Part shown: positions 1-64,000 of the stretch, piece by piece | How the letters are laid out: each line of letters begins with the position of its first letter | Position numbering within the stretch: position 1 is the stretch's first letter | Assembly: GCA_048571215.1 (NCBI GenBank) | Contig: CP182352.1 | Span: forward strand, 2,464,001-2,528,000 | Direction of reading: 5' to 3' | DNA length: 64,000 bases | Source: Halarcobacter sp. | GTDB lineage: Bacteria; Campylobacterota; Campylobacteria; Campylobacterales; Arcobacteraceae | The notes under the pieces: model-generated | Databases searched by the model: none | What the model was told of the DNA's origin: nothing | The model's input: the letters and a program-made list of their open reading frames with translations, nothing else | Position numbers and translations under genes: made by a program

Positions 1-105
1 AATAGCATACTTCATTTTTCCTAACTCAAAGGTCATAAACTCACTAGTATTAGCATAATCAATTACTTCATCATCATGATGACTATTTATATTTTTAGTT
101 TCCAT
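1..105 (-). CDS. cheW: Chemotaxis adaptor CheW, N-terminal part (runs off the window)
   Basis: Own translation from the ATG at 105: METKNINSHHDDEVIDYANTSEFMTFELGKMKYAI; the F-x-T-F-x-L-G-x-x-x-Y-A-I pattern is typical of the CheW start; purine-rich RBS upstream. Confidence 0.65.
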   Translation of the reverse strand, partial: METKNINSHHDDEVIDYANTSEFMTFELGKMKYAI

Positions 106-253
106 TAGCTTCCCTTCATCTTTAATTCTATTGACACAAAGTTTTAATTTTATCTATCTAATAAAATCAAATATACATGACAATAATTATTTATTCTATT
201 ATCATTCTTTATAGCCATTAAAACTTTTATATTTTATCTTTACTAAGCTTAAA

Positions 254-1444
254 TTAATATTGTTTTTCTACACTTTTAACGGTACTGTATACTATAGTTT
301 TGGGTGTTTGCAGTGTGATTGTATCATCAACTTTCACCTCATCTAATTCAATTATTTTATTATTCTGTGAGATTTGTACATAACCTTTTAAACTCTTTTT
401 ATTTGGATGGTTATTTGAGTATGACTCTTTTAGTGAGCTTAATCTATCTTGTTTTGTATTAAAAATTTGTGATAAATAGTTTTTATAATTAGATTTTAGT
501 ATAGATATTTGTTCATTTATAAATCTGAATTTTGCCTCTAAAGAGTTTTGTTCAAAGTGTTTAAGAATATTATTTAACTCAATCTCTTTATGTCGTAGGA
601 TATTTTTTACTCTATTTTGCAAATCAATTTGAAGATTATCCAAGTAGATTCTATGTTCATTGATATCGGGTAATGCTATCTCCATTGCATTTGAAGGGGT
701 TGCAGCTCTAACATCAGCTACAAAATCTGAAATCAAAAAATCAACTTCATGTCCAACTGCTGAGATTATTGGTTTTTTTGCTTCATAAATTGCACTTGCT
801 ACAATCTCTTCATTAAAAGCCCATAAATCTTCAACACTTCCCCCACCTCTTCCAACAACTATAATATCAACATCTAATTTATCAGCAAATTTTATTGAAT
901 TTACTATACTAAATTTTGCATCTTCCCCTTGTACTAAAGTTGGAATTAAAATAAGTTCAACTAAGGGCCATCTATGATGTGCAACTTTTTTCATATCTTC
1001 AATTGCTGCACCTGTTGCAGAGCTTACTAAAGCTATTTTTTTAGGATACTTTGGAAGCTGTTTTTTAATACTTGAATCAAAATAACCTTTTTCTTGTAAC
1101 TTTTTTTTCAATTGTTCATAAGCAAGGGCTAAAGAACCTTGTCCTAAAGGTTCAATTTTTGTACACATTAGTTGATAATTACCTCGGGGAGTATAAACTG
1201 TAATACTTCCACTTATAACAACTTTTTGCCCTAATTCAAGTTGAAATTTCAAAAATCTTGCATTTCCTTTAAACATAACACATGAGATTGTTGAGGATTC
1301 ATCTTTTACTGAAAAATAGATATGTCCTGAGTTATGATAAGTTAAATTTGAAATCTCACCTTGTACATAAACACTAACAAAGGTTGTTTCTAAAATCGAT
1401 TTAATTTGTGTATTTAAAGAAGATACAGTAATAGGAGAGTTCAA
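254..1444 (-). CDS. xseA: Exodeoxyribonuclease VII large subunit
   Basis: OB-fold start (VYVQGEISNL..SGHIYFSVKD), RGGGSVEDLWAFNEE and SAVGHEVD..SDFVADVRAATPS motifs. Confidence 0.97.
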   Translation of the reverse strand: MNSPITVSSLNTQIKSILETTFVSVYVQGEISNLTYHNSGHIYFSVKDESSTISCVMFKGNARFLKFQLELGQKVVISGSITVYTPRGNYQLMCTKIEPLGQGSLALAYEQLKKKLQEKGYFDSSIKKQLPKYPKKIALVSSATGAAIEDMKKVAHHRWPLVELILIPTLVQGEDAKFSIVNSIKFADKLDVDIIVVGRGGGSVEDLWAFNEEIVASAIYEAKKPIISAVGHEVDFLISDFVADVRAATPSNAMEIALPDINEHRIYLDNLQIDLQNRVKNILRHKEIELNNILKHFEQNSLEAKFRFINEQISILKSNYKNYLSQIFNTKQDRLSSLKESYSNNHPNKKSLKGYVQISQNNKIIELDEVKVDDTITLQTPKTIVYSTVKSVEKQY

Positions 1445-1468
1445 AATTTTCCTTTATTATCGCAAAAA

Positions 1469-2179
1469 TTAAATTTTTCTTGCAATAATCAAAGTTGAAA
1501 TCTTCATAGAAAAAGCTTTCGTATAAATAGGCTCTAAACCTGCTTGTTTTAACTCTTTACATAGATTGTCTGTAGTTAAAAACTCATCAATAGAGTTAGG
1601 CAAATAAGTATATGCCTCTTTATTTTTAGAAATAAGTCCCCCTAGTGTTGGTAAAATCTTATTCATATAAAAATCTGTAAGATAATCTATAGGTGAAGTC
1701 TTTTCGTTTTTTGTAAACTCTGAAATAACTACCAGACCATCTTTTTTTAGAACTCTTGCAAACTCATCAAAAGCCTCTTGTCTTTGTACAACATTTCTAA
1801 TACCATATGAGATTGAGATAATATCAGCACTATCATTTTCTAAAGGCATTTGAGCAGCTCCTGCTTCTATAAACTCTACATCTGGAAGTTTTTTCTTAGC
1901 CACATCCATCATACCAACACTTGGATCTACCCCGATTACATTCTCTAAGCAAACACCATTTAATTGAGCTGTTTTCTTCCAAAACTCAATCATATCACCT
2001 GTTCCACAAGCAACATCTACAACCCTTTGGATTTTATCTTTTCCATAAAAGCTAAAGGTTTTATTACACGCTTTATTTCTCCAAGACTTATCAATTCCCA
2101 TACTTAAAACTCTATTTGCTATATCATAAGTACCTGCTATTTCATTAAACATTGATACAATTTTTTCTTGTTTACTCAT
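1469..2179 (-). CDS. ubiE: Demethylmenaquinone/ubiquinone methyltransferase UbiE/MenG
   Basis: MFNEIAGTYDIANRVLSMGIDKSWR, SAM motif VDVACGTGD, YGIRNV, AYTYLPNSI. Confidence 0.93.
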   Translation of the reverse strand: MSKQEKIVSMFNEIAGTYDIANRVLSMGIDKSWRNKACNKTFSFYGKDKIQRVVDVACGTGDMIEFWKKTAQLNGVCLENVIGVDPSVGMMDVAKKKLPDVEFIEAGAAQMPLENDSADIISISYGIRNVVQRQEAFDEFARVLKKDGLVVISEFTKNEKTSPIDYLTDFYMNKILPTLGGLISKNKEAYTYLPNSIDEFLTTDNLCKELKQAGLEPIYTKAFSMKISTLIIARKI

Positions 2180-2197
2180 ATATTAATTTTCCTAATT

Positions 2198-2446
2198 TTA
2201 TACTAGATATTTTCCAACTAAAAGACCAATAATAAAACCTACATTTAACATAATTATTAAAAATAGATATGATATTTTTTTATCTTTTTGAGGAATCTCA
2301 TTTAATACTTTTTTTTGTTCAATTATCGAATCATCTAAAGACCTTCTTGCAAAGTCAATATTATCAAAAGAGTTTCTTAAACTAAGCTCTGCTAACTCCA
2401 TTCTCTCAACAATCTCTTTTGCTTGCTTAAAAGTCATATCACTCAT
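2198..2446 (-). CDS. Small hypothetical protein, coiled-coil-like N-terminus with C-terminal membrane anchor
   Basis: 82 aa ORF in operon position; hydrophobic C-terminal helix. Confidence 0.7.
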   Translation of the reverse strand: MSDMTFKQAKEIVERMELAELSLRNSFDNIDFARRSLDDSIIEQKKVLNEIPQKDKKISYLFLIIMLNVGFIIGLLVGKYLV

Positions 2447-2456
2447 CTTTATACAC

Positions 2457-3248
2457 TTACTTCTTAATCTCTAGCCATTTATCTAGATCATAAAAAATTT
2501 TATTTAAAGTTCCCAAAACATAATCTTTAGCTTCTGTTTGGATTCTTCTAAAAAATAAAAACTTTCTTGCACTCTCTATATCACCTAACTCTTTTGCTTT
2601 CATAGCTTTAGCAGCAAAATCTGTGTTATTATATGCCATTTCCCAAACTGTACTTCCAAGATATCTACTCATAGTAATAACCTTGTCATTTTTTACAGGG
2701 AAATATTTTGGATTTTTTACAAAATCACAAATAACAGAATTACTATCTAAATACTTATGTCCAAAAAAGTTAATAAATTGTTCCTCTATATATTCTTGGT
2801 CCATTGAGATTGCTCTATTTAATGCAAATAAAACATTATCTTCTGGATTCTCTTCAATTTTTTTAATTTTTTTCATTGTTGCGATTGCATTTTTACCATC
2901 AAGCTCACCATCACCTAAAGGGATAATCCACTTGATATTTCCAAAAGAACCAACCTTTTTAATCTCTTCAAGAACTAAGGTAGAAGTTTTATTTCCCCCA
3001 ACATCTACAATAATCTCATGCTTATCATCCATCAAAATCAATTCATCTAATTCTGTTAATTTATTTGTTCCAAGCATCCTTTTATCAACTATTTGAGTTC
3101 TTGTAAAAGATCTGCTATCATTATTTTCATCATCGATTTCGATATATGTTACTTTTTTACCATGTTTCTTATACAAATATGGTGCAATTACCTGCATTGC
3201 CACAGTAGATTTACCGACACCACCTTTTGTTTGCGGAATAATAATCAT
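2457..3248 (-). CDS. ParA/MinD-superfamily P-loop ATPase of unknown function
   Basis: Deviant Walker A KGGVGKST at the N-terminus, YIEIDDEN, IIVDVGG. Confidence 0.75.
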   Translation of the reverse strand: MIIIPQTKGGVGKSTVAMQVIAPYLYKKHGKKVTYIEIDDENNDSRSFTRTQIVDKRMLGTNKLTELDELILMDDKHEIIVDVGGNKTSTLVLEEIKKVGSFGNIKWIIPLGDGELDGKNAIATMKKIKKIEENPEDNVLFALNRAISMDQEYIEEQFINFFGHKYLDSNSVICDFVKNPKYFPVKNDKVITMSRYLGSTVWEMAYNNTDFAAKAMKAKELGDIESARKFLFFRRIQTEAKDYVLGTLNKIFYDLDKWLEIKK

Positions 3249-3265
3249 TGTTAACCTTTGTTAAA

Positions 3266-3913
3266 CTAAAGCTTATGACTCTTCATAAATTGTACAATTT
3301 TACCATGAAACCTACAATAGAGCATATTTAGTGGAATTTCAAATCCATAAAGTTTGACAATTTTATCGTAATTTTTATTAATTCCATATTCACACCAAGA
3401 TTGCAAATCTCTATAATTTTTAAACTCATAGGAAAAATGTTTTAATAGTTTTGCTGTATATTTATCCACAACCATAAACTCTTTGTGACAAGCATAACAC
3501 ATAATTGCATCTGCTGTTTCATCCCCAATGCCTTTTTGTTCTAAAAGCCACTCTTTGCTTACATTTTCTTTGAAGTTTTCAAAATCATTAAACTCTTGTA
3601 AAATATTTTTACATAGCTGTTTGATTCTATTAGCTTTTTGATTTTTAAAACCACTTGGGGTGATAGCTTCTATAAAAATATCTATTTGAATATTTGATAA
3701 TTTTTCTATATCAAGAAGATTTGATTTTTTTAAATTTTCTAAAGATTTTTCTACATTTGTCCATTTTGTATTTTGGGTTAAAATTGCTCCAATTAAAACT
3801 TCAAAATCATTATCTGCAGGCCACCAATATTTTGAAGCTCCTTCAAGAAGATTTAAATTCTTTAAATATTTTAATAAATCATAACTATCACAGATTTGAA
3901 TCTTTTTAATCAA
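3266..3913 (-). CDS. HhH-GPD family DNA glycosylase (3-methyladenine glycosylase III-like)
   Basis: WWP..FEVLIGAILTQNTKW; HhH motif KGIGDETADAI; VVDKY. Confidence 0.88.
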   Translation of the reverse strand: MIKKIQICDSYDLLKYLKNLNLLEGASKYWWPADNDFEVLIGAILTQNTKWTNVEKSLENLKKSNLLDIEKLSNIQIDIFIEAITPSGFKNQKANRIKQLCKNILQEFNDFENFKENVSKEWLLEQKGIGDETADAIMCYACHKEFMVVDKYTAKLLKHFSYEFKNYRDLQSWCEYGINKNYDKIVKLYGFEIPLNMLYCRFHGKIVQFMKSHKL

Positions 3914-4718
3914 ATATAGCCTCTGTTTTTATTAACTCTTCTTTATTGCAATACTTTTTTAATTTAAAGCACTCTACTGTTTTACCCTCTACTATATCCA
4001 TAACCATAAGTTGAAATATAGATTTACAACTATTAGGTACATCAAAATGACCACCTAAGCCAGTTGTTGCCTTTGCAATTGGAACATTATCATTCATACC
4101 TATTACATTGTCTCTACATCCAGTAAGTCCAATATCAGTTAAATAAGCAGTACCATCCACAACTTGTAAGTCATCTGTCCCCACATGGGTATGTGTTCCA
4201 CAAATACCACTTACCTTACCTTTTAACATCATAAAAATAACTCTTTTTTCACTTGTAGCTTCTGCATGGAAATCTATAAAAATATTTTTAATATTCTCTT
4301 CTTCAAGTTTATTTACTAATTTTATTGCCCAATTGAAAGGATTTTCAACTGTAGGCATAGCAAACTGTCCCATAAGATTTATTATTGCAATTTTTTCTTC
4401 ACCTAATTCGAAAATTTTAAAACCATCTCCTGGAATCCCTAGGGGATAATTATCAGGTCTTAAAACATTTTCACTTTCTAATAAAACAAACATCTCATTT
4501 TTTTTATCAAAAGAGTGATTTCCACCTGTTATGACATCAATACCAGAGTTTAAAAGTTCTTTACAATTTTTCACAGTTAAACCAAAACCATGACTTGCAT
4601 TTTCACCATTTGCAATAACAAAATCTATATTAAACTCATTTTTAATTTTTTTTAAATTCTCTTTTATAATCTTACGACCAGGTCGTCCTACTATATCACC
4701 AATAAATGCAATTCTCAA
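3906..4718 (-). CDS. YmdB-like (TIGR00282) metallophosphoesterase
   Basis: GDIVGRPGR, NGENASHG, GNHSFD, DFHAEATSEK, GTHTHV. Confidence 0.93.
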   Translation of the reverse strand: MRIAFIGDIVGRPGRKIIKENLKKIKNEFNIDFVIANGENASHGFGLTVKNCKELLNSGIDVITGGNHSFDKKNEMFVLLESENVLRPDNYPLGIPGDGFKIFELGEEKIAIINLMGQFAMPTVENPFNWAIKLVNKLEEENIKNIFIDFHAEATSEKRVIFMMLKGKVSGICGTHTHVGTDDLQVVDGTAYLTDIGLTGCRDNVIGMNDNVPIAKATTGLGGHFDVPNSCKSIFQLMVMDIVEGKTVECFKLKKYCNKEELIKTEAIFD

Positions 4719-4749
4719 AACTTTTCCTATATTTTTTATAAACTATATT

Positions 4750-7284
4750 TTAAACAGATCTTTTTAATCTTACTTCAAATACTGCTCCACTATCTTTATT
4801 GTATGCAACAATTTCACCATCTTGTTCATCAATAATTTTCTTTGCAATATTTAGACCAACTCCCATACCACTATGTTGTTTTGTACTTATAAAAGGATCA
4901 AAAATTTTATCAATAATTTCATCTTTTATTCCACCTGCATTATCAGTAAATTTTACAATAACTTCATCCTCTTGCTCATATACTAAAATATTTAATTCTC
5001 TTTTTTCATAATCTTCTATATTTTTTAAAGCATCTAATGCATTGTTTATTATAATAATCCAAACTTGTTCTATTCTTTGTTTTTGAATATCTGAATAAAA
5101 TTCAAACTTTGTTTTATTTATGTTTGTTATTGAGAAAATTTCATTATTTAAATATATTTTTGAGATTTGTTTTGAAACATTATATGCCATAGTTAAAGAG
5201 GTGATTAAAGTTGCATAGATATTTGATTTTTCTTTAGCCACTGAAGAGCTTTGTGACATCTCTCTCATAGACTCAACAATAACTGCTATTCTATTTATAG
5301 CCTCTTCTATTTTACTACAGCCTTCTTCCATATCCTCTTTTATTTTTGTATGGGGCAAATCCTCAATATCCATTTGCAACATTTCAAAATTACCTTTTAG
5401 ATATGTTAAAGGGGTATTTATTTCATGGGTAATTCCAGCAGCTAAAGTACCAATAGAAGTAAGTTTTGCATTTTTTATTTGTTGATCTTGATGTAGTCTA
5501 TCTTTTTCAATATTTTTTTGAACCTCATCACTCACTCTTTGCTCCAAGGTTTGATTTAACTCTTGAAGTTTTCTTTTATCTTCTAATGAATTAATAACAA
5601 GCACAATATTCTTTTTATCTGGCAATATTCTTAAAGATACATCTAAATATATCTCTTCATTGTTTTTTGTTAAAAATACCAATTCAACATTTGAAATAGA
5701 ATCAATCTCTTTTAACTCATTTGAAATATCTAAAAGTAAATTTTTACTTGTATCATCTGCTAATTCAAAAAAATTCTCTTCAAATAGTTCATCCTCACTA
5801 TATTGAAAAATATTAAAAAATGCACTATTAAACTTCTTAAATTTCCCATCTATATTAATCAAAGCAATACCACTATTTGCATTTTGAAAAATCACATTCA
5901 ACTGCTCTATTTGATAGTTTAAATCATTGTATAATTTTTCAATTCTCTTTTTATCATCAATATTAGTTCTAATCTCTGTATATGAGATTATCTCTTTATT
6001 CTGATTATAATTTGTTTCAATTTGAGAAGAAACCCAATACTCTAAACCAAGTTTTTTTACACTTAATAATTCCCCAGACCAAATATTTTTATCTTTTAAG
6101 TATTCAACCACTTCATCAAACTCTTCATAACTTTTTTGATCTAATAACTTTTTATAAGGGTGTCCTATTAACTCCTCTTTTTGATATCCAGATACCTTAC
6201 AAAAGTATGAACTAATATCTACTATATTCCAACTAGGATCTACTTTTATATACATAACATATTGATTTATTAATTCTAAAGCATCACTCAATATAAGTTT
6301 GTTTTTTTCCATAGAATCGTTTAATAAATTTTTTTCACTTATTAATTTTTTATTTATATTTGATAAAGGAGAGGTAAATACTAAAGCTAATAATAAAGCA
6401 ACAATAAAACTCATATACATAACTGCATAAATTGAAGACTCATACTTATCAAGAAACTCTTTAAAGGATATATCACTATTATTCAAAATAATATTTAGAT
6501 ATATTTTGCCATTTACTTTTATTTTTTTAAAATAATAATAATTACTTGAAATTGAAGAATTACTATTTAGAAGATAATCTCCATAAGCCTTTATTACATT
6601 TTTTAAATCTAAATCACTATAAAAATATCTTGACCAAGAGTAGATATTGTTTTTATCATAAATTATATTTTTATCTTCATCAATTATATAACTTACAAAA
6701 CTTAAAGACTCTAAAAACTCACTAACATCAACTTTAGAGATTATTGTGTACTTATTATCTTTTATTGCAAAATAGATTATTGGCTCTAAAGGACTTATAA
6801 TCTCTGCATCTTTTTTATTAAGTTTAATAGCAGAGTTATAAATTGAATTATTTTTTAATTTTAAGATATCTGAAAATATTTCAAAACTACTAAGTGTTTC
6901 AAAATAATCTTTTTCGATAACTATTTTTTGATTATCTTCACTTAAGTTTATTAACTCTTTTCCAGTATTATTTTTTAAAATTGATAATTCAATTAAAGAA
7001 TCATCACTTAAAATTATTGTAGATAAACTTTTTTCTAAACTATGTTTATCAAAAGTTTTATACTCAACAGTATCATGTATTTGTTTAAGTAGAAACTTTT
7101 GATGATTTATTAGTTTTTGTAACTCATTTTCATGTCTATCAACTAATTCTAAATAAGTATTAATTTTATCTTTTTTAAATATCTTATTAAATATTGTATA
7201 ACTTAAATAAAAGGAGCTAAAAAAAAGTATAAACCCAAATACTAAAAAAGCAAGAAATAGTTTTAATGAAAAAGTGGTTTTCAT
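4750..7284 (-). CDS. Membrane sensor histidine kinase with two PAS domains
   Basis: Two TM helices, PAS (FCKVSGY..EELIG), intact H-box THEINTPL, N box NNALDA, DNAGG, F box, GMGVGL. Confidence 0.9.
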   Translation of the reverse strand: MKTTFSLKLFLAFLVFGFILFFSSFYLSYTIFNKIFKKDKINTYLELVDRHENELQKLINHQKFLLKQIHDTVEYKTFDKHSLEKSLSTIILSDDSLIELSILKNNTGKELINLSEDNQKIVIEKDYFETLSSFEIFSDILKLKNNSIYNSAIKLNKKDAEIISPLEPIIYFAIKDNKYTIISKVDVSEFLESLSFVSYIIDEDKNIIYDKNNIYSWSRYFYSDLDLKNVIKAYGDYLLNSNSSISSNYYYFKKIKVNGKIYLNIILNNSDISFKEFLDKYESSIYAVMYMSFIVALLLALVFTSPLSNINKKLISEKNLLNDSMEKNKLILSDALELINQYVMYIKVDPSWNIVDISSYFCKVSGYQKEELIGHPYKKLLDQKSYEEFDEVVEYLKDKNIWSGELLSVKKLGLEYWVSSQIETNYNQNKEIISYTEIRTNIDDKKRIEKLYNDLNYQIEQLNVIFQNANSGIALINIDGKFKKFNSAFFNIFQYSEDELFEENFFELADDTSKNLLLDISNELKEIDSISNVELVFLTKNNEEIYLDVSLRILPDKKNIVLVINSLEDKRKLQELNQTLEQRVSDEVQKNIEKDRLHQDQQIKNAKLTSIGTLAAGITHEINTPLTYLKGNFEMLQMDIEDLPHTKIKEDMEEGCSKIEEAINRIAVIVESMREMSQSSSVAKEKSNIYATLITSLTMAYNVSKQISKIYLNNEIFSITNINKTKFEFYSDIQKQRIEQVWIIIINNALDALKNIEDYEKRELNILVYEQEDEVIVKFTDNAGGIKDEIIDKIFDPFISTKQHSGMGVGLNIAKKIIDEQDGEIVAYNKDSGAVFEVRLKRSV

Positions 7285-9437
7285 AATCTATCAATCTTTC
7301 TTCTATCTTTTGTAATTAACTTTATATAAAAGCTACAACCATTTTCTTCATTTTCAACCCACATATCTCCATCACTTTTTTTAATTAAAAGTTTTGCCAT
7401 ATGCAAAGTTATACCATTTCTACTAATATTTTCTTTTGTACTAAAATCTAAATCAAATATCTTTTTTATAAATTTTTCTGGTATCCCCAAAGCATTATCT
7501 TGACACTTAATTAAAATATCATTTCCAACTTTTGAAATATAGATATTGATTACTGGATTATTTATATTTTTTAATTTAAATTGTTCCATTGAATTATTTA
7601 TCAAAGCAAAAACAACCTTTCTTAGATCAAAAGAAACCCCATAGGTTTCTAAATCTTTATTACCAGAGATGTCTATTTTTATACTACTATCTGATAAAGA
7701 TGAAACAACACTATTAATTACCTCATAAACATTGTATCTATCATGTGCATTTTCATTACTAAATAAAGATTTAAAATCATTTAATTGTCTTGATAGCCTG
7801 TTTACTTCATCATTTATTTTAGCAAATACTTCTATCTCTTCTTCATTAATAAGATTTTTATTTTTTAACTTATCCTCAATATCCATTAGATTTAAAGAGA
7901 TATTTGATATTGGTTTTTTCCATTCATTTGAAAAGGCATCTAATAATTTTCCCATTAGTTTTATTTTTGATTCGTCAAGTTTTAAATTATCTCTAGTTTT
8001 TATCTCATTTAATTTTAAAAATAAATCTCTTTTTAAAAGTTCATTAACTTTTTGTAACTGCTTCTCATCACTGATATCAACTCTAATTGATCTATATCCA
8101 ATAATATTTTTATTTTCATTAAAAATAGGTGTAATATTTCCCCTAACCCAATAGGAGTTCCCATTTTTATCAATGTTTTTTATTTCACCTTCCCAAATAT
8201 CACCTTTTGTAATTATCTTCCACATATTACTGAAAAATTTTTTAGAGATATCAGGATTTCGTAACATACTTATAGGGCGTCCTATAATCTCATCCTTTTT
8301 ATAACCACTTATTTTACAAAAAGATTCAGATACATGAGTTACTAAACCATTTGTATCTGTTTCAGCTACAATCACATACTTATCAATACTTTTATATAGA
8401 CTATTAAATTTTGAATTATCTATTTTAAATCTTCTATAAAAGTAATGAATAAGAAATATCATCACAACAAAAATTATTGATAAAAAAATAATTATAAAAA
8501 AATAAAAATCATATTTTTTTAAAATCGAACTATAGTTTTCATTGTCCCCTAAAGCAACCATATAACCTATTTTCTTATTGGAAACTTTATTTTTAAGTGG
8601 GAAAAAACTAATCATAGAATAGATATTTTCAGCTTGATAATTAATAGCAAACTTTTTATTTCTATTTATATTTTCTTTTATTATTTGAATTTTCTCTTTT
8701 GGTAACTCTTTCAATGTAGATTTATTGTATATAGAATCTTCATACATATAATTATCATCCAAAATACAATCTTTAAAATTTTTTAAGAACTTTTTATCAA
8801 GCCTTTGCTTTAAAATATTCTTTTTAAAAATAAAAAATGTTTCAAAATTAGTATTTTTACTTATTAAAAAACTTAGTTTTGGCATATTTGTGCTTATTTC
8901 TACTATTGCTAAAAGATTTAATTGCTTATCGAAAAGTGGTCTAACATATTTATAAGATGCAGAAGTGGATGAGATTTCAAAAGTTGAAACAGTTTTTAAA
9001 CTTTCAAGACTCTTTTTAATAAGTCCCACATTTTTATTTTTTTCACTATTTTTATAACCTTTATATTCACTTTTTAATAAAGGCTTTAAAGAAGGCAGGT
9101 AAATGTTTACCTCTTTTAAATCATATTTCTTAAAATTATTAAGACTATCTTTAATATTTAAATAAAGCTTTTTTGCTTTTTTCTCATCTGATATATTCTC
9201 TTTTAAGGTAGCAATAATTTTATTATTCTCTAAAATATGATTATAAAAAATAATCTCTGAGAAGTTTTCACTTCTTAAAATATATGTTGAATAGGTTTTT
9301 TCAATAAGATTTAAATCATTTTTTAAATAAAACTCAATCTCACTTTTTTTATATTGATTTAATACCCATAAACTCAAAGTTAAAACTAAAAAGAACAATA
9401 TTAAATAATTAAAAATTAAAACTTTATTTTTTTCCAT
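7281..9437 (-). CDS. Membrane PAS sensor kinase-like protein with degenerate H-box
   Basis: Two TM helices, PAS, HATPase-like C-terminus (NNSMEQ, DNALG); H-box region reads FSNEWKKP with no His. Confidence 0.8.
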   Translation of the reverse strand: MEKNKVLIFNYLILFFLVLTLSLWVLNQYKKSEIEFYLKNDLNLIEKTYSTYILRSENFSEIIFYNHILENNKIIATLKENISDEKKAKKLYLNIKDSLNNFKKYDLKEVNIYLPSLKPLLKSEYKGYKNSEKNKNVGLIKKSLESLKTVSTFEISSTSASYKYVRPLFDKQLNLLAIVEISTNMPKLSFLISKNTNFETFFIFKKNILKQRLDKKFLKNFKDCILDDNYMYEDSIYNKSTLKELPKEKIQIIKENINRNKKFAINYQAENIYSMISFFPLKNKVSNKKIGYMVALGDNENYSSILKKYDFYFFIIIFLSIIFVVMIFLIHYFYRRFKIDNSKFNSLYKSIDKYVIVAETDTNGLVTHVSESFCKISGYKKDEIIGRPISMLRNPDISKKFFSNMWKIITKGDIWEGEIKNIDKNGNSYWVRGNITPIFNENKNIIGYRSIRVDISDEKQLQKVNELLKRDLFLKLNEIKTRDNLKLDESKIKLMGKLLDAFSNEWKKPISNISLNLMDIEDKLKNKNLINEEEIEVFAKINDEVNRLSRQLNDFKSLFSNENAHDRYNVYEVINSVVSSLSDSSIKIDISGNKDLETYGVSFDLRKVVFALINNSMEQFKLKNINNPVINIYISKVGNDILIKCQDNALGIPEKFIKKIFDLDFSTKENISRNGITLHMAKLLIKKSDGDMWVENEENGCSFYIKLITKDRRKIDRL

Positions 9438-9440
9438 AAA

Positions 9441-9818
9441 CTATTTTTTTAAAATCTCTTCAATTTTGTTTTGTAATACAGATAATGAATCAAAAGGCTT
9501 CATAATATAGTAGGTTGCACCCTCTTTATGTGATTTCAATACTCTATCCAAAGTTGAATAAGCAGTCATCATACAAACTTTTTGTTTAGGTTTTATCTCC
9601 ATGATTTTTTCTAAGGTTTCAATCCCATCCATTTGAGGCATCATTATATCCAATAAAACTATATCACAATGATGGTTTTGTATATGCTCTAATCCTAACT
9701 TAGGATTAGAATATGTAGTAACTTTAAATTTTCCAGTTTTTGATAAAAATTTATCAATCAATCTTAAAATCTCTATTTCATCATCAATAATAACTATCTC
9801 ATATTTTATATCACTCAT
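9441..9818 (-). CDS. Single-domain response regulator (receiver only)
   Basis: IIDDE, LLDIMMPQMDG, MMTAY, KPF. Confidence 0.92.
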   Translation of the reverse strand: MSDIKYEIVIIDDEIEILRLIDKFLSKTGKFKVTTYSNPKLGLEHIQNHHCDIVLLDIMMPQMDGIETLEKIMEIKPKQKVCMMTAYSTLDRVLKSHKEGATYYIMKPFDSLSVLQNKIEEILKK

Positions 9819-9830
9819 TTCGATTCTCCA

Positions 9831-11234
9831 TTAATTAAAAAGTTTAATTGCTGCTTCTTTCATTATAGATTCATTTTTCTCTTCCAAAATTTTATCTAAA
9901 TAAACAAATACTTTTTCACTTGCATTTTCAACTTGTTCAATTTTATCTTCAATTAGTTTTTTAGAACATGATACTTCATGCCCAGAGCACTCACTAGCCA
10001 AACTATTTGCTTGGTCATGTACAATTGAATGGCATCCTTCCAAATGTCTATAAGATGGTACAAAACTAAACTGCTCTTTTCCTAAACCTGTTTCATACCA
10101 TTTTCCTAATCTACAATTATGGTGATCAACTGCATTGAAATTGTGTTCTCCACCAAAAATTAATTGATACAGATTATTTTTATAAATCACATGGTCAAGT
10201 TTAGCTAAATTTATAAAAATTTTATTTGAAACACTTTCCACTTGATAAACTGATCTATTGGCATTTCTTTGGAAGGTATTCATAAGTTCACTTAAAACTA
10301 TCGTTCTATCTTTTGTTTTATTTACAACCTCTGAAACAACATCTGAACTATCTTTTATCTTATGGGTCTCAATTTGAATTGAATCAACCACATCTTTTAT
10401 CTGTTTTGCAGCTTCTGCACTTCTATTTGCTAGATTTCTAACCTCTTGTGCAACAACAGCAAATCCTTTTCCAGCTTCTCCCGCAGTTGCAGCCTCCACA
10501 GCTGCATTAAGTGATAAAATATTTGTTTGAAATGCAATTTCTTGAATAATATTTATCACATTTGATATATCTTTACTTTTAGAAACCAATGAGTTTATTA
10601 CCTGATGTTCTGTCTCAATCTGTTCATATAAATTTTCTGTATCATTGACAATATCATTAGTTAGTTTATCTCCTCTTGTTGAGCCTTTTGCAGTTTCTTT
10701 TGACTCTTTCATCATATTATCTAATTCATCTAAAAGTGAAAGATAAGCATTTTGTGTAGTGGTTAAAGAGTTTGTCATGTTTTTATTGTGTCTTTCTAAT
10801 AAACCCCCATCTTTATTATCATGGATTGAAGTTTGTTTTAGACATACAATTGTAAAATCATTTATATTCTTTGTTTTAAGTGAAGCTTCACAATCATTTA
10901 ATACAACTGTATCTGATCCCTTATTTAAAGCATTTAATACAATATTTGTATCTAAATCATGCTCTTTTGCCTTTTCATTTAAAAAATATGGCTCTTTCTC
11001 TTTTGAAAATATTACTAAACCCTCTTCTTGAGAAAAAGCTGCCGCTTGTTTATAAAGCTCTAATTGATCTTTTAATACCTCAAATTCTTCTTCTTGTTCT
11101 GAATTATTATTAATTAGATTTTCAAGTTTTAAAATCTTCTCATCTTTTTTAGTTAGTTCATCTGTTAATAAAGCTATTTGCTTTTCTAGATTTGTTATTT
11201 TATCATCTTTTATTTTTGAATTACAAAAAAACAT
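9831..11234 (-). CDS. Soluble methyl-accepting chemotaxis protein with C-terminal CZB zinc-binding domain
   Basis: MCP hairpin [40 protein letters not shown] motifs [21 protein letters not shown]; no TM helices. Confidence 0.9.
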
Positions 11235-11307
11235 TATGTAACTTCCTTTATGGATTTATTATAAAAAATAATTATAACTTATTTTTATTTTGATTGAGAT
11301 TTATATA

Positions 11308-12450
11308 TTAGTTATTATTTAAATTTTTTGCACAAGATACAGCCTGTGCAAAAACAATTTGAAAATTATAGCCACCAAGTTCTCCCGTGATATCTAAACA
11401 TTCACCTATAAAAAAAAGATTTTTTTGAAGTTTACTCTCATAGGTATTTATCTCGATTTCATTTGTAAAAATTCCACCTTTTGTAACCTCAGCTTTTGTA
11501 AATCCAAAAGTTCCCGCTGGTGAAAACTCATAGTTTTTTAAAATTTTCAATTTTTGTTTTTCATCTTTAGTTAATGAACTAATTGATTTATCCTCTAGCT
11601 CAATTGAGTTTAAGAACTCTTGCATAAATCTTTTTGGTAAAGGTATTGCTGAACTGATTTTTTTATTCCCTTTTAGATATTTTTCTAAATTTTGCTTTTT
11701 TAAAAAATCAATTGAGATTTTTCCTTTTTGCCAATAAAGTGAACTATTTAAAATAACAGGACCAGAGCAGCCTTTGTGGGCAAAAAGTAAACTTCCCTCA
11801 AACTCTTTTTCATCAATACTAATATTTACATCACATGAAATTCCACTAAGATTTTTAAACCAAAATTGATCTTTTTGAACGGTAAATCCCACAAGTGCTG
11901 GGGAAGTTTTTATTATAGTATGTCCAAATTTTTTTGCAATATCATAAGCTATTGAAGAAGCCCCTAAACTTTCATAGGATAAACCACCACTTGCAACTAC
12001 AACTTTTTTTGCTAGGATTATATTTTTATTTGTTGTGATTTTAAAAATCTCATCAAAACTTATATCAATCACTTTTGTATTTAGATATTTTTTTACTTTT
12101 GAAGTTAGTTTTTCAAACATCTTTATAACATCACTTGAACTATTACAAAAATATGTTCCTTTTATTATTTTAGGATTTATTTTTGGGAAAACTGTATTTG
12201 AATTTAAGAATGCTAATAAATCTTTATTTGAGAACTCATTTAAAGCAGTTTTTACAAACTCTTTATCTCCTAAATAATTTTTTTCACTAAGGTTTTCATT
12301 AGTGATATTACACTTTGCTCCACCACTAACTTTTATCTTTTCACCAACTTTAGAGTTTGAATCAATTAAACAAACATTATCACTTTTTATTTTAGAAGCA
12401 AACATCAAGCCACTTGCCCCTGCCCCTATTATGGCTATATCGTATACTAT
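11308..12450 (-). CDS. HI0933/BaiN-family NAD(P)/FAD-dependent oxidoreductase (start probably upstream of the track call at 12408)
   Basis: GEKIKVSGGAKCNITN, ASGGLS, AEVTKGG, GELGGYNFQ; in-frame upstream extension IVYDIAIIGAGASG supplies the FAD-binding GxGxxG. Confidence 0.85.
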   Translation of the reverse strand: MVYDIAIIGAGASGLMFASKIKSDNVCLIDSNSKVGEKIKVSGGAKCNITNENLSEKNYLGDKEFVKTALNEFSNKDLLAFLNSNTVFPKINPKIIKGTYFCNSSSDVIKMFEKLTSKVKKYLNTKVIDISFDEIFKITTNKNIILAKKVVVASGGLSYESLGASSIAYDIAKKFGHTIIKTSPALVGFTVQKDQFWFKNLSGISCDVNISIDEKEFEGSLLFAHKGCSGPVILNSSLYWQKGKISIDFLKKQNLEKYLKGNKKISSAIPLPKRFMQEFLNSIELEDKSISSLTKDEKQKLKILKNYEFSPAGTFGFTKAEVTKGGIFTNEIEINTYESKLQKNLFFIGECLDITGELGGYNFQIVFAQAVSCAKNLNNN

Positions 12451-13688
12451 TTTTTTATCCTTTTACAAATAAAAATATTTGTTCTATCTTTATACATATA
12501 CTCCAAGGTATAATCATTTGCTTTTAAAATATTATTTATAATATAAAATCCCAAGCCAAAAGAGTTTTCCCTTTTCTCTTCATTTGAAAAGAATGGTTCA
12601 TAATACTCTTCCAATTTATATTTTAAGGGTTCTCCTATATTTTCAAAGATTATATCTTCATTTTCACTTTTTATAATAACCTTTTTATTGCTTGAGTATT
12701 TAATTGCATTATCAATTAGATTTTTAACAGCTACACAAAAAAGTTTAAAATTAACTTCTAGTTTTTTATTCTCATGATGCTCTTCAACCTCATCATCCTC
12801 AACCATCAAAATATCTTTTGCATTATCAATAATATCATTTAAAAAATAATAGTTTTTCTCTATATTTTTTGTTGATGAGATCAACTCCTCAATTGAAGCA
12901 AACTCATTTATAAGTTGTTCTAGTCTATTAAAAACCTCTTTTAATCTTTTGTCATTATCTTCACTTCTATCTAATTCAGCTAAAAACTTACCTTTTGTAA
13001 TAGGAGTTTTAAGTTCATGCATAATATTTCGTATAAATATATTTCTTGCTTCTTTTATCTGTTTTAGTTTTTTTGCAGTTTTTTTAAACTCCATACCTAG
13101 TCTTGATACTTCATCTTTTCTATTAGTATCACAACACTCAAAATCAAAATTCTCATCACCTAAATTACTAACTTTATCTTTAAGTATTTTTAATGGCATT
13201 AGTTTTCGTAAAGTTACAATAAAAGATAAAATCAAAGTTATAAGAATAACAATAAATACTAAAATAATATAAATACTATCATTTTGAGTTAAACCATTTT
13301 TGTCTTCAATCAAAAATGTCATATTTTTTCTTTTTAAATACACATATTGTTTATCATTTAACTGCAAAACTCTAAATTTAATATCTCTTATATCTCTATC
13401 TACAATAACCTTTGTATTTATGTTATAAGTTATTGCATCAACTGCAGTTTTCTTATCTATTAAAATATAATTTAGTGTTTCTAAATTATCAATAAATCTA
13501 GTACTAAACTCATTGTGTTTATGGTATTGTTTAAATACAATCTTGGAAACAGGTCCATATTTTCTTAATAAATCATGCTCCAAACCCTCTTGGTTTGTTT
13601 TAAGAAGTATTGCAAAACTTATTAATACTAGTAACATTGATATAATAAAACTTACAGTTATTGTGAAAAATATTGATTCTCTATTCAT
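12447..13688 (-). CDS. Two-component sensor histidine kinase (ArsS-like, HAMP domain)
   Basis: Two TM helices, HAMP, H-box MHELKTPITKG, NLIDNAIKYS, FGLGFYI. Confidence 0.9.
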   Translation of the reverse strand: MNRESIFFTITVSFIISMLLVLISFAILLKTNQEGLEHDLLRKYGPVSKIVFKQYHKHNEFSTRFIDNLETLNYILIDKKTAVDAITYNINTKVIVDRDIRDIKFRVLQLNDKQYVYLKRKNMTFLIEDKNGLTQNDSIYIILVFIVILITLILSFIVTLRKLMPLKILKDKVSNLGDENFDFECCDTNRKDEVSRLGMEFKKTAKKLKQIKEARNIFIRNIMHELKTPITKGKFLAELDRSEDNDKRLKEVFNRLEQLINEFASIEELISSTKNIEKNYYFLNDIIDNAKDILMVEDDEVEEHHENKKLEVNFKLFCVAVKNLIDNAIKYSSNKKVIIKSENEDIIFENIGEPLKYKLEEYYEPFFSNEEKRENSFGLGFYIINNILKANDYTLEYMYKDRTNIFICKRIKK

Positions 13689-14365
13689 TGTATAAATTTA
13701 TATCCCATTCCTCTGATTGTGTGAAGATATTGTGGTTCTTTTGGATTATCTTCAATCTTTTGTCTTATTCTATTAATTATTACTGCTAAAGAACCTGAAT
13801 TTTCATAATCTGAATTTAATAAATCTGAATTTTCAAAAATATCTTCTCTACTGATTACAAAACCTTCTCTTCTTATCATTAAAGATAAAACCTCATATTC
13901 AGCAGCAGTAAATTTAATATACTTTCCATTTTTTGTTATCTCTTTTTTATCACTATCAAGTTTAAAAGTAGCTTGTATGGTGCTATTCTGTTCATCATTT
14001 TGATGGTTAAATCTTCTAAGTATTGTTTTGATTCTTACTTCTAATTCTCTTGGATCATAAGGTTTAGGCAAATAATCATCAGCACCTAATTGTAAAGCAG
14101 TAACCTTATCAGTTATATCACTTCTTGCACTTGAAATAATAATAGGTATATCAAAGTTTTTTACTATCTCTTTACAAACATCAAGACCATCCATACCAGG
14201 AAGAGTCAAATCTAAGATAATTAGATCATATTTATTTATTTTTAAACTACTAAGAGCCAAAAAAGGCTCTTCGTAGTTAATAACTTCGATATTATATTTT
14301 TTTAGATATTGAGTTAAAACATCAGCAAGTTCTAAATCATCTTCTACCATTGCAATTTTTATCAA
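13685..14365 (-). CDS. OmpR-family response regulator
   Basis: VEDD, LDLTLPGMDG, GADDYLPKPY, winged-helix end HTIRGMGYKF. Confidence 0.95.
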   Translation of the reverse strand: MIKIAMVEDDLELADVLTQYLKKYNIEVINYEEPFLALSSLKINKYDLIILDLTLPGMDGLDVCKEIVKNFDIPIIISSARSDITDKVTALQLGADDYLPKPYDPRELEVRIKTILRRFNHQNDEQNSTIQATFKLDSDKKEITKNGKYIKFTAAEYEVLSLMIRREGFVISREDIFENSDLLNSDYENSGSLAVIINRIRQKIEDNPKEPQYLHTIRGMGYKFIQ

Positions 14366-14831
14366 AGTTCATCCTTTTTTCCATCATTGCCATTTTTTTA
14401 TCTTCTCTTAAATCCATCAACACTTTTAACTGCTCTTTTTGAGTTTGTGTTAATATAGCATAAACTTTTTCAATCATTTGTGCTTTTGATTCTACCATAT
14501 TATCTCTTTTTTGTTTCATTATTTCAATAAACTTATCTTTATCAAATGAAGTTTTTGTAAATGCAACATTTAAACTCTTTTTATTTTTCATCATCTCTTT
14601 TTTTATTTCAAAGATTTTAGTTTTTTGCTCAGCTGTTAGATTAAGTTTATTTACCATTGATAAAAAAGGTGAACTTTTTTTATGGTATCTCATTTTAAAA
14701 TCTTTTTTAAAACTTTTTTGTTGACTCATATCACCTGGATTCATTCCACTATATGCAAATGCTGAAGTTGATAATAAACCAACTAAAGCCAATGCCATTA
14801 AAGTTTTCTTTTTTTCTATTTGTTTAATCAT
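14337..14831 (-). CDS. Spy/CpxP-family periplasmic chaperone
   Basis: Signal peptide (AFA), two LTxxQ motifs (LNLTAEQK, ILTQTQK). Confidence 0.85.
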   Translation of the reverse strand: MIKQIEKKKTLMALALVGLLSTSAFAYSGMNPGDMSQQKSFKKDFKMRYHKKSSPFLSMVNKLNLTAEQKTKIFEIKKEMMKNKKSLNVAFTKTSFDKDKFIEIMKQKRDNMVESKAQMIEKVYAILTQTQKEQLKVLMDLREDKKMAMMEKRMNFDKNCNGRR

Positions 14832-14983
14832 TGTTTATCCTTTTTATTTTTTAACTATAGAATTATGACATTAAGATTTTAATGGTCTTTAAATCCTTTA
14901 TTAATCCAATCTTAATGATATATATTTCTAAACTTAATCTATTTTATAATAAAATCTAATAATAAATATGCAAAAGGTTTATC

Positions 14984-16282
14984 ATGATAAGAAGAGATTT
15001 TTTTAAATATACATTTTTAACCACTGCTACATTAACTTCTCTTAATGCTAATACAAAAAAAGATGACAACTCAACTGTAAAAACAGATATCGCTATTTTA
15101 GGTGGAGGTTTTGCAGGACTAAGTTGTGCAAAAGAGTTAAAAAGATTAAACCCAAATTTAGATGTAACAATTATAGAAAAAAAAGAGTCTTTTACCTCTT
15201 GCCCTTTTTCTAATCTTTGGTTAGGTGAGACTCAAGGTATAAGTTATGAAAACCTTAATTACCCTTATAATGATGCTATTATAAAATATAACTATAATTT
15301 TTTAAATGAAACAATTATTGATGTAAAAAAAGACAAAAAAATTGTAATCACAGATAAAAATTCTATTAAATATAAATATTTAGTTCTAGCTTTGGGAATA
15401 GATTACGACTATTCCTATCTATTTAAAGATAAAAAAAAGATAGAAAAAGCAAAACTTTTTGCGCCAGCTGGATTAAAACCAGGAAGTGAACATCTAAAAA
15501 TAAAAGAATCCATAAAAAATTTTAAAACAGGTAATTTTATTATAACGGTACCCCCATTTTCATATAAATGTCCCCCTGCACCTTATGAAAGAGCTTGTAT
15601 GATTGCAAACTATTTTAAAAAAAATAATATTAATGGGAAAGTTATAGTTTTAGACCCAAGAGAGAAACCTTTAGCTAAACCTAAAAAAATTTTAAAGGCT
15701 TTTAGTAACTTTTATAAAGAGTATATAACTTATATTCCAAACTCAAAAATTCTTGATGTGGAGTTTGAGAAAAAAAACTTAAGTTATGAGTTTTTTGACG
15801 AGCAGGAGTTAGAAAATAAAAAGCTAAAAATACAATATTCACAACTTTGTCTTATGCCTAAAAACAAAGCAAACTCACTTATAGAAAAAATTGGACTAGA
15901 ACTAACTCCTGATGGTTGGGCAAAACTTAAAGAACCTACATTTAGGAGTACTGTTGATGAAAATATTTATGTAATTGGTGATGCCCAAGGTACTTACCCT
16001 TTCCCCAAGTCAGCTCAAATGGCAAACTCTTGCGCCTATATTGTTGCAAATGAGATTGTAAATACAATTGCAAAAATCCCTTTTGATTATAGAAAAAATC
16101 TTCCAGGAAATATTTGTTATTCTATGATAACAGATGATTTGGCAACTAGTGTTACCCACTCTTATTTATACACTAATAAGATGAATCTAAGTGTAAGTGT
16201 AAGCAATATAGACAAATATACTGCGCAGGCTGCATATGGTTGGTATTTTGGTTTAATAGAAGATATTTTAGCAATTAAATAA
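14984..16282 (+). CDS. Tat-exported flavocytochrome c sulfide dehydrogenase flavoprotein-like (FccB/SoxF family)
   Basis: Tat motif RRDFFK, GGGFAG, SCPFSN, YKCPPAPYERA, VIGDA, PKSAQMAN. Confidence 0.82.
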   Translation: MIRRDFFKYTFLTTATLTSLNANTKKDDNSTVKTDIAILGGGFAGLSCAKELKRLNPNLDVTIIEKKESFTSCPFSNLWLGETQGISYENLNYPYNDAIIKYNYNFLNETIIDVKKDKKIVITDKNSIKYKYLVLALGIDYDYSYLFKDKKKIEKAKLFAPAGLKPGSEHLKIKESIKNFKTGNFIITVPPFSYKCPPAPYERACMIANYFKKNNINGKVIVLDPREKPLAKPKKILKAFSNFYKEYITYIPNSKILDVEFEKKNLSYEFFDEQELENKKLKIQYSQLCLMPKNKANSLIEKIGLELTPDGWAKLKEPTFRSTVDENIYVIGDAQGTYPFPKSAQMANSCAYIVANEIVNTIAKIPFDYRKNLPGNICYSMITDDLATSVTHSYLYTNKMNLSVSVSNIDKYTAQAAYGWYFGLIEDILAIK

Positions 16283-16352
16283 AGCTAAGATTCGATTAAT
16301 TTTTAAAATAACTGCTTTAGTGTATAATATATGAAAATAACGAAGAGAACAA

Positions 16353-18461
16353 ATGAAACTATCTAAATCTATTTTTAATTCAATCTTTTTAGTATCAATA
16401 TTCTCTATTCTTTTAGTAAGTGCTTTTTTTATTTTATTTCAATTTAATAATTTTAATAAAGATAAGAAAAATCTAAAAGAAGATTATATAGAAAGAAAAA
16501 AGATTTTATTAAAAAAAGAGGTTTTGCTTGTTTATAATTATATACAATACCAAGAAAAAAGAAAAAACTTAGAATTAAGAAAAAAATTAAAACAACAAGT
16601 TGAACAAGCTTATACTACAATTTTAAATATATATGAAGAAAACAAAGATAAGTTAAGTGAAGATGAGATTAAATACCTTATAGTTCAAGTTTTAAAAAAT
16701 ATAACATTTAAAAATAAAAGACAATATTTTTTTATAAATACAAATTCGGGTCAAGCAATTCTTTATAATAAAAATTTATATTTAGATACAAATAAAAACT
16801 TATGGGATTTACAAGATTTAAAAGGACAATACTTTATAAGAAAACAAAGTAAAATAGCCCTATCAGAAGGTTCTGGTTTTATTAAAATCTATTTTGCTAA
16901 AGCTAATAATAAACAAGATCCCAAATTAAGTTACATCAAAAACTTTAAACCCTTTAATTGGCATATAGGAATGGGGGAGTATTTAGATGATTTTACATAT
17001 GAACTTAAACAAGATATTTTAGAATATATTGCAAGTATTAGATTTGATAAAAATGGGTATATTTTTATCAATAGTATAGATAAAAAAGCATTGGTTTTTG
17101 ATGGTAGAAAACTTGCCATTGCAAAAACTTATCCAAATGATAAATTATTTAAGAAGCAACTAAATGCAATAAAAAATAAAAATGGAGATTTTTTCTTTTA
17201 TAAATTTAAAAAATTAAATGGTCAAAAAAAGTTTCCAAAACTAGCATATGTAAAGCTTTATGAAAATTGGGGTTGGATTATTGGAAGTGGCATCTACATA
17301 GATGAAATTGACACCCAATTGGCTAAAAAAGATAATCAACTAACAATGGTGATTAAAGAAGAACTTCTAATAATATTTATTTTTCTAATTTTTACTATTA
17401 TTTTAATATATATCTTATCAAAAAGTTTAAGCTTAAAACTTATAAATAATCTAGAACTTCTTAGTGTTTCCTTTGATAAGGCATCAAAAAACTTTACAAT
17501 TATTGATTCCTCTAAATTTAGTATCAAAGAGTTTAAATACTTTTCAAATAGTTTAAATAAAGTATTAGTTCAAAGAAATAATACACAGAAAAAATTAAAA
17601 AATTATTTGAATCTTGTAAATAACCATGTAATAACTTCTACAACGGATGAAAAAGGTATTATTACAAATGTTAGTGAAGCCTTTTGTAAAATTTCTGGAT
17701 ATTCAAAAAAAGAATTAATAGGTAAATCACATAATATTGTAAAACATGAAGATATGCCAGATGAATTATACAAAGATTTATGGCAAACAATTAAAAGTGG
17801 AAAGATATGGAAAGGTGAAATTAAAAATAAGAAAAAAAATGCAGACTCTTATTGGGTTGATGTTGTTATTGAACCAATTTTACAAGATTCAGTTATAGTT
17901 GGTTATACTGCCATAAGACATGATATTACAGATAAAAAAAAGGTTGAATACTTATCTATTACGGATGAATTAAGTGGTTTATACAATAGAAGGTTTTTCA
18001 ATCAAAAGATTGAAAATGAGATTAATAGAGCAAAAAGAGAAGATAATTATCTATCACTAATGATAATTGATGTTGATTTTTTTAAAAAATACAATGACAC
18101 ATATGGACATATGTTAGGAGATAGTGCCATTAAAAATCTTTCAGATGTTTTGATATCTATGGTCAATAGGTCAAGTGATTTTGCCTTTAGGTTAGGTGGA
18201 GAAGAGTTTGGAATAATAATTTCACAAAAAGATAAAGATAGTGCTTTTTTATATGCAAATAAAATAAAAGAAAAAATAGAACAACTTCATATTGAACATA
18301 GATTAAATAAAAGTTCAAAATATCTAACTGTTTCAATTGGTATTATTACAAAAAAAGCAATTGAAATCAAAAGTAGCAGTGAGTTATATAGTTTAGCTGA
18401 TGAGGCTTTATATCTATCAAAGAAAAATGGTAGAAACCAAGTAACAAGTATGAACTTATGA
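16353..18461 (+). CDS. Diguanylate cyclase with Cache and PAS sensor domains
   Basis: TM-Cache (WHIGMGEY, WGWIIGSGIY)-TM-PAS-GGEEF; RxxD I-site (RSSD). Confidence 0.9.
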   Translation: MKLSKSIFNSIFLVSIFSILLVSAFFILFQFNNFNKDKKNLKEDYIERKKILLKKEVLLVYNYIQYQEKRKNLELRKKLKQQVEQAYTTILNIYEENKDKLSEDEIKYLIVQVLKNITFKNKRQYFFINTNSGQAILYNKNLYLDTNKNLWDLQDLKGQYFIRKQSKIALSEGSGFIKIYFAKANNKQDPKLSYIKNFKPFNWHIGMGEYLDDFTYELKQDILEYIASIRFDKNGYIFINSIDKKALVFDGRKLAIAKTYPNDKLFKKQLNAIKNKNGDFFFYKFKKLNGQKKFPKLAYVKLYENWGWIIGSGIYIDEIDTQLAKKDNQLTMVIKEELLIIFIFLIFTIILIYILSKSLSLKLINNLELLSVSFDKASKNFTIIDSSKFSIKEFKYFSNSLNKVLVQRNNTQKKLKNYLNLVNNHVITSTTDEKGIITNVSEAFCKISGYSKKELIGKSHNIVKHEDMPDELYKDLWQTIKSGKIWKGEIKNKKKNADSYWVDVVIEPILQDSVIVGYTAIRHDITDKKKVEYLSITDELSGLYNRRFFNQKIENEINRAKREDNYLSLMIIDVDFFKKYNDTYGHMLGDSAIKNLSDVLISMVNRSSDFAFRLGGEEFGIIISQKDKDSAFLYANKIKEKIEQLHIEHRLNKSSKYLTVSIGIITKKAIEIKSSSELYSLADEALYLSKKNGRNQVTSMNL

Positions 18462-20020
18462 ATATCTTATCAAAAAAATTCCTTCTTTTTATAATTGTTT
18501 TAGAAATAGTATTCTCTTCAATATTTGGTATGTATATCTACAATGAAGAGAGTAAAAATATCAAAAAAAAATTTGAAAAAGATGTAGATGATAAAATAGT
18601 TGCTTTAGATATGGAACTTTCACTTAATTTTGAGGTTCTTTACTCAGTAAAAGGTCTTTTTGATACCTCAGAGTTGGTTACATATAAAGAGTTTCAATCC
18701 CTAACAAAAGAAGCTTTAAAAAGGCATAGAAGTATTCAATCTTTGGAATGGGCTCCTAAAATCAAGCATAAAGATAGAGCTTTTTATGAATCATTGATGA
18801 AAAAACAGTTTCCATTCTTCCAAATAACACAAAAAGATAAATCAGGCAAACTAATAAGAAGTAAAAATAAAGACTATTACTATCCTACTTTATATTTAGA
18901 ACCCTATTTAGGAAATGAATATTCACTAGGATTTGATTTGTCTTCTGAAGAGAAAAGGTTTAATACTTTAAAAAACTCTGCAAAATATAACAAGCTTCTT
19001 TCAACACCTATAATTAATTTATTACAAAATGGTATAGAAAGAAAAGGTTTTTTAACATTTTTACCCGTATATGAAAAAAAATCTTTTAATACAAAAAGCA
19101 GACTTAAAAATATCCAAGGCTTTGTTATAATAGTATTTAGAATTGATACCTTAATTGAAAATGCTTTAAATAAAACCCATATTGATGGAATCAATTTTAC
19201 TATTTATGATATAACTAAACAAAAAAATAAACTAATCTACGCTTCAAGTAAAAATGATAACTTATTAAAACATAGTTTTAAATATGAAAAAACTATTATC
19301 AATATTGATGAAAAGAAGTGGGAAATTATTGCTACTCCTTCAAATCATTATATAGATGAGAGAAGGACTGTCCTTCCATCTATGATAGTCCTTATAAGCG
19401 TTATTTTTATAATATTTACAACTTTTTATATAAATCTTATCATTCAAAGAAATAAACAAATTGAATCAAAAGTAAAACAAAGAACAAAAGAATTAAATGA
19501 AGCAAATGAAAAACTAAAAGAGATTTCAAGAACCGATTCTTTAACAAAAATTGCAAATAGAAGATATTTCAATGAAGTTATACAAAGTGAATGGTATAGA
19601 GCCATAAGGGAACGGACAGCTATCTCTATTATGTTGATTGATGTGGATTACTTCAAACTCTATAATGATAAATATGGGCATATAGAAGGGGATTATTGCT
19701 TAAAAGATATAGCCTTTGCTTTAAGAAACTCTTTAAATAGAAGCTCTGATTTTTTGGCAAGATATGGGGGAGAAGAGTTTGTGATAATACTTCCAAATAC
19801 AAATGATGCTAGTTTGGTTGCTAAAAACTGTCAAGAAAATATTCAAAAACTTGAAATAGAACATGAGGACTCAAAGATATCTAAATATGTGACAATAAGT
19901 ATTGGTATCAATTCATTAAAGCCCAAAAAAAGTGATAGTTTAACAAGTTTTATAAACAAAGCAGATCAAGCTTTATATAAAGCAAAAGAAAATGGTAGAA
20001 ATTGTATTTTTACCATCTAG
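18458..20020 (+). CDS. CHASE-domain diguanylate cyclase
   Basis: CHASE motifs (LEWAP, YLEPYLGNEYSLGFDL), GGEEF, RSSD I-site. Confidence 0.9.
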   Translation: MNILSKKFLLFIIVLEIVFSSIFGMYIYNEESKNIKKKFEKDVDDKIVALDMELSLNFEVLYSVKGLFDTSELVTYKEFQSLTKEALKRHRSIQSLEWAPKIKHKDRAFYESLMKKQFPFFQITQKDKSGKLIRSKNKDYYYPTLYLEPYLGNEYSLGFDLSSEEKRFNTLKNSAKYNKLLSTPIINLLQNGIERKGFLTFLPVYEKKSFNTKSRLKNIQGFVIIVFRIDTLIENALNKTHIDGINFTIYDITKQKNKLIYASSKNDNLLKHSFKYEKTIINIDEKKWEIIATPSNHYIDERRTVLPSMIVLISVIFIIFTTFYINLIIQRNKQIESKVKQRTKELNEANEKLKEISRTDSLTKIANRRYFNEVIQSEWYRAIRERTAISIMLIDVDYFKLYNDKYGHIEGDYCLKDIAFALRNSLNRSSDFLARYGGEEFVIILPNTNDASLVAKNCQENIQKLEIEHEDSKISKYVTISIGINSLKPKKSDSLTSFINKADQALYKAKENGRNCIFTI

Positions 20021-20910
20021 ACTCTATCTCTAAGCCAAAATTCAAGTAGATTTCTAGCAATAGCTAACTTTCCAGGCAAACTAAAGCTTAAGCCCTCTTT
20101 ATTGTTTAAAGCATCTTTTACCTCGTCTTTGTGAAACCATTTTGCGTCTACTATCTCATTTGTATCTATATTAAGTTCTTGTGATATAGCCTCAATCTTC
20201 ATACCAACCATTAAAGTTGAGGGAAAAGGCCATGGTTGAGAGGAGATATATGTAACATTTTTTCCTTTTACACCAGATTCTTCATAAAGTTCCCTTAAGG
20301 AAGCCGCTTCCAAAGTTTCACCTACTTCTACATAACCCGCTAAACATGAATATCTATCTGCTTTAAAATTAATACCCTTTCCTAAAAGACAATAATCACC
20401 AAAGGTAACAAGCATTATTACAACGGGATCAATTCTAGGGAAATGCTCTTTATTACAAATAAGACAATCCCTTCTACCTCCAAGTTTTGCAAAAACAGTT
20501 TTTGTACCACAAGAGGCACAAAACTTATGGGAATCATGCCAGTTTAATAAAGAACATCCTTGGGCTATTATTCCTAAACTCTGCTCTTCTACAAAATCTA
20601 AGTTGGTAAATTCCCTTAGAGGAATTTTAGATAAAAAAGTATTCGCTTTTAAAGTAATTGCGAAATAATACTTATCTTTATAAGCACCCAAAAAAATTGT
20701 TTCATCCAAAGAGATATTGTATTTTTCAATAATATCTTTTTTAAAAAAATACTCTTTTGTGTTCTCATTTATCATGATGTTTGTTCCATCAAAAAAAATA
20801 AATACACTCTTTGAACTATTTCGATATAAAAGAATTTCCTCTTCTGTCATTTTTAGAGAATCAAATCTTTCTAAAGGGTTTTGGGAAAAATATGGAACTA
20901 TTTGTTTCAT
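20017..20910 (-). CDS. nudC: NADH pyrophosphatase
   Basis: Zn ribbon FCASCG..CLIC, FPRIDP, Nudix box GETLEAASLRELYEESG, SQPWPFP signature. Confidence 0.93.
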   Translation of the reverse strand: MKQIVPYFSQNPLERFDSLKMTEEEILLYRNSSKSVFIFFDGTNIMINENTKEYFFKKDIIEKYNISLDETIFLGAYKDKYYFAITLKANTFLSKIPLREFTNLDFVEEQSLGIIAQGCSLLNWHDSHKFCASCGTKTVFAKLGGRRDCLICNKEHFPRIDPVVIMLVTFGDYCLLGKGINFKADRYSCLAGYVEVGETLEAASLRELYEESGVKGKNVTYISSQPWPFPSTLMVGMKIEAISQELNIDTNEIVDAKWFHKDEVKDALNNKEGLSFSLPGKLAIARNLLEFWLRDRV

Positions 20911-20921
20911 TATTCTAGATT

Positions 20922-21356
20922 TTACTTTTCATTTGAGTTAATCATCCAGATTGAAAATATATCTATATAGTTCCAAAATGATTGTTTTAACTCATCGGGC
21001 ATATCTAGAGAACTTAAAATCATAATATAAGACTCTAACCAAATTCTTCTAGCCTCAACTGTTATTTCAAAAGGGGAATGTCTAGCAACCATTCTAGGAG
21101 CACCTCTACTTTGGTCAAAATATCTAGGTCCCCCACAAATTTGTATAAAAAAATCTGCTGAGTGTTTTTTTGCCAGTTCAAAACCCTCATCACTTGGAGG
21201 AAATAAACCTCTAATATTGCTTTGTTTTAATAAATCATAATGATCAGAAATCATCTTTCTCATCCCCTCTTCCCCAAGGTATTCTAAGATTTGAGGATTT
21301 GGTAAGGCTACTTCTGGTCTTTGCCCTATTTGGGCTGGTGTAATTATATATTGCAT
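20922..21356 (-). CDS. Truncated (2/2) haemoglobin-like protein
   Basis: LGEEG..., FFIQICGGPRYF, PRMVARH (proximal His), WL, MIN. Confidence 0.8.
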   Translation of the reverse strand: MQYIITPAQIGQRPEVALPNPQILEYLGEEGMRKMISDHYDLLKQSNIRGLFPPSDEGFELAKKHSADFFIQICGGPRYFDQSRGAPRMVARHSPFEITVEARRIWLESYIMILSSLDMPDELKQSFWNYIDIFSIWMINSNEK

Positions 21357-21439
21357 AAATTTCCTATAAATTATTTAATTTTTTTTATTTTAACGAATCT
21401 ATTGTTTTTTATTTGTAAAGTTAAAACTGTAAAAAAAGT

Positions 21440-21600
21440 TTTAAGAAAAACAATATCTCAAAATAAAAACATTATTATAAGTAAAACTATCACTCTTTTA
21501 AAAGATACATTTCCATCTTTAGTTTGACTAAGTTCAAGAAAAATAAAAATATAAAAAGTACAAAAAACCAAATAGGTGTATTGGTTATAATTTCAGACAT
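21440..21600 (-). pseudogene. Frameshifted remnant of a small membrane protein (DUF6622-like)
   Basis: MSEIITNTPIWFFVLFIFLF continues in a shifted frame as LELSQTKDGNVSFKRVIVLLIIMFLF*; family recalled from the TPxW...QxKxxxVSxxR pattern, not searched. Confidence 0.45.
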
Positions 21601-21619
21601 ATTATTTTATTTCTTTTTA

Positions 21620-21952
21620 TCATTTACTTATTTGTTGTTCTAAAATTTTAATAAGAGTTTCTTCTTTAATATTTGTTATCTCAGTTTTTGAATAGATTTT
21701 AAGTAAATAAATATTTTCATCTTCATCTATATAATAATATATAACTCTAAAACCACCACTTTTGCCACTCTTTGATGAACTATTTTCTAATCTCATTTTA
21801 TAAAGTTTTGAAGATAACTCGATACCTACTTTTGGATTTTCATTAAGTAATTGATTTAAAGTTTTTAAATCTTGCGGAAGTTTTTTATTCTTCTTATATA
21901 ACTTTTTAACATCTTTTTTAAATGATTCTAAACTAATTATTTTCAAGTTCAT
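21620..21952 (-). CDS. RelE/ParE-family type II toxin
   Basis: FKKDVKKL..., YKMRL, KSGKSGGFRVIYY, LLKIYSK. Confidence 0.88.
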   Translation of the reverse strand: MNLKIISLESFKKDVKKLYKKNKKLPQDLKTLNQLLNENPKVGIELSSKLYKMRLENSSSKSGKSGGFRVIYYYIDEDENIYLLKIYSKTEITNIKEETLIKILEQQISK

Positions 21953-22208
21953 TAATCAAATCTTCTAAAGTATCATTCTTTTTCTTACTCTTTTTTGAAA
22001 TAGTTTCATTCAACTCACCACAAGCCTCATCAAACTCACTATAAAAAATATTAGCCTTTTGTTCTTCTACATAAGATTTGATAGCTTCGATAATAACTTC
22101 ACTACGATTGACAGAAAAACTCTTAGTAAATTCATCAATCTCATCAAGAAGATATTTTGGAACTCGTAGACCAACTTGTTGTTTTTCCAAGGATGATAAA
22201 TTATTCAT
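21933..22208 (-). CDS. Ribbon-helix-helix (CopG-like) antitoxin
   Basis: VGLRVPKYLLDEID...NRSEVIIEAI RHH pattern; overlaps the toxin start. Confidence 0.8.
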   Translation of the reverse strand: MNNLSSLEKQQVGLRVPKYLLDEIDEFTKSFSVNRSEVIIEAIKSYVEEQKANIFYSEFDEACGELNETISKKSKKKNDTLEDLINELENN

Positions 22209-22272
22209 ATAAACCCTTTTTGTTTTTCTATATTATATATTATTGTTTTACAGTTGTCAAATATTTATTGTT

Positions 22273-25200
22273 TTAGAAGTCATCAATGAAATCTCTCTTT
22301 TTCTCTTTTTTAATTTCTTCTTTCTTCCATTCTATTTTATTTTCAATAAATTTTCTATGCTCTAAATACTCTATTCCATTAAATAAATTTAAAAGTAATT
22401 CAAAAAACTCTAATCTTTTTTGATACATTGGGATAGCACTCCCACTCCAAGACATTGAAGTTTTTTCTAAAGACAATTCTTTAAAAATATTAACATCGCT
22501 ATTTTGAGTAATGAACTGTTTTATAAAATCTATTCTCAAATCTTCCTCTATTTGTGAAATAACTTCTTTAAAAATTAATTTTATTTTTTTATTATTTGCA
22601 ATATTTACAGAAATAAATCTTCTTAAAAAATCAATTTGTGTTTTTGTTAAACTTCCTTCTTCATTTCTATGGTCAGTTATATTGAAAAATAATCTAAGTT
22701 TATCATGTAACCTATAATCTGTTCTATTCTCATAAAAATGTTCAATTATCCTATTAAAAACCACTTCATAATCATCTCTTTTCCACAAAATGTGATACTC
22801 CCGTGCAAATGATTTTTCTTTTGTGTTATTTAAATATTCTGTAATAAAATTAATATCAATATTTAAAATTTCATTCATTGTTTTTGCATTATAATCAAAA
22901 TGATTTGAATATATATCAGATTTTAGATATAAAGATTTTAATAATGAAATATTGCTTTTAAAATATATTATCAATTTACTATTAGCTTCGTTATATGGAT
23001 TAAACAACAAATCTAAACCATGCAGAAAATTTTGATTAATCTCAGATTTGTCATACAGTATTTGCGCAATTTTAACAAAAATTTCATTATCAACTTCCCA
23101 ATACTTAACTATAAAACCAGTATTATAAGGAATATTTTGGGGATTTTTTTCTTCCCTATAAAGAATTAATAAATTATCTACATCCTTCTTTAAAATATCT
23201 TCTTTTTTTATGTGAGCAGAAAAAGCAAAAGAAAACTTATTTTTATAGTTGTCATTTAAATTATTTACAAACTCTTCAACAAAAACTTTTGTTTTCAATT
23301 CTAGTAAACTTTTGATAATTATATGTTCATTAAATTTGAAAGTATATGTTACATTTACAATATGATTTATTAATTCATAATACATCTCATCAAATTTTGA
23401 TGCTAAAACTACCAATAACCTATTAATATTACTAGTTAATTGATAAGGTTCTCTATTGTTAACATTTAAATGATTGAGTTCATTTAATACATCAAATAAG
23501 TTTTTAAATTCTTTTATTGAAAAATTCTCTATATAATTAAAAATCTCTTTTTTAATTAATTCTTCTGATTCAGATATATCAATATTTTTATCTTTATTAT
23601 AAAAATCTCCATAATCTAAATAAAACACTTTTTCAATATTCATATAATCATGTTTGAATTTATTTCTCAAACTTTCATCATAAGGAATAGAATATTTTTC
23701 CCACAAATCACATAAATATATAACTGCTTTTACTTCTAAATAATTGTTCGTTGAAAAAAATTTGTAAATATATTCTGTAATTATTTCTTTATCCCAAATC
23801 TCAACATCTGAAGTTTTTGATTCCCATCCATAACGATAATCAAGAATAAATTCTATAAGCTTTTTATCATCTTTTTTATATAGAGTAAAAAGAATCTTCC
23901 AAATTGTTTTTCTCAATATTTTCAAAGCATCATTTTCTACTAATTTAAAAGTATAAATAATAATACTTCTTTCTTCTGACTCAGTAGATTGAAATTGTGT
24001 CTGTAAATAATATCTACCTAGGTCATATAAAAGATTTAAATATATAATTTCATTTTTATTTACTTTGTCTATTATCTTATCTACAATATATTGCTGAATA
24101 ATATAGTCTTCTTTATAAGAATATCTATTAAATCCGAAACTATTTTTTAAAACTTCTAAAAACTTTTCATAGATTTTTTCATTTTTATCAAAATACATAA
24201 ATAATAAATCGATGACCTCTTTGTAGTGTTCATAGTCATTACTAAATATTTTAATAAGTTCTAAAATCTTGTCATCAGCATATTTTTCGCTATTTATGTT
24301 TTCAATATCTTCTTCAGATAGATTTTCAATTAATACTTTTATATAAACTAAATTTCCCGTCCTATCTAAATACCAAAAAAATTTAACTAATTCATACTCT
24401 TTACTAAAATCACCTTGAGACTCTTTCTTTAATCTCTCAAATGGTATCTTCAATTTTTCTGATACAAAGGTAAAATCAAAGCTATTAAATATAGGATTTA
24501 ATACATCATTTAGTTTTTTGTTTTGTAATAGAAAGAAACTATTTATAAAAATATCTATATCTAAAATATTTTCAAGAAAAACCACCTTATAAAAAAGATA
24601 GGTTGATAAAATTTGGTCAGATATTTTTACAACTTCATCTTCATATAAATCAACAATCTCTAATTCATTTAGTTGTTTAACCTTTTCCCAAAATAAATCT
24701 ATTTTTATAGAAAATATTTCTTCAAGTTGTGTTATTTGTATTTCATTTGATTTATCAATACTTCTATAAAATGAAATAATAGCAATCACTTTCATTAATT
24801 CTATATCATTAAATAAATCTATTTCTTCGCTAACTGCTTTATAATAAATATCATATACTTTTGATATATCATTTATACTACTTAAATCATTAGTATCTCT
24901 TGCAATCTTAGAAATCATAACAGCCAGCCTAGGGTTACCTTTAGATAGATATTCAATTCTTTCAATATACATAGGATTTTTGATATTAAAATCATTTACT
25001 ATAATAGATTTAATTGCTTCTTTTCCCAACTGGTTTACTTTTATCTCTACATAGCTAAAAATTCTATCAGATAAGAGTTTTATAATATTATCTTTTGCAT
25101 AATCTCTTACAGTCATCACAATCTTTAACTTATTATCAACAATCTTCTCAGGATAAAGTTGTAACAAATAATCAAGTGCTAAATGAATACGATTTACATC

Positions 25201-25851
25201 ATCAAGAAAAATCACATATTTTTTATTCCCATTAAAAAAGCTATTAATATCTTCAAAAAAATCAGCTCCTCTTCTAATTATACAAACTGACTCATAACTT
25301 GAGTCCTTGCAAAATTCTTTAATTGATTCTATTGCTAATCTACTTTTTCCAATACCAGATTTACCCGATATTATTAAGAAGTTATTCACTCTTAACTTAT
25401 CAATAATATCAGCTTTTTCTTCTTTCCTTCCATACAAATTAATATCTAATGGAGTTGCAAATTTATTGTATTGATAATTATCAATAAACTCATTAAGTTT
25501 TAAAATTTGTCTAGTTGATATTTTACGTTGATAAGTTATTTCTAGAACTCTTAAAAAAATTATTGCAGTAGAAAATAAAAAAGCTATAACAACAATTAAC
25601 CAACTCCCACCTGAAATAAAAATATCCACAATTTGTATTAATAATTTTTCTTTTGGAGGTATATAACTTTTTATTAATAAATTTAATTCTTCACTTATTG
25701 TTAATAATGTGATGTTAAATATAATTGTTAAAAAAAATCTCCAGACTAAAGTGAAATAAGACAAAGGCTTAATAAACCATTGAACTAATTTATTGTCAAA
25801 AACTATTTCGGTGAATTTATTAAAATTCTTTAGCTTTTCAATATAATGCAT
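22273..25851 (-). CDS. Large P-loop NTPase (STAND/NACHT-like) with N-terminal TM helices and long helical C-terminus; candidate defence protein
   Basis: Walker A GKSGIGKS, Walker B IFLDD, IVMTVR, GNPRLA (GxP); two hydrophobic segments in the first ~100 aa. Confidence 0.72.
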   Translation of the reverse strand: MHYIEKLKNFNKFTEIVFDNKLVQWFIKPLSYFTLVWRFFLTIIFNITLLTISEELNLLIKSYIPPKEKLLIQIVDIFISGGSWLIVVIAFLFSTAIIFLRVLEITYQRKISTRQILKLNEFIDNYQYNKFATPLDINLYGRKEEKADIIDKLRVNNFLIISGKSGIGKSRLAIESIKEFCKDSSYESVCIIRRGADFFEDINSFFNGNKKYVIFLDDVNRIHLALDYLLQLYPEKIVDNKLKIVMTVRDYAKDNIIKLLSDRIFSYVEIKVNQLGKEAIKSIIVNDFNIKNPMYIERIEYLSKGNPRLAVMISKIARDTNDLSSINDISKVYDIYYKAVSEEIDLFNDIELMKVIAIISFYRSIDKSNEIQITQLEEIFSIKIDLFWEKVKQLNELEIVDLYEDEVVKISDQILSTYLFYKVVFLENILDIDIFINSFFLLQNKKLNDVLNPIFNSFDFTFVSEKLKIPFERLKKESQGDFSKEYELVKFFWYLDRTGNLVYIKVLIENLSEEDIENINSEKYADDKILELIKIFSNDYEHYKEVIDLLFMYFDKNEKIYEKFLEVLKNSFGFNRYSYKEDYIIQQYIVDKIIDKVNKNEIIYLNLLYDLGRYYLQTQFQSTESEERSIIIYTFKLVENDALKILRKTIWKILFTLYKKDDKKLIEFILDYRYGWESKTSDVEIWDKEIITEYIYKFFSTNNYLEVKAVIYLCDLWEKYSIPYDESLRNKFKHDYMNIEKVFYLDYGDFYNKDKNIDISESEELIKKEIFNYIENFSIKEFKNLFDVLNELNHLNVNNREPYQLTSNINRLLVVLASKFDEMYYELINHIVNVTYTFKFNEHIIIKSLLELKTKVFVEEFVNNLNDNYKNKFSFAFSAHIKKEDILKKDVDNLLILYREEKNPQNIPYNTGFIVKYWEVDNEIFVKIAQILYDKSEINQNFLHGLDLLFNPYNEANSKLIIYFKSNISLLKSLYLKSDIYSNHFDYNAKTMNEILNIDINFITEYLNNTKEKSFAREYHILWKRDDYEVVFNRIIEHFYENRTDYRLHDKLRLFFNITDHRNEEGSLTKTQIDFLRRFISVNIANNKKIKLIFKEVISQIEEDLRIDFIKQFITQNSDVNIFKELSLEKTSMSWSGSAIPMYQKRLEFFELLLNLFNGIEYLEHRKFIENKIEWKKEEIKKEKKRDFIDDF

Positions 25852-25903
25852 AAAGTATCCTATAAATAATTTATATACATATTATAGTAGTATTATTTTA
25901 AAA

Positions 25904-26040
25904 TAAATAGAAAATTGTAGATTTTTTTAAAGCTCAAGGCGAAGAGTAAGATTTGTGAAGGAGCTTACATGAAAGTAAGTGACTAAATAAATCTTACTCT
26001 TCAACGCAGAGATTTAGAAAAAGATGCAGTTTTATATTTA
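25904..26040. repeat. ERIC-like palindromic element (~137 bp)
   Basis: Core GGAGCTTACAT-ga-AAGTAAGTGACT (25960-25984); perfect 14-bp stem 25941-25954/25989-26002; ~32-bp imperfect terminal inverted repeats with TA ends. Confidence 0.8.
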
Positions 26041-29000
26041 TTTTTTTCTCAAGTATTTTAATGCTGTCGCTATAATATCATCGTCATCTTTGCTTGGACT
26101 TTTTATTGTCTCTTTTGTATCATCTGCTTTAGTAAAGGTAACATTCATTTCGTATGAACTCACTGCTTTAATTGCTTTTTGGATACTTAAAATTTTTACC
26201 ATAATTAATTCTAAAAACTGTTTTGTTGGAGTATCTGGTTTACCAAATCTATCCTCCATCTCTTCTTCTATTGCATACACCTCTTGCTTATCATGACATT
26301 TTGAAAGTCTTCTATATAGTTCCAATCTTACCCTATCTTCAACTATATAATCATTGCTAATATAAGCAGAAATAGCAAGTTTTAAATCAACAGTTTTTGA
26401 CTCCTCTTTTGTATCACCATTTAGAGTTGCTAAAGCATCTTCTAACATCTTTAAGTAAAGCCCATAACCTATTTGTTTGATATGTCCACTTTGGGCTTCT
26501 CCTATGATATTTCCACCACCTCTTATCTCTAGATCTTGATGAGCTAGGGCTGTTCCACTTCCTAAATATGAATTTGTTTCTAAGGCAACTAATCTTTTTA
26601 TAGCATCATTTGTAATTTGTTTTTTATCCTCAACCACATAATAACAAAATCCCTCTTTGTCACTTCGTCCAACTCTTCCTCTTAGTTGATGAAGGTCTGC
26701 TATACCAAACCTATCAGCTCCATCAATCACAATTGAGTTTGCATTTGGTAAATGAAGTCCTGATTCAACTATTGAAGTTGCAAGTAAGATATCAAACTCT
26801 TTAGTATCAAATCTTTCAATAATCTTTTCAGCCTCCAAAGGTTTTATTTTTGAGTGGATAACCTCTATTTTTATATTTGGAACAATTTGTTGTATATCCT
26901 CTTTTTTAGCCTCTATTGAAGCTATGTTATTGTGTACATAAAAAAGTTGTCCGCCCCTTCTTTTTTCTCTAAGGATTATCTCTTTTATAAGTTTATCACT
27001 ATACTCTTTTACATAGGTTCTTACCCCTAATCTTTCCGTTGGTGGGGTTAATAAACTACTCATACCTTTTAGTTTACTAAGGGCTAGATTTAGTGTTCTT
27101 GGAATTGGGGTTGCACTCATAGAAAAAATATGTACATCTTCTCTAAGTGCTTTTAGTTTCTCTTTTTGTTTTACCCCAAACTTATGCTCTTCATCTATAA
27201 TAACCAAAGCTAAATTGTGGGTTTTTACACTAAGAAGGGAGTGGGTTCCAATTACTAATTGTAAAGAGCCATCAGCTAATGCTTTTTTAACTTCTGTTTT
27301 CTCTTTTGCAGTAGATTGTCCATCTAGTTTTCCAATTTTTATACCAAAACCTTCAAACCTTTTTTTCATACTATGATAGTGTTGTGATGCCAAAAGTGTA
27401 GTTGGACAAACAAATACAGCCTGATAACCATCTAAAACTGTAGCAAGGATTGCATTCATGGCAACCTCTGTTTTCCCAAAACCAACATCTCCACTTAAAA
27501 GTCTATCCATCACTCGACCACTATTTAAATCTGTAAATATCTCTTTTACACTTCTTTTTTGATCTTTTGTATACTCAAATCCTGCACTATATTCGAACTC
27601 TTCAAGTAATTTTTTCTGAGTATTTATTTTTATACCATTTACAAGTTCCCTTGCAGCTGCCATTTTTATAATATCATTTGCAATAGCAAATAATCTATCT
27701 TTTACTTTCTCTTTTAGTTTGGCAAAACTTCCTTTACCTAACTTATCCACAACAGCATAGGAACTACCATCTGCAACATATCTATCTATTAAATCTATAT
27801 TTTCAACAGGCAATAAAAGCTTATCATCTCCCGCATACATCACAACTACAAAGTCTCTTTTAGCACCCATTACAACAAAGGGTTCTATCCCTTTATATTG
27901 ACCTATACCGTGGGTTTCATGAACTACAAAATCTCCACTTTGTAACTCATCAAGTACAAGTTTTACCTTTTTTTTACGCTTCTTTTTTATCTCTTTATTT
28001 AGTGAAATTATAACTTCATCATTTGTAAGAACATTTATAATATAGTTTTCAAAACAATAGTTTATATTTTTGTTTGTAAGGTCTAAATCAAAAGCTTTTA
28101 CTTTTGCTTCAGTTGAAGAGATAATGGTTACTTTTTTACCCTCATGAAATGTTAAAAACTCTTTTATATTTGATGGGGCTATCTCTTTTGCATCTTTTGC
28201 ATTATAGATTTGTGGTGTAGCTAAAAACTTATCTTTATTAAGTCTTTTTTCTTCAAAAACATAAGCTTCATCAAGTTCATCTAAAGCATCTTGGGTTATA
28301 TATGAATTTAGATTTTGAGGAAGGTATTCTCCTAATTCGTCTAAATACCAAAATCCCAAAGAGTGAATATCTTTTATAAAAGCATCACTGTTTACTGCAT
28401 CTATTTTTTCATTTATATCCTCTAAAGCACTCTCATCCAAAGCTAAAAATGCAGGAGATATTTTAAAACTTTCTATCTCCTCCTTTTCACTTTTTTGCTC
28501 TTCAATATCAAATTTTCTAATACTCTCAACTTCATCATCAAAAAGTGAAACCCTATATCCTATCTCACTTCCCAAAGGACAAATATCTACTATATCCCCA
28601 CGAATTGAAACCTCCCCTTCACTTGTGACAATATCTACAAAGTAGTATCCCCAATTGAAAAGTTTGCTTTTAAACTCTTCAAGATTTAAGGTATCTGCAA
28701 AAGAGATTTCAAAAGAATCAAAACATTTCTCTTTTGGCATAGGAAAACTAATAGTTCTAATAGGAGCAATTAATATTTTGTCCTCTTTTTTATAAGAGTA
28801 ATAATCATTTAAAGTTTTAGTTATCTCTTGAAGCTCACTAGAGAAAGAGAGTAAATCATCCCCAAAATTAGCTCTAAAATCTGCTAAAGCAAAAGCTTTA
28901 AATCCTAAAAAAGAGACTATATCTGAAGCTATTTGGGCTTGCCTATCATCATTTACAATTAAAAGCTGACATTTTTTTAAATTTTTGTCATCTTTTAAAT

Positions 29001-29052
29001 TTTTTCTTGTGCTTTGCACTCTCTGTGAGAAAAATTCGTATATACTGTTCAC
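26038..29052 (-). CDS. mfd: Transcription-repair coupling factor
   Basis: RGDIVDI, CarD-like VVHETHGIGQY, GDVGFGKTEVA, DEEHKFGV, QLRGRVGR, DLEIRGGG. Confidence 0.97.
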   Translation of the reverse strand: MNSIYEFFSQRVQSTRKNLKDDKNLKKCQLLIVNDDRQAQIASDIVSFLGFKAFALADFRANFGDDLLSFSSELQEITKTLNDYYSYKKEDKILIAPIRTISFPMPKEKCFDSFEISFADTLNLEEFKSKLFNWGYYFVDIVTSEGEVSIRGDIVDICPLGSEIGYRVSLFDDEVESIRKFDIEEQKSEKEEIESFKISPAFLALDESALEDINEKIDAVNSDAFIKDIHSLGFWYLDELGEYLPQNLNSYITQDALDELDEAYVFEEKRLNKDKFLATPQIYNAKDAKEIAPSNIKEFLTFHEGKKVTIISSTEAKVKAFDLDLTNKNINYCFENYIINVLTNDEVIISLNKEIKKKRKKKVKLVLDELQSGDFVVHETHGIGQYKGIEPFVVMGAKRDFVVVMYAGDDKLLLPVENIDLIDRYVADGSSYAVVDKLGKGSFAKLKEKVKDRLFAIANDIIKMAAARELVNGIKINTQKKLLEEFEYSAGFEYTKDQKRSVKEIFTDLNSGRVMDRLLSGDVGFGKTEVAMNAILATVLDGYQAVFVCPTTLLASQHYHSMKKRFEGFGIKIGKLDGQSTAKEKTEVKKALADGSLQLVIGTHSLLSVKTHNLALVIIDEEHKFGVKQKEKLKALREDVHIFSMSATPIPRTLNLALSKLKGMSSLLTPPTERLGVRTYVKEYSDKLIKEIILREKRRGGQLFYVHNNIASIEAKKEDIQQIVPNIKIEVIHSKIKPLEAEKIIERFDTKEFDILLATSIVESGLHLPNANSIVIDGADRFGIADLHQLRGRVGRSDKEGFCYYVVEDKKQITNDAIKRLVALETNSYLGSGTALAHQDLEIRGGGNIIGEAQSGHIKQIGYGLYLKMLEDALATLNGDTKEESKTVDLKLAISAYISNDYIVEDRVRLELYRRLSKCHDKQEVYAIEEEMEDRFGKPDTPTKQFLELIMVKILSIQKAIKAVSSYEMNVTFTKADDTKETIKSPSKDDDDIIATALKYLRKK

Positions 29053-29054
29053 TA

Positions 29055-29351
29055 CTACTGTTTAACCTCTTCAAAATCGTTTGTATTTTTATCATAATAA
29101 TAAGCGGGATAAGGTATCTCATTTAACAAAAAGATTATATTTGCCTTTTTAAAATTTGTTTTTTGTAAACCTTTTTTAAAAATTTCTAAAATATAAGCTT
29201 TTGTAGAAAATGTAGTTGTTGAAGAGCTTGCAGTATATACAAAGTTTTCCCCCTCTACTGGCGAAAAGCCTTCCCTTGAAACATGTTTTTCAAACTTTTG
29301 TTTATCCTCTAAACCCTCAACTTCTAATAATACTAATACTTCTATACTCAT
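29055..29351 (-). CDS. Hypothetical protein (likely start MSIEV at 29351)
   Basis: ORF track; AGGA RBS before the ATG at 29351, which avoids overlap with the upstream gene. Confidence 0.7.
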   Translation of the reverse strand: MSIEVLVLLEVEGLEDKQKFEKHVSREGFSPVEGENFVYTASSSTTTFSTKAYILEIFKKGLQKTNFKKANIIFLLNEIPYPAYYYDKNTNDFEEVKQ

Positions 29352-29358
29352 AATAATC

Positions 29359-30069
29359 CTAATTTGTAAGTAATGTAGATAAAAATCCAATCAGTCCACC
29401 AAATACCGCACCCCAAATAACAAGCCAACCTAAGTGTTCTTTTATCATCTCTTGAACTATCTCTTTTACCATTTTAGGTGTTAGTTCATCTAATCTTGCA
29501 TTTACTATGCCACTTAATTTTTCATATATATCACTTGAAAAGTTATCAGATTTTACAGCTTCATTTAAAACCTTTTGAAAAGAATCTGTTTGTGATATTT
29601 TTATAATAGAAACTTGTAGTTTTTTTGTAAATGGTTCTTTTAATGGTTCAAGGGCAGCTTCTCCACCAAACATCCCTAACATTCCACCAAAAGGTGACTC
29701 AATCACTGCTTCTTTTAGAGAATCATAAGCAGGACTAAAATCTGTTTTATTTAAAATATGTTCAAAATCTATTGTATTTTTTGCACTATCAACCTCATCT
29801 TCAAAAAATCTTTTTAAATTCTCTTTTGTAAAAAATTGATTCATTAGAAGGTTATGAATAGATAGTTTAAATTGTTCAAACTTACTTTCAATCACACCAC
29901 TTCCATATAAAAATGGAACTTTTTCAAATAACATATGAATAGCTAAAGTATTTGTAACTGCTCCACTTAGTGCAAATAGTCCTACCATAAATACCGTATG
30001 GTTATCATTTGAGTAACCAAATGCCATAACTAAAACTGTAAATATATTTGTAATATCTGATTTATTCAT
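29359..30069 (-). CDS. DUF445-family membrane protein
   Basis: GAVTNTLAIHMLF..PFLYGSGVI; HLGWLVIWGAVFGGLIG. Confidence 0.85.
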   Translation of the reverse strand: MNKSDITNIFTVLVMAFGYSNDNHTVFMVGLFALSGAVTNTLAIHMLFEKVPFLYGSGVIESKFEQFKLSIHNLLMNQFFTKENLKRFFEDEVDSAKNTIDFEHILNKTDFSPAYDSLKEAVIESPFGGMLGMFGGEAALEPLKEPFTKKLQVSIIKISQTDSFQKVLNEAVKSDNFSSDIYEKLSGIVNARLDELTPKMVKEIVQEMIKEHLGWLVIWGAVFGGLIGFLSTLLTN

Positions 30070-30128
30070 AGTAAAACCCTTTTTTTTTAAGGGATTTTAC
30101 CATAAATTTTTAAAAGAAGTTTTAACTC

Positions 30129-30554
30129 TTATTTTGAAAGCTTTATAATTTTTTTCCATTGCTCCTCAGTGAAGATTTTTTTGAAAGTATTAAATGCATC
30201 AATTTTTATATCTATCGCATCTCTTTTTAATTTAGAAATTTTATCTAAATCCTCTTTTAACTCTTTTGGTGTTGAACCTTTTAAAACTTTTCTTTGAACC
30301 CTTTTTTCAATAGGGAAAGCTTTTCTAATTAAGCCTTGAAACTTAGGGGGATAAACTTGTTTTACCTCTTTTGATACTCTACTCATTTGCTCTTTAGTAA
30401 TGGCCAGCTCTTTTTTATTCATCTTAATTATTTTTCCAATATGTGGAAGTAAAATCAACTCATTTATTTTAAACTTATTGCTTTTCCCTGCCTCTTTTGC
30501 ATTAATATTGCTTGTGAATAAGCAAACAAACAAAACTATAAATATATTTTTCAT
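30129..30554 (-). CDS. Exported basic helical protein, Spy/CpxP-like
   Basis: Signal peptide; LAITKEQ and FTEEQW resemble LTxxQ motifs. Confidence 0.6.
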   Translation of the reverse strand: MKNIFIVLFVCLFTSNINAKEAGKSNKFKINELILLPHIGKIIKMNKKELAITKEQMSRVSKEVKQVYPPKFQGLIRKAFPIEKRVQRKVLKGSTPKELKEDLDKISKLKRDAIDIKIDAFNTFKKIFTEEQWKKIIKLSK

Positions 30555-30562
30555 TTTAATCC

Positions 30563-32608
30563 TTAAAAATTGTATTTTATACCTGCATATAGGTATGATT
30601 GAGGAATTATCCCAAGGTTTTCGTTAGTTTTCTTATCGAAAACATTATCAACTCCAGCAAAAAAATCTGTATTCTCACCAATATTTGTCATACTAAATTT
30701 TAAATTAGTTATTGTAAAGCCACCAAGTTTTTCATAATCTGTTGTATATTGTGTTCCTATGTACTTAGTGATTGTTTTAATATTTGTATTCTCAGTTGGA
30801 AAGTAGCTTAAAACCAACCCTACTGTTTTTTCAGGTATCTGGGTTAAATCTATATCATCATCTTTATTTTTTGCATCAATTATAGAATAAGTCATATCTA
30901 CAAAAAAGCTATCTATAGGATTAAAAGACAAAGATGACTCAATCCCTTTAATTTCGCTATCACTTATATTTTCAAATGTATTATATGAACCATATGATAC
31001 ATCTGTAATTCTATCATCAATATCAGTTTTAAAGGCAACTAATTCTAGATTCATAATATCCAGATCTACTAAAAAACCAAGTTCAATTGTACTACTTGTT
31101 TCTGATTTCAACTCATAACTACTTGTTTTGCCATTTGCTACATCTACAACAGTTGCTCCTAATTTCTTCTTTCCTGTAGGTGTTGTTTGATCTACATAAA
31201 GCTCTCTATCATCAGGACTTCTAAATCCTTCTGAATAATTAGCTTTTAATGATAAAATATCACTTAAATCATATACCCCACCAAAGCTATATGAAACTTC
31301 ACTCTCATCCTCTGAAGTCTTATCATACCTTGCCCCATAAATTAGTTTTAAATCTTCTAAAATATTATATTCATGTTGAGCAAAAAATGAACTATATGTT
31401 CTATCATCTACATTAAAGGCCGTTGATTTTGTATCATTTATCCTATATTCTGCACCTAAAATATACCTATTTGATTCATTTAATGTATGGGTAAATTGAA
31501 GTTCATTATCTAAGTGCTTTATTGTAGATTTATTTACACTAAAAGCTGACTCTTGTAAACTTGAATATCCTAATTGAGAATACAAAGGAGTATAACTTTT
31601 TCTATCTTTTTCATATTTTGAATAAGCAATATTATATTTAATATCCATATCCTCTGAAAACCTATAGTTTAATCCTGTACTAAAAGTTGTTCTTTCATTC
31701 TCATTATATTGATGTGCGGGAACATTTTTTGCCATAATACTCCCATTTGGTGAAGCATAATTAGTTGGATAACTTGTGCTAATATATAAGCCATCTTTAT
31801 CTTCACTCATATAAGAAAAATCTATATATGCATCAAAACTATCACTAAACTCATATCCTAATTTACCACCAATTGTTTTTACTGTAAGATTATCAATATA
31901 ATCATTTTCTATCGTGTAAGAATCATTAAGTGCAGAAGCTAACTTCCCAAAACTACCTTTATTTGGTAAAGTTGATGGAGATTTTGCTGTTCCACTTTGC
32001 ATAATTTTTATTTTCGTAGTTTTGTCTTTATTATAACTTTGTCTATCTAAATAGTTTGAATAAAGACTAAATGAAGTTTTACCTACTTTATTAGAGACAA
32101 AAAAATCAACTGCTTTTTTATCTTCTGCCCCAATAATTTGTAAACTTCCTTTTAATGTATTTTGTGATTTTTTAGTTATTATATTAATGACACCTCCCAT
32201 TGCATCACTTCCATAAAGTAAACTTGAAGCTCCTTTTAATATCTCAATTCTTTCAATCATACCTGCACTAATTCTTTCAAGTTCAAAGGTTTTTGAAAAC
32301 TCTCCATTTACTCGTCTACCATCAATTAAAATCAAGGTATCAGAGTGTTGCATACCCCTTATAGAATAAGTTGTTCCCGAGGGTCTTATATAAATCCCAG
32401 CGGTACTATTTAAAATCTCTGTTAAATTACTTGCTCCTGAATTTTCAATCTCTTCAGGACCAATAACTTGTACACTTGTTGTTAAGTTTTTTACACTATT
32501 TTGCGTTTTTGTTGCAGTCACCACTACATCTTCTAATCTATTTATATCTTGTGCATATAAATAGATTGAACAAGCTAAACTACAAAGACATATTTTTTGT
32601 AAATCCAT
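30563..32608 (-). CDS. TonB-dependent outer-membrane receptor (likely start MDLQK at 32608)
   Basis: TonB box VVVTATK, plug IERIEILKGASSLLYGSDAMGGVINIITK, C-terminal YNF. Confidence 0.93.
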   Translation of the reverse strand: MDLQKICLCSLACSIYLYAQDINRLEDVVVTATKTQNSVKNLTTSVQVIGPEEIENSGASNLTEILNSTAGIYIRPSGTTYSIRGMQHSDTLILIDGRRVNGEFSKTFELERISAGMIERIEILKGASSLLYGSDAMGGVINIITKKSQNTLKGSLQIIGAEDKKAVDFFVSNKVGKTSFSLYSNYLDRQSYNKDKTTKIKIMQSGTAKSPSTLPNKGSFGKLASALNDSYTIENDYIDNLTVKTIGGKLGYEFSDSFDAYIDFSYMSEDKDGLYISTSYPTNYASPNGSIMAKNVPAHQYNENERTTFSTGLNYRFSEDMDIKYNIAYSKYEKDRKSYTPLYSQLGYSSLQESAFSVNKSTIKHLDNELQFTHTLNESNRYILGAEYRINDTKSTAFNVDDRTYSSFFAQHEYNILEDLKLIYGARYDKTSEDESEVSYSFGGVYDLSDILSLKANYSEGFRSPDDRELYVDQTTPTGKKKLGATVVDVANGKTSSYELKSETSSTIELGFLVDLDIMNLELVAFKTDIDDRITDVSYGSYNTFENISDSEIKGIESSLSFNPIDSFFVDMTYSIIDAKNKDDDIDLTQIPEKTVGLVLSYFPTENTNIKTITKYIGTQYTTDYEKLGGFTITNLKFSMTNIGENTDFFAGVDNVFDKKTNENLGIIPQSYLYAGIKYNF

Positions 32609-32620
32609 TCTATTTCCTAT

Positions 32621-32656
32621 TATGATTATTATTATCAATATGATAATAGATAATAG
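32621..32656. promoter_or_regulatory. Fur-box-like GATAAT array upstream of the TonB receptor
   Basis: Minus strand TTGATAATAATAATCATA (32622-32638 region) plus adjacent plus-strand GATAATAAGATAAT. Confidence 0.7.
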
Positions 32657-32702
32657 TTTAGAAATTGCTTAATATAATTATAACTTATAGTAATATTATA
32701 AG

Positions 32703-32900
32703 TTATAGTAATCTAAATACAACAAAGTTCTTAATTAGATGATCTTCACTTGGATTTGATGAATTTTTAGTTTTTCCTATAATATTTATACCTATAACTC
32801 CAACTTTTTCACCAGCTATTTCTTTAATTACATTTGGTGTCCAATACCCCTCTAAGATATTTCCTGCTTGGGGGAGACTATATTTGTGGAGATTATAGAA
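32703..32900 (-). pseudogene. Fragment of a 5'-nucleotidase/NAD nucleotidase (UshA/NadN-like)
   Basis: Start-less frame ...GNILEGYWTPNVIKEIAGEKVGVIGINIIGKTKNSSNPSED... resembles the W-x-P-Y-x-I-K-E-x-x-G-E-K-I-G-I-I-G segment of that family. Confidence 0.55.
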
Positions 32901-32925
32901 ATTGTATTATCTAATTTATTCATTT

Positions 32926-32961
32926 TGATAAAACCCTTTAAAATTAAAAAGGGTTCTATCA
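32926..32961 (-). terminator. Inverted repeat, likely terminator of the di-haem lipoprotein gene
   Basis: tgata-aaaccctt...aagggtt-c-tatca hairpin 20 bp past the stop codon. Confidence 0.55.
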
Positions 32962-32981
32962 TAACTTTAGTAAGAAAAGTT

Positions 32982-35282
32982 TTAGTGTTTTATTGCTGTA
33001 ATACCTGTTGACTTACCAATTGTAATCTCTTTATATACAGTATCATCAAGGGGACCAACATGACCAGATTTGCCATATATATAACTTTGTTCATCAACTA
33101 TAACTTTATAGGCTTTGTTTAATTGAATTGCTCTTTGTACTGATGGTAAAATTAAATATGTGATATCATCTGCTATTTTATCAACTTCACTTTGAATTAA
33201 AATGCCATTATTATCAAAAAACTTTGATTTAACCTCTTGATTTCCTCTAAATTCATCACCAGCATTATTTTGTTCTAAATAATATGCATATTCACCTTTT
33301 CCATTTGAAAGAACTCTATCTTTTATACCTGTTAAATCTTTTTGACTCCAGTGATACCATCCATTATTATAACTATTCTCTTTTCTAGGGAAAGCGAAAG
33401 TTGAGTCTGTAATAGCCCCAATACCTGAATGACACCCAATACAAGAAACTGTTTCTTCATAAGTTTGTGGTCTTAAATCACCTTGTGCATCTTCAATAAA
33501 ACCTTGATAAACCCACCCCAGTCCAGTTTGAAGTCCATCTTCAATATTACCAGTAATTGTTTTTAGTCTATCGGGAAAATCATCTTTTTCTTTTATTTCT
33601 GAAAGTGCTGCATTGCTAAGTTGTGAATAATTATTCCAAGTAGTTTTTTTAGCATATCTTAACTCTTTCATTCTATTAGACATTTTTATAGAGCTCTTAT
33701 CTTTTGTAACACCAACATATCTAACAGAGTGCAAAAATTCTGTTCCATCTGGATAAAGACCTGGAGATATATGTAACTCATTTGTTACTAGTTTTTCTTT
33801 TGCTAAACCAACATAATAATTCTTGTAAATCACCTTGGGATAATTTGTTATTGAATCAGGTTTATTCCATTTGAAAACTATTGTTGATGTTTTATCCATA
33901 GTATCATTATGATTTAAATCAACGCCATAATCATTTTCATCAACTTCAAAACCTAAATCAATATCTTCTTTTTTTATCATAGACTCAACTATTGCTAAAT
34001 TTATTTTATAAACCTCTTTTGAAAATCTTCCATCTTTATCTTGCATCAGTGAAGGGCTTAATCTAATCATAACATCATCAGTACTTCCATTTGTAGGCCA
34101 AAATGTACCTAAAAATGGTGAATAAGCAAAAGCTCTCCATCCTGTATAATTTCCATTTTTATCTTTATCAAAACCCTCATCATCAAAATTAAAATAACAA
34201 TCAGGAATAAAGCCATTCCATTTTCCATCTTTTGAACCATCATATGGGAAATCCCATTCTTCTGGAAATGCATATTTTAATCTATTTGCTAAAATAATCT
34301 TTCCATCTTTATTTAGATAATTATTTTCATCAATATAAGTTAATATATCTTCATCACTTATTGCTGAAATTTCAGAGCTTCTATCTTTAAATAGATTTGT
34401 AAATGGATTTGTTTTACTATTATTACTAAAATCATAACTCTCTTGTAAATCCTCATCATTTATATAGTTTGGAACTTCTGAGTTAATGTGACAAGAGTAA
34501 CAAGGGTTATGAATTCTCCCCTTTGAATCTTCAGTTTTTGTATAACATTGAGCAGAGATATAAGTACTCTTTTGATTTATAATAGTTTTTGATGATAAAT
34601 CACCCCCTTTATAAATAGGTAAATTTTCACTTAAAATCTTTTTTGATTTAATCTCTCTAATTGTCTCTTTTTCACTCTCTTCTAAAAACTCTTTTGGAGT
34701 TAAGTTTATATAATCATCTAGATTTACCGCTGTATATTTATTTAAAATATCAACATCATTATTTTTAATTTTATCTATTATCTGGGAACTACTAATATTT
34801 GGGTTAAGCTCTAATTCTTTATATATTAAATTAGTTAATAGTGCAACTTTTTTATTATCAGATGGTAAAAGCAACAAATCAGAAGAGTTTATTGAAAAAA
34901 CTTTTTTAAGATTTTCTAAGTTTTCATCTCTTTTACTTCCAATAATTGTTGAAATTAAAGTTATAGTGTTCCCACTATAGGTTGATAATATCATATCTAA
35001 GTCGATATCATCTGTATTTTTTATTCCATTTCCATCAATATCAATAAAGCCACCTGATACACTTACAGGATATTTTACCTTATCATCAAAAACATATTGA
35101 TTTGTATTAGGTATTTGTTTTGCTACTTGTCCATTATCATCTTTTACTGTTGCATTAACAATTGCACCTCTTTCAACAGTAAATGTTGTAGAAGATGAAC
35201 CACTACCTCCACTACTGCTACCCCCACCACATCCAATTAGAAAAATTGAAATTATTACACCTAATAAAGCTTTTTTAAACAT
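32982..35282 (-). CDS. Uncharacterised lipoprotein with two CxxCH haem-c motifs
   Basis: Lipobox LIGC followed by Gly/Ser linker; CYSCH and CIGCH. Confidence 0.75.
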   Translation of the reverse strand: MFKKALLGVIISIFLIGCGGGSSSGGSGSSSTTFTVERGAIVNATVKDDNGQVAKQIPNTNQYVFDDKVKYPVSVSGGFIDIDGNGIKNTDDIDLDMILSTYSGNTITLISTIIGSKRDENLENLKKVFSINSSDLLLLPSDNKKVALLTNLIYKELELNPNISSSQIIDKIKNNDVDILNKYTAVNLDDYINLTPKEFLEESEKETIREIKSKKILSENLPIYKGGDLSSKTIINQKSTYISAQCYTKTEDSKGRIHNPCYSCHINSEVPNYINDEDLQESYDFSNNSKTNPFTNLFKDRSSEISAISDEDILTYIDENNYLNKDGKIILANRLKYAFPEEWDFPYDGSKDGKWNGFIPDCYFNFDDEGFDKDKNGNYTGWRAFAYSPFLGTFWPTNGSTDDVMIRLSPSLMQDKDGRFSKEVYKINLAIVESMIKKEDIDLGFEVDENDYGVDLNHNDTMDKTSTIVFKWNKPDSITNYPKVIYKNYYVGLAKEKLVTNELHISPGLYPDGTEFLHSVRYVGVTKDKSSIKMSNRMKELRYAKKTTWNNYSQLSNAALSEIKEKDDFPDRLKTITGNIEDGLQTGLGWVYQGFIEDAQGDLRPQTYEETVSCIGCHSGIGAITDSTFAFPRKENSYNNGWYHWSQKDLTGIKDRVLSNGKGEYAYYLEQNNAGDEFRGNQEVKSKFFDNNGILIQSEVDKIADDITYLILPSVQRAIQLNKAYKVIVDEQSYIYGKSGHVGPLDDTVYKEITIGKSTGITAIKH

Positions 35283-35316
35283 TTTCGTCCTTTAAAAAAA
35301 TTTAAAAAAACTAAAT

Positions 35317-35345
35317 AAAAAAGAAGAGGTTCCCCTCCTCTTTTA
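35317..35345 (-). terminator. Possible intrinsic terminator after the PhoX-like gene
   Basis: aaaaaagaagagg..cctcctcttttt imperfect hairpin with a U-tract on the minus strand. Confidence 0.5.
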
Positions 35346-35349
35346 TCTT

Positions 35350-38300
35350 TTATTTTATACTTATAGGAGCACCTTTTGTGCTATCCATCTCAATCTCATA
35401 AACAGCAGTTGAACCTGTTCCTTCATATGCTACTAGTAATAATGGTTTACCAGTTGAAGAATTACTTGAATCAACAAACTTCATACCTTCAGGAGAAATA
35501 TCATAATTACTATCCATAATTAAATATTTAACAAATTTTGCAGAAGTAGGAGTTGTGATATCATAAACTACAATTGCACTTTGTCTTTCTAAACCAACAA
35601 AAGCATAAGTTTTTCCATCAATAGTACCTACAGTTAAAGCTTCTGGTTCTACCCCCTTATTACCACTTCTTTTATCCATTTCACCTTCATCTTGGTTAAA
35701 TAAAGTTGGCATAAATTTTGCAGTTAATTTTGATAATTCGTTTTTAGAATCTAAAACTAAAACTCCATTTGAATCCCAAATAGAAAAACTTCTAGCTCCA
35801 AATGTATATAGTTTTTCATATTCTCCATCTAAATTTTTACCCATTTCATTATTAACTTTTAAATCATTATCATCTGCATAGTCTGCTGAAATAGATGGAT
35901 CTAAAGTTAACTTTTTGATTTTTGTTTCATTTGCATAAGCACCATAGTCTCTACCATCACCCTCATTTGCAGTTACTAAATATGTATTACCATCAACAGT
36001 ATATGAGGCAATTGAATCTGGCATATACATACCATATAATTGTGAAAATGTTTTAAGCTCAATCTTACCATTCTCTTGAATATCTATTGCGTTCTCTGGT
36101 TTAGAGTAATCTTTAAAGCCTAAAGCAACTACTGAATCTATTTTAGGAGTAGTTAAATCTACTATTGCAATTGCATTATTTTCTTGTAAAGTTACATAAG
36201 CTTTTGTCCCTGAAACTGTAATATATTCTGGTTCAATATCATTTGCTGCAACTGCTCCTGCTTTAATAACAACATCTTGCGGAATATCAATCCCATCAAA
36301 TGTTAAATCAGTATAAGTTTTTGTTCCAACATTAATAACTCCAACTGAACCTTTTGGGTCATGAGAATAATCACTACTAGGTTCCCCCTCATTAGCAACA
36401 ATTATTAAAGAACCATCTTTATTAAAAGTAACCATATCTGGTAGATATCCAGCATTAACTGTAGTTTGATGAGTTCCATTTGTATCAAAAATAACAACTA
36501 CACCTTTTTGTTGAATACCATTTATAGCTTTATTATACATTGCAACTGCAACCATACCATTTTTTACAGCTACTGAATTAACCCCATCTGCATAAGTAGA
36601 TAGATCAATAGCATTTGAAAAAGTTACACTTCCATCGCTATTTATAGTTGAGATATCTAAAGTATTATCTGCACCATTTGTTGTAAACATTTTTTTTGAT
36701 GCCTTGTCATATGCAACAATTTCAGAACCTGCAGCTTTACTTGTATTATAACTACCAACTTTTTTTATAGATTTAATAGTTGATAAATTTTTAAATGGTC
36801 CAACATAACCAATTACAGATTCTCCTGCATCAGTAGTTGCTTGATCAGGGTGTTGTGTAACAACCGATAAGTACCCAAAACCATTAGCCAAGTTTGTATA
36901 CCAATATGTAGATGTTGTTTCTGCTCCAACAGGACTTGTAAATAGTCTTGTTAATTCATTTGTTTTTGTATTATATGACCATACTACATTGTTTTTATGA
37001 GAACCTGTATCTTCACCAATTGTCAAAATATCAGAGTTTGGTAAATATGTAATATTATCTGGATTTGATATACCATTAACATCACAACTATTTCCTGCAT
37101 ATATTGAATCATCTGCATATTTCATTGGAGTTCCCTCAATGATTGAATACATATTTGAAACTACATAATTAGATGAGATATCATTTGTTGATGTATCTTT
37201 TACTGTAGATTCTGCAAGATCTAAAGCATAAACTGCCCCACATTTATTTGCAGTCAATTTAATATCATTGTTACCACCTAAATCGTATGAAGAATCATCT
37301 TCCATACCCTTTCTAACTTCACTCATAGATACATACAATCTTCCTGAGTTTTTATCAAAAGTAATACCCTCTTCTTTTCTAAACTCAGTTGTTGCACCTA
37401 AGTATGCAGCATATCTTCTTGCCTCTAATCTAGAAGCTGCTTTTTCCATACCAGTTTTTAGTTTTAGACACTCATGTCCTGCACTTGTATTAACTGATTT
37501 ATATCCATCTGAACAAGTTCCATTAGTACCTGTTGCTATATCAAATATATCTGAAAACACAGGAGCATCATTAGTTGTTACATCATTATCTGGATCTAAA
37601 ATTGTTTTAATCTCTGAATCAGTAGCATGCCCTAAATTAATCCATGTCAAATCAGCACTTCCTGCTTTTTCATTTGATGTTTGGTTCCATTTAGCAGCAT
37701 ATAAAGTACCAGCACTTAAATCTGTTGGATTATCTGCAATATACATAAATAGTCCGACATTCGTACCATCATCTGATAGATATACAGTTTTATTATCTGG
37801 CATTACATAAGAGATTTCATGAGAAAATCTACCCATTGAATAGTGTTTAGAATAGTTTGCATTACCTTGTGTATCAATTTTTACTTCAGGAGTCCATCCA
37901 TAATAATATGGAGACATTTTTGTTGCATCCCCACCCCAAAATTTTGCAGTTTCATCGTAATACTTATTCCCAGTTATACCATTAGAATCTACGCTATTTT
38001 CTACTGTTTTTGCATCATTTTCATACTCTTCACTTCCTAGATGAGATTCCCAAGGAGTTTTCATACCTGCACAATGTACAAATCCACCAAATTCATCTTT
38101 TTGAGAGATATATTTTAATGTTCCACTTTTTGGTGTTAATGCACCAGTTGTTGAATCTTGTTCAAGTTCTGTCATATACATTGCACCAATTTGACACTCA
38201 AATTGAGATACCATATATAATTTATCATTTATATTTAAAAATGATGAATAATCAAGTCCAGAACCTACTCCTGAGTTTGTCCCATTACAAATATAATTAC

Positions 38301-39054
38301 TTGAATCATCAAATTGAATTGGTTTATCTTGATAATCTTTTACTAAACCAAAAATCTCACTATTATCAGCATTACCTGTTTTCATAATAGTTGCATAACC
38401 AATTGTTTGTTCAGAACCATTTACATAAGCTTTAGGTGATGCTTGTTGAGTATTCATAGCAACTTCAGTTAATGGAGTTGCTATAGTTTTAAAGCTTATA
38501 TCTAATCTGTTTGCAAACTCTATTTGTTTATCGAAGTTTGATTTAGCAATATTCTCTAAATATTCTTTCTTTTTTGTACTACTCATATTTGTATTAGAAG
38601 AGATTGCTGAGATAACTTTTTCACTAGTAGAAAAATCAACTATAGATTTTGTTTCTGCTTTATATGATGAAGGTATAGTAAGTACATCATTTACTACAGT
38701 ACCACCTGATGCATAAAAATAATCATCCAATGCTTTTCTAGTTACACTACTGTTTGCATCAGCAAGTTTTTGTGTAGATATCTCATTAGAGTTTGGTGTA
38801 ACTTTAAGTTCTAATCCCCCAACATAAAATTTACACTCATCTCCTGCGTTATAATTAAACTCACCAGTAGATGTAGTTTGTTTTAGCCCTTGACCACAAT
38901 TATAATCAATATTTGCAAGATTTGGATTCATACTTAAAATACTAGTACTTGTTCCCGTTGATACAGAACTACTTCCACTACTTCCCCCACAACCACTCAA
39001 TATAACAGTGGCTAACAATGAACATGCGCTTATGCTAAGATATTTCTTATTCAT
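35350..39054 (-). CDS. Lipoprotein: PhoX-type (DUF839) alkaline phosphatase fused to a choice-of-anchor-I beta-propeller
   Basis: Lipobox LSGC; PhoX motifs CAGMKTPW..HLGSEEY, MGRFSHE, NPDN, GAETT, QHP; C-terminal GYLPDMVTF, ANEGEP, EPEYI, LQENNA, TANEGD, GARSFSI, GVEPE, GLER, SPEG. Confidence 0.85.
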   Translation of the reverse strand: MNKKYLSISACSLLATVILSGCGGSSGSSSVSTGTSTSILSMNPNLANIDYNCGQGLKQTTSTGEFNYNAGDECKFYVGGLELKVTPNSNEISTQKLADANSSVTRKALDDYFYASGGTVVNDVLTIPSSYKAETKSIVDFSTSEKVISAISSNTNMSSTKKKEYLENIAKSNFDKQIEFANRLDISFKTIATPLTEVAMNTQQASPKAYVNGSEQTIGYATIMKTGNADNSEIFGLVKDYQDKPIQFDDSSNYICNGTNSGVGSGLDYSSFLNINDKLYMVSQFECQIGAMYMTELEQDSTTGALTPKSGTLKYISQKDEFGGFVHCAGMKTPWESHLGSEEYENDAKTVENSVDSNGITGNKYYDETAKFWGGDATKMSPYYYGWTPEVKIDTQGNANYSKHYSMGRFSHEISYVMPDNKTVYLSDDGTNVGLFMYIADNPTDLSAGTLYAAKWNQTSNEKAGSADLTWINLGHATDSEIKTILDPDNDVTTNDAPVFSDIFDIATGTNGTCSDGYKSVNTSAGHECLKLKTGMEKAASRLEARRYAAYLGATTEFRKEEGITFDKNSGRLYVSMSEVRKGMEDDSSYDLGGNNDIKLTANKCGAVYALDLAESTVKDTSTNDISSNYVVSNMYSIIEGTPMKYADDSIYAGNSCDVNGISNPDNITYLPNSDILTIGEDTGSHKNNVVWSYNTKTNELTRLFTSPVGAETTSTYWYTNLANGFGYLSVVTQHPDQATTDAGESVIGYVGPFKNLSTIKSIKKVGSYNTSKAAGSEIVAYDKASKKMFTTNGADNTLDISTINSDGSVTFSNAIDLSTYADGVNSVAVKNGMVAVAMYNKAINGIQQKGVVVIFDTNGTHQTTVNAGYLPDMVTFNKDGSLIIVANEGEPSSDYSHDPKGSVGVINVGTKTYTDLTFDGIDIPQDVVIKAGAVAANDIEPEYITVSGTKAYVTLQENNAIAIVDLTTPKIDSVVALGFKDYSKPENAIDIQENGKIELKTFSQLYGMYMPDSIASYTVDGNTYLVTANEGDGRDYGAYANETKIKKLTLDPSISADYADDNDLKVNNEMGKNLDGEYEKLYTFGARSFSIWDSNGVLVLDSKNELSKLTAKFMPTLFNQDEGEMDKRSGNKGVEPEALTVGTIDGKTYAFVGLERQSAIVVYDITTPTSAKFVKYLIMDSNYDISPEGMKFVDSSNSSTGKPLLLVAYEGTGSTAVYEIEMDSTKGAPISIK

Positions 39055-39117
39055 AAACTTACTCCTTTATCATTTTTTATCAAATTTTTATTTACGCACA
39101 AAACTGGACGATTGTGA

Positions 39118-39173
39118 ATTATAGAAAATGAGAATTACAAGTTAATAACATTTATCAATATGGTTACTTACAA
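39118..39173 (-). promoter_or_regulatory. Promoter of the PhoX-like gene with Pho-box-like 11-bp-phased repeats
   Basis: Minus-strand TATAAT at 39118-39123; TTGTAAT (39134-39140), ATGTTAT (39145-39151), TTGTAAG (39167-39173); nearest repeat 10 nt from the -10. Confidence 0.6.
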
Positions 39174-39289
39174 TTTTGTATAAGTCTTATGTTATTTATT
39201 GCTATATAACTCTTCTAAAAAAAAAATAAATAAGTTTTTATTTTATCTGTGGTTACTCTATTCTTTTTTTTAATTTAAATTTTTTTTAT

Positions 39290-39323
39290 TTGTAACTCAT
39301 TTGTAATTTATTTTCCTTAATAT
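39290..39323 (+). promoter_or_regulatory. Promoter of the OlsF-like gene with a Pho-box-like direct repeat
   Basis: TTGTAAC (39290-39296) and TTGTAAT (39301-39307), 11 bp apart, 10 nt upstream of the -10-like TAATAT (39318-39323). Confidence 0.6.
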
Positions 39324-39344
39324 TTTATATTCTAAGGAGTAATA

Positions 39345-41057
39345 ATGATAGATGTGCAAAAAGAGATAGAAAAAAAGTTTCCAAAGGTAGCCAAAAATCC
39401 GAACTTTTTAAATCAATCTTTGATAAAACTTGCAAAAAAAGTAGTACACGAAAACTCTATAAATGATTTTTTAAATAAAAATTCTCACCTTAAAGGTTTT
39501 GAATTTGTTGATGCAGTACTTGATTATTTTAATTTTGATTACACTGTATCAAGTAATGACTTGCAAAATATACCAAGTTCTGGAAAAGTTGTAATAATAG
39601 CAAACCATCCACTAGGGGGACTTGATGCCTTATGTTTACTTAAACTTGTAAGTACAGTAAGAAGTGATGTTAGAATTGTAGCAAATGATTTTTTGGTTGG
39701 TATTGATGCCTTAAAATCATTATTTATACCAATAGACAATTATAAAATGAGACAATCAAAAAAAGATATAAAAGCTGTATATGAAGCCTTAAACAATGAA
39801 GAAGCAGTTATATTATTTCCAGCAGGGGAAGTTAGTCGCGCTAGTGCAAAAGGGGTTAAAGACCCAAACTGGAGCAAGGGTTTTTTAAATTTTGCTTTAA
39901 ATTCAAACTCTCCAATACTACCTATATTTATTGGGGGCAAGAACTCAAGAACTTTTTATACAATCTCAGTTTTAAATAAAACCTTTTCAACTCTTTTATT
40001 ATCCCATGAGATGTTTAAGAAAAAATCATCAAATATAAATATAAAAATAGGTGAGATAATCCCAAATGAAAATATCCTTCCAAGGGGTATTGATAAAAAA
40101 TATTTAGTTAATCTATATAGAAAACACCTATACTCTTTGAAAAAAGGAAAAAAATCTTTTTTTGTTACGCAAAAAGCTATTGCTCACCCACAAAAAAAAG
40201 AGGATATTATAAAAGAGTTAAAAAAATCACAACTTATTGGAGAGACAACAGATGGTAAAAAAATATATCTTTATGATTATGTAGAAGACTCAGTTGTTTT
40301 AAAAGAGCTTGGAAGATTAAGGGAGCTAAGTTTTAGAAAAGTTGGTGAAGGTATAAATAAAAAAAGAGATACTGATAAGTATGATATCTACTATCAACAT
40401 ATAATTTTATGGGATGAAAATGATTTAGAGATTGTAGGTTCTTATAGGATAGGAAATGGGGATTATATAAATAAAAATATCGGAATAAAAGGTTTTTATT
40501 CCAATACTTTATTTAAATATTACGATGAATTTAATCCTTATTTAAAAAACTCAATTGAGCTTGGAAGAAGTTTTGTACAACCAAAATACTGGGGAACTAG
40601 AGCTTTAGATTATCTTTGGTATGGTATTGGTGCTTACTTAAAGAATCATCCAGAGATAAAATATATGTTTGGTCCTGTTTCTATCTCTGCTTCATTTCCT
40701 ATTGTGGCAAAAGATATGATGATATATTATTATACACACTATTTTTCAAGCAATAAAAAAATGATAGAATCAAAAATTCCATACCAATACTCATCAAATG
40801 TGCAAGAGATAATAAATCTCTTTACCCTAGATGATAAGAAAAAAGATTTTAAAATCTTAAAATCAAGTTTAAATGGTATGGGAGTTACTGTGCCAACGCT
40901 ATTTAAACAATACTCTGATATTTGTGAAGAGGGTGGTGTTAAATTTTTAAGCTTCAATGTAGACCCAGATTTTTCAGACTGTGTAGATGGATTTATCTTA
41001 GTTGAAGTTGAAAAAATAAAAAGTAGTGCTAGAAAAAGATATATAGATAAAGAATAA
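39345..41057 (+). CDS. Bifunctional PlsC-type acyltransferase plus GNAT N-acyltransferase (OlsF-like ornithine-lipid synthase)
   Basis: N-terminal NHPLGGLD and FPAGEVS; C-terminal ELGRLRELSFR, DTDKYD, IELGRSFV, LWYGIG, FNVDPDF. Confidence 0.8.
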   Translation: MIDVQKEIEKKFPKVAKNPNFLNQSLIKLAKKVVHENSINDFLNKNSHLKGFEFVDAVLDYFNFDYTVSSNDLQNIPSSGKVVIIANHPLGGLDALCLLKLVSTVRSDVRIVANDFLVGIDALKSLFIPIDNYKMRQSKKDIKAVYEALNNEEAVILFPAGEVSRASAKGVKDPNWSKGFLNFALNSNSPILPIFIGGKNSRTFYTISVLNKTFSTLLLSHEMFKKKSSNINIKIGEIIPNENILPRGIDKKYLVNLYRKHLYSLKKGKKSFFVTQKAIAHPQKKEDIIKELKKSQLIGETTDGKKIYLYDYVEDSVVLKELGRLRELSFRKVGEGINKKRDTDKYDIYYQHIILWDENDLEIVGSYRIGNGDYINKNIGIKGFYSNTLFKYYDEFNPYLKNSIELGRSFVQPKYWGTRALDYLWYGIGAYLKNHPEIKYMFGPVSISASFPIVAKDMMIYYYTHYFSSNKKMIESKIPYQYSSNVQEIINLFTLDDKKKDFKILKSSLNGMGVTVPTLFKQYSDICEEGGVKFLSFNVDPDFSDCVDGFILVEVEKIKSSARKRYIDKE

Positions 41058-41062
41058 TTTAT

Positions 41063-41090
41063 GTAAAGTAAAGAAAAATCTTTACTTTAC
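41063..41090. terminator. Hairpin between convergent genes (possible bidirectional terminator)
   Basis: Perfect 12-bp IR gtaaagtaaaga-aaaa-tctttactttac. Confidence 0.6.
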
Positions 41091-42301
41091 TACTCATACC
41101 TTAAAGCATCAATTGGGTTTAATCTTGCAGCTTTTCTAGCAGGAAAATATCCAAAGATTATCCCAATCAAGGTTGAAAATACAAAAGATATTATTATAAT
41201 TTGAGTATTAATTATAAAAGCTAGTTCCATGAAATGCACGGCTGTATAGCCTATTAACAATCCAAATACAATTCCTACTAATCCACCAAGTGTTGATAAT
41301 ACAATTGATTCAACTAAAAACTGTAATAACACTTCACTCTCCATTGCTCCAATTGCTAATCTAATCCCTATTTCTCTGGTTCTTTCTGTAACAGATACAA
41401 GCATAATATTCATAATACCAATTCCACCAACAAGCAATGAGATAGCTGCTATTGAACCTAAAAGATAAGTTAACATCTTAGTTGTTGAAGTCATTGTAGA
41501 TAATAAATCCTCCATATCTCTAATATAAAAATTATTATCCTCTCCTGGTTTTATTCCTCTTCTTTCTTGCATCAAAAGAGTTATATCTGTTTTTGCTTTT
41601 TCTATATTTTTACTCTTATTTATTGAAATCAAAATAGAATCAATATCTGTATCACCTTGGATTTTTCTTTGAAACATTTTAAGTGGAGTGATAATAATCT
41701 CATCTTGATCTCTACCAAAGGCTGCTGCTCCTTTTGATTCTAAAACACCAATAACTGTACAAGCAAAATTTTGAAGTCTTATTTTAGAACCAATGGGATC
41801 TTGTCCATCAAATAGCTGTTTTACAATAGTAGTTCCTAAAATACAAGAACTTTTACCAAAACTTTGTTCACTTTCATCAAACTCTCTACCACTTTTTAAA
41901 GGCCAATCTTTTATTATAAAATAATCATTACTAGTACCTATAATACTTGTAAAATAACTTTTATTTGAATAAATAGCATTTATACTACTAGCACTTTCTG
42001 CTGCCACTGCTTTTACATTTTGAATTTCACTTTTTATTGCATCTATATCTTCTTGTTTAAAAGCTCTAGCACTATTATCACTTCTTACTTTTCCTCTTCT
42101 TTCTTGACCAACTCTTAAAATTAACATATTTGTTCCAAGCTTTGAAATATCAGCTCTTACTTTTGCAGTTGTTCCATCTCCTATCATCACCATACCAATA
42201 ACCGAAGCAACACCAATAACTATTCCAAGGATTGTCAAAAATGATCTTAATAAATTTCTTCTTATCTCTTTTATCGCTATTAAAAAGGCATTTAACAACA
42301 T
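41090..42301 (-). CDS. MacB/FtsX-type ABC transporter permease
   Basis: RSFLTILGIVIGVASV; GGIGIMNIMLVSVTERTREIGIRLAIGA; PARKAARLNPIDALRYE. Confidence 0.93.
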   Translation of the reverse strand: MLLNAFLIAIKEIRRNLLRSFLTILGIVIGVASVIGMVMIGDGTTAKVRADISKLGTNMLILRVGQERRGKVRSDNSARAFKQEDIDAIKSEIQNVKAVAAESASSINAIYSNKSYFTSIIGTSNDYFIIKDWPLKSGREFDESEQSFGKSSCILGTTIVKQLFDGQDPIGSKIRLQNFACTVIGVLESKGAAAFGRDQDEIIITPLKMFQRKIQGDTDIDSILISINKSKNIEKAKTDITLLMQERRGIKPGEDNNFYIRDMEDLLSTMTSTTKMLTYLLGSIAAISLLVGGIGIMNIMLVSVTERTREIGIRLAIGAMESEVLLQFLVESIVLSTLGGLVGIVFGLLIGYTAVHFMELAFIINTQIIIISFVFSTLIGIIFGYFPARKAARLNPIDALRYE

Positions 42302-43005
42302 TATTTGTATCCTTTTTTCAAACTATTTTCAATATGTCCATCTCTAAAATATATAATTCTACTAGCATATTTTGCCATTTCATCTTCGTGGGTTACCATA
42401 ATAATAGTAATACCTAACTCTTCATTTAACTTTTTTAGCAACTTCATAATCTCTATACTTTTTATACTGTCAAGGTTTCCGGTTGGTTCATCTGCAAGTA
42501 AAACTAAAGGATTTGTAACAATTGCCCTAGCTATTGCAACTCTTTGTTGTTGTCCTCCTGAAAGTTCAGCTGGTGTATTATAAATAACACTTTCTAAACC
42601 AACTTTTTTCAAAGCTTCAAAGGCTAAAAGTTTTCTTTGTTTTGAGGGAACTTTTCTATAAACTAAAGGCAACTCAACATTTTCTAAAGCACTTGTTCTT
42701 CCAAGTAAATTAAAGCCTTGAAAAACAAATCCCAAATAGTTCCTTCTTATCAAGGCCATTTGGTTTCTATTTAATTGTTCTACATTTACTCCATTAAACA
42801 AATACTCTCCACTACTTGCAGAATCCAAACATCCAATAAGATTCATAGATGTTGATTTCCCACTACCACTTGCACCCATTATAGCTACAAACTCAGCCTC
42901 TTTTATCGATAAATTAACTTTATTTAGAGCATATGTTTTAGCTTCACCTTTACCATAGGTTTTAACTATATTTTTAAACTCTATAATTGTTTTTGATTCA
43001 TCCAT
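42301..43005 (-). CDS. ABC transporter ATP-binding subunit (MacB/LolD type)
   Basis: GASGSGKS, LSGGQQQRVAIARA, LADEPTGNLD, VTH. Confidence 0.95.
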   Translation of the reverse strand: MDESKTIIEFKNIVKTYGKGEAKTYALNKVNLSIKEAEFVAIMGASGSGKSTSMNLIGCLDSASSGEYLFNGVNVEQLNRNQMALIRRNYLGFVFQGFNLLGRTSALENVELPLVYRKVPSKQRKLLAFEALKKVGLESVIYNTPAELSGGQQQRVAIARAIVTNPLVLLADEPTGNLDSIKSIEIMKLLKKLNEELGITIIMVTHEDEMAKYASRIIYFRDGHIENSLKKGYK

Positions 43006-44252
43006 TAGATACTCTTTTGTGAAACTACAATCTCATCACCAACTTTTAAATTTTTTGATTCTACACTAGAGTATTTCCCATCTGTATCTAAAACCTTAAC
43101 ATCAATTTTTTTTAATTGTTTATTTTCTAATAAATATATAGTTCTTATATTTTCACTTTCTAAACTCTTTGATTTTTTTTCTGCCATATCTCTTTTTGGA
43201 GGTCCTACAAAGTTTACCTTTCCATTTGATTTATTAGTTGGCTTAAATCTTAAAGCACTATTGGGAACTAAAAGTTTATCTTTTATATTTTTTGTAATAA
43301 TTTTAGCAGACGCAGTCATCCCTGGTCTTAGGTGTAAATCTTTATTATTTACTAAAGCAACAGTTTCATAAGTTACTACACCACTTTGTTCAATGGGGTT
43401 ATATCTTACTTGTTTTATTTTTCCTCTAAAGATTTGTGTTGGATAAGCATCAACTGTAAAGCTTACATCTAAACCTTTTTTTATATCTGCAACATCTGCT
43501 TCATCAATACTTATTACTAAATCCATTTTAGATAAATCTTTCGCAAGAGTAAATAACACAGGAGTAGACATAGAAGCTGCAACTGTTTGTCCAACCTCAA
43601 CAGCTCTATTTAAAACTATCCCTTTTATGGAAGATTTAACAACTGCTTTATCAAGATTTTCCTCATCTGTTTTTAGGTTGTATTCTGATTGTTTAACTTG
43701 GGCTTTTGAAGCTTCATAAGAAGCTTTAGCACTCTCATATGAAAACCTAGAATCATCTACATCATTTTGAGAAGGATATTTTCTATTAGATTGTTTAAAC
43801 ATTTTCAATGTTCTTTCATAGTTTAGTTTTTTACTTTTTAGATTTACTTCATTCTCTTTCATATTTGCTTTTGTAACTGCTAAGGATGCTTTTGAACTAT
43901 CAACTTTTGCTTTTAATTTTGTAGTATCAAGTTTAGCTAATACTTGTCCTACTTCAACCTTATCATTAAAATCTACAAGTATCTCTTTTATAGTACCTGA
44001 AACCTCAATACCAATATCAACACTATTTGTAGGATTTAGATTTCCTGTAGCCAATACAGTTACTTGTAAATCACCTTTTTTTATTTTTTGTGTATTGTAT
44101 GAAATCTCTTGATTAGCATTTTTGTTTTTTAGAATAAAAAAGTAATAAGAACTTGCAAAAATTACCATCAAAGCAAGAATAATCCAAATATATTTTTTCT
44201 TTGAACTTGATTTTTTATATGAGTTTAATTGATCTTGTAAATTTGTATCCAT
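43005..44252 (-). CDS. MacA-type periplasmic adaptor (membrane fusion protein)
   Basis: N-terminal TM, EVSGTIKEILVDFNDKV, GQTVAASM, LRPGMTA. Confidence 0.92.
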   Translation of the reverse strand: MDTNLQDQLNSYKKSSSKKKYIWIILALMVIFASSYYFFILKNKNANQEISYNTQKIKKGDLQVTVLATGNLNPTNSVDIGIEVSGTIKEILVDFNDKVEVGQVLAKLDTTKLKAKVDSSKASLAVTKANMKENEVNLKSKKLNYERTLKMFKQSNRKYPSQNDVDDSRFSYESAKASYEASKAQVKQSEYNLKTDEENLDKAVVKSSIKGIVLNRAVEVGQTVAASMSTPVLFTLAKDLSKMDLVISIDEADVADIKKGLDVSFTVDAYPTQIFRGKIKQVRYNPIEQSGVVTYETVALVNNKDLHLRPGMTASAKIITKNIKDKLLVPNSALRFKPTNKSNGKVNFVGPPKRDMAEKKSKSLESENIRTIYLLENKQLKKIDVKVLDTDGKYSSVESKNLKVGDEIVVSQKSI

Positions 44253-45446
44253 TTAATTATTTACCTTTGTATTAAAATATAATTTCGCATATTCCAACTG
44301 AATATTTATATCATTTATTGATAAATCATATTGATTTATTTTTTTTGTATTTTTAAGTATCTCTAAATCATAACCTGAAGACATCCCTGCACTATTTGAA
44401 GCTTCATTCACTTGTATTAAGTCATCATATAATTTTATATTTTCATTTATGATTTTATTATAGTTTTCATAAGTGTCAATTCTTGTAATTGCTTCCTCAT
44501 ACTTATTTGATACTTGTGTTTTTATATCACTTAAATTTAGTTTTTGTTTTAAAACTTCAAGTTTTGATTTTTCCAAATTTGATTTTTTATTGATATCATA
44601 AATTGGTACAGATAAGTTTAAAGATATAGAACCATTACTATTATCACTTTGGATATTATTAACTAGATTATCATTATTTGAATAAGCTAGATTTGTACTT
44701 AGATTTACTTTTGGAAGATAATCTGTTTTATCTTTTTTATAATTTATGTTAGCTAAATCCACTAAAGATTTTTCATATAATAAATTTATATTTTTTTTCA
44801 AATAATCATCTTTTTTAATCTTTTCAAAATCTATTAGATTTATTTGTTCATATTTTAAGTTAGTATATTTTTCAAGATTTAGTTTTGCCTCTTTTATGGA
44901 GTTTTTTAAATCTACATTTGTTTTATATTGAATATTTTTTGCCATAATAGCATCATTTAATTCTGTTATGTCACTTTTTCCATTTTCATATTGAATTTTC
45001 TTTAAAACCAATTCAATATTTTTATTTTTTAATTGATATTCATTTTGTTCAAGTTGAATATTTAATTTTTTTATTTGTAATAAGGTTTCATAAATTTTTT
45101 CTAAAAGAGTTGAATTATCATTCTCCCAAGATAATAAATCTGATTTATATTTTTCATTGGCATATTCAATTGTAAATTCTATTCCACCTGATTCGTAAAT
45201 ACTTTGTGTAAAACCTATAGAAACACTTTTTGAAAACTGATCATTTTTATCACTAAAAGAGTGAGTTCTACTTAGCCCTGAGTTTAAATTTAATGGTGAA
45301 ATCCAACTATTTTTTAAACTTTTATAATCTTCTTGTATAATCTTTTTTTCAACCTCTCTTAACTCTTTTTTATCTTTGTTTAATAGATTTAAATCATTGG
45401 CAAATATGAGGGAACATAAAAAGGGTAATATAATTAATTTTTTCAA
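44253..45446 (-). CDS. TolC-family outer-membrane efflux protein
   Basis: Signal peptide, OEP-like repeats (YLPKVNLS, LSVPIYD); first gene of the MFP/ABC operon. Confidence 0.8.
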   Translation of the reverse strand: MKKLIILPFLCSLIFANDLNLLNKDKKELREVEKKIIQEDYKSLKNSWISPLNLNSGLSRTHSFSDKNDQFSKSVSIGFTQSIYESGGIEFTIEYANEKYKSDLLSWENDNSTLLEKIYETLLQIKKLNIQLEQNEYQLKNKNIELVLKKIQYENGKSDITELNDAIMAKNIQYKTNVDLKNSIKEAKLNLEKYTNLKYEQINLIDFEKIKKDDYLKKNINLLYEKSLVDLANINYKKDKTDYLPKVNLSTNLAYSNNDNLVNNIQSDNSNGSISLNLSVPIYDINKKSNLEKSKLEVLKQKLNLSDIKTQVSNKYEEAITRIDTYENYNKIINENIKLYDDLIQVNEASNSAGMSSGYDLEILKNTKKINQYDLSINDINIQLEYAKLYFNTKVNN

Positions 45447-45597
45447 TACTACTTCTCCTTGACTAGTAATAATTCTACTTTGAAATTATAATAGAGTATT
45501 GTAAATAGTTTTTAAACATAAACTTAATAGTTGTTTAATAAAAGATTTTGATAATTGTTATTATAGAGTTTTTTATAAAAGAGTATAAACTACCCTT

Positions 45598-45975
45598 TTA
45601 TCTACAAATAGATATAAGTTCTAAAAGTGTATCTTGGATCTCTTGTGCAAGCTCTAACATATCAGGATTTATATCATCAACAAGTTGAGTTAATGAGTTT
45701 ATTGAAATATTTGTTTTCCCCTCTTGTGTATAAACTGCAATTTTACATGGTAAAATAACTGCTAATTTCATATCTTCGTCTAAAAGAGTTTTTGCATAAT
45801 TTGGATTGCATACTTCCAATACTCTACACTCATTTTTAAACTCTAAACCTTTTGATTTAAGAATATTTGATATCTCATGAATATGCAAAATGCCAAACTT
45901 ATATTCACTAATCTTTTCTTGAATTGCATCTACTACCTCATCAACACTTTTTTTACTCTCAACTATATATTGCAT
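45598..45975 (-). CDS. DUF302 domain protein
   Basis: FGILH, LEVCNP, LPCKIAVY. Confidence 0.88.
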   Translation of the reverse strand: MQYIVESKKSVDEVVDAIQEKISEYKFGILHIHEISNILKSKGLEFKNECRVLEVCNPNYAKTLLDEDMKLAVILPCKIAVYTQEGKTNISINSLTQLVDDINPDMLELAQEIQDTLLELISICR

Positions 45976-47621
45976 TAACTTTCCCTTTTTATAATTGTAT
46001 CTTCTATAAAGTCTATCTTACACTCTTTTGTTTCATTTACTAAGGCTTTTGCTATAATATCATCCTCTACAATAATATGCTCTAAATGTAAGTTTTCCAA
46101 CTCCTCTTTTTCACTAAATCTAGTAACCTTTACAATAGTTTTTGTATTGTGTGTCAAGTCATCAATAACCTCACAAATAAGATGTAGTTTTTCTGGGTTG
46201 TCAATAGCTACAATTACAGCACAAGCATTTTTTATATTTACAGCTTCAAGTATATGTTTACTTGCTGCATTTCCAAAAACTATTGGTTCCTTATCAGACA
46301 TTCCCATCTCAAAAAACAATTGATTATGTTCAACTATTACATACTCATGTCCATCTTCTCTTAAGTTTTTAGTGATTTGTTGTCCTAAATGTCCATATCC
46401 AAGTACTACTATATGACCTTTTGTATCTTTGTCTACTAAATGGGTATTGCAAACTATTAACATATCTTCTGGTACTAAAGAAGCTGCCAAAGAGGATAAG
46501 TTTTTTAAAATAATTGGTGTAAGAATCATTGAAATTACAATTGTTACTATCAAAATCTGCGTATATGTTGAACTTAATAAATTGCCACTTCTAGCTAGTT
46601 CTAAAATTGCTAAAGAGAACTCTCCAATTTGAACTAAAGATAAGGCTGTTTTAAAAGCAACTCTTTTTGTATCATCAAGTTTTACTAGTGTATATATAAT
46701 AAAATATTTTAAAACTAATAAAATAGGTAGAAGTAATAAAATTATTAAAATATAATCAGCAATAATCTTAAAACTAATTTGCATACCAACAGTGATAAAG
46801 AAAACCCCAAGTAAAAGATTTCTAAAAGGAGTAAGGTCAGCCTCAACTTGATGTTTAAATTTAGTTTCACTAATCATCATACCAGCTACAAAAGCCCCTA
46901 AAGAGTATGTAAAACCAAAATAATGTGCTAAATAAGATGCTCCAATTGCTACAAGTAAAACAGAAGCAACAAAAAGTTCTTCTGATTTTGATTTTGTAAC
47001 ATGTTCGAAAAATGGCTGAAGCAGATATTTTCCGGAAAAATAAAGAAGTGCTAAAAGTGCAATTGCAGCCAAGGTTGTTTTTAATACAAGAAAAAATATA
47101 CTACCATTTTCATGGGAAGAAAATAAAGATATCATAAGCAAGATTGGAATAACTGCAATATCCTGCATAATCAAAATACCAAGTACCCTTTGCCCATGTC
47201 TTTTTTTGATATCATTATTTTCATTATATGTTTTTAAAACAATTGCAGTTGATGATAAGGATAAGGCAGCACCTATTACAAGTGAAGTTTTTAAATCAAA
47301 GCCTAAAACAAACATACAAATTAGAAAAACAAATAAAGTGGTTACAACAATTTGTAAGGTACCTGTAAAAAACACCTCTTTTTTCATTTTTTTTAAATGT
47401 TCAATTGAGAACTCTAAACCTATTGTAAACATAAGAAATACTACACCAAACTCAGCTATCTCTTTTAAATCATGATTATTTACAGCATTATGTAAATCAA
47501 AAGCATAGGCAATAATAGTTCCTGTAACTATATAACCAATAATTGTAGGTAAATGAAACCTTTTTAATATAAGATTAACTACTATTGATATTAGTAGTGT
47601 CCAAACGATTATTCCTAACAT
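45975..47621 (-). CDS. CPA2 cation:proton antiporter / KefB-KefC-type potassium efflux protein with TrkA-N domain
   Basis: AEFGVVFLMFTIGLE, LSSTAIV, QDI, QIGEFS, GYGHLG. Confidence 0.9.
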   Translation of the reverse strand: MLGIIVWTLLISIVVNLILKRFHLPTIIGYIVTGTIIAYAFDLHNAVNNHDLKEIAEFGVVFLMFTIGLEFSIEHLKKMKKEVFFTGTLQIVVTTLFVFLICMFVLGFDLKTSLVIGAALSLSSTAIVLKTYNENNDIKKRHGQRVLGILIMQDIAVIPILLMISLFSSHENGSIFFLVLKTTLAAIALLALLYFSGKYLLQPFFEHVTKSKSEELFVASVLLVAIGASYLAHYFGFTYSLGAFVAGMMISETKFKHQVEADLTPFRNLLLGVFFITVGMQISFKIIADYILIILLLLPILLVLKYFIIYTLVKLDDTKRVAFKTALSLVQIGEFSLAILELARSGNLLSSTYTQILIVTIVISMILTPIILKNLSSLAASLVPEDMLIVCNTHLVDKDTKGHIVVLGYGHLGQQITKNLREDGHEYVIVEHNQLFFEMGMSDKEPIVFGNAASKHILEAVNIKNACAVIVAIDNPEKLHLICEVIDDLTHNTKTIVKVTRFSEKEELENLHLEHIIVEDDIIAKALVNETKECKIDFIEDTIIKRES

Positions 47622-47632
47622 ATTTTTCCTAA

Positions 47633-49747
47633 TTAAATGTAATGCATCTGCTTGTAACCCTCAAGCCTTTTTTTATAAGTTGAGTTTAACATAGCATTTT
47701 TAAAATCTAAAAAATCAATAGCTAAACACTCTTGATTTCCTCTACCAATTCGTCCTAAATATTGAACCAACCTTCCATAATATGAAATTGGTGTTGCAAA
47801 AACTATTGTGTTTAAATGTGGAAAATCAATACCCTCTCCAAAATATGAACTTGTAGCTAAAATAAGATTTTTACTCTCAACAAGTGACATCTTTTCATTT
47901 TGTTCCTTCTTACTTAGACTTCCATGAATTGATACAAAACTAATATTCTTCTCTAAGAGTTTCTTTTCTAAAATATTTATATGTTCTATTCTATCAGTTA
48001 AAACTAAAATTTTTCTATCATTATACTCTATAAGTTGTTTTATTATTAAATTGTTTCTATCTTCATCTAAACAAACTTCATTTATTAGTGTAGAATAGTT
48101 ATCACTAGTGCTTGTAAAATCTGTTTTTACAACTTTTAATTTATTATTAAAGGTTCTTTTCTTTTTATGTTCATATACAACTTTTCCTAATTGTTGAAAT
48201 AAAATTGGTTCTAAACCATCTTTTCTATTTGGAGTTGCACTAAGTCCTAAAATATATTTTCCAAAAAACTGTTTAACTATTTGTTCAAAGGTTATTGCTG
48301 GGATATGATGGCACTCATCAACTATTACAAAAGAGTAGTCATTTATAACATCAGGTGAGTTTTTAAGACTTTGCATAGTTGCTACATCAATATTTCCATT
48401 TAAACTATTTTTACCTTTTCCTAAAAAACCTATATCTTTTTTGTTATATCCAAAATAGTCTACAAATCTTTGTCTCCACTGATCTAATAACATATTTTTA
48501 TTTACTATTATAAGTGTAGTACAAGCCCTTTGTTCAAACATCTTAGCACCTATTAAAGTTTTACCAAAACCAGGTGGGGCAACACATATTCCAAAATTGC
48601 TTTTTGTTATATTTGATATGGCAATTTTTTGTTCATCTCTTAAATCATATTTAACTTTTTTTGTCTCAATTTTTTGGTAATATGTTTTGTCATCTATTAA
48701 ATAATCTATCCTATTGTCATGAAAAAAACTTTTTAAAGTAAATATTAAACCCCTTGGAAGTTTTAGATATTTTTCATCCTCTTCAAAATTTTTTATCTGT
48801 CGTGGAGTATTATAAAGGGGTTTTCTAAGATTTAATAAAATCTTAATTTGTGGATTATCAAAGGTAGCAAAACCTTTAAGTTTATTTATAAATGATTTTG
48901 AAAGATTAAGAGTTGGAATATACAAATAATCATAAAGTTTTATATCCAATTTAAACATAGGGAATTCAATATCTTCAAAGGCTAAATTACTTGATACATT
49001 TTGAAAATCAAGATATTTATTTACAATACTTGTTGAAATAAAACTAATATTTTGTAAAACACTCCATTGATCTTCAATCACATTTGAGGACTCAATATCA
49101 AAAAACACTGTTTTTTGATACTCCCTAAACTTTAGATGAAGTGGTAACTCAATTGGCTCCTCAAAAGAAGCATTGGTACAAAAATCTCTATTTGGAAAAA
49201 GTTTTCCACTAGCGTTTGATTTTTTTAGTATATATTGAGCAAATTTTCGTGCATCTTTTGTTTCAATTTTTGTTTCAAAAAAAAGCCAAATAAGTATTGA
49301 ACCATAAGAACTGTACTCATATAAGGCCTCTATTCCTAAAGTTTTCAAAGTTATATAGATTTTTTTTAAGTTATCATTTGAAACCTCTAAAACCAAAAAC
49401 TTTGATTTGTTATCTTTATCTATTAAATAAGTAGCTAATTGAACATTTCCTCTTAAGTGTTCTTCTATATCCACATTTGTTATAGGGATATAGTCATTTC
49501 CTTTAAAGGTTTGAGTTACTGCAAAAAAGTTTTGTTTTTTTCCATCTTTACTTATCCATTTTTTAGCAAACCTATCAAGTCTAGCTAAAAATAAAGATTT
49601 AAATAATTCTATTTTTTCTTGTTTTGTTAGTTTTTTATTTTTTAAAGAGTGAGTTTGAAGTTGAGATTCCAAGTTTGAAATCTCAACTTCAATAGCTCTT
49701 TTTTGAGAGTAAAGTTCTTCTAATCTTGCATTGATTTTATTTTTCAT
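47633..49747 (-). CDS. SF2 DEAD/DEAH helicase (XPB/ResIII-like) with N-terminal primase-like domain
   Basis: APPGFGKT, DECHH, LSATP, GEGID, QYLGRIGR; N-terminus resembles the TOTE-type AEP domain (EHLRG, LFPN, IELPL). Confidence 0.82.
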   Translation of the reverse strand: MKNKINARLEELYSQKRAIEVEISNLESQLQTHSLKNKKLTKQEKIELFKSLFLARLDRFAKKWISKDGKKQNFFAVTQTFKGNDYIPITNVDIEEHLRGNVQLATYLIDKDNKSKFLVLEVSNDNLKKIYITLKTLGIEALYEYSSYGSILIWLFFETKIETKDARKFAQYILKKSNASGKLFPNRDFCTNASFEEPIELPLHLKFREYQKTVFFDIESSNVIEDQWSVLQNISFISTSIVNKYLDFQNVSSNLAFEDIEFPMFKLDIKLYDYLYIPTLNLSKSFINKLKGFATFDNPQIKILLNLRKPLYNTPRQIKNFEEDEKYLKLPRGLIFTLKSFFHDNRIDYLIDDKTYYQKIETKKVKYDLRDEQKIAISNITKSNFGICVAPPGFGKTLIGAKMFEQRACTTLIIVNKNMLLDQWRQRFVDYFGYNKKDIGFLGKGKNSLNGNIDVATMQSLKNSPDVINDYSFVIVDECHHIPAITFEQIVKQFFGKYILGLSATPNRKDGLEPILFQQLGKVVYEHKKKRTFNNKLKVVKTDFTSTSDNYSTLINEVCLDEDRNNLIIKQLIEYNDRKILVLTDRIEHINILEKKLLEKNISFVSIHGSLSKKEQNEKMSLVESKNLILATSSYFGEGIDFPHLNTIVFATPISYYGRLVQYLGRIGRGNQECLAIDFLDFKNAMLNSTYKKRLEGYKQMHYI

Positions 49748-50171
49748 GTTCTATTTGAGGAGATGAAGTTATAATATTATTGATTTTTTGTTCAATTTCA
49801 TCATATCTACTTTTTAACTTAGAGCCTTTTCTAACTCCTTGTCCCTCAAACTTACCATCTTCTTCAATAATAAGTTCATTGTATTGCATTTTTCCAATCA
49901 CTTTTCCAGTAGATAAGATTTGAACTTCATTGCAGTCAATTTTACCATCTAATAAGCCACTAACTATAAGATTATTGGCTTTTATATCCCCAATAACTTC
50001 ACCTGTCATACCTATAGATATAACATCTGCTTCTAAGATAACACCTTCGAATTTCCCATCAATATGAACTGTACCCTCAGTAGAAATACCACCTATTATA
50101 CAAGTTCCTTTTGCTATTACTGTAGCACCATTCTGGATTGATCTCTTATTAGATTTACCAAAGATTCCCAT
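49737..50171 (-). CDS. ccmA: Bactofilin (CcmA-type cell-shape protein)
   Basis: TVIAKGT.I.G, IDGKFEG beta-helix repeats; directly downstream of the M23 gene. Confidence 0.88.
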   Translation of the reverse strand: MGIFGKSNKRSIQNGATVIAKGTCIIGGISTEGTVHIDGKFEGVILEADVISIGMTGEVIGDIKANNLIVSGLLDGKIDCNEVQILSTGKVIGKMQYNELIIEEDGKFEGQGVRKGSKLKSRYDEIEQKINNIITSSPQIEHEK

Positions 50172-51037
50172 TTAACTCTCCTCTCTTTTTTGAAGATATC
50201 ATTAAAGTTATCCATTTGCCATTTCATAAAGTTTATTGGATTTAGTATTCTTCCACCATACTTTACTTCATAGTGTAAATGGGGAGCAGTGCTTCTACCA
50301 CTACTTCCACTTAATCCTATCTCTTGATTTTTCTTTATTATATCACCAGCCTTAACTTCTGTTTTATTTAAATGCGCATAAATTGTTTCAAAACCAAAAT
50401 TGTGCTGTATCTTAATAACCCTTCCAAAATCTCCAATATTTCTAGGTTGAACATAGGTTACAATCCCATCTGCTGTTGCATAAACTTTTGTATTCCACCC
50501 AGCTTTTAAATCAATCCCTCTATGAAATTTTCTCTTTTTTGTTACAGGGTGGATTCTATATCCATAGTTTGAAGTAACTCTAGTCTCTTTTAATGGTGCC
50601 CCATTTGGTATAGAGATAAACATAAGTCTTTTATTTCTTACACTAATTGAATTTAAAGTTTCTGCAGAAAGCTCTTTTTCTTTTTGAGCCTTAATTCCAA
50701 TCATCTCTTCTATCTCATCTAGTTTTGAACTAAGAGCCTCAATATCTTCAACTTTACCCTTTATCTGCATAGAGTAAAATTGATTTTGAGCTTGAAGTTT
50801 TTTCTCTTTTTCAGTCAAAACTTTTATCTCATTTTCTTTTTGTGTAATTGCTTCTTTTTTTTCTATTTTAACAGTTTGTATCTCCGTACTTAAACTATTT
50901 ATAAATAAAAAAGCTATTCCTAATATAAGCAATACAGAAATAATTATAATTACACTCAACTTTTTTACTATTTGATGTACATTATATGCTTTTGTCCCAT
51001 GTACATCAGATACAGTGATTATCAATCTATTCTTCAT
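50117..51037 (-). CDS. M23 family peptidoglycan endopeptidase (Csd1-like)
   Basis: HRGIDL, YAHL, SGRSTAPHLHYEV; N-terminal TM and coiled coil. Confidence 0.92.
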   Translation of the reverse strand: MKNRLIITVSDVHGTKAYNVHQIVKKLSVIIIISVLLILGIAFLFINSLSTEIQTVKIEKKEAITQKENEIKVLTEKEKKLQAQNQFYSMQIKGKVEDIEALSSKLDEIEEMIGIKAQKEKELSAETLNSISVRNKRLMFISIPNGAPLKETRVTSNYGYRIHPVTKKRKFHRGIDLKAGWNTKVYATADGIVTYVQPRNIGDFGRVIKIQHNFGFETIYAHLNKTEVKAGDIIKKNQEIGLSGSSGRSTAPHLHYEVKYGGRILNPINFMKWQMDNFNDIFKKERRVKWESLVNLIRDQSRMVLQ

Positions 51038-52196
51038 TAAACCTACCCATCTGTTTTAAAAACTTCTCCACTACTAAAAATGATCCGAAAATTAAATAAT
51101 TTTTAGAATTTTCAATTTTTGAAAAACTGGTTACCATTATATTTAAATTATTACAAATTTCTAATAAATTATTTTTATCACACATCCTATCATCAATATC
51201 TATTATAGTTATTTCATCTATTATAGGTTTTAATATACTTAAAACACTTGCATAATCTTTATCTTTATATGAGTTATAGATTAGATGTACCTTTTTTTTA
51301 TTTTTAAACTCATTTAAAATCGCCTTTGCTGCAAGGGGATTATGCCCAACATCAATGGTAACATTTGGTAAAACCTTTTGACATCTTCCAAAAAGTTCTG
51401 TTTTGCCAAAAAGGTTAGTATCCACTTCTATTTGTAAATCTTTTAAAAGTTCAATTACTAAACTTAAATTTTTATTTAAATAATTTGCAAAACTAGTTGG
51501 AAGTTTATAATCATCAAAATTTTCAACGCTCTTTATCTCTATATCTAAATTTTTTTCCTCTTTGAGTTCAAGTTTAACTTCATTTGCTACTTTAAAAACC
51601 TCATCAAACTCTTGATAACCTATAATCATCTTTTTATCAACTGATCTTAGTTTTGTTTTTGCAATCTCTTCTATAGTATTACCTAAAAAACTTTGATGGT
51701 CTAAACCGATGGTGGTCACTAAAGTCACATCACTTGGAACTACATTCGTAGCATCAAACTCTCCACCAAGCCCAGCTTCTAAAACTAAATAATCCATATG
51801 TGTAGAAAGTGTTAAAGCTAAGAGTGTTGTGTATTCAAAATATGTAAGTTTTTCTAAAAGCTTAATATCTAAAAGTTCTTGAAGATTTTTGTGTCCAATC
51901 TCTAACTCTAAATCACTACTATTTTTACCGTTTAACCAAATTCGTTCATTGAATTTTAATATATGTGGAGAGCTATAATGTAAAGTTTTGAATGATTTTT
52001 CAACTAAATATGAAGCTAGAAATCTACCTGTACTTCCCTTCCCATTTGTACCCACAATATGTATTACATATGGTAATTTTATTTTAGAAGAAAGTTTATC
52101 CCATGCTTTTTCAACAATAGAAAAATCTATTTTGTCATAATACATAGTTTTATGTTCTAAAAGCTTCACTAAGGAAGCTTTTTTAAAATCTAACAT
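51027..52196 (-). CDS. folC: Folylpolyglutamate/dihydrofolate synthase
   Basis: HIVGTNGKGST, SPH, LEAGLGGEFDATN, DH..FLG, DVGHNP. Confidence 0.95.
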   Translation of the reverse strand: MLDFKKASLVKLLEHKTMYYDKIDFSIVEKAWDKLSSKIKLPYVIHIVGTNGKGSTGRFLASYLVEKSFKTLHYSSPHILKFNERIWLNGKNSSDLELEIGHKNLQELLDIKLLEKLTYFEYTTLLALTLSTHMDYLVLEAGLGGEFDATNVVPSDVTLVTTIGLDHQSFLGNTIEEIAKTKLRSVDKKMIIGYQEFDEVFKVANEVKLELKEEKNLDIEIKSVENFDDYKLPTSFANYLNKNLSLVIELLKDLQIEVDTNLFGKTELFGRCQKVLPNVTIDVGHNPLAAKAILNEFKNKKKVHLIYNSYKDKDYASVLSILKPIIDEITIIDIDDRMCDKNNLLEICNNLNIMVTSFSKIENSKNYLIFGSFLVVEKFLKQMGRFNEE

Positions 52197-52201
52197 ATAT
52201 A

Positions 52202-52717
52202 TTATTCTTTAAATGAGCTTACAGCAAGTTTTGAAATAACATCATCTAGGGCTCTTTTTGCAGCAACTTTTATAGCTTCGTATCTTTTTGTATCTGTAAT
52301 AGTTGTACCATTATCAATAGAAAAATCATAATCAGAACTAACTTTAAAGCTGTTCTTTTTTGTACTTTTTTTATTTTTGTATTCAACCAAAATAGAAACA
52401 ACAGCTTTGTATAATTTGTTATATCCCAAAGAGTCATATTGTAACTCTTGCATAGAAACAGAGTTTAGCTTTAGTTTTAAAACTGTATCAGCTAGCTCTT
52501 TACTATTTACAATCTGAGAATCAAGTCTGTTTACTATAAGTTTGTTCATTATATCTTTTATTATTACTGAATTTCTTGGGTCTTGCAAACTTACCTTTAA
52601 GTCCACAAAAATCTTTCCACTTAACTCTTTTTTAACATAATAACTAGATGGTTTATATCCACACCCTGTTAAGATAAAAAGTGACAAAAGACAAACTAAT
52701 AAAAGACCTGCTCTCAT
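52202..52717 (-). CDS. lptE: LPS assembly lipoprotein LptE
   Basis: Lipobox LTGCGY; position directly downstream of leuS. Confidence 0.8.
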   Translation of the reverse strand: MRAGLLLVCLLSLFILTGCGYKPSSYYVKKELSGKIFVDLKVSLQDPRNSVIIKDIMNKLIVNRLDSQIVNSKELADTVLKLKLNSVSMQELQYDSLGYNKLYKAVVSILVEYKNKKSTKKNSFKVSSDYDFSIDNGTTITDTKRYEAIKVAAKRALDDVISKLAVSSFKE

Positions 52718-52718
52718 G

Positions 52719-55184
52719 CTATCCCTTTACAACTAGATTTACTAACTTATTTGGAACTACAATCTCTTTGATAAGAGTTTTTTCTTCCAACCATTTGCTT
52801 GAAGCCTCTTTTGCTAAAGCCAAGATTTCATCTTTGCTTGTATCAGGAGCCACTTCTATTTCACACCTTTTTTTACCATTTATTGTAACAGCTAAAACGA
52901 TTGAATCTAAAGCAAAAACTTCATCTTTTATCTTTATATCTGCTCCAAAATTTTTTCTATCAAATAGTACATCTGCAATTTCCCAAGTTAAGTGAGGGAT
53001 AATTGGTTCTAAAATATTTGTTAAAATATAGTATCCCTCTGCCCATACAAGTTCATTATCTTGTGCTTGAAGTGCATTCATAGCTTCCATTGAAGCTGCA
53101 ATTAGTGTATTAAAAGCATAAGTTTTATTAAATACATCACTAGACTTTTGTAAGGCTTCATATACTTTTCTTCTTGCCTCTTTTTCATCTTTTGACAAAC
53201 TAGAATGATCAATATTTTGGAAGTTTTTAACACCCTCGCTTGTAACTTGTGCTGATCTTTCTGAGAACTTTCTTATAAATCTAAAAGCTCCATCAACTGC
53301 ACTGTCATTCCACTCTAACTCTTTTGTAGGAGGAGCCGCAAACAACATAAATAATCTAGCTGTATCTGCTCCATATTTTTCTATAATCAAATCAGGGTCA
53401 ACTACATTACCCTTAGATTTAGACATTTTAGCCCCATCTTTTAAAACCATACCTTGAGTAAGTAGTCTTTTAAATGGTTCCCTTGAATTTGTATAACCTA
53501 AATCATTTAATACTTTTGTAAAAAATCTTGCATAAAGTAGGTGTAAAATTGCATGTTCAATCCCACCAATATATTGGTCAACATCCATCCAATAGTCACT
53601 ATCAGATTCTGATACACCTATTTTATTCCATTTTTTTGGATTTGTAGCATATCTTAAGAAGTACCATGATGATTGAACAAAAGTATCTAAGGTATCTGTT
53701 TCTCTTATAGCATCTTTTCCACATTTTGGACATTTACAATGTTTCCAAGTTGGATGAGTATCTAAAGGATTTCCTTCCCCTGTAATCTCAACATCTTCTG
53801 GAAGTGCAATAGGTAGATTTGATAGTTTTTCAGGGACTAAACCACAACTATCACAATGTACAAAAGGAATTGGTGCACCCCAATATCTTTGACGACTCAC
53901 TCCCCAATCTCTAAGTTTGAAGTTTATTTTTTTTGTTCCAAGTGAATTTTGCTCAAAGAAATAAATTATCCCTTTTTTAGCTCTTGTATTTGGTTGTCCT
54001 GAGAAACCTTCAGAGTTTATAAGTTTACCCTCAGCTGTATAGGCTTCCGTCATTCTATCAATAACTCCAGCATCTCCAACAATTACTTGTTTTAAAGGTA
54101 ATTCATACTCTTTTGCAAACTCAAAATCTCTTTGGTCATGGGCAGGCACTGCCATAACAGCTCCCCCACCATAAGAACTCAATACAAAGTTTGCAACCCA
54201 TACAGGGATTCTTTCAGCTGTTAAAGGATGGATAACTTCTATCTCTAAAGATACACCCTCTTTTGGCATAGTTGCTCTATCTCTTTCACTAACCTTTTGC
54301 ATAGCTTTTATTTTATTTAGCTTATTGTCATCTAAAAGTTTATTTTCAACTAGATATTGTACTATTGGATGTTCTGGCGCTAAGGCTGAGTAGGTAACCC
54401 CATAAATAGTATCTGGTCGTGTAGTAAATACATTATATGAAGAGAATTGTTTATCAAGTTTGTATCTAGCCTCTTTTGTAAGCTCAAAAGTAAACTCTAA
54501 ACCTTCACTTCTACCTATCCAATTCTCTTGCATAGTAAGTACCTGAGATGGCCATTGCCCCTCTAGTGATGACAAATCATCAAGTAACTCTTGGGCATAT
54601 TTAGTAATACCAATATAATATCCTGGCATCTCTTTTTGCTCAACAGGTGTTCCACATCTCCAACAACACCCCTCTTCTAACTGCTCATTAGCTAAAACAG
54701 TTAAATCATGCGGACACCAATTTACAGTTGTAGACTTTCTATATAAAAGCCCCTCTTCAAACATTTTGATAATAAACTCTTGTTCCCATTTAGTATATAA
54801 CTCATCACTTGTAGCAAACTCTCTTGTAGTAGAAAAACTAAGACCTAAAGATTTAAGTTCATCTCTCATATAGTCTATATTTTCATAAGTCCATTTTTTA
54901 GGATGAAGTTTATGCTTAATCGCTGCATTTTCTGCTGGCATACCAAAACTATCCCAACCAATTGGGTGTAAAACATTAAAATTAGCTTTTCTAAAAAATC
55001 TAGCAAAAGCATCACCTAAACAGTAGTTTCTAACATGCCCCATATGAATACGTCCACTTGGGTATGGAAACATACTTAAAATATATTTTTTCTCTTTTTC
55101 TGTACTATCTTCTGGTTCAAAACTATTATTTTCAATCCAATATTTTTGCCATTTTGCTTCAATATCTTTTGGATTATATTCCAT
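52719..55184 (-). CDS. leuS: Leucine--tRNA ligase
   Basis: [24 protein letters not shown]. Confidence 0.98.
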
Positions 55185-55528
55185 TAATACTCTTCCTTAT
55201 CTTGACTTTTTGTACTCTCAATTAAAGCTAAAGCGATTGAGAATATATTTGCAACAACTGCACCAATTGCAAGTGAAGTTGCCATTGATTCATCTCCAAT
55301 AAAAGTCAACACCATAAATGCAGGAATAAGATGTAAATCTGCAACTAACGAACTAGCTAATAACTCAGCCGCCAAAAGATTTTTAACTCCAATTTTAAGA
55401 ATCGTAGAGATTACATTAACACCAGCTGCTAAAAAAAGAGCTACCGAATTTGGTTCATATAAAAACCCCGCTGTAGTTGTTAGAGACATAAGTGAAAAGA
55501 ATATGTATGTTACCTTACCCCAATCCAT
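55184..55528 (-). CDS. Small membrane protein (DUF6394-like) upstream of leuS
   Basis: MDWGKV...[11 protein letters not shown]; position upstream of leuS as in related Campylobacterota. Confidence 0.75.
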
Positions 55529-55576
55529 GATTATCCTTCTATTATTGTATATTTAAGGGTAGATTTTATCTAAACT

Positions 55577-55610
55577 ATAATAAAAAAGCTCTTTTGAAAG
55601 CTTTTATTAT
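55577..55610 (-). terminator. Hairpin downstream of the 55615 ORF
   Basis: ataataaaa..gct / agcttttattat inverted repeat. Confidence 0.45.
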
Positions 55611-55614
55611 AACT

Positions 55615-56082
55615 TTAGGTTCTTTTTTTAATCGTAACTATCAATTGATATAAGAAATAAGTTAGTAAAAGTTTGAAAAATAGTTCAATAAAAAAAACAA
55701 ATCCAAATTTTAAATCAAAGAAATGAAAAGGGTTTATATTTTGAAGTAAAAAATTAAGTGTAAAATCATTTGTAACAACAAAATAAAGACCAATAGCACT
55801 AAAAAACATAAACTTCATAATAGTTCTTTTAGTTCCTTGAATAATATTATAAATAAAAAACCAAACATAAGTTGTAACAAGAATAGCAACTAAAGCCTCA
55901 GTATAAATAGAATGGGGTATGTTTTCAATTATTTTTTCACTATTATCTATAAACAAATATTCAATTATAGAAGCTATCAACTCAACAACAATAAGCCAAA
56001 AAAGTAGTAGCTGCCAATTTGTAGTATTTTCAGATGTCACTTTGTCAAAATTATATTTTATTTTTTTTATATTATCTTTCAT
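55615..56082 (-). CDS. Hypothetical integral membrane protein
   Basis: 155 aa, about four hydrophobic helices; GAGG RBS. Confidence 0.7.
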   Translation of the reverse strand: MKDNIKKIKYNFDKVTSENTTNWQLLLFWLIVVELIASIIEYLFIDNSEKIIENIPHSIYTEALVAILVTTYVWFFIYNIIQGTKRTIMKFMFFSAIGLYFVVTNDFTLNFLLQNINPFHFFDLKFGFVFFIELFFKLLLTYFLYQLIVTIKKRT

Positions 56083-56160
56083 GCGTCCCTCATGTAAATA
56101 TTTTTTAGTTATTATATATATTATAACATTAGAATAGTATCACATCAGTATCATTTTATG

Positions 56161-57039
56161 TTAATTTTTTATTTTTTTATTATATATCTTTATTTTCGTC
56201 TTGTATTTTGACGAATTGAGATAATTAGTTGGGAGACTAGGTAATTTTTTTTCTAAAATATATTTAGAAAGAATTGAACTAAGAATTATTTTTCTAATTT
56301 TATGTTCAATATAAATACCACACTTACAATTTATCATTGAAATGTTATAAAAACGATTCCATGTTTTACCATTATCTTGAGATATTTCTAGTTTGTTTTC
56401 ATTTCCTTTTAAATGTATGTCCTTATATCTCATATTTAATTTTTCAATAATTAACTTACTTGGGGGTAAAATTTTTATTTTTAGAGAAATTTCTCTTAAT
56501 TTTTCTCTAATTAAAATTACATTTCCTATACATTCTATATCCCAATTATCAATATATACATCCCATTTATTATTAATAATTTTTAACGATTTTTTTCCTA
56601 ATGAATTATAAAAAACTCCTGAAATCAATATTCCATTCTCATCTTTTTGTATAGATAAAATTGGCTTCTCATTTATTTGAATTAAGTTTTTACAATTTTT
56701 ATAATGTGTACCAGCTATGCTTATATCTAAATCATTATCTGAAAAATCAAAATATTCATGAGCAAATTTATCTGATAAACATTTTGGTTTTTCATTCGCT
56801 TTAATAACTTTTTCTAAAGATAAAACTCCTCTATTTCTTTTTTGATTACATTGCATACATAATAATGTAATTTCATCTTCACTATGTTCTAAAGCATCTT
56901 TAAATTCAGGATAGAAATGTTCATAATCATACCATGCAAATCCACATATTACACAGCCATAACCACATCTTTTTCTTACATTTCTTTTTATATCTGCTGG
57001 TATATTTCTAGATAAACCATGTTTGTTAATACTAGACAT
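56161..57039 (-). CDS. HNH-type endonuclease domain protein (likely start MSSINK at 57039)
   Basis: R.IPADIKR.VR.RCGYGCVICG...YEH...LLCMQCN Zn-binding beta-beta-alpha pattern; AGGAAAG RBS. Confidence 0.75.
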   Translation of the reverse strand: MSSINKHGLSRNIPADIKRNVRKRCGYGCVICGFAWYDYEHFYPEFKDALEHSEDEITLLCMQCNQKRNRGVLSLEKVIKANEKPKCLSDKFAHEYFDFSDNDLDISIAGTHYKNCKNLIQINEKPILSIQKDENGILISGVFYNSLGKKSLKIINNKWDVYIDNWDIECIGNVILIREKLREISLKIKILPPSKLIIEKLNMRYKDIHLKGNENKLEISQDNGKTWNRFYNISMINCKCGIYIEHKIRKIILSSILSKYILEKKLPSLPTNYLNSSKYKTKIKIYNKKIKN

Positions 57040-57119
57040 AACTTTCCTAAATAAAATTAATAAAATCATTATATTTAAAATATAATTTATTCTCTCTTGA
57101 AGAGTAAGCAGAGAAAAAT

Positions 57120-57360
57120 TTTCTTATGTAAATTGAATATCACACCAACTAAAACAAAATGGTACTAAAAAATGCAAAGGTCAATTTTCCCTATTCCCGC
57201 ATTTGAGAAGCCGAGTGTTTATTTATTGTTTCGGAGAAGTTTTGTAACTGTTTGAACAGAACAAATATGCTGGGAGCATATTTTTATGTGAGTTTTACAA
57301 AACAGAAACAATAAATAATAAGCGAGGGTAGTTTCACCTTCGAAACCCGCGGGATAATTC
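57120..57360 (+). repeat. Structured repeat copy A, left part (interrupted by IS110)
   Basis: Homologous to 59012-59260; identical 33-mer at 57194-57226 and 59086-59118. Confidence 0.9.
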
Positions 57361-57371
57361 GTATAATAAAA

Positions 57372-57600
57372 TATTGGAAATATGATAGTATATTTTCATA
57401 GAGTTCAATAGAAGATGATATATTGTGTGGGTGGTTGAAGCAATTAAAAATAATTTTAATTAGCTTGTAAAGAAGTTCAATAGTTATACTTCAAATTTGA
57501 GTGGCAACAAGAACAGTTTTATAACTAGTTCGTATTTACGAGTCTAAAGTTTGTATGACGAAATATCAGGTAGGAATTTTATTCCTACCCTAACGAACTC
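57372..57600 (+). ncRNA. Predicted IS110 bridge RNA
   Basis: TATAAT at 57362-57367; 5' hairpin 57372-57410; target-binding loop 57415-57487 (GGGTGGTT / GTAAAGAA); donor-matching GTGGCAAC at 57501-57508 and ACGAA at 57558-57562. Confidence 0.75.
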
Positions 57601-57626
57601 TTTATATTAATACAAAGGTTCTAGAT

Positions 57627-58610
57627 ATGTATTCTATCGGATTAGATATAAGTAAGTCAACAATTAATATTTATATCCCTATCAATGATTTAGATATTCA
57701 AATATCAAATAATTTGAAATCACTTAAAGGTTTTTATTCTAAGTTAAAAAAACTTTATAAAAAAGATATAGATAAACTTGTATTTGTTTTTGAACCTACA
57801 GCTAATTATTCCTTTTTAATTAAAAAGTTTTGTTCTGAAAAAAGTATACACTGTTTTATTGTTAATCCAAAGAAAAGTGCTAACTTTGCTAAAGCAATTG
57901 GTCAAAGAAATAAAACTGACCTTTTAGATGCTAGAATGTTATCTCAGATGATAGTTACTGCAAGAAAAAATCAGATTAAAATACCCATTATTAATCCTTA
58001 TGCCGAGGAATTAAAAGAGCTTATTACATATTATAAATTTATATCAAAAATTAAAACTCAAAATAAAAATCATTTGGAAGCTTTAGTTTCAAAAGATGCT
58101 TCATCTATTATAATTAAATCATTAAGAAAAGATATAAAATCATTTGAAAAAAAAGAAAAAGATATTCTTATTGAGATAAAAAAAGTTATTGCAAAAGACA
58201 AAAATTTACATAATGCATTTTTAAATATCCAAACTATAAAAGGCATAGGAGAATTATCTTCAATTATATTATTACACCATTTTATACAATATCCTGATAC
58301 AAATCAAAAGCAAATTGTTTCATTAGCTGGATTAGATCCAGTTAGTAGAGATTCTGGTTCATCAATAAAAGGAAAAACAAAAATATCAAAATCTGGTTCA
58401 AAATTATGTAGGGGTACATTATTTATGGCAGTAATGACAGCGATACAATACAATGAAGAATTAAAAATATTTTATAATAGATTAAAAGAGAATGGCAAAC
58501 ATACTACTGTAGCACAAATTGCTGTAATGCGAAAAATGATTGTAATTGCTCACTCATTATATAAAAATAATAATATATATGACCCTAATAAATTTAAAAG
58601 TATATCATAA
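57627..58610 (+). CDS. IS110-family DEDD recombinase (transposase)
   Basis: IGLDISK, FEPTA, KTDLLDA (DEDD tetrad), IKGIG, GLDP...DSGSS (catalytic Ser region), AVMRKM; uninterrupted ORF. Confidence 0.96.
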   Translation: MYSIGLDISKSTINIYIPINDLDIQISNNLKSLKGFYSKLKKLYKKDIDKLVFVFEPTANYSFLIKKFCSEKSIHCFIVNPKKSANFAKAIGQRNKTDLLDARMLSQMIVTARKNQIKIPIINPYAEELKELITYYKFISKIKTQNKNHLEALVSKDASSIIIKSLRKDIKSFEKKEKDILIEIKKVIAKDKNLHNAFLNIQTIKGIGELSSIILLHHFIQYPDTNQKQIVSLAGLDPVSRDSGSSIKGKTKISKSGSKLCRGTLFMAVMTAIQYNEELKIFYNRLKENGKHTTVAQIAVMRKMIVIAHSLYKNNNIYDPNKFKSIS

Positions 58611-58661
58611 ATATTAGATTTAAATATTTTATATTTTATCATTTTTTAAGGTGGCAACTTC

Positions 58662-58755
58662 TTTGCTACTTTCTTTTTCACAAAAGAAAGTCGATAGAAA
58701 TTAAGACGTATAGTAAAAGTTTATTTATACTCAAATATATTAATAATAGTTTTAA
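58662..58755 (+). repeat. Structured repeat copy A, right part
   Basis: tttgctactttctttt..cacaaaagaaagtcga..aagacgta..taaaagtttatttatactcaaatat..aatagttttaa matches 59259-59372. Confidence 0.9.
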
Positions 58756-58795
58756 GTGTATGCAATTATCTTGTAGAACAAAGTTCTCCGCTTTC

Positions 58796-58990
58796 TTTAC
58801 TTTTAGTGGTAAAAGTAAAACAAAAGCCACCAGACGGTTGTTGAAGCTAAAGTTCCCTACAGCTTTCTAATTATTTCCTGACCTGCGGGACGCCTTCCTA
58901 AAAGGTACATTCAGTACCTTTTATCCAGTTGAACGGTCCTCGGTCTTCTCCGAAAATAATTAAAAACCTTCCGGCTTCAACAAAGTCTGG
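58796..58990 (-). repeat. Structured repeat copy B (inverted, more diverged family member)
   Basis: Minus strand GAAGCCG..TTTCGGAGAAG..AGGGAAC.TT.GCTTC..TTTTG.TTTACTTTT..AAAAGTAAA matches copies A/C; nested stems 58830-58835/58985-58990, 58838-58847/58974-58983, 58899-58923. Confidence 0.75.
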
Positions 58991-59011
58991 ACAAATACTC
59001 TAGCCACGAAC

Positions 59012-59372
59012 TTTCTCTTAGTAATTGAGTATCACACCAGCTTAAATAAAATGGTAACAAAAAATGCAAAGGTCCTTATCCCACCTTCCCGCATTTGAGA
59101 AGCCGAGTGTTTATTTATCTCTTTTGAAAACAAGTGACTAAACTGTCTGAAGCGTAAAGAAATGTGCTGGGAGCACATTTTAGCAAGTTTTTAGGCACTC
59201 AAAAGGGATGAATAATAAACGAGGGAACCTTCGGCTTCGAAACCTGTGGGATGATTTTTTTGCTACTTTCTTTTTGCCTGCGAGCAGGATTGACATCACA
59301 AAAGAAAGTCGAGAAAGCCAAGACGTACATTAAAAGTTTATTTATACTCAAATATTTTGAAAATAGTTTTAA
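59012..59372 (+). repeat. Structured repeat copy C (uninterrupted)
   Basis: Full-length homologue of the rejoined copy A, with compensatory stem changes. Confidence 0.9.
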
Positions 59373-59410
59373 TTGGTGAGATACCCAATATATATAAAAT
59401 TTTAAATATA

Positions 59411-59442
59411 AAAAAAGGAGATAGCAAACTGCTATCTCCTTT
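59411..59442 (-). terminator. Intrinsic terminator of secF
   Basis: aaaggagatagc/gctatctccttt stem followed by a U-tract on the minus strand. Confidence 0.85.
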
Positions 59443-59475
59443 GATAGATTAGATGATATTTAGAAACTATGTTTC

Positions 59476-60444
59476 TTATACAGTTCCCTGCTCATACATA
59501 GCTCTTAACTTATCTTTCTCTTTTTGCTTCTTAACTTTCTCAGCCTCTTTAGCTCTAAAATTTGCAATATTAAATTTTAATTGCACTAAAAATGAAGCTG
59601 CAATAAAGATAGATGAGTATGTACCAACGATGATACCTACAAGCATTGTAAAGGCAAAACCGTGGATTATCTCTCCACCGAAGGCAAATAGTGTTATAAC
59701 AACAAAGAATGTTGTCAATGAAGTAAGTGTAGTTCTTGATAAAGTTCTACTTACTGATTCATTTGTTATAAGACTAAGTACTGTTTCTTTTGAGCTTTGT
59801 ATCCCTTCTCTAATTCTATCAAATACGATAATTGTATCGTTTAGAGAGTACCCAAGGATAGTAAGGATTGCTGCTAGGATATCTAGGTTAACCTCTACAC
59901 TAAATAAACTTATTGCACCCATAGCAATAGTAACATCATGTGCTAAAGCTAGGATCGATGCAATGGCAAATCTCCATTCAAACCTAAAAGATACATAAAT
60001 TAGAATAACAATTAAAGAAAGTCCTAATGCCATTAGACCCTTTTCCCTTAACTCTCCACCAACTTTTGGTCCAACCATATCCACTCGTCTTACTTCAAAG
60101 TTTCCAGTTGTATCCAAAATCTTATGCATCTCATCACCAATATCAGTTGCAAGATTTGATGAAGTTCCTGTTACTCTAATAACAACCTCTTCAGGTGTTC
60201 CAAACTCTGTTATTGAAGAACCTTTATAATCTGTTTTATTTAATACTTCTCTTATCTTATCTATTGGTGCTTTTTTGTCATATTTTACTTGTACAATAGT
60301 ACCTCCAGCAAAATCAATACCAAAGTTTAATCCCTTTGTTGTAAGTAAAATAATAGAGGCAATAACCAAAATAGCTGATAGACCTAAAAATGGGATTCTT
60401 TTTCCCATAAAATCATAAATTTTATCGCTTTTAAAAATTTCCAT
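59476..60444 (-). CDS. secF: Protein translocase subunit SecF (likely start MEIFK at 60444)
   Basis: GIDFAGGT, VGPKVG, AHDV, GYSLNDTIIVFDRIRE, GTYSSIFIA. Confidence 0.97.
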   Translation of the reverse strand: MEIFKSDKIYDFMGKRIPFLGLSAILVIASIILLTTKGLNFGIDFAGGTIVQVKYDKKAPIDKIREVLNKTDYKGSSITEFGTPEEVVIRVTGTSSNLATDIGDEMHKILDTTGNFEVRRVDMVGPKVGGELREKGLMALGLSLIVILIYVSFRFEWRFAIASILALAHDVTIAMGAISLFSVEVNLDILAAILTILGYSLNDTIIVFDRIREGIQSSKETVLSLITNESVSRTLSRTTLTSLTTFFVVITLFAFGGEIIHGFAFTMLVGIIVGTYSSIFIAASFLVQLKFNIANFRAKEAEKVKKQKEKDKLRAMYEQGTV

Positions 60445-60446
60445 TG

Positions 60447-62009
60447 CTAAATCCCAAACCATTTTTTTGTATTTTTATCTTTTGATATTTTAGGTAATAG
60501 TGCCTCATACATTCCATGAGTTCCTAAAATAGCTGTTAACATTGAAGCTAAAATACCAATTGAGATAGTTACTGCAAAACCTTTTATTGGTCCTGTACCA
60601 TATGCGTATAAAATAACTGCTACAAGAAGAGTTGTAATATTTGCATCCAAGATGGCTCTCATTGCATTTGAGTATCCATCTTCAATAGCTTTTGGTATAC
60701 TCATACCGCCTCTTAGAAGCTCTCTTATTCTTTCACTAATAATTACATTGGCATCAACTGCCATACCAACAGTTAGAACAATACCTGCCATACCAGGAAG
60801 TGTTAAGGTTGCTCCAAACATAGCCATAACAGATATAATAATAAAAATATTTGTAACCAAAGCTACATTTGCAATAACACCTGCTCTTCTATAATAAACA
60901 ATCATAAAAATAAATACAATTAAAAAACCAGATATCAGTGCAAACATTGAGGCTTTAATAGAATCAGCTCCCAAGCTAGGTCCAACACTTCTTTTTTCAA
61001 GTAGTGTAACAGAAGCAGGTAATGCCCCACTTCTTAAGGCAATTGCTACATTTCCAGCTTCAACTGTTGTAAAACCACCAGAGATTTGTCCAGAACCACC
61101 ACCGATTCTCTCTCTAATATTTGGTGCAGAATAGACCTTCCCATCTAATACAATAGCAAGTCTTTTTCCTATATTCTTAGCTGTAAAATCTCCAAAAATT
61201 CTTGCTCCACTTGCATTAAGTGTAAAGTTAATAATTGCTTGATTTGACTTATCAAAGGCAACTTTTGCATCTATTACTTGACTCCCATTTAAAATGGGAA
61301 TCTCTTTTACTAAATATTTTTTTTGAGAATTTTTAGTATCTTCTAAGATAATATCTCCATATTGTGCAACTTGAGCTTTACTCATAGTATATACTTGATC
61401 TGCTCTTTCCTCATCAATTGACATCAACTCTAAATTTGCAGGTTTAGAGATAAGTTCCCTTGCTGCCTTTTCATCTGCTTGAGTTTTAATACCAGGAAGT
61501 TCTACAACAATATCAGTATCACCCTGCCTTATAACAATAGGTTCAGCTAAACCAAATTGGTCAAGTCTATTTCTAATAGTCTCAACAGCTTGAGAAACTG
61601 CTAAATCTTTAGTTGTTAAAACTTCAGATTTTGTTAGTTCAACTTTTAAGTCTAAACCATCTTTTGTGATGTTTAAACCTTTTATCTTTTCTAACATCTT
61701 ATCAACTTTTGGTATTTCGTCTTTATCCAAAACAGTAAAAACAACACTGTCATTTTTTATTGAAAGTCCATCTATTAAAATATCTTCATCATCAGCAAAA
61801 TATTTTATAGATGTAGCTATTGATTTGATTTTTGATGTTACTGCTTCATCGGTTTTTACACCCAAAAGCATATGTAGCCCACCTTGTAGGTCAAGACCTA
61901 GTGAGATTTTCTTCCCTGAGTCCATTTGTAAGAAAGAGGGAATTGAAAAAACAACCCCAAATATTACACTCAGCATAAATATAATTAGTCTATAATTAAA
62001 GATTTTCAA
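60447..62009 (-). CDS. secD: Protein translocase subunit SecD
   Basis: LGLDLQGG, RNRLDQFGLAEP, LRSGALP, GMAVDANV, GTGPIKGFA. Confidence 0.97.
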   Translation of the reverse strand: MKIFNYRLIIFMLSVIFGVVFSIPSFLQMDSGKKISLGLDLQGGLHMLLGVKTDEAVTSKIKSIATSIKYFADDEDILIDGLSIKNDSVVFTVLDKDEIPKVDKMLEKIKGLNITKDGLDLKVELTKSEVLTTKDLAVSQAVETIRNRLDQFGLAEPIVIRQGDTDIVVELPGIKTQADEKAARELISKPANLELMSIDEERADQVYTMSKAQVAQYGDIILEDTKNSQKKYLVKEIPILNGSQVIDAKVAFDKSNQAIINFTLNASGARIFGDFTAKNIGKRLAIVLDGKVYSAPNIRERIGGGSGQISGGFTTVEAGNVAIALRSGALPASVTLLEKRSVGPSLGADSIKASMFALISGFLIVFIFMIVYYRRAGVIANVALVTNIFIIISVMAMFGATLTLPGMAGIVLTVGMAVDANVIISERIRELLRGGMSIPKAIEDGYSNAMRAILDANITTLLVAVILYAYGTGPIKGFAVTISIGILASMLTAILGTHGMYEALLPKISKDKNTKKWFGI

Positions 62010-62044
62010 CTCTTTTCCTTAGAATTTAGAAATAAAATATGAGA

Positions 62045-62075
62045 TTTAAAACATGTAAAAATTACATGTTTTAAA
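62045..62075. other. Perfect 14-bp hairpin between yajC and secD
   Basis: tttaaaacatgtaa-aaa-ttacatgttttaaa. Confidence 0.6.
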
Positions 62076-62079
62076 AAAA

Positions 62080-62352
62080 TTAATCCACAAGTTTTGCTAC
62101 GAATTCTCTAACAAGTTTCATTTCAGTATTATCATGATTTTTTACAATTAAGTATTCATCTTCAACTTTTGTAATTTCAACCATTAAGCCACCATTTGTT
62201 ACAATCTTATCACCCTTTTTAAGTTCTGCAACCATAGACTTGTGCTGTTTAGCTTGTTTTTGTTGTGGTCTTATAATTAAGAAGTAGAATATTGCAAATA
62301 ATGCAACAAGAGGTAGTAATGAGCTTATTAAATCTGTACTTTGACCGTCCAT
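62080..62352 (-). CDS. yajC: Preprotein translocase subunit YajC
   Basis: FYFLIIRPQQK, LKKGDKIVTNGG; upstream of secD. Confidence 0.96.
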   Translation of the reverse strand: MDGQSTDLISSLLPLVALFAIFYFLIIRPQQKQAKQHKSMVAELKKGDKIVTNGGLMVEITKVEDEYLIVKNHDNTEMKLVREFVAKLVD

Positions 62353-62380
62353 TAAATTTCCTTTGTAAAAGTATTTTTAT

Positions 62381-63610
62381 ATGTTTTTAGTAAAACGCGA
62401 ATATTTTAACAAAACCTATATTATAAAAGGCTTGATAACTTCATGCTTTTTTAGTGCTTTTATATACTTAAGCTATTTTGGTTTTGAATATAAGCTTTTA
62501 AATACAATTTTAGGGCTTATTACAATATATCTTTTATTGAAAAATGAAAGATTATCTTTATTTTATAGTGGATTTTTTACAGCTATTTTTTGGTTTTATT
62601 GGGTTGGTATTAGTTTTCAATATTACGATTTAACATATCTAAGCCCCCTAATAATCATATTCTTTGGTATTGTTTATGGATTTTTATTTTTATTTATAGC
62701 TTTAATTGATAATTTGTTATTTAGAGTGATTATAATTTTTTTACTCTCATATATTCATCCTTTTGGATTTAATTGGTTTATTCCCGAACTTGTTTTTATA
62801 AATAGTTACATTCCTGTTACAAAAGAACACTTTGCACTTGTTTTGGCTTTAACTTATATGTTCATAAGTTTAAAAAAATGGAAATTTATTGCAATTATTC
62901 CACTTTTTTTCATAACATCTAATACAGGTTTATATATAGATAACCCCCATTTAAAAATTGCAATGCCACAACTAAATACTAAACAAGATTTAAAATGGAT
63001 AAAAAATAACATCTCTACACAAATTCAAATAAATTTTGAATATATAAATAAAGCAATAAAAGATAAAAAAGAGTTAATAATACTTCCAGAAACTGCTTTT
63101 CCTATAGTTTTAAATAAAGACACCTTTGTTTATCATAATCTTCAAATGATGTCTGAAGATATAGATATTATTGTTGGTTCTATTTATTTACAAGAAGAAC
63201 AATACTACAATGCCACGTACTATTTTTCTAAAGGTAAAGTAAAAATTGCAAAAAAAGTGGTATTAGTTCCTTTTGGAGAGAAGATTCCCCTTCCAAAGTT
63301 TTTTGTTGATTTGATAAATAATACCTTTTATAATGGTGCAAAAGATTATGAAAAAGCAAAAAAGCCAACTGATTTTGAGATAAAAGGTATAAAATTTAGA
63401 AATGCCATATGTTATGAAGCTACAAGTGATGAGATTTATCAAAATCTAAACACAGTAAGGTATATGATAGCAACTTCAAATAATGCTTGGTTTACCCCAT
63501 CAATTGAACCCACTTTACAAAAACTACTTTTAAAGTATTATGCTAAGAAGTATGATATAACGATTTTTCACTCAATTAATGGTAGTTCAAACTATATCAT
63601 AAGACCTTAA
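62381..63610 (+). CDS. lnt: Apolipoprotein N-acyltransferase
   Basis: TM N-terminus; LPETA, KVVLVPFGE, ICYE, SNNAWF. Confidence 0.93.
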   Translation: MFLVKREYFNKTYIIKGLITSCFFSAFIYLSYFGFEYKLLNTILGLITIYLLLKNERLSLFYSGFFTAIFWFYWVGISFQYYDLTYLSPLIIIFFGIVYGFLFLFIALIDNLLFRVIIIFLLSYIHPFGFNWFIPELVFINSYIPVTKEHFALVLALTYMFISLKKWKFIAIIPLFFITSNTGLYIDNPHLKIAMPQLNTKQDLKWIKNNISTQIQINFEYINKAIKDKKELIILPETAFPIVLNKDTFVYHNLQMMSEDIDIIVGSIYLQEEQYYNATYYFSKGKVKIAKKVVLVPFGEKIPLPKFFVDLINNTFYNGAKDYEKAKKPTDFEIKGIKFRNAICYEATSDEIYQNLNTVRYMIATSNNAWFTPSIEPTLQKLLLKYYAKKYDITIFHSINGSSNYIIRP

Positions 63611-63661
63611 ATTATTTTAAGCTACTATTCTAAAATTATTTATTAAAAAAAGGATTATTTA

Positions 63662-64000
63662 ATGGAAGAATATGCATCTTTGTTTATAAATTTAACAATA
63701 GAATATGCACCAAAACTTGCATTGGCAATTGTTACTTTAGTTTTAGGTTTATGGGCTATTGGTATTGTTGCTACTATTTTAGAAAAAAGTTTAATTACTG
63801 CTAAAACAGATAAAACACTTATCCCGTTTTTAACAAGTCTTACTTCATGGATTTTAAAGATATTGTTATTTATCTCAGTGGCTTCCATGGTAGGTATAGC
63901 AACCACCTCTTTTGTTGCTGTCTTAGGTGCTGCTGGTTTAGCAGTTGGATTGGCGCTACAAGGTTCATTGTCTAACTTTGCTGGGGGAGTTTTACTTTTA
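63662..64000 (+). CDS. mscS: Small-conductance mechanosensitive channel, N-terminal part (runs off the window)
   Basis: Own translation from the ATG at 63662: ...VGIATTSFVAVLGAAGLAVGLALQGSLSNFAGGVLLL. Confidence 0.9.
   Translation, partial: MEEYASLFINLTIEYAPKLALAIVTLVLGLWAIGIVATILEKSLITAKTDKTLIPFLTSLTSWILKILLFISVASMVGIATTSFVAVLGAAGLAVGLALQGSLSNFAGGVLLL

Follow-up and report, generated by a model that had tools for sequence, protein, structure and literature searches.

The explanation that we favour for the repeats described here, at roughly even chances, is that they are a non-autonomous REPIN-like mobile element that acts as folded single-stranded DNA. In this model, (i) a covarying rod would present a conserved head for recognition by an enzyme, (ii) the 3' tail would fold into a predicted triple helix, and (iii) copying would take place in trans. 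The array from which the analysis started lies in a 64,000-nucleotide stretch of the Halarcobacter sp. contig CP182352.1 (the window). The same genome holds 80 full or partial units of two homologous types, X and Y, at 16 loci, and relatives that share an invariant head motif occur in many phyla; the units apparently represent a bacteria-wide and undescribed family of folded non-coding elements.

The array in the window and its family

The window holds three units. Copy A, of type X and on the plus strand, is split into a 5' part (57133..57359), with a leader, a basal helix, two rod arms (57220-57232 and 57305-57317) and a head (57246-57296, apical hairpin 57263-57283), and a 3' part (58659..58755) with a predicted triplex module (58659-58691) and a conserved tail. 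The two parts are separated by an IS110-family element of approximately 1.3 kb (57360..58658, plus strand) that encodes a 327-residue transposase (57627..58610, plus strand; Pfam DEDD_Tnp_IS110 and Transposase_20). Copy B (58761..59014, minus strand) is an inverted, distantly homologous unit of type Y with a basal helix (58985-58992/58830-58837) and a 3' T-tract and hairpin module (58795-58827). Copy C (59025..59373, plus strand) is an intact X unit including the conserved tail, with a basal helix (59087-59092/59246-59251), a rod (59112-59124/59202-59214), a head (59141-59191) and a predicted intrastrand pyrimidine triple helix (59255..59309, plus strand) made of a T-tract, a 5-nt linker, a pyrimidine arm, a loop and a purine arm; a 21-nt palindromic insert (59276..59296, plus strand) occupies the loop.

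Upstream of copy A, the segment 57092..57132 (no strand assigned) is, as read by eye, probably what is left of a Y-type unit after an internal deletion. In the relative G017, the X copy at this site has a similar flank in front of it. Directly beyond copy C, a terminator-like hairpin (59412..59442, minus strand) follows a secF-like gene. On the other side lies a variable neighbour, a 302-residue ORF (56161..57069, minus strand) that looks HNH-like by eye and has no match in Pfam or PADLOC; a different gene of approximately 610 residues takes its position in G017 and G002. We considered this HNH-like gene as an integron cassette and rejected it, finding no convincing attC by eye.

The initial annotation had described the array as three copies in the order plus, minus, plus, with A and C as ORF-free homologues of 340-360 bp. 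The homology of copies A and C (approximately 260 of 320 aligned bases identical) and the orientation both stand: copy B, which matches copy C at 131 of 198 aligned core bases, lies on the minus strand, and the X and Y profile models cross-match on opposite strands. The length is too great for the rejoined copy A (approximately 325 nt), copy B measures approximately 254 nt, the minus strand has two ORFs of 50 codons that overlap the units, and the three copies make up one locus of 16. All 13 motif strings that were checked are present, with apical hairpins beginning at 57263 and 59160 as given, and the units are indeed richer in G+C (34-40%) than the flanking genes (22% and 33%) in a genome of 28.5%.

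The search for copies beyond these three yielded the 80 units mentioned above, and within arrays X and Y alternate in an inverted arrangement (24 Y-X, 16 X-Y, 2 X-X and 0 Y-Y junctions). Matches occur in 22 of 25 congeneric genomes, at 1-69 each (full span 0-69), and two other genera gave 17 and 20 matches, with 20 scored per genome. When filled and empty sites were compared, the window's site was empty in 8 of 10 relative genomes; it is filled in G017, G002 and G012 (a remnant in G012), and the orthologous site is also filled in another genus (L246). That two genera carry a unit there might be the outcome of long vertical descent and need not point to present-day mobility; neither a target-site duplication nor an exact empty-site junction could be established. 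The units show no strand bias toward their neighbours (33 cases: 12 with both flanking genes plus, 12 with both minus, 7 convergent and 2 divergent). Relative to replication, 12 loci appear to be opposite to the leading strand, 3 to have the same orientation and 1 to be mixed, the skew extremes defining very unequal replichores. A plasmid collection gave no family match; among viral contigs there were four pattern matches, of which three were read and one was a true element, the fourth being a sister sequence of that element.

Fold, head motif and predicted triple helix

The folding z-score is -2.96 for copy C and -4.44 for copy B together with the end of copy A. When 22 copies of each type from the genome are aligned, pairing holds in 97% of cells for X (29 named pairs) and in 96% for Y (51 named pairs), compared with 40-62% in slid controls. 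Ten pairs of X and 20 pairs of Y are changed on both sides, counts that represent non-independent events since the 22 copies per type fall into few alleles. The sense strand folds better than the antisense strand in 46 of 51 sequence clusters with RNA parameters and in 42 of 51 with DNA parameters. The earlier proposal that pairing is kept while the sequence changes, and that selection thus acts on a single-stranded fold, is supported by this covariation and by the strand-specific folding. Local duplication or chance palindromes we discard altogether: the genome has 80 units at 16 loci, related elements occur in many phyla, and the covariation greatly exceeds that of the controls.

The relatives are joined by their head, which is AACTGTYTGAGCGNAGCGAGTT or an extended form of it and contains GCGNAGC, with all four letters occurring at the middle base. 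The motif was found at at least 124 genome loci and at least 123 metagenome loci, in carriers as far apart as Ralstonia, Flavobacterium, Lachnospiraceae and Patescibacteria. Watson-Crick pairing at the five pairs next to the head holds in 225 of 255 cells for 51 sequence clusters, where the cross-element control averages 71 and peaks at 97, and in 129 of 150 cells for 30 held-out clusters, where the control gives 41 and at most 62.

The preference for DNA over RNA as the acting molecule rests on the triloops. GCGNAGC is described as an extra-stable DNA mini-hairpin, and its RNA counterparts as much less stable (PMC13037366). Other C-GNA-G triloops are likewise enriched outside the head motif, with 6 against 0.87 expected in the first set and 3 against 0.55 in the held-out set, and GNRA tetraloops, below expectation in the first set (1 against 2.67), exceed it in the held-out clusters (4 against 1.25), all of these being small counts; UNCG loops were found on the sense strand in neither set. 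In the copies of this genome the GCGNAGC tip is replaced by longer hairpins, and the DNA signature therefore rests on the relatives.

The 3' module was examined with a register test anchored on the linker, in which asymmetric distinct modules gave 16 mirror and 0 direct assignments. An earlier version with free register gave 40 ties, 21 direct and 10 mirror, and there the free gap lets a mirror tract score as direct too. An internal C is shared by both strands in 27 cases and missing from both in 13; it is confined to the stem in 4 and to the third strand in 0, and the triples in the alignment of 22 X copies are 15 C/C/G and 5 T/T/A. A mirror-image third strand that covaries with the stem is what characterises a class IV intrastrand pyrimidine triplex, and we predict from these alignments that the 3' tail folds in this way. 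The pattern is present in 14 of 51 clusters on a strict count (18 on a loose one) and in 3 of 30 held-out clusters, where the register is mirror in one module and symmetric in another; module L061 violates the mirror register.

Pyrimidine triplexes also form in RNA (PMC4666352), and the same features might belong to genes for a structured non-coding RNA with its 3' end shielded by a U-A-U-rich triple helix and its head bound by a protein, spread being secondary. We regard this as somewhat unlikely, although a strand-specific fold with many G-U-type changes and the held-out GNRA count are in its favour. The T-run with one C presumably resembles known RNA triple helices, which we count on the same side. 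Two sigma70-like hexamers, seen by eye at the 5' terminus of X (59025..59052, plus strand), also speak for it, but the pair is only promoter-like: the first base of its -10-like hexamer differs between copies, and such hexamers show no upstream excess in the family (44 sense, 52 antisense). The invariant GNA triloop of the head, the enrichment of C-GNA-G and the absence of UNCG speak against RNA, as do the tail-to-tail and head-to-head alternation and a copy number of 0-69, which we take to be atypical of small RNA genes. Depth in one metatranscriptome run (0.09 share; contigs only, unstranded) was low and patchy. As the initial annotation had supposed, there is no named family to which the units belong: no Rfam family matches the window at gathering score (five weak matches all lie outside the units), and a literature search, mostly without subscription journals, turned up no account of this head motif or of the triplex tail, nor of a repeat linked to attI.

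Possible mobilisation and the integron link

Between a non-coding RNA, a MITE/REP-like element and a recombination substrate, the options originally offered, the REP/MITE-like one fits best given the copy number of 0-69, the alternating arrays, the absence of strand bias and targeting by IS110. REPs are targets of IS110 elements. Here, the genome has four copies of the IS110-family element, identical to one another and each inserted at the same position of an X unit; in copy A this is the start of the third strand of the triplex module. That the units are the target of two IS110 elements and one integrative element indirectly supports their being recombination substrates. As for MITE features, an imperfect 8-nt inverted match at the X ends was seen by eye, and no duplication or matching IS was established.

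Searches for Y1 enzymes, tyrosine recombinases, GIY-YIG nucleases and reverse transcriptases brought up no mobilising enzyme. The neighbouring ORFs (121 and 54 scanned, plus clustering) include no recurring enzyme, 160 loci gave only two tyrosine-recombinase matches and one IS110 match, and the neighbours at distant loci are housekeeping genes. The one Y1 (RAYT-like) gene of this genome is 37 kb away beside other repeats, and no unit was seen near any of 19 Y1 loci in the genus. A retron, group II intron or other reverse transcriptase-dependent element was rejected, there being no RVT_1 match in this genome and a control that matched in 3 of 14 genomes; SsnA/GIY-YIG-associated repeats were set aside with a single GIY-YIG match, in a 610-residue frame. 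In the search for Y2/IS91 enzymes the control matched nowhere.

A second association concerns integrons. Judged from sequence, 17 copies of the genome abut attI/promoter regions without an integrase of their own, and 10 of them carry a verifiable integron cassette. An attI-like profile that matches beside intI at 11 of 11 integrase loci (10 genomes) has 24 matches here, of which 17 sit 137-274 bp 3' of an X copy, all outside the window. The region 3' of X is homologous to intI-promoter/attI sequence and is conserved up to GTT and variable beyond; 16 of the 17 sites read GTT and one ATT. The first ORF ends in the exact complement of its core 7-mer at 10 of the 17 (background 0.4% per window), and several cassettes have defence-like domains (TIR-Mrr, Mrr, SIR2-like, Stk2-like kinase, HNH). 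The best matches of the 17 regions are five different intI heads, four of them from other genomes. We suggest that in this lineage one X form was linked to the promoter/attI region of an integron integrase gene together with that gene's 5' stub, and that the combined form later either spread or underwent recombination with several integron heads. The result would be 17 cassette platforms that lack an integrase and are served by the one intact IntI. The array in the window, which has no attI-like region 3' of copy C or elsewhere, would be a version without attI, as at 8 of the 16 loci. Among attI-like sites from relatives, 25 of 38 have no X or Y unit, and the repeat is therefore not required for an orphan attI. 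A conserved 5' flank of X, W, was considered as an integron end and rejected, being a separate repeat that also occurs away from X and is absent at intI 3' ends.

The units themselves might be single-stranded attC-like sites of giant size on which the integron integrase would act directly. Strand-specific folded hairpins beside attI sites and cassettes, and paired GTT/AAC in Y, fit this idea, which we nevertheless consider highly improbable. An attC site ends in RYYYAAC ... GTTRRRY around a folded core. In Y, GTT belongs to the 5' arm and AAC to the 3' arm, opposite to the attC order, and X by eye has no pair there; the cassettes carry ordinary attC-like ends, and no X or Y match of note occurs at 11 intI loci.

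Alternatively, the units may be old and mostly vertical passengers, spread here by IntI acting on attI and secondary sites together with host homologous recombination, with no dedicated enzyme. This would agree with copies that are mosaics of common modules, with X-linked attI regions from several integron heads and with the site occupied in two genera. An integron-integrase match is present in 6 of 7 high-copy but 4 of 18 low-copy congeners, which are kin and not independent, and the similar split of Y1 (6 of 7 against 6 of 18) means that the correlation is not specific to the integrase. We think this origin unlikely: the family is multicopy also in phyla in which no attI link was seen, G012 has 24 family matches and no IntI match, half of the loci here have no attI, and the invariant head is left unexplained.

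Relation to known repeats and significance

Like REPs, BIMEs and REPINs, the units are non-coding and intergenic, form inverted doublets and tandem alternating arrays, have no enzyme of their own and persist for long at orthologous sites; unlike the short palindromes called REPs (PMC3337134), they are 250-350 nt long with an elaborate fold, and unlike REPINs they were not found to flank a RAYT. With TM-ECO/BoxC they share the form of an intergenic multicopy repeat with a predicted intrastrand triplex, the tail here being class IV in the scheme of PMC4666352. The region 3' of the 17 X copies resembles an integron platform in heading cassettes with complementary core sites, and it differs from integrons and CALINs in that many attI heads occur per genome, with a structured repeat, itself not an attC, in place of intI.

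The closest likeness is to extended TwoAYGGAY elements. RF01731 has no match in this genome at E <= 10, none in the window and none on 12 head-motif loci, and in place of two AYGGAY-loop hairpins there is a single apical hairpin with other loops (alignments A2 and A3). Yet two RF01731 matches (L197 and L198) end in the same T-tract, linker and hairpin module as the family here, which suggests that Pseudomonas-type TwoAYGGAY elements end in this module and that one chassis may carry different heads; the shared tail also counts for the RNA reading. We take the R200 repeats of P. fluorescens SBW25 probably to be extended TwoAYGGAY elements, going by their counts. R200 repeats are 320 bp long and have 47 copies (PMC2718517). 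Preprint 10.64898/2026.09.22.753630 describes extended TwoAYGGAY elements as multicopy and intergenic, with a long basal stem, divergent doublets, strain-to-strain differences in copy number and a 3' extension missing in some lineages; the long basal stem, the 3' module, the divergent doublets and the variable copy number are all found here. It cites Csr/Rsm binding for the TwoAYGGAY loops, as an RNA would have it, and calls the 3' feature a pseudoknot, whereas our register test points to a triple helix; the two features may be the same.

Tentatively, these comparisons may be extended to a superfamily in which one chassis, a long rod with a 3' triple helix, carries swapped heads (GCGNAGC, TwoAYGGAY and others) and is copied by an enzyme, and which in this lineage captured an integron head, scattering gene-capture platforms round the chromosome. 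Natural triple helices for which three-way covariation speaks are rare in bacteria, and the element predicted to form one here is conserved across distant bacteria without having an Rfam entry. The common tail gives a way into the function and spread of TwoAYGGAY elements, and the proposed X-attI fusion would be one way in which many separate cassette platforms could arise in a genome that has a single integrase.

Repeat units in the window and the genome

In the window, an IS110 element divides copy A (57133-57359 and 58659-58755), copy B (58761-59014) lies on the minus strand and copy C (59025-59373) is intact. A and C, about 81% identical, represent type X, and B, their distant homologue, represents type Y. 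The motif strings that the initial annotation cited for these repeats were all found in the window sequence where checked, and as the X and Y units gave no match in Rfam, its decision to assign no named family stands. A terminator-like hairpin adjoins copy C, and attI, the integron platform site, was not found in the window's own array. A small palindromic insert lies inside copy C (59276-59296); such inserts of 20-35 nt recur in X and Y (also L005:4895-5246, L005:10388-10726 and L008:14238-14520 in fetched stretches) and, in the cases inspected, the predicted fold places them in loops or bulges.

A profile search of the genome (one contig of 3.61 Mb, 28.5% G+C) yielded 48 X and 32 Y units, full or partial, spread over 16 loci; 27 X units reach 240 nt or more and 22 Y units 225 nt or more. 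Because adjacent X and Y units alternate (24 Y-X, 16 X-Y, two X-X and no Y-Y junctions), their folds stand head-to-head and tail-to-tail. The initial proposal that pairing is kept while sequence changes was borne out: the named helices are paired in 97% (X) and 96% (Y) of cells against 40-62% in slid controls, with the qualification that the 22 copies tested of each type represent few alleles, so that support is weaker than the cell counts imply.

The units are themselves targets. The IS110 of the window occurs in four identical copies in the genome, all at one and the same position of X. A second IS110, with a transposase gene 74% identical to that of the first, occurs in three copies inside Y units (G000:C1:383537-384508, 424877-425848 and 969584-970555), all at one position, the conserved GCGAG-T of the Y head. 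A 35-kb element (G000:C1:2205543-2240493; L014, L015) interrupts a Y/X chimeric unit. An integrase marks one of its ends and a TraD-like coupling protein the opposite end; its right end holds an apparent tRNA gene fragment (the 3' half), so the repeat may have served as its secondary attachment site. Another repeat system, with GGGGACAG/GGGTCAG motifs (G000:C1:807486-811129, 2553840-2560259 and 3395448-3396801), lies near a gene for a RAYT-like Y1 transposase, intermixed with W, a separate repeat found as 5' flank, and with the 13-mer found at the end of both IS110s. In the genome as a whole, the extremes of cumulative GC skew lie at 1.17 and 3.43 Mb, and the resulting unequal replichores perhaps reflect a rearrangement.

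Relatives and the link to integrons

A model of sequence alone, derived from 18 X and Y copies, matched 22 of 25 congeners, with 1 to 69 matches per genome. Under stricter filters, with 20 candidates scored per genome, it matched 4 of 120 other genomes of the order, two of which, with 17 and 20 matches, belong to other genera of the family. Comparing filled and empty sites, as initially proposed, we found the window's site occupied in two congeners (G017 and G002) and in another genus, reduced to a remnant in a third congener (G012) and empty in 8 of the 10 genomes fetched.

The units are separated by accessory genes, most of them co-oriented. On their 3' side, terminal X copies are followed by an AT-rich stretch with homology to the promoter/attI region of the genome's single intact integron. 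An attI-like profile has 24 matches in the genome, 17 of them 137-274 bp behind an X, a count favoured by training on X flanks and the region of the integrase gene intI; it also matches beside intI in 11 of 11 integrase loci tested. The core 7-mer recurs as its exact complement at the end of the first ORF in 10 of the 17 X-linked sites (0.4% by chance) and in neither of two X-free sites with an ORF. In six short X copies the sequence passes directly into the first intI codons in reverse complement (G000:C1:1717862-1717922, 1711205-1711554, 1803465-1803799 and three more). The best matches of the 17 X-linked regions are five different integron heads, which suggests repeated capture or exchange. 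Behind one X-linked site, the first gene is a beta-lactamase-family ORF (L005:12454-13893; Pfam PF00144, a family assignment only).

A causal role is argued against by the relatives: among 40 attI-like loci fetched from them as a non-random sample, 25 of the 38 confirmed have neither X nor Y and 13 have a match (10 clear). IntI is matched in 6 of 7 high-copy and 4 of 18 low-copy congeners, but Y1 splits similarly (6 of 7 and 6 of 18), and these congeners are kin that are not independent. We consider it improbable that the units are passive passengers spread by IntI and recombination. That the units are giant attC cassette sites we hold to be very improbable; the complete integron (G000:C1:895245-899400; L023:11240-15400), which comprises attI, about three cassettes and an IntI that is intact and scores above the TIGR02249 cut-off, has ordinary attC sites, and no X or Y unit was found near it.

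Conserved head and predicted triple helix

The compact head AACTGTYTGAGCGNAGCGAGTT, the apical part of the fold, occurs at at least 124 genome loci (in Ralstonia, Flavobacterium, Lachnospiraceae, Desulfobacterota, Nitrospirota, Sulfurimonas, Saccharibacteria and others) and at least 123 metagenome loci. These distant elements share an anatomy in which the head is closed by a rod, the rod sequences being unrelated. The five pairs adjoining the head are of Watson-Crick type in 225 of 255 cells from 51 clusters, against a control mean of 71, and in 129 of 150 from 30 held-out clusters, against 41 in the control. Homology to X and Y rests on head and anatomy rather than on full-length alignment.

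The 3' module consists of a T-tract, a linker of 5-7 nt, a pyrimidine arm, a loop and a purine arm. If the tracts paired in the alternative way, the first should directly copy the second; if the first acts as a parallel third strand, it should mirror the second. With the register left free, the test was ambiguous; a linker-anchored test found the module in 117 of 254 elements (44 distinct), and all 16 asymmetric modules are mirror, none direct, while the register is broken in one of 11 symmetric modules. Of the 44, 27 have a C inside the third strand together with a stem C-G, 13 have neither and four have only the stem pair; the three triplex columns of the X alignment read C/C/G in 15 of 22 copies and T/T/A in five. 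From these patterns the module is a predicted intrastrand triplex, class IV in the scheme as outlined in PMC4666352. Not all clusters carry it (14 of 51 by a strict and 18 by a loose pattern; 3 of 30 held-out clusters).

Proposed handling as DNA, and affinities

Pyrimidine triplexes are described for both DNA and RNA in PMC4666352. An RNA with a protective triple helix is possible, if unlikely: GNRA loops number four against 1.25 expected in the held-out set, and one against 2.67 in the first. No UNCG loops were found in either set, and the units of this genome have no evident strand bias relative to neighbouring genes and no upstream excess of -10 motifs. The head contains GCGNAGC, with any of the four letters in the middle, a motif presented in PMC13037366 as an extra-stable DNA mini-hairpin; in this genome, longer tip hairpins take its place. 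Beyond the motif, C-GNA-G triloops number six against 0.87 expected, compared with one on the antisense strand, and three against 0.55 in the held-out set. The same loop argument is applied to a different motif in PMC2864571. We favor action as DNA.

A tail scan of viral contigs gave eight loci, and two of seven run against Rfam match TwoAYGGAY (RF01731), both ending in the 3' module; RF01731 has no match in the genome under study. Four stretches (L192, L193, L195 and L196) carry a triplex-type tail behind sequences that match neither the exact head nor TwoAYGGAY; in L195 a variant head is present, its stem longer and its triloop GCA. Extended TwoAYGGAY, as described in 10.64898/2026.09.22.753630, combines a long basal stem with a 3' pseudoknot and occurs in divergent doublets and in widely variable copy number; the main text of that preprint does not use the word triplex, and it leaves mobility unresolved. 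X and Y appear to share a common chassis with these elements but lack the features that define TwoAYGGAY. Similarly, they would work like REPINs and BIMEs, the former thought, according to PMC3337134, to be handled as folded single-stranded DNA, but the cognate RAYT gene flanked by units that defines these was not found at the 19 Y1 loci of the genus. No mobilising enzyme for X or Y was found in searches for Y1, tyrosine-recombinase, GIY-YIG and reverse-transcriptase genes or among the neighbouring ORFs scanned, nor any description of the family in the literature searched. Weighing these data, we suggest, with moderate confidence, that X and Y are most likely non-autonomous elements processed as folded single-stranded DNA, in which the head would be the site recognised, while the triplex would stabilise the end of the element or act there as a stop signal.

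Follow-up and report, generated by a model that had tools for sequence, protein, structure and literature searches.

Among the closest described systems to the element reported here is IS621 of E. coli (Durrant et al. 2024, PMC11208160; Hiraizumi et al. 2024, PMC11208158). IS621 combines a DEDD plus Tnp20 recombinase with a bridge RNA in the left end, two guide loops, a CT donor core, and a 14-base window (bioRxiv 2025.05.14.653916, PMC11208158) of 7+2+5 positions in a palindromic repeat. It encodes ATCGGGCCTAC, and 129 of 173 insertion sites read ATCAGGCCTAC, which places guide G over target A (rG:dT) at position 4 (PMC11208160). ISPpu10 of Pseudomonas putida is a REP-targeting IS110 with a hairpin-forming target; its left interface contains a natural G:U, and wobble substitutions keep activity (bioRxiv 10.64898/2026.03.19.712850). 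Wobble tolerance has thus already been published for both systems, and it is a known source of off-target insertion by bridge recombinases.

Here, we describe an element, type A, in a 64,000-nt stretch of Halarcobacter sp. DNA (the window). Type A shares with IS621 the recombinase type, the left-end bridge RNA (here predicted), the two guide loops, the CT donor core, the 7+2+5 window, a palindromic repeat as target, and guide G over target A at position 4; with ISPpu10, it shares the natural left-interface wobble and the hairpin-forming target. It differs from IS621 in having as many as three wobbles in the left arm and a further one at the core, in combining a TT target with a CT donor (in IS621 both cores are CT, and donor and target were altered jointly when core changes were tested), and in using a mosaic repeat of several hundred bases rather than a short REP. 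Whereas ISPpu10 is reported to target identical copies of one sequence with a CT core, type A uses several subtypes with a differing core. The genome carries four identical copies of type A and three of a paralogue, type B (63% amino-acid identity), which has the same scaffold, left donor arm, and repeat family but different guides, a different site, and a CT core at both ends.

The reading that we favor, at a probability of roughly two-thirds, is that type A is a recently active IS621-like element whose G/U left guide copies a minor subtype of the repeat, with tolerated wobble opening the dominant subtypes, and whose CT donor goes into a TT target. The bridge RNA would encode the 14-base target TGGGTGG-TT-TCTTT, its left arm being an exact copy of the minor subtype of a dispersed palindromic intergenic repeat. 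With an all-G/U left arm and tolerated rG:dT and rU:dG, the same RNA could insert into GGGATAA and GGGATGG, the dominant subtypes here. The donor circle would carry core CT and the target core TT, the left guide reading the T and the invariant AG of the right guide reading T by a G:T wobble. Top-strand cleavage 3′ of the core would then preserve the target's core on the left side of the insertion and the donor's on the right. Pairing geometry, cleavage position, and rG:dT tolerance are taken from the IS621 work and are presumed to carry over. The clade of type A, for its part, provides a natural data set on wobble in both arms.

Results

Anatomy of the Element

The element in the region 57360–58659 is an IS621-type IS110 bridge recombinase. 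Its 327-aa protein is IS621-like within the IS110 family (PF01548, 57.1 bits; PF02371, 57 bits) and scores 159.9 against NF033542 (cut-off 140). The features of the locus are as follows.

57117–57359 (+): long hairpin segment that forms the left part of repeat copy A, with the left target and core at its end; DNA fold z −3.96
57351–57357 (+): left target, positions 1–7, GGGATAA; the guide encodes TGGGTGG, giving a mismatch at 1 and wobbles at 4, 6, and 7
57358–57359 (+): target-derived core TT at the left junction; three T in empty copies
57360–57626 (+): IS left end, with right-donor arm CGTAT, TATAAT box (57362–57367), and predicted bridge RNA
57428–57436 (+): left target guide TGGGTGG plus core UU; unpaired within a conserved scaffold, varying between sequences and tracking the target in relatives
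57467–57475 (+): right target guide; AG at 57474–57475 faces the core, 57469–57473 is TCTTT, and 57467–57468 is a possible extension
57501–57508 (+): left donor guide GTGGCAAC, identical to 58651–58658
57537–57542 (+): right donor guide TACGAG, complementary to CT-CGTA
57627–58610 (+): recombinase
58651–58659 (+): left donor arm GTGGCAA plus donor-derived core CT, right junction
58660–58666 (+): right target TCTTT (positions 10–14) plus GC
58660–59008 (+): remaining repeat cluster, a short palindrome and an inverted related unit
59009–59375 (+): repeat copy C, empty; site GGGATGA-TT-TTTTT at 59248–59261; fold z −5.61

The predicted bridge RNA runs from a 5′ hairpin through the target loop and the donor loop to a 3′ hairpin. 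A consensus of the noncoding left end from 14 sequences (type A and 13 relatives) had two-sided change in 18 of 53 pairs; in that consensus, no outer stem emerged for the donor loop. Its unpaired variable columns, 57424–57436 and 57467–57475, are the target guides and coincide with the stretches marked by the earlier note, a model's reading of the letters alone. The loop at 57424–57436, which holds the left target guide, consists exclusively of G and U. The right donor guide covaries with the left-end sequence in the type B paralogue and, being complementary to CT-CGTA, indicates that the donor core is CT.

With regard to a circular-junction promoter, the TATAAT starts two bases past the core. 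An end-to-end (circle) joint was not listed in four contig-only runs, a set unable to show absence, and an RNA-library contig spans 57359–57610 yet includes flank DNA and may itself be DNA. In the integrated copy, a TCGAAA hexamer from the repeat lies 16 bases before the TATAAT (window 57340–57367) and may form a hybrid promoter; this arrangement was found at 3 sites vs. 1.9 by chance. The 302-aa ORF directly left of repeat copy A (56161–57069, − strand) had no Pfam or NCBIfam match, and we take its CxxC and EH motif to recall HNH nucleases. By IS621 numbering, 57476–57477 and 57543–57544 would be the handshake bases UU and UC; with AA targets, the UU would form pairs ahead of exchange, and donor A would be paired by the U of the donor loop. 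Such pairings are described as inhibitory in IS621 (PMC11208158).

The Repeat

We aligned 65 related units of the repeat, which occur in both orientations and are clustered at ∼600-base spacing. The repeat is multicopy, clustered, and palindromic with inverted units, as REP/BIME-type repeats are; its intergenic position was checked in the window. Of 184 family genomes, 34 contain it, as do, by a manual count, 17 of the 30 with this recombinase clade; kin are not independent in these figures. Rfam gave three subthreshold matches and none at gathering level, and our literature search found no description of this repeat. As for a RAYT link, the genome has one PF01797 (Y1) gene, at position 2560411, with no unit of the repeat listed beside it. 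Elsewhere in the genome, counterparts of the units at 58660–59008 are targets of the type B paralogue. The type B sites (G000:C1 383486, 424826, and 969533) occupy another position in the same repeat family, such that two guides share one repeat in one genome.

Letters and Register of the Target Site

The earlier note had compared the left guide at 57429–57436 (GGGTGGTT) with the occupied left junction at 57352–57359 (GGATAATT) and counted three differences, all G-for-A, with two such differences in copy C at 59249–59256 (GGATGATT). Both counts hold. Three G-for-A in a single guide are weak evidence, since 22 of the 24 guide-compatible repeat sites have the same A at position 4; the informative part is the interchange of A and G across insertion sites. 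For the right guide (GTAAAGAA, 57467–57474), the U described as facing a right-flank G is present, but the G lies at +6, probably outside the obligatory window, and guide equals target there in only 7 of 66 pairs from relatives. A nonrepeat right flank in public run X6 retains GC at +6, a hint that U:G may count for type A. The right guide also extends one base farther, to 57475, where its last AG faces the core and adds a G:T at core position 1 that had been overlooked.

In the alignment, empty repeat copies read GGATRR-TTT-CTTTGC, with three T, and the empty-site joints in runs X2, X4, and X5 agree; the site is therefore LT-TT-TCTTTGC (LT, left target). The consensus 14-mer proposed from the window, GGRTRRTTYTTTRC, proved one T short. 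It has no match in the window, missing copy C, and six in the IS-removed genome (two in the repeat, four outside, none occupied; 2.6 expected). The corrected 15-mer, GGRTRRTTTYTTTRC, matches copy C and 25 genome sites in all, of which 23 are in the repeat, and covers all four occupied sites (0.9 expected). We rejected a register with a TT core on both sides, which would make empty sites one base shorter than the real ones. At locus L002, the interrupted host gene is in frame only with the longer register, a test blind to TT vs. CT.

Guide–Target Pairing in Relatives

Recombinase matches gave 179 loci after duplicate removal, from Arcobacteraceae and Sulfurimonas; both ends were parsable at 94, and 85 gave a left junction. 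Four loci were excluded for truncation, a wrong junction, a right end that did not fit, or an unclear register, and three registers were set by hand, the register of each relative otherwise being the best of three offsets by exact matches. The final set held 69 distinct pairs, or 66 from 44 guides without type A. In these 66 pairs, guides covary with target and donor, the left guide with the bottom strand and the right guide with the top. Guide and target match in 48–61 of 66 pairs at each position from −7 to +5, falling to 7 at +6 and 11 at +7, so that pairing spans the same 14-base window as in IS621. At the level of sequence comparison, we consider boundaries, cores, sites used, and guide–target covariation established.

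Wobble-type transitions exceed nonwobble ones (48/374 vs. 24/418; Fisher p 0.0007 over 66 pairs, with kin treated as independent), also when counted per distinct guide position (35/242 vs. 21/286, p 0.01, kin again treated as independent). The favored direction flips between the arms, as RNA–DNA geometry predicts: G-to-A 16/113 vs. C-to-T 7/91 on the left, C-to-T 13/109 vs. G-to-A 3/87 on the right. A hand count per guide, with wobble ahead in 16, behind in 12, and tied in 16, was not significant, and transversion mismatches are also common in relatives (67/792). One of the three type B sites has a nonwobble A-to-G mismatch. The wobble is real and works like that of IS621. Because variation at occupied sites is conditional on tolerance, the excess shows tolerance, not selection.

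Position 4 could instead be an extra DNA base and not a wobble, the guide recognizing the shifted register TGTGGG-(A bulged)-TRR. This is a point against the reading that we favor, for on paper a one-base bulge fits the dominant subtype equally well: dominant and minor subtypes differ by one inserted A, and the guide would then match TGTGGG upstream, with its U's facing two C/T-variable positions. We nevertheless judge it very unlikely. Relatives pair ungapped over seven bases (48–58 of 66 at each position from −7 to −1), rG:dT has been seen structurally in IS621 at the same position, and a type A insertion in a gene (run X6, below) aligns ungapped.

Among individual relatives, the guides of L002 and L138 are directed at another mobile element, their target being a motif conserved in an IS3-type transposase gene. 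At L005, the left junction has one base more at the left core than the usual repeat site, possibly a repair scar.

Unlike Cores

In all four type A copies, the core is TT on the left and CT on the right, only the second T being shared. Left cores in the 66 relative pairs are CT in 53, TT in 7, AT in 5, and CC in 1; the right core is CT because the parser required it, the frequency of differing right cores lying outside its scope. TT or AT thus stands against CT in 12 of 66. The core base of the left guide equals that of the left junction in 60 of 66 pairs (C/C 51, T/T 5, A/A 4), and the right guide ends in AG in all 66. Locus L101 has the same kind of junction as type A, with a TT core and an exact left guide.

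In IS110 elements, donor and target are expected to share one core dinucleotide, which recurs at either end; type A departs from this. As the first core base is described as less conserved (PMC11208158), we regard unlike cores as a variant feature and no ground for exclusion from the family. The type A junction pattern fits cleavage 3′ of the core; IS621 is reported to cut the top strands there, and the right guide then pairs the incoming donor core (PMC11208158). Products with mismatches beside the core and an unligated bottom strand are expected, judging from the accessible text of PMC13626964, and an unlike first core base may be resolved by the same repair.

The accessible parts of the literature compared (PMC11208160, PMC11208158, PMC13626964, PMC13604230, and bioRxiv 2025.05.14.653916, 2026.04.29.721476, 2026.08.31.748434, and 2026.03.19.712850) did not describe unlike cores in natural elements, but with subscription papers and bioRxiv supplements outside the comparison, such a description may be in print; literature searches on cores that are mismatched or heterologous, and on wobble in seekRNA, found no papers. 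Published designs pair sites with matching cores (bioRxiv 2025.05.14.653916), CT and GT cores are used as orthogonal (bioRxiv 2026.04.29.721476), and in the main survey the core was identified as the sequence repeated at the two ends (PMC11208160). The last procedure would misregister unlike-core elements by one base, as the earlier note did. If CT donors do work on TT and AT targets, target choice would be wider and core orthogonality weaker than assumed. Natural core mismatch is the least expected part of our results and is more worth testing than the wobble. A broader and tentative proposal, to which we give rather low odds, is that in this Campylobacterota clade CT donors naturally recombine with targets whose TT or AT core is specified only by the left guide, with many re-aimings at various positions in one undescribed mosaic repeat and with G/U-rich guides selected to span its subtypes.

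Sites Used in the Genome and in Public Runs

All four type A copies lie at one site of the dispersed palindromic repeat, two at GGATAA and two at GGATGG, so that both A and G are used at left-arm positions 6 and 7 and the two are interchangeable there, as the earlier note had proposed. The two GG copies (G000:C1 1705058 and 2826473) have a left flank of 146 identical bases to themselves (42 in the runner-up among 171 pairs); the four copies therefore probably represent about three independent events, not four. This flank points to gene conversion or to a repeat copied together with the IS. One GG copy shares 79 right-flank bases with the window copy (next best 67). The small number of cases counts against the reading that we favor: only four genomic copies from about three events, with runs X5 and X6 adding one contig each.

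The earlier note also allowed that the guide might simply match another copy of the repeat exactly. This is so for the left guide, which equals the minor subtype at genome position 382952 (9/9 bases plus core), but not for the full guide, which has no exact site in the IS-removed genome. The minor subtype, TGGGTGR-TT-TTTTT, has eight copies in sister genome G100 and four in G093; the GGATRR class has five and nine there, respectively. Position 1 of the left guide fits only the minor subtype, at 2 of 24 repeat sites, and mismatches the other 22.

That one RNA could cover many members of the repeat is borne out by a wobble site scan (14 bases, position 1 free, wobbles only) to the extent that 24 repeat sites have at most three wobbles, but 41 sites outside the repeat do likewise. 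Nine of ten one-wobble sites are in the repeat. Pairing alone would on these counts favor the repeat for GG sites, not for AA sites, and we suspect that the repeat hairpin or purifying selection adds to the preference. Occupancy of sites with C vs. T at position 11 was 4/17 vs. 0/6 (p 0.54). Beyond the element's own copies, the window guide was found at none of 214 loci and in no viral contigs or plasmids (DNA); the junction pattern gave chance matches only in 61 genomes, and a plasmid protein search for the recombinase gave only matches with <60% identity.

Part of the window is present in 15 wastewater runs, X5 among them. In one X5 contig, the element has the right-guide variant G57472A, with which all 14 guide positions match the minor subtype exactly. 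The G of the window reads C and T and the A of X5 reads T only; a range-widening change would look like this. In run X6 (one contig, depth ∼6), the identical bridge RNA follows a flank that, over 30 bases, is a Na+/H+ exchanger gene of this genome. The empty site, TTAGTAG-CT-TCTAT, has A under guide G at positions 3 and 6 and G at position 4; beyond position 1, 5 of 7 left positions are paired or wobbled, left arm plus core having three wobbles and one mismatch. The right side matches at 4/5, and these matches, absent from the contig, argue against a chimera. An empty site for the second X6 flank was not found in G000. The X6 insertion supports A/G interchange. It is also the one insertion of this bridge RNA seen outside the repeat, an outcome that the earlier note had named as contrary to its view; as it interrupts a gene, landing is not always safe, contrary to the idea of safe landing sites. 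Overall, the observation in that note is confirmed in part and its interpretation supported in part.

Corrected for register, that interpretation is of a selected degenerate code, with G/U kept at repeat-variable positions and the guide tuned to the family and to safe sites. The left loop is indeed all G/U, whereas the G+U fraction of 44 other guides ranges over 0.11–0.89; at position 7, where most sites have A (14/24), the guide has G, and its G at position 11 covers C (18) and T (6), unlike the A of X5. Elements with flanks resembling this repeat show 30 wobble vs. 6 nonwobble transitions (14 vs. 5 distinct guide positions) and others 18 vs. 18, a comparison made by hand and by eye. We consider such a code unlikely, however, because the exact-match subtype accounts for the left guide without selection for degeneracy, position 1 is mismatched at 22/24 sites, the X5/G000 change could have run either way, the 41 outside sites fit as well, and one insertion lies in a gene. 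In the reading that we favor, wobble would be tolerated slack that widens the range and is perhaps kept by selection.

Recognition might also be loose or led by structure, with right arm, core, and repeat hairpin deciding, the left arm minor, and the G-for-A incidental. The right arm is exact (5/5) in all four genomic copies, the left arm plus core of the X6 site is as divergent as described above, and the repeat folds strongly, the left target of copy C lying at the foot of a long stem. A stem-loop in the target is reported to raise the activity of ISPpu10, whose distal left positions tolerate any base (bioRxiv 10.64898/2026.03.19.712850), and half-match insertion exists in IS621 (bioRxiv 2026.08.31.748434). 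Such recognition nevertheless seems highly improbable to us: across 44 guides, the left guide covaries with the left target, the occupied copy does not show the same long closing stem in its minimum-energy fold, and the published half-matches concern donor arms.

Scar-Like Copy and Orphan Ends

At G000:C1:635818–635837 (− strand; locus L211), a repeat copy reads GGGTGG-TT-CGTAT-GC. Its five right-target bases are swapped, with length unchanged, for the first five bases of the IS left end, and it is possibly the trace of an insertion or excision that was aborted at a site matching the left guide exactly; under the clade-wide proposal above, it would be the footprint of an alternative resolution or excision path. 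A search of 24 further genomes of the genus gave no such scar-like copy. Five orphan right ends of the IS clade (G000:C1 810173+, 1718891+, 2553832+, 2557908+, and 478273−) have no recombinase match alongside. They are followed by GACCC-like targets, as in other relatives, and one lies 2.5 kb from the Y1 transposase gene at 2560411.
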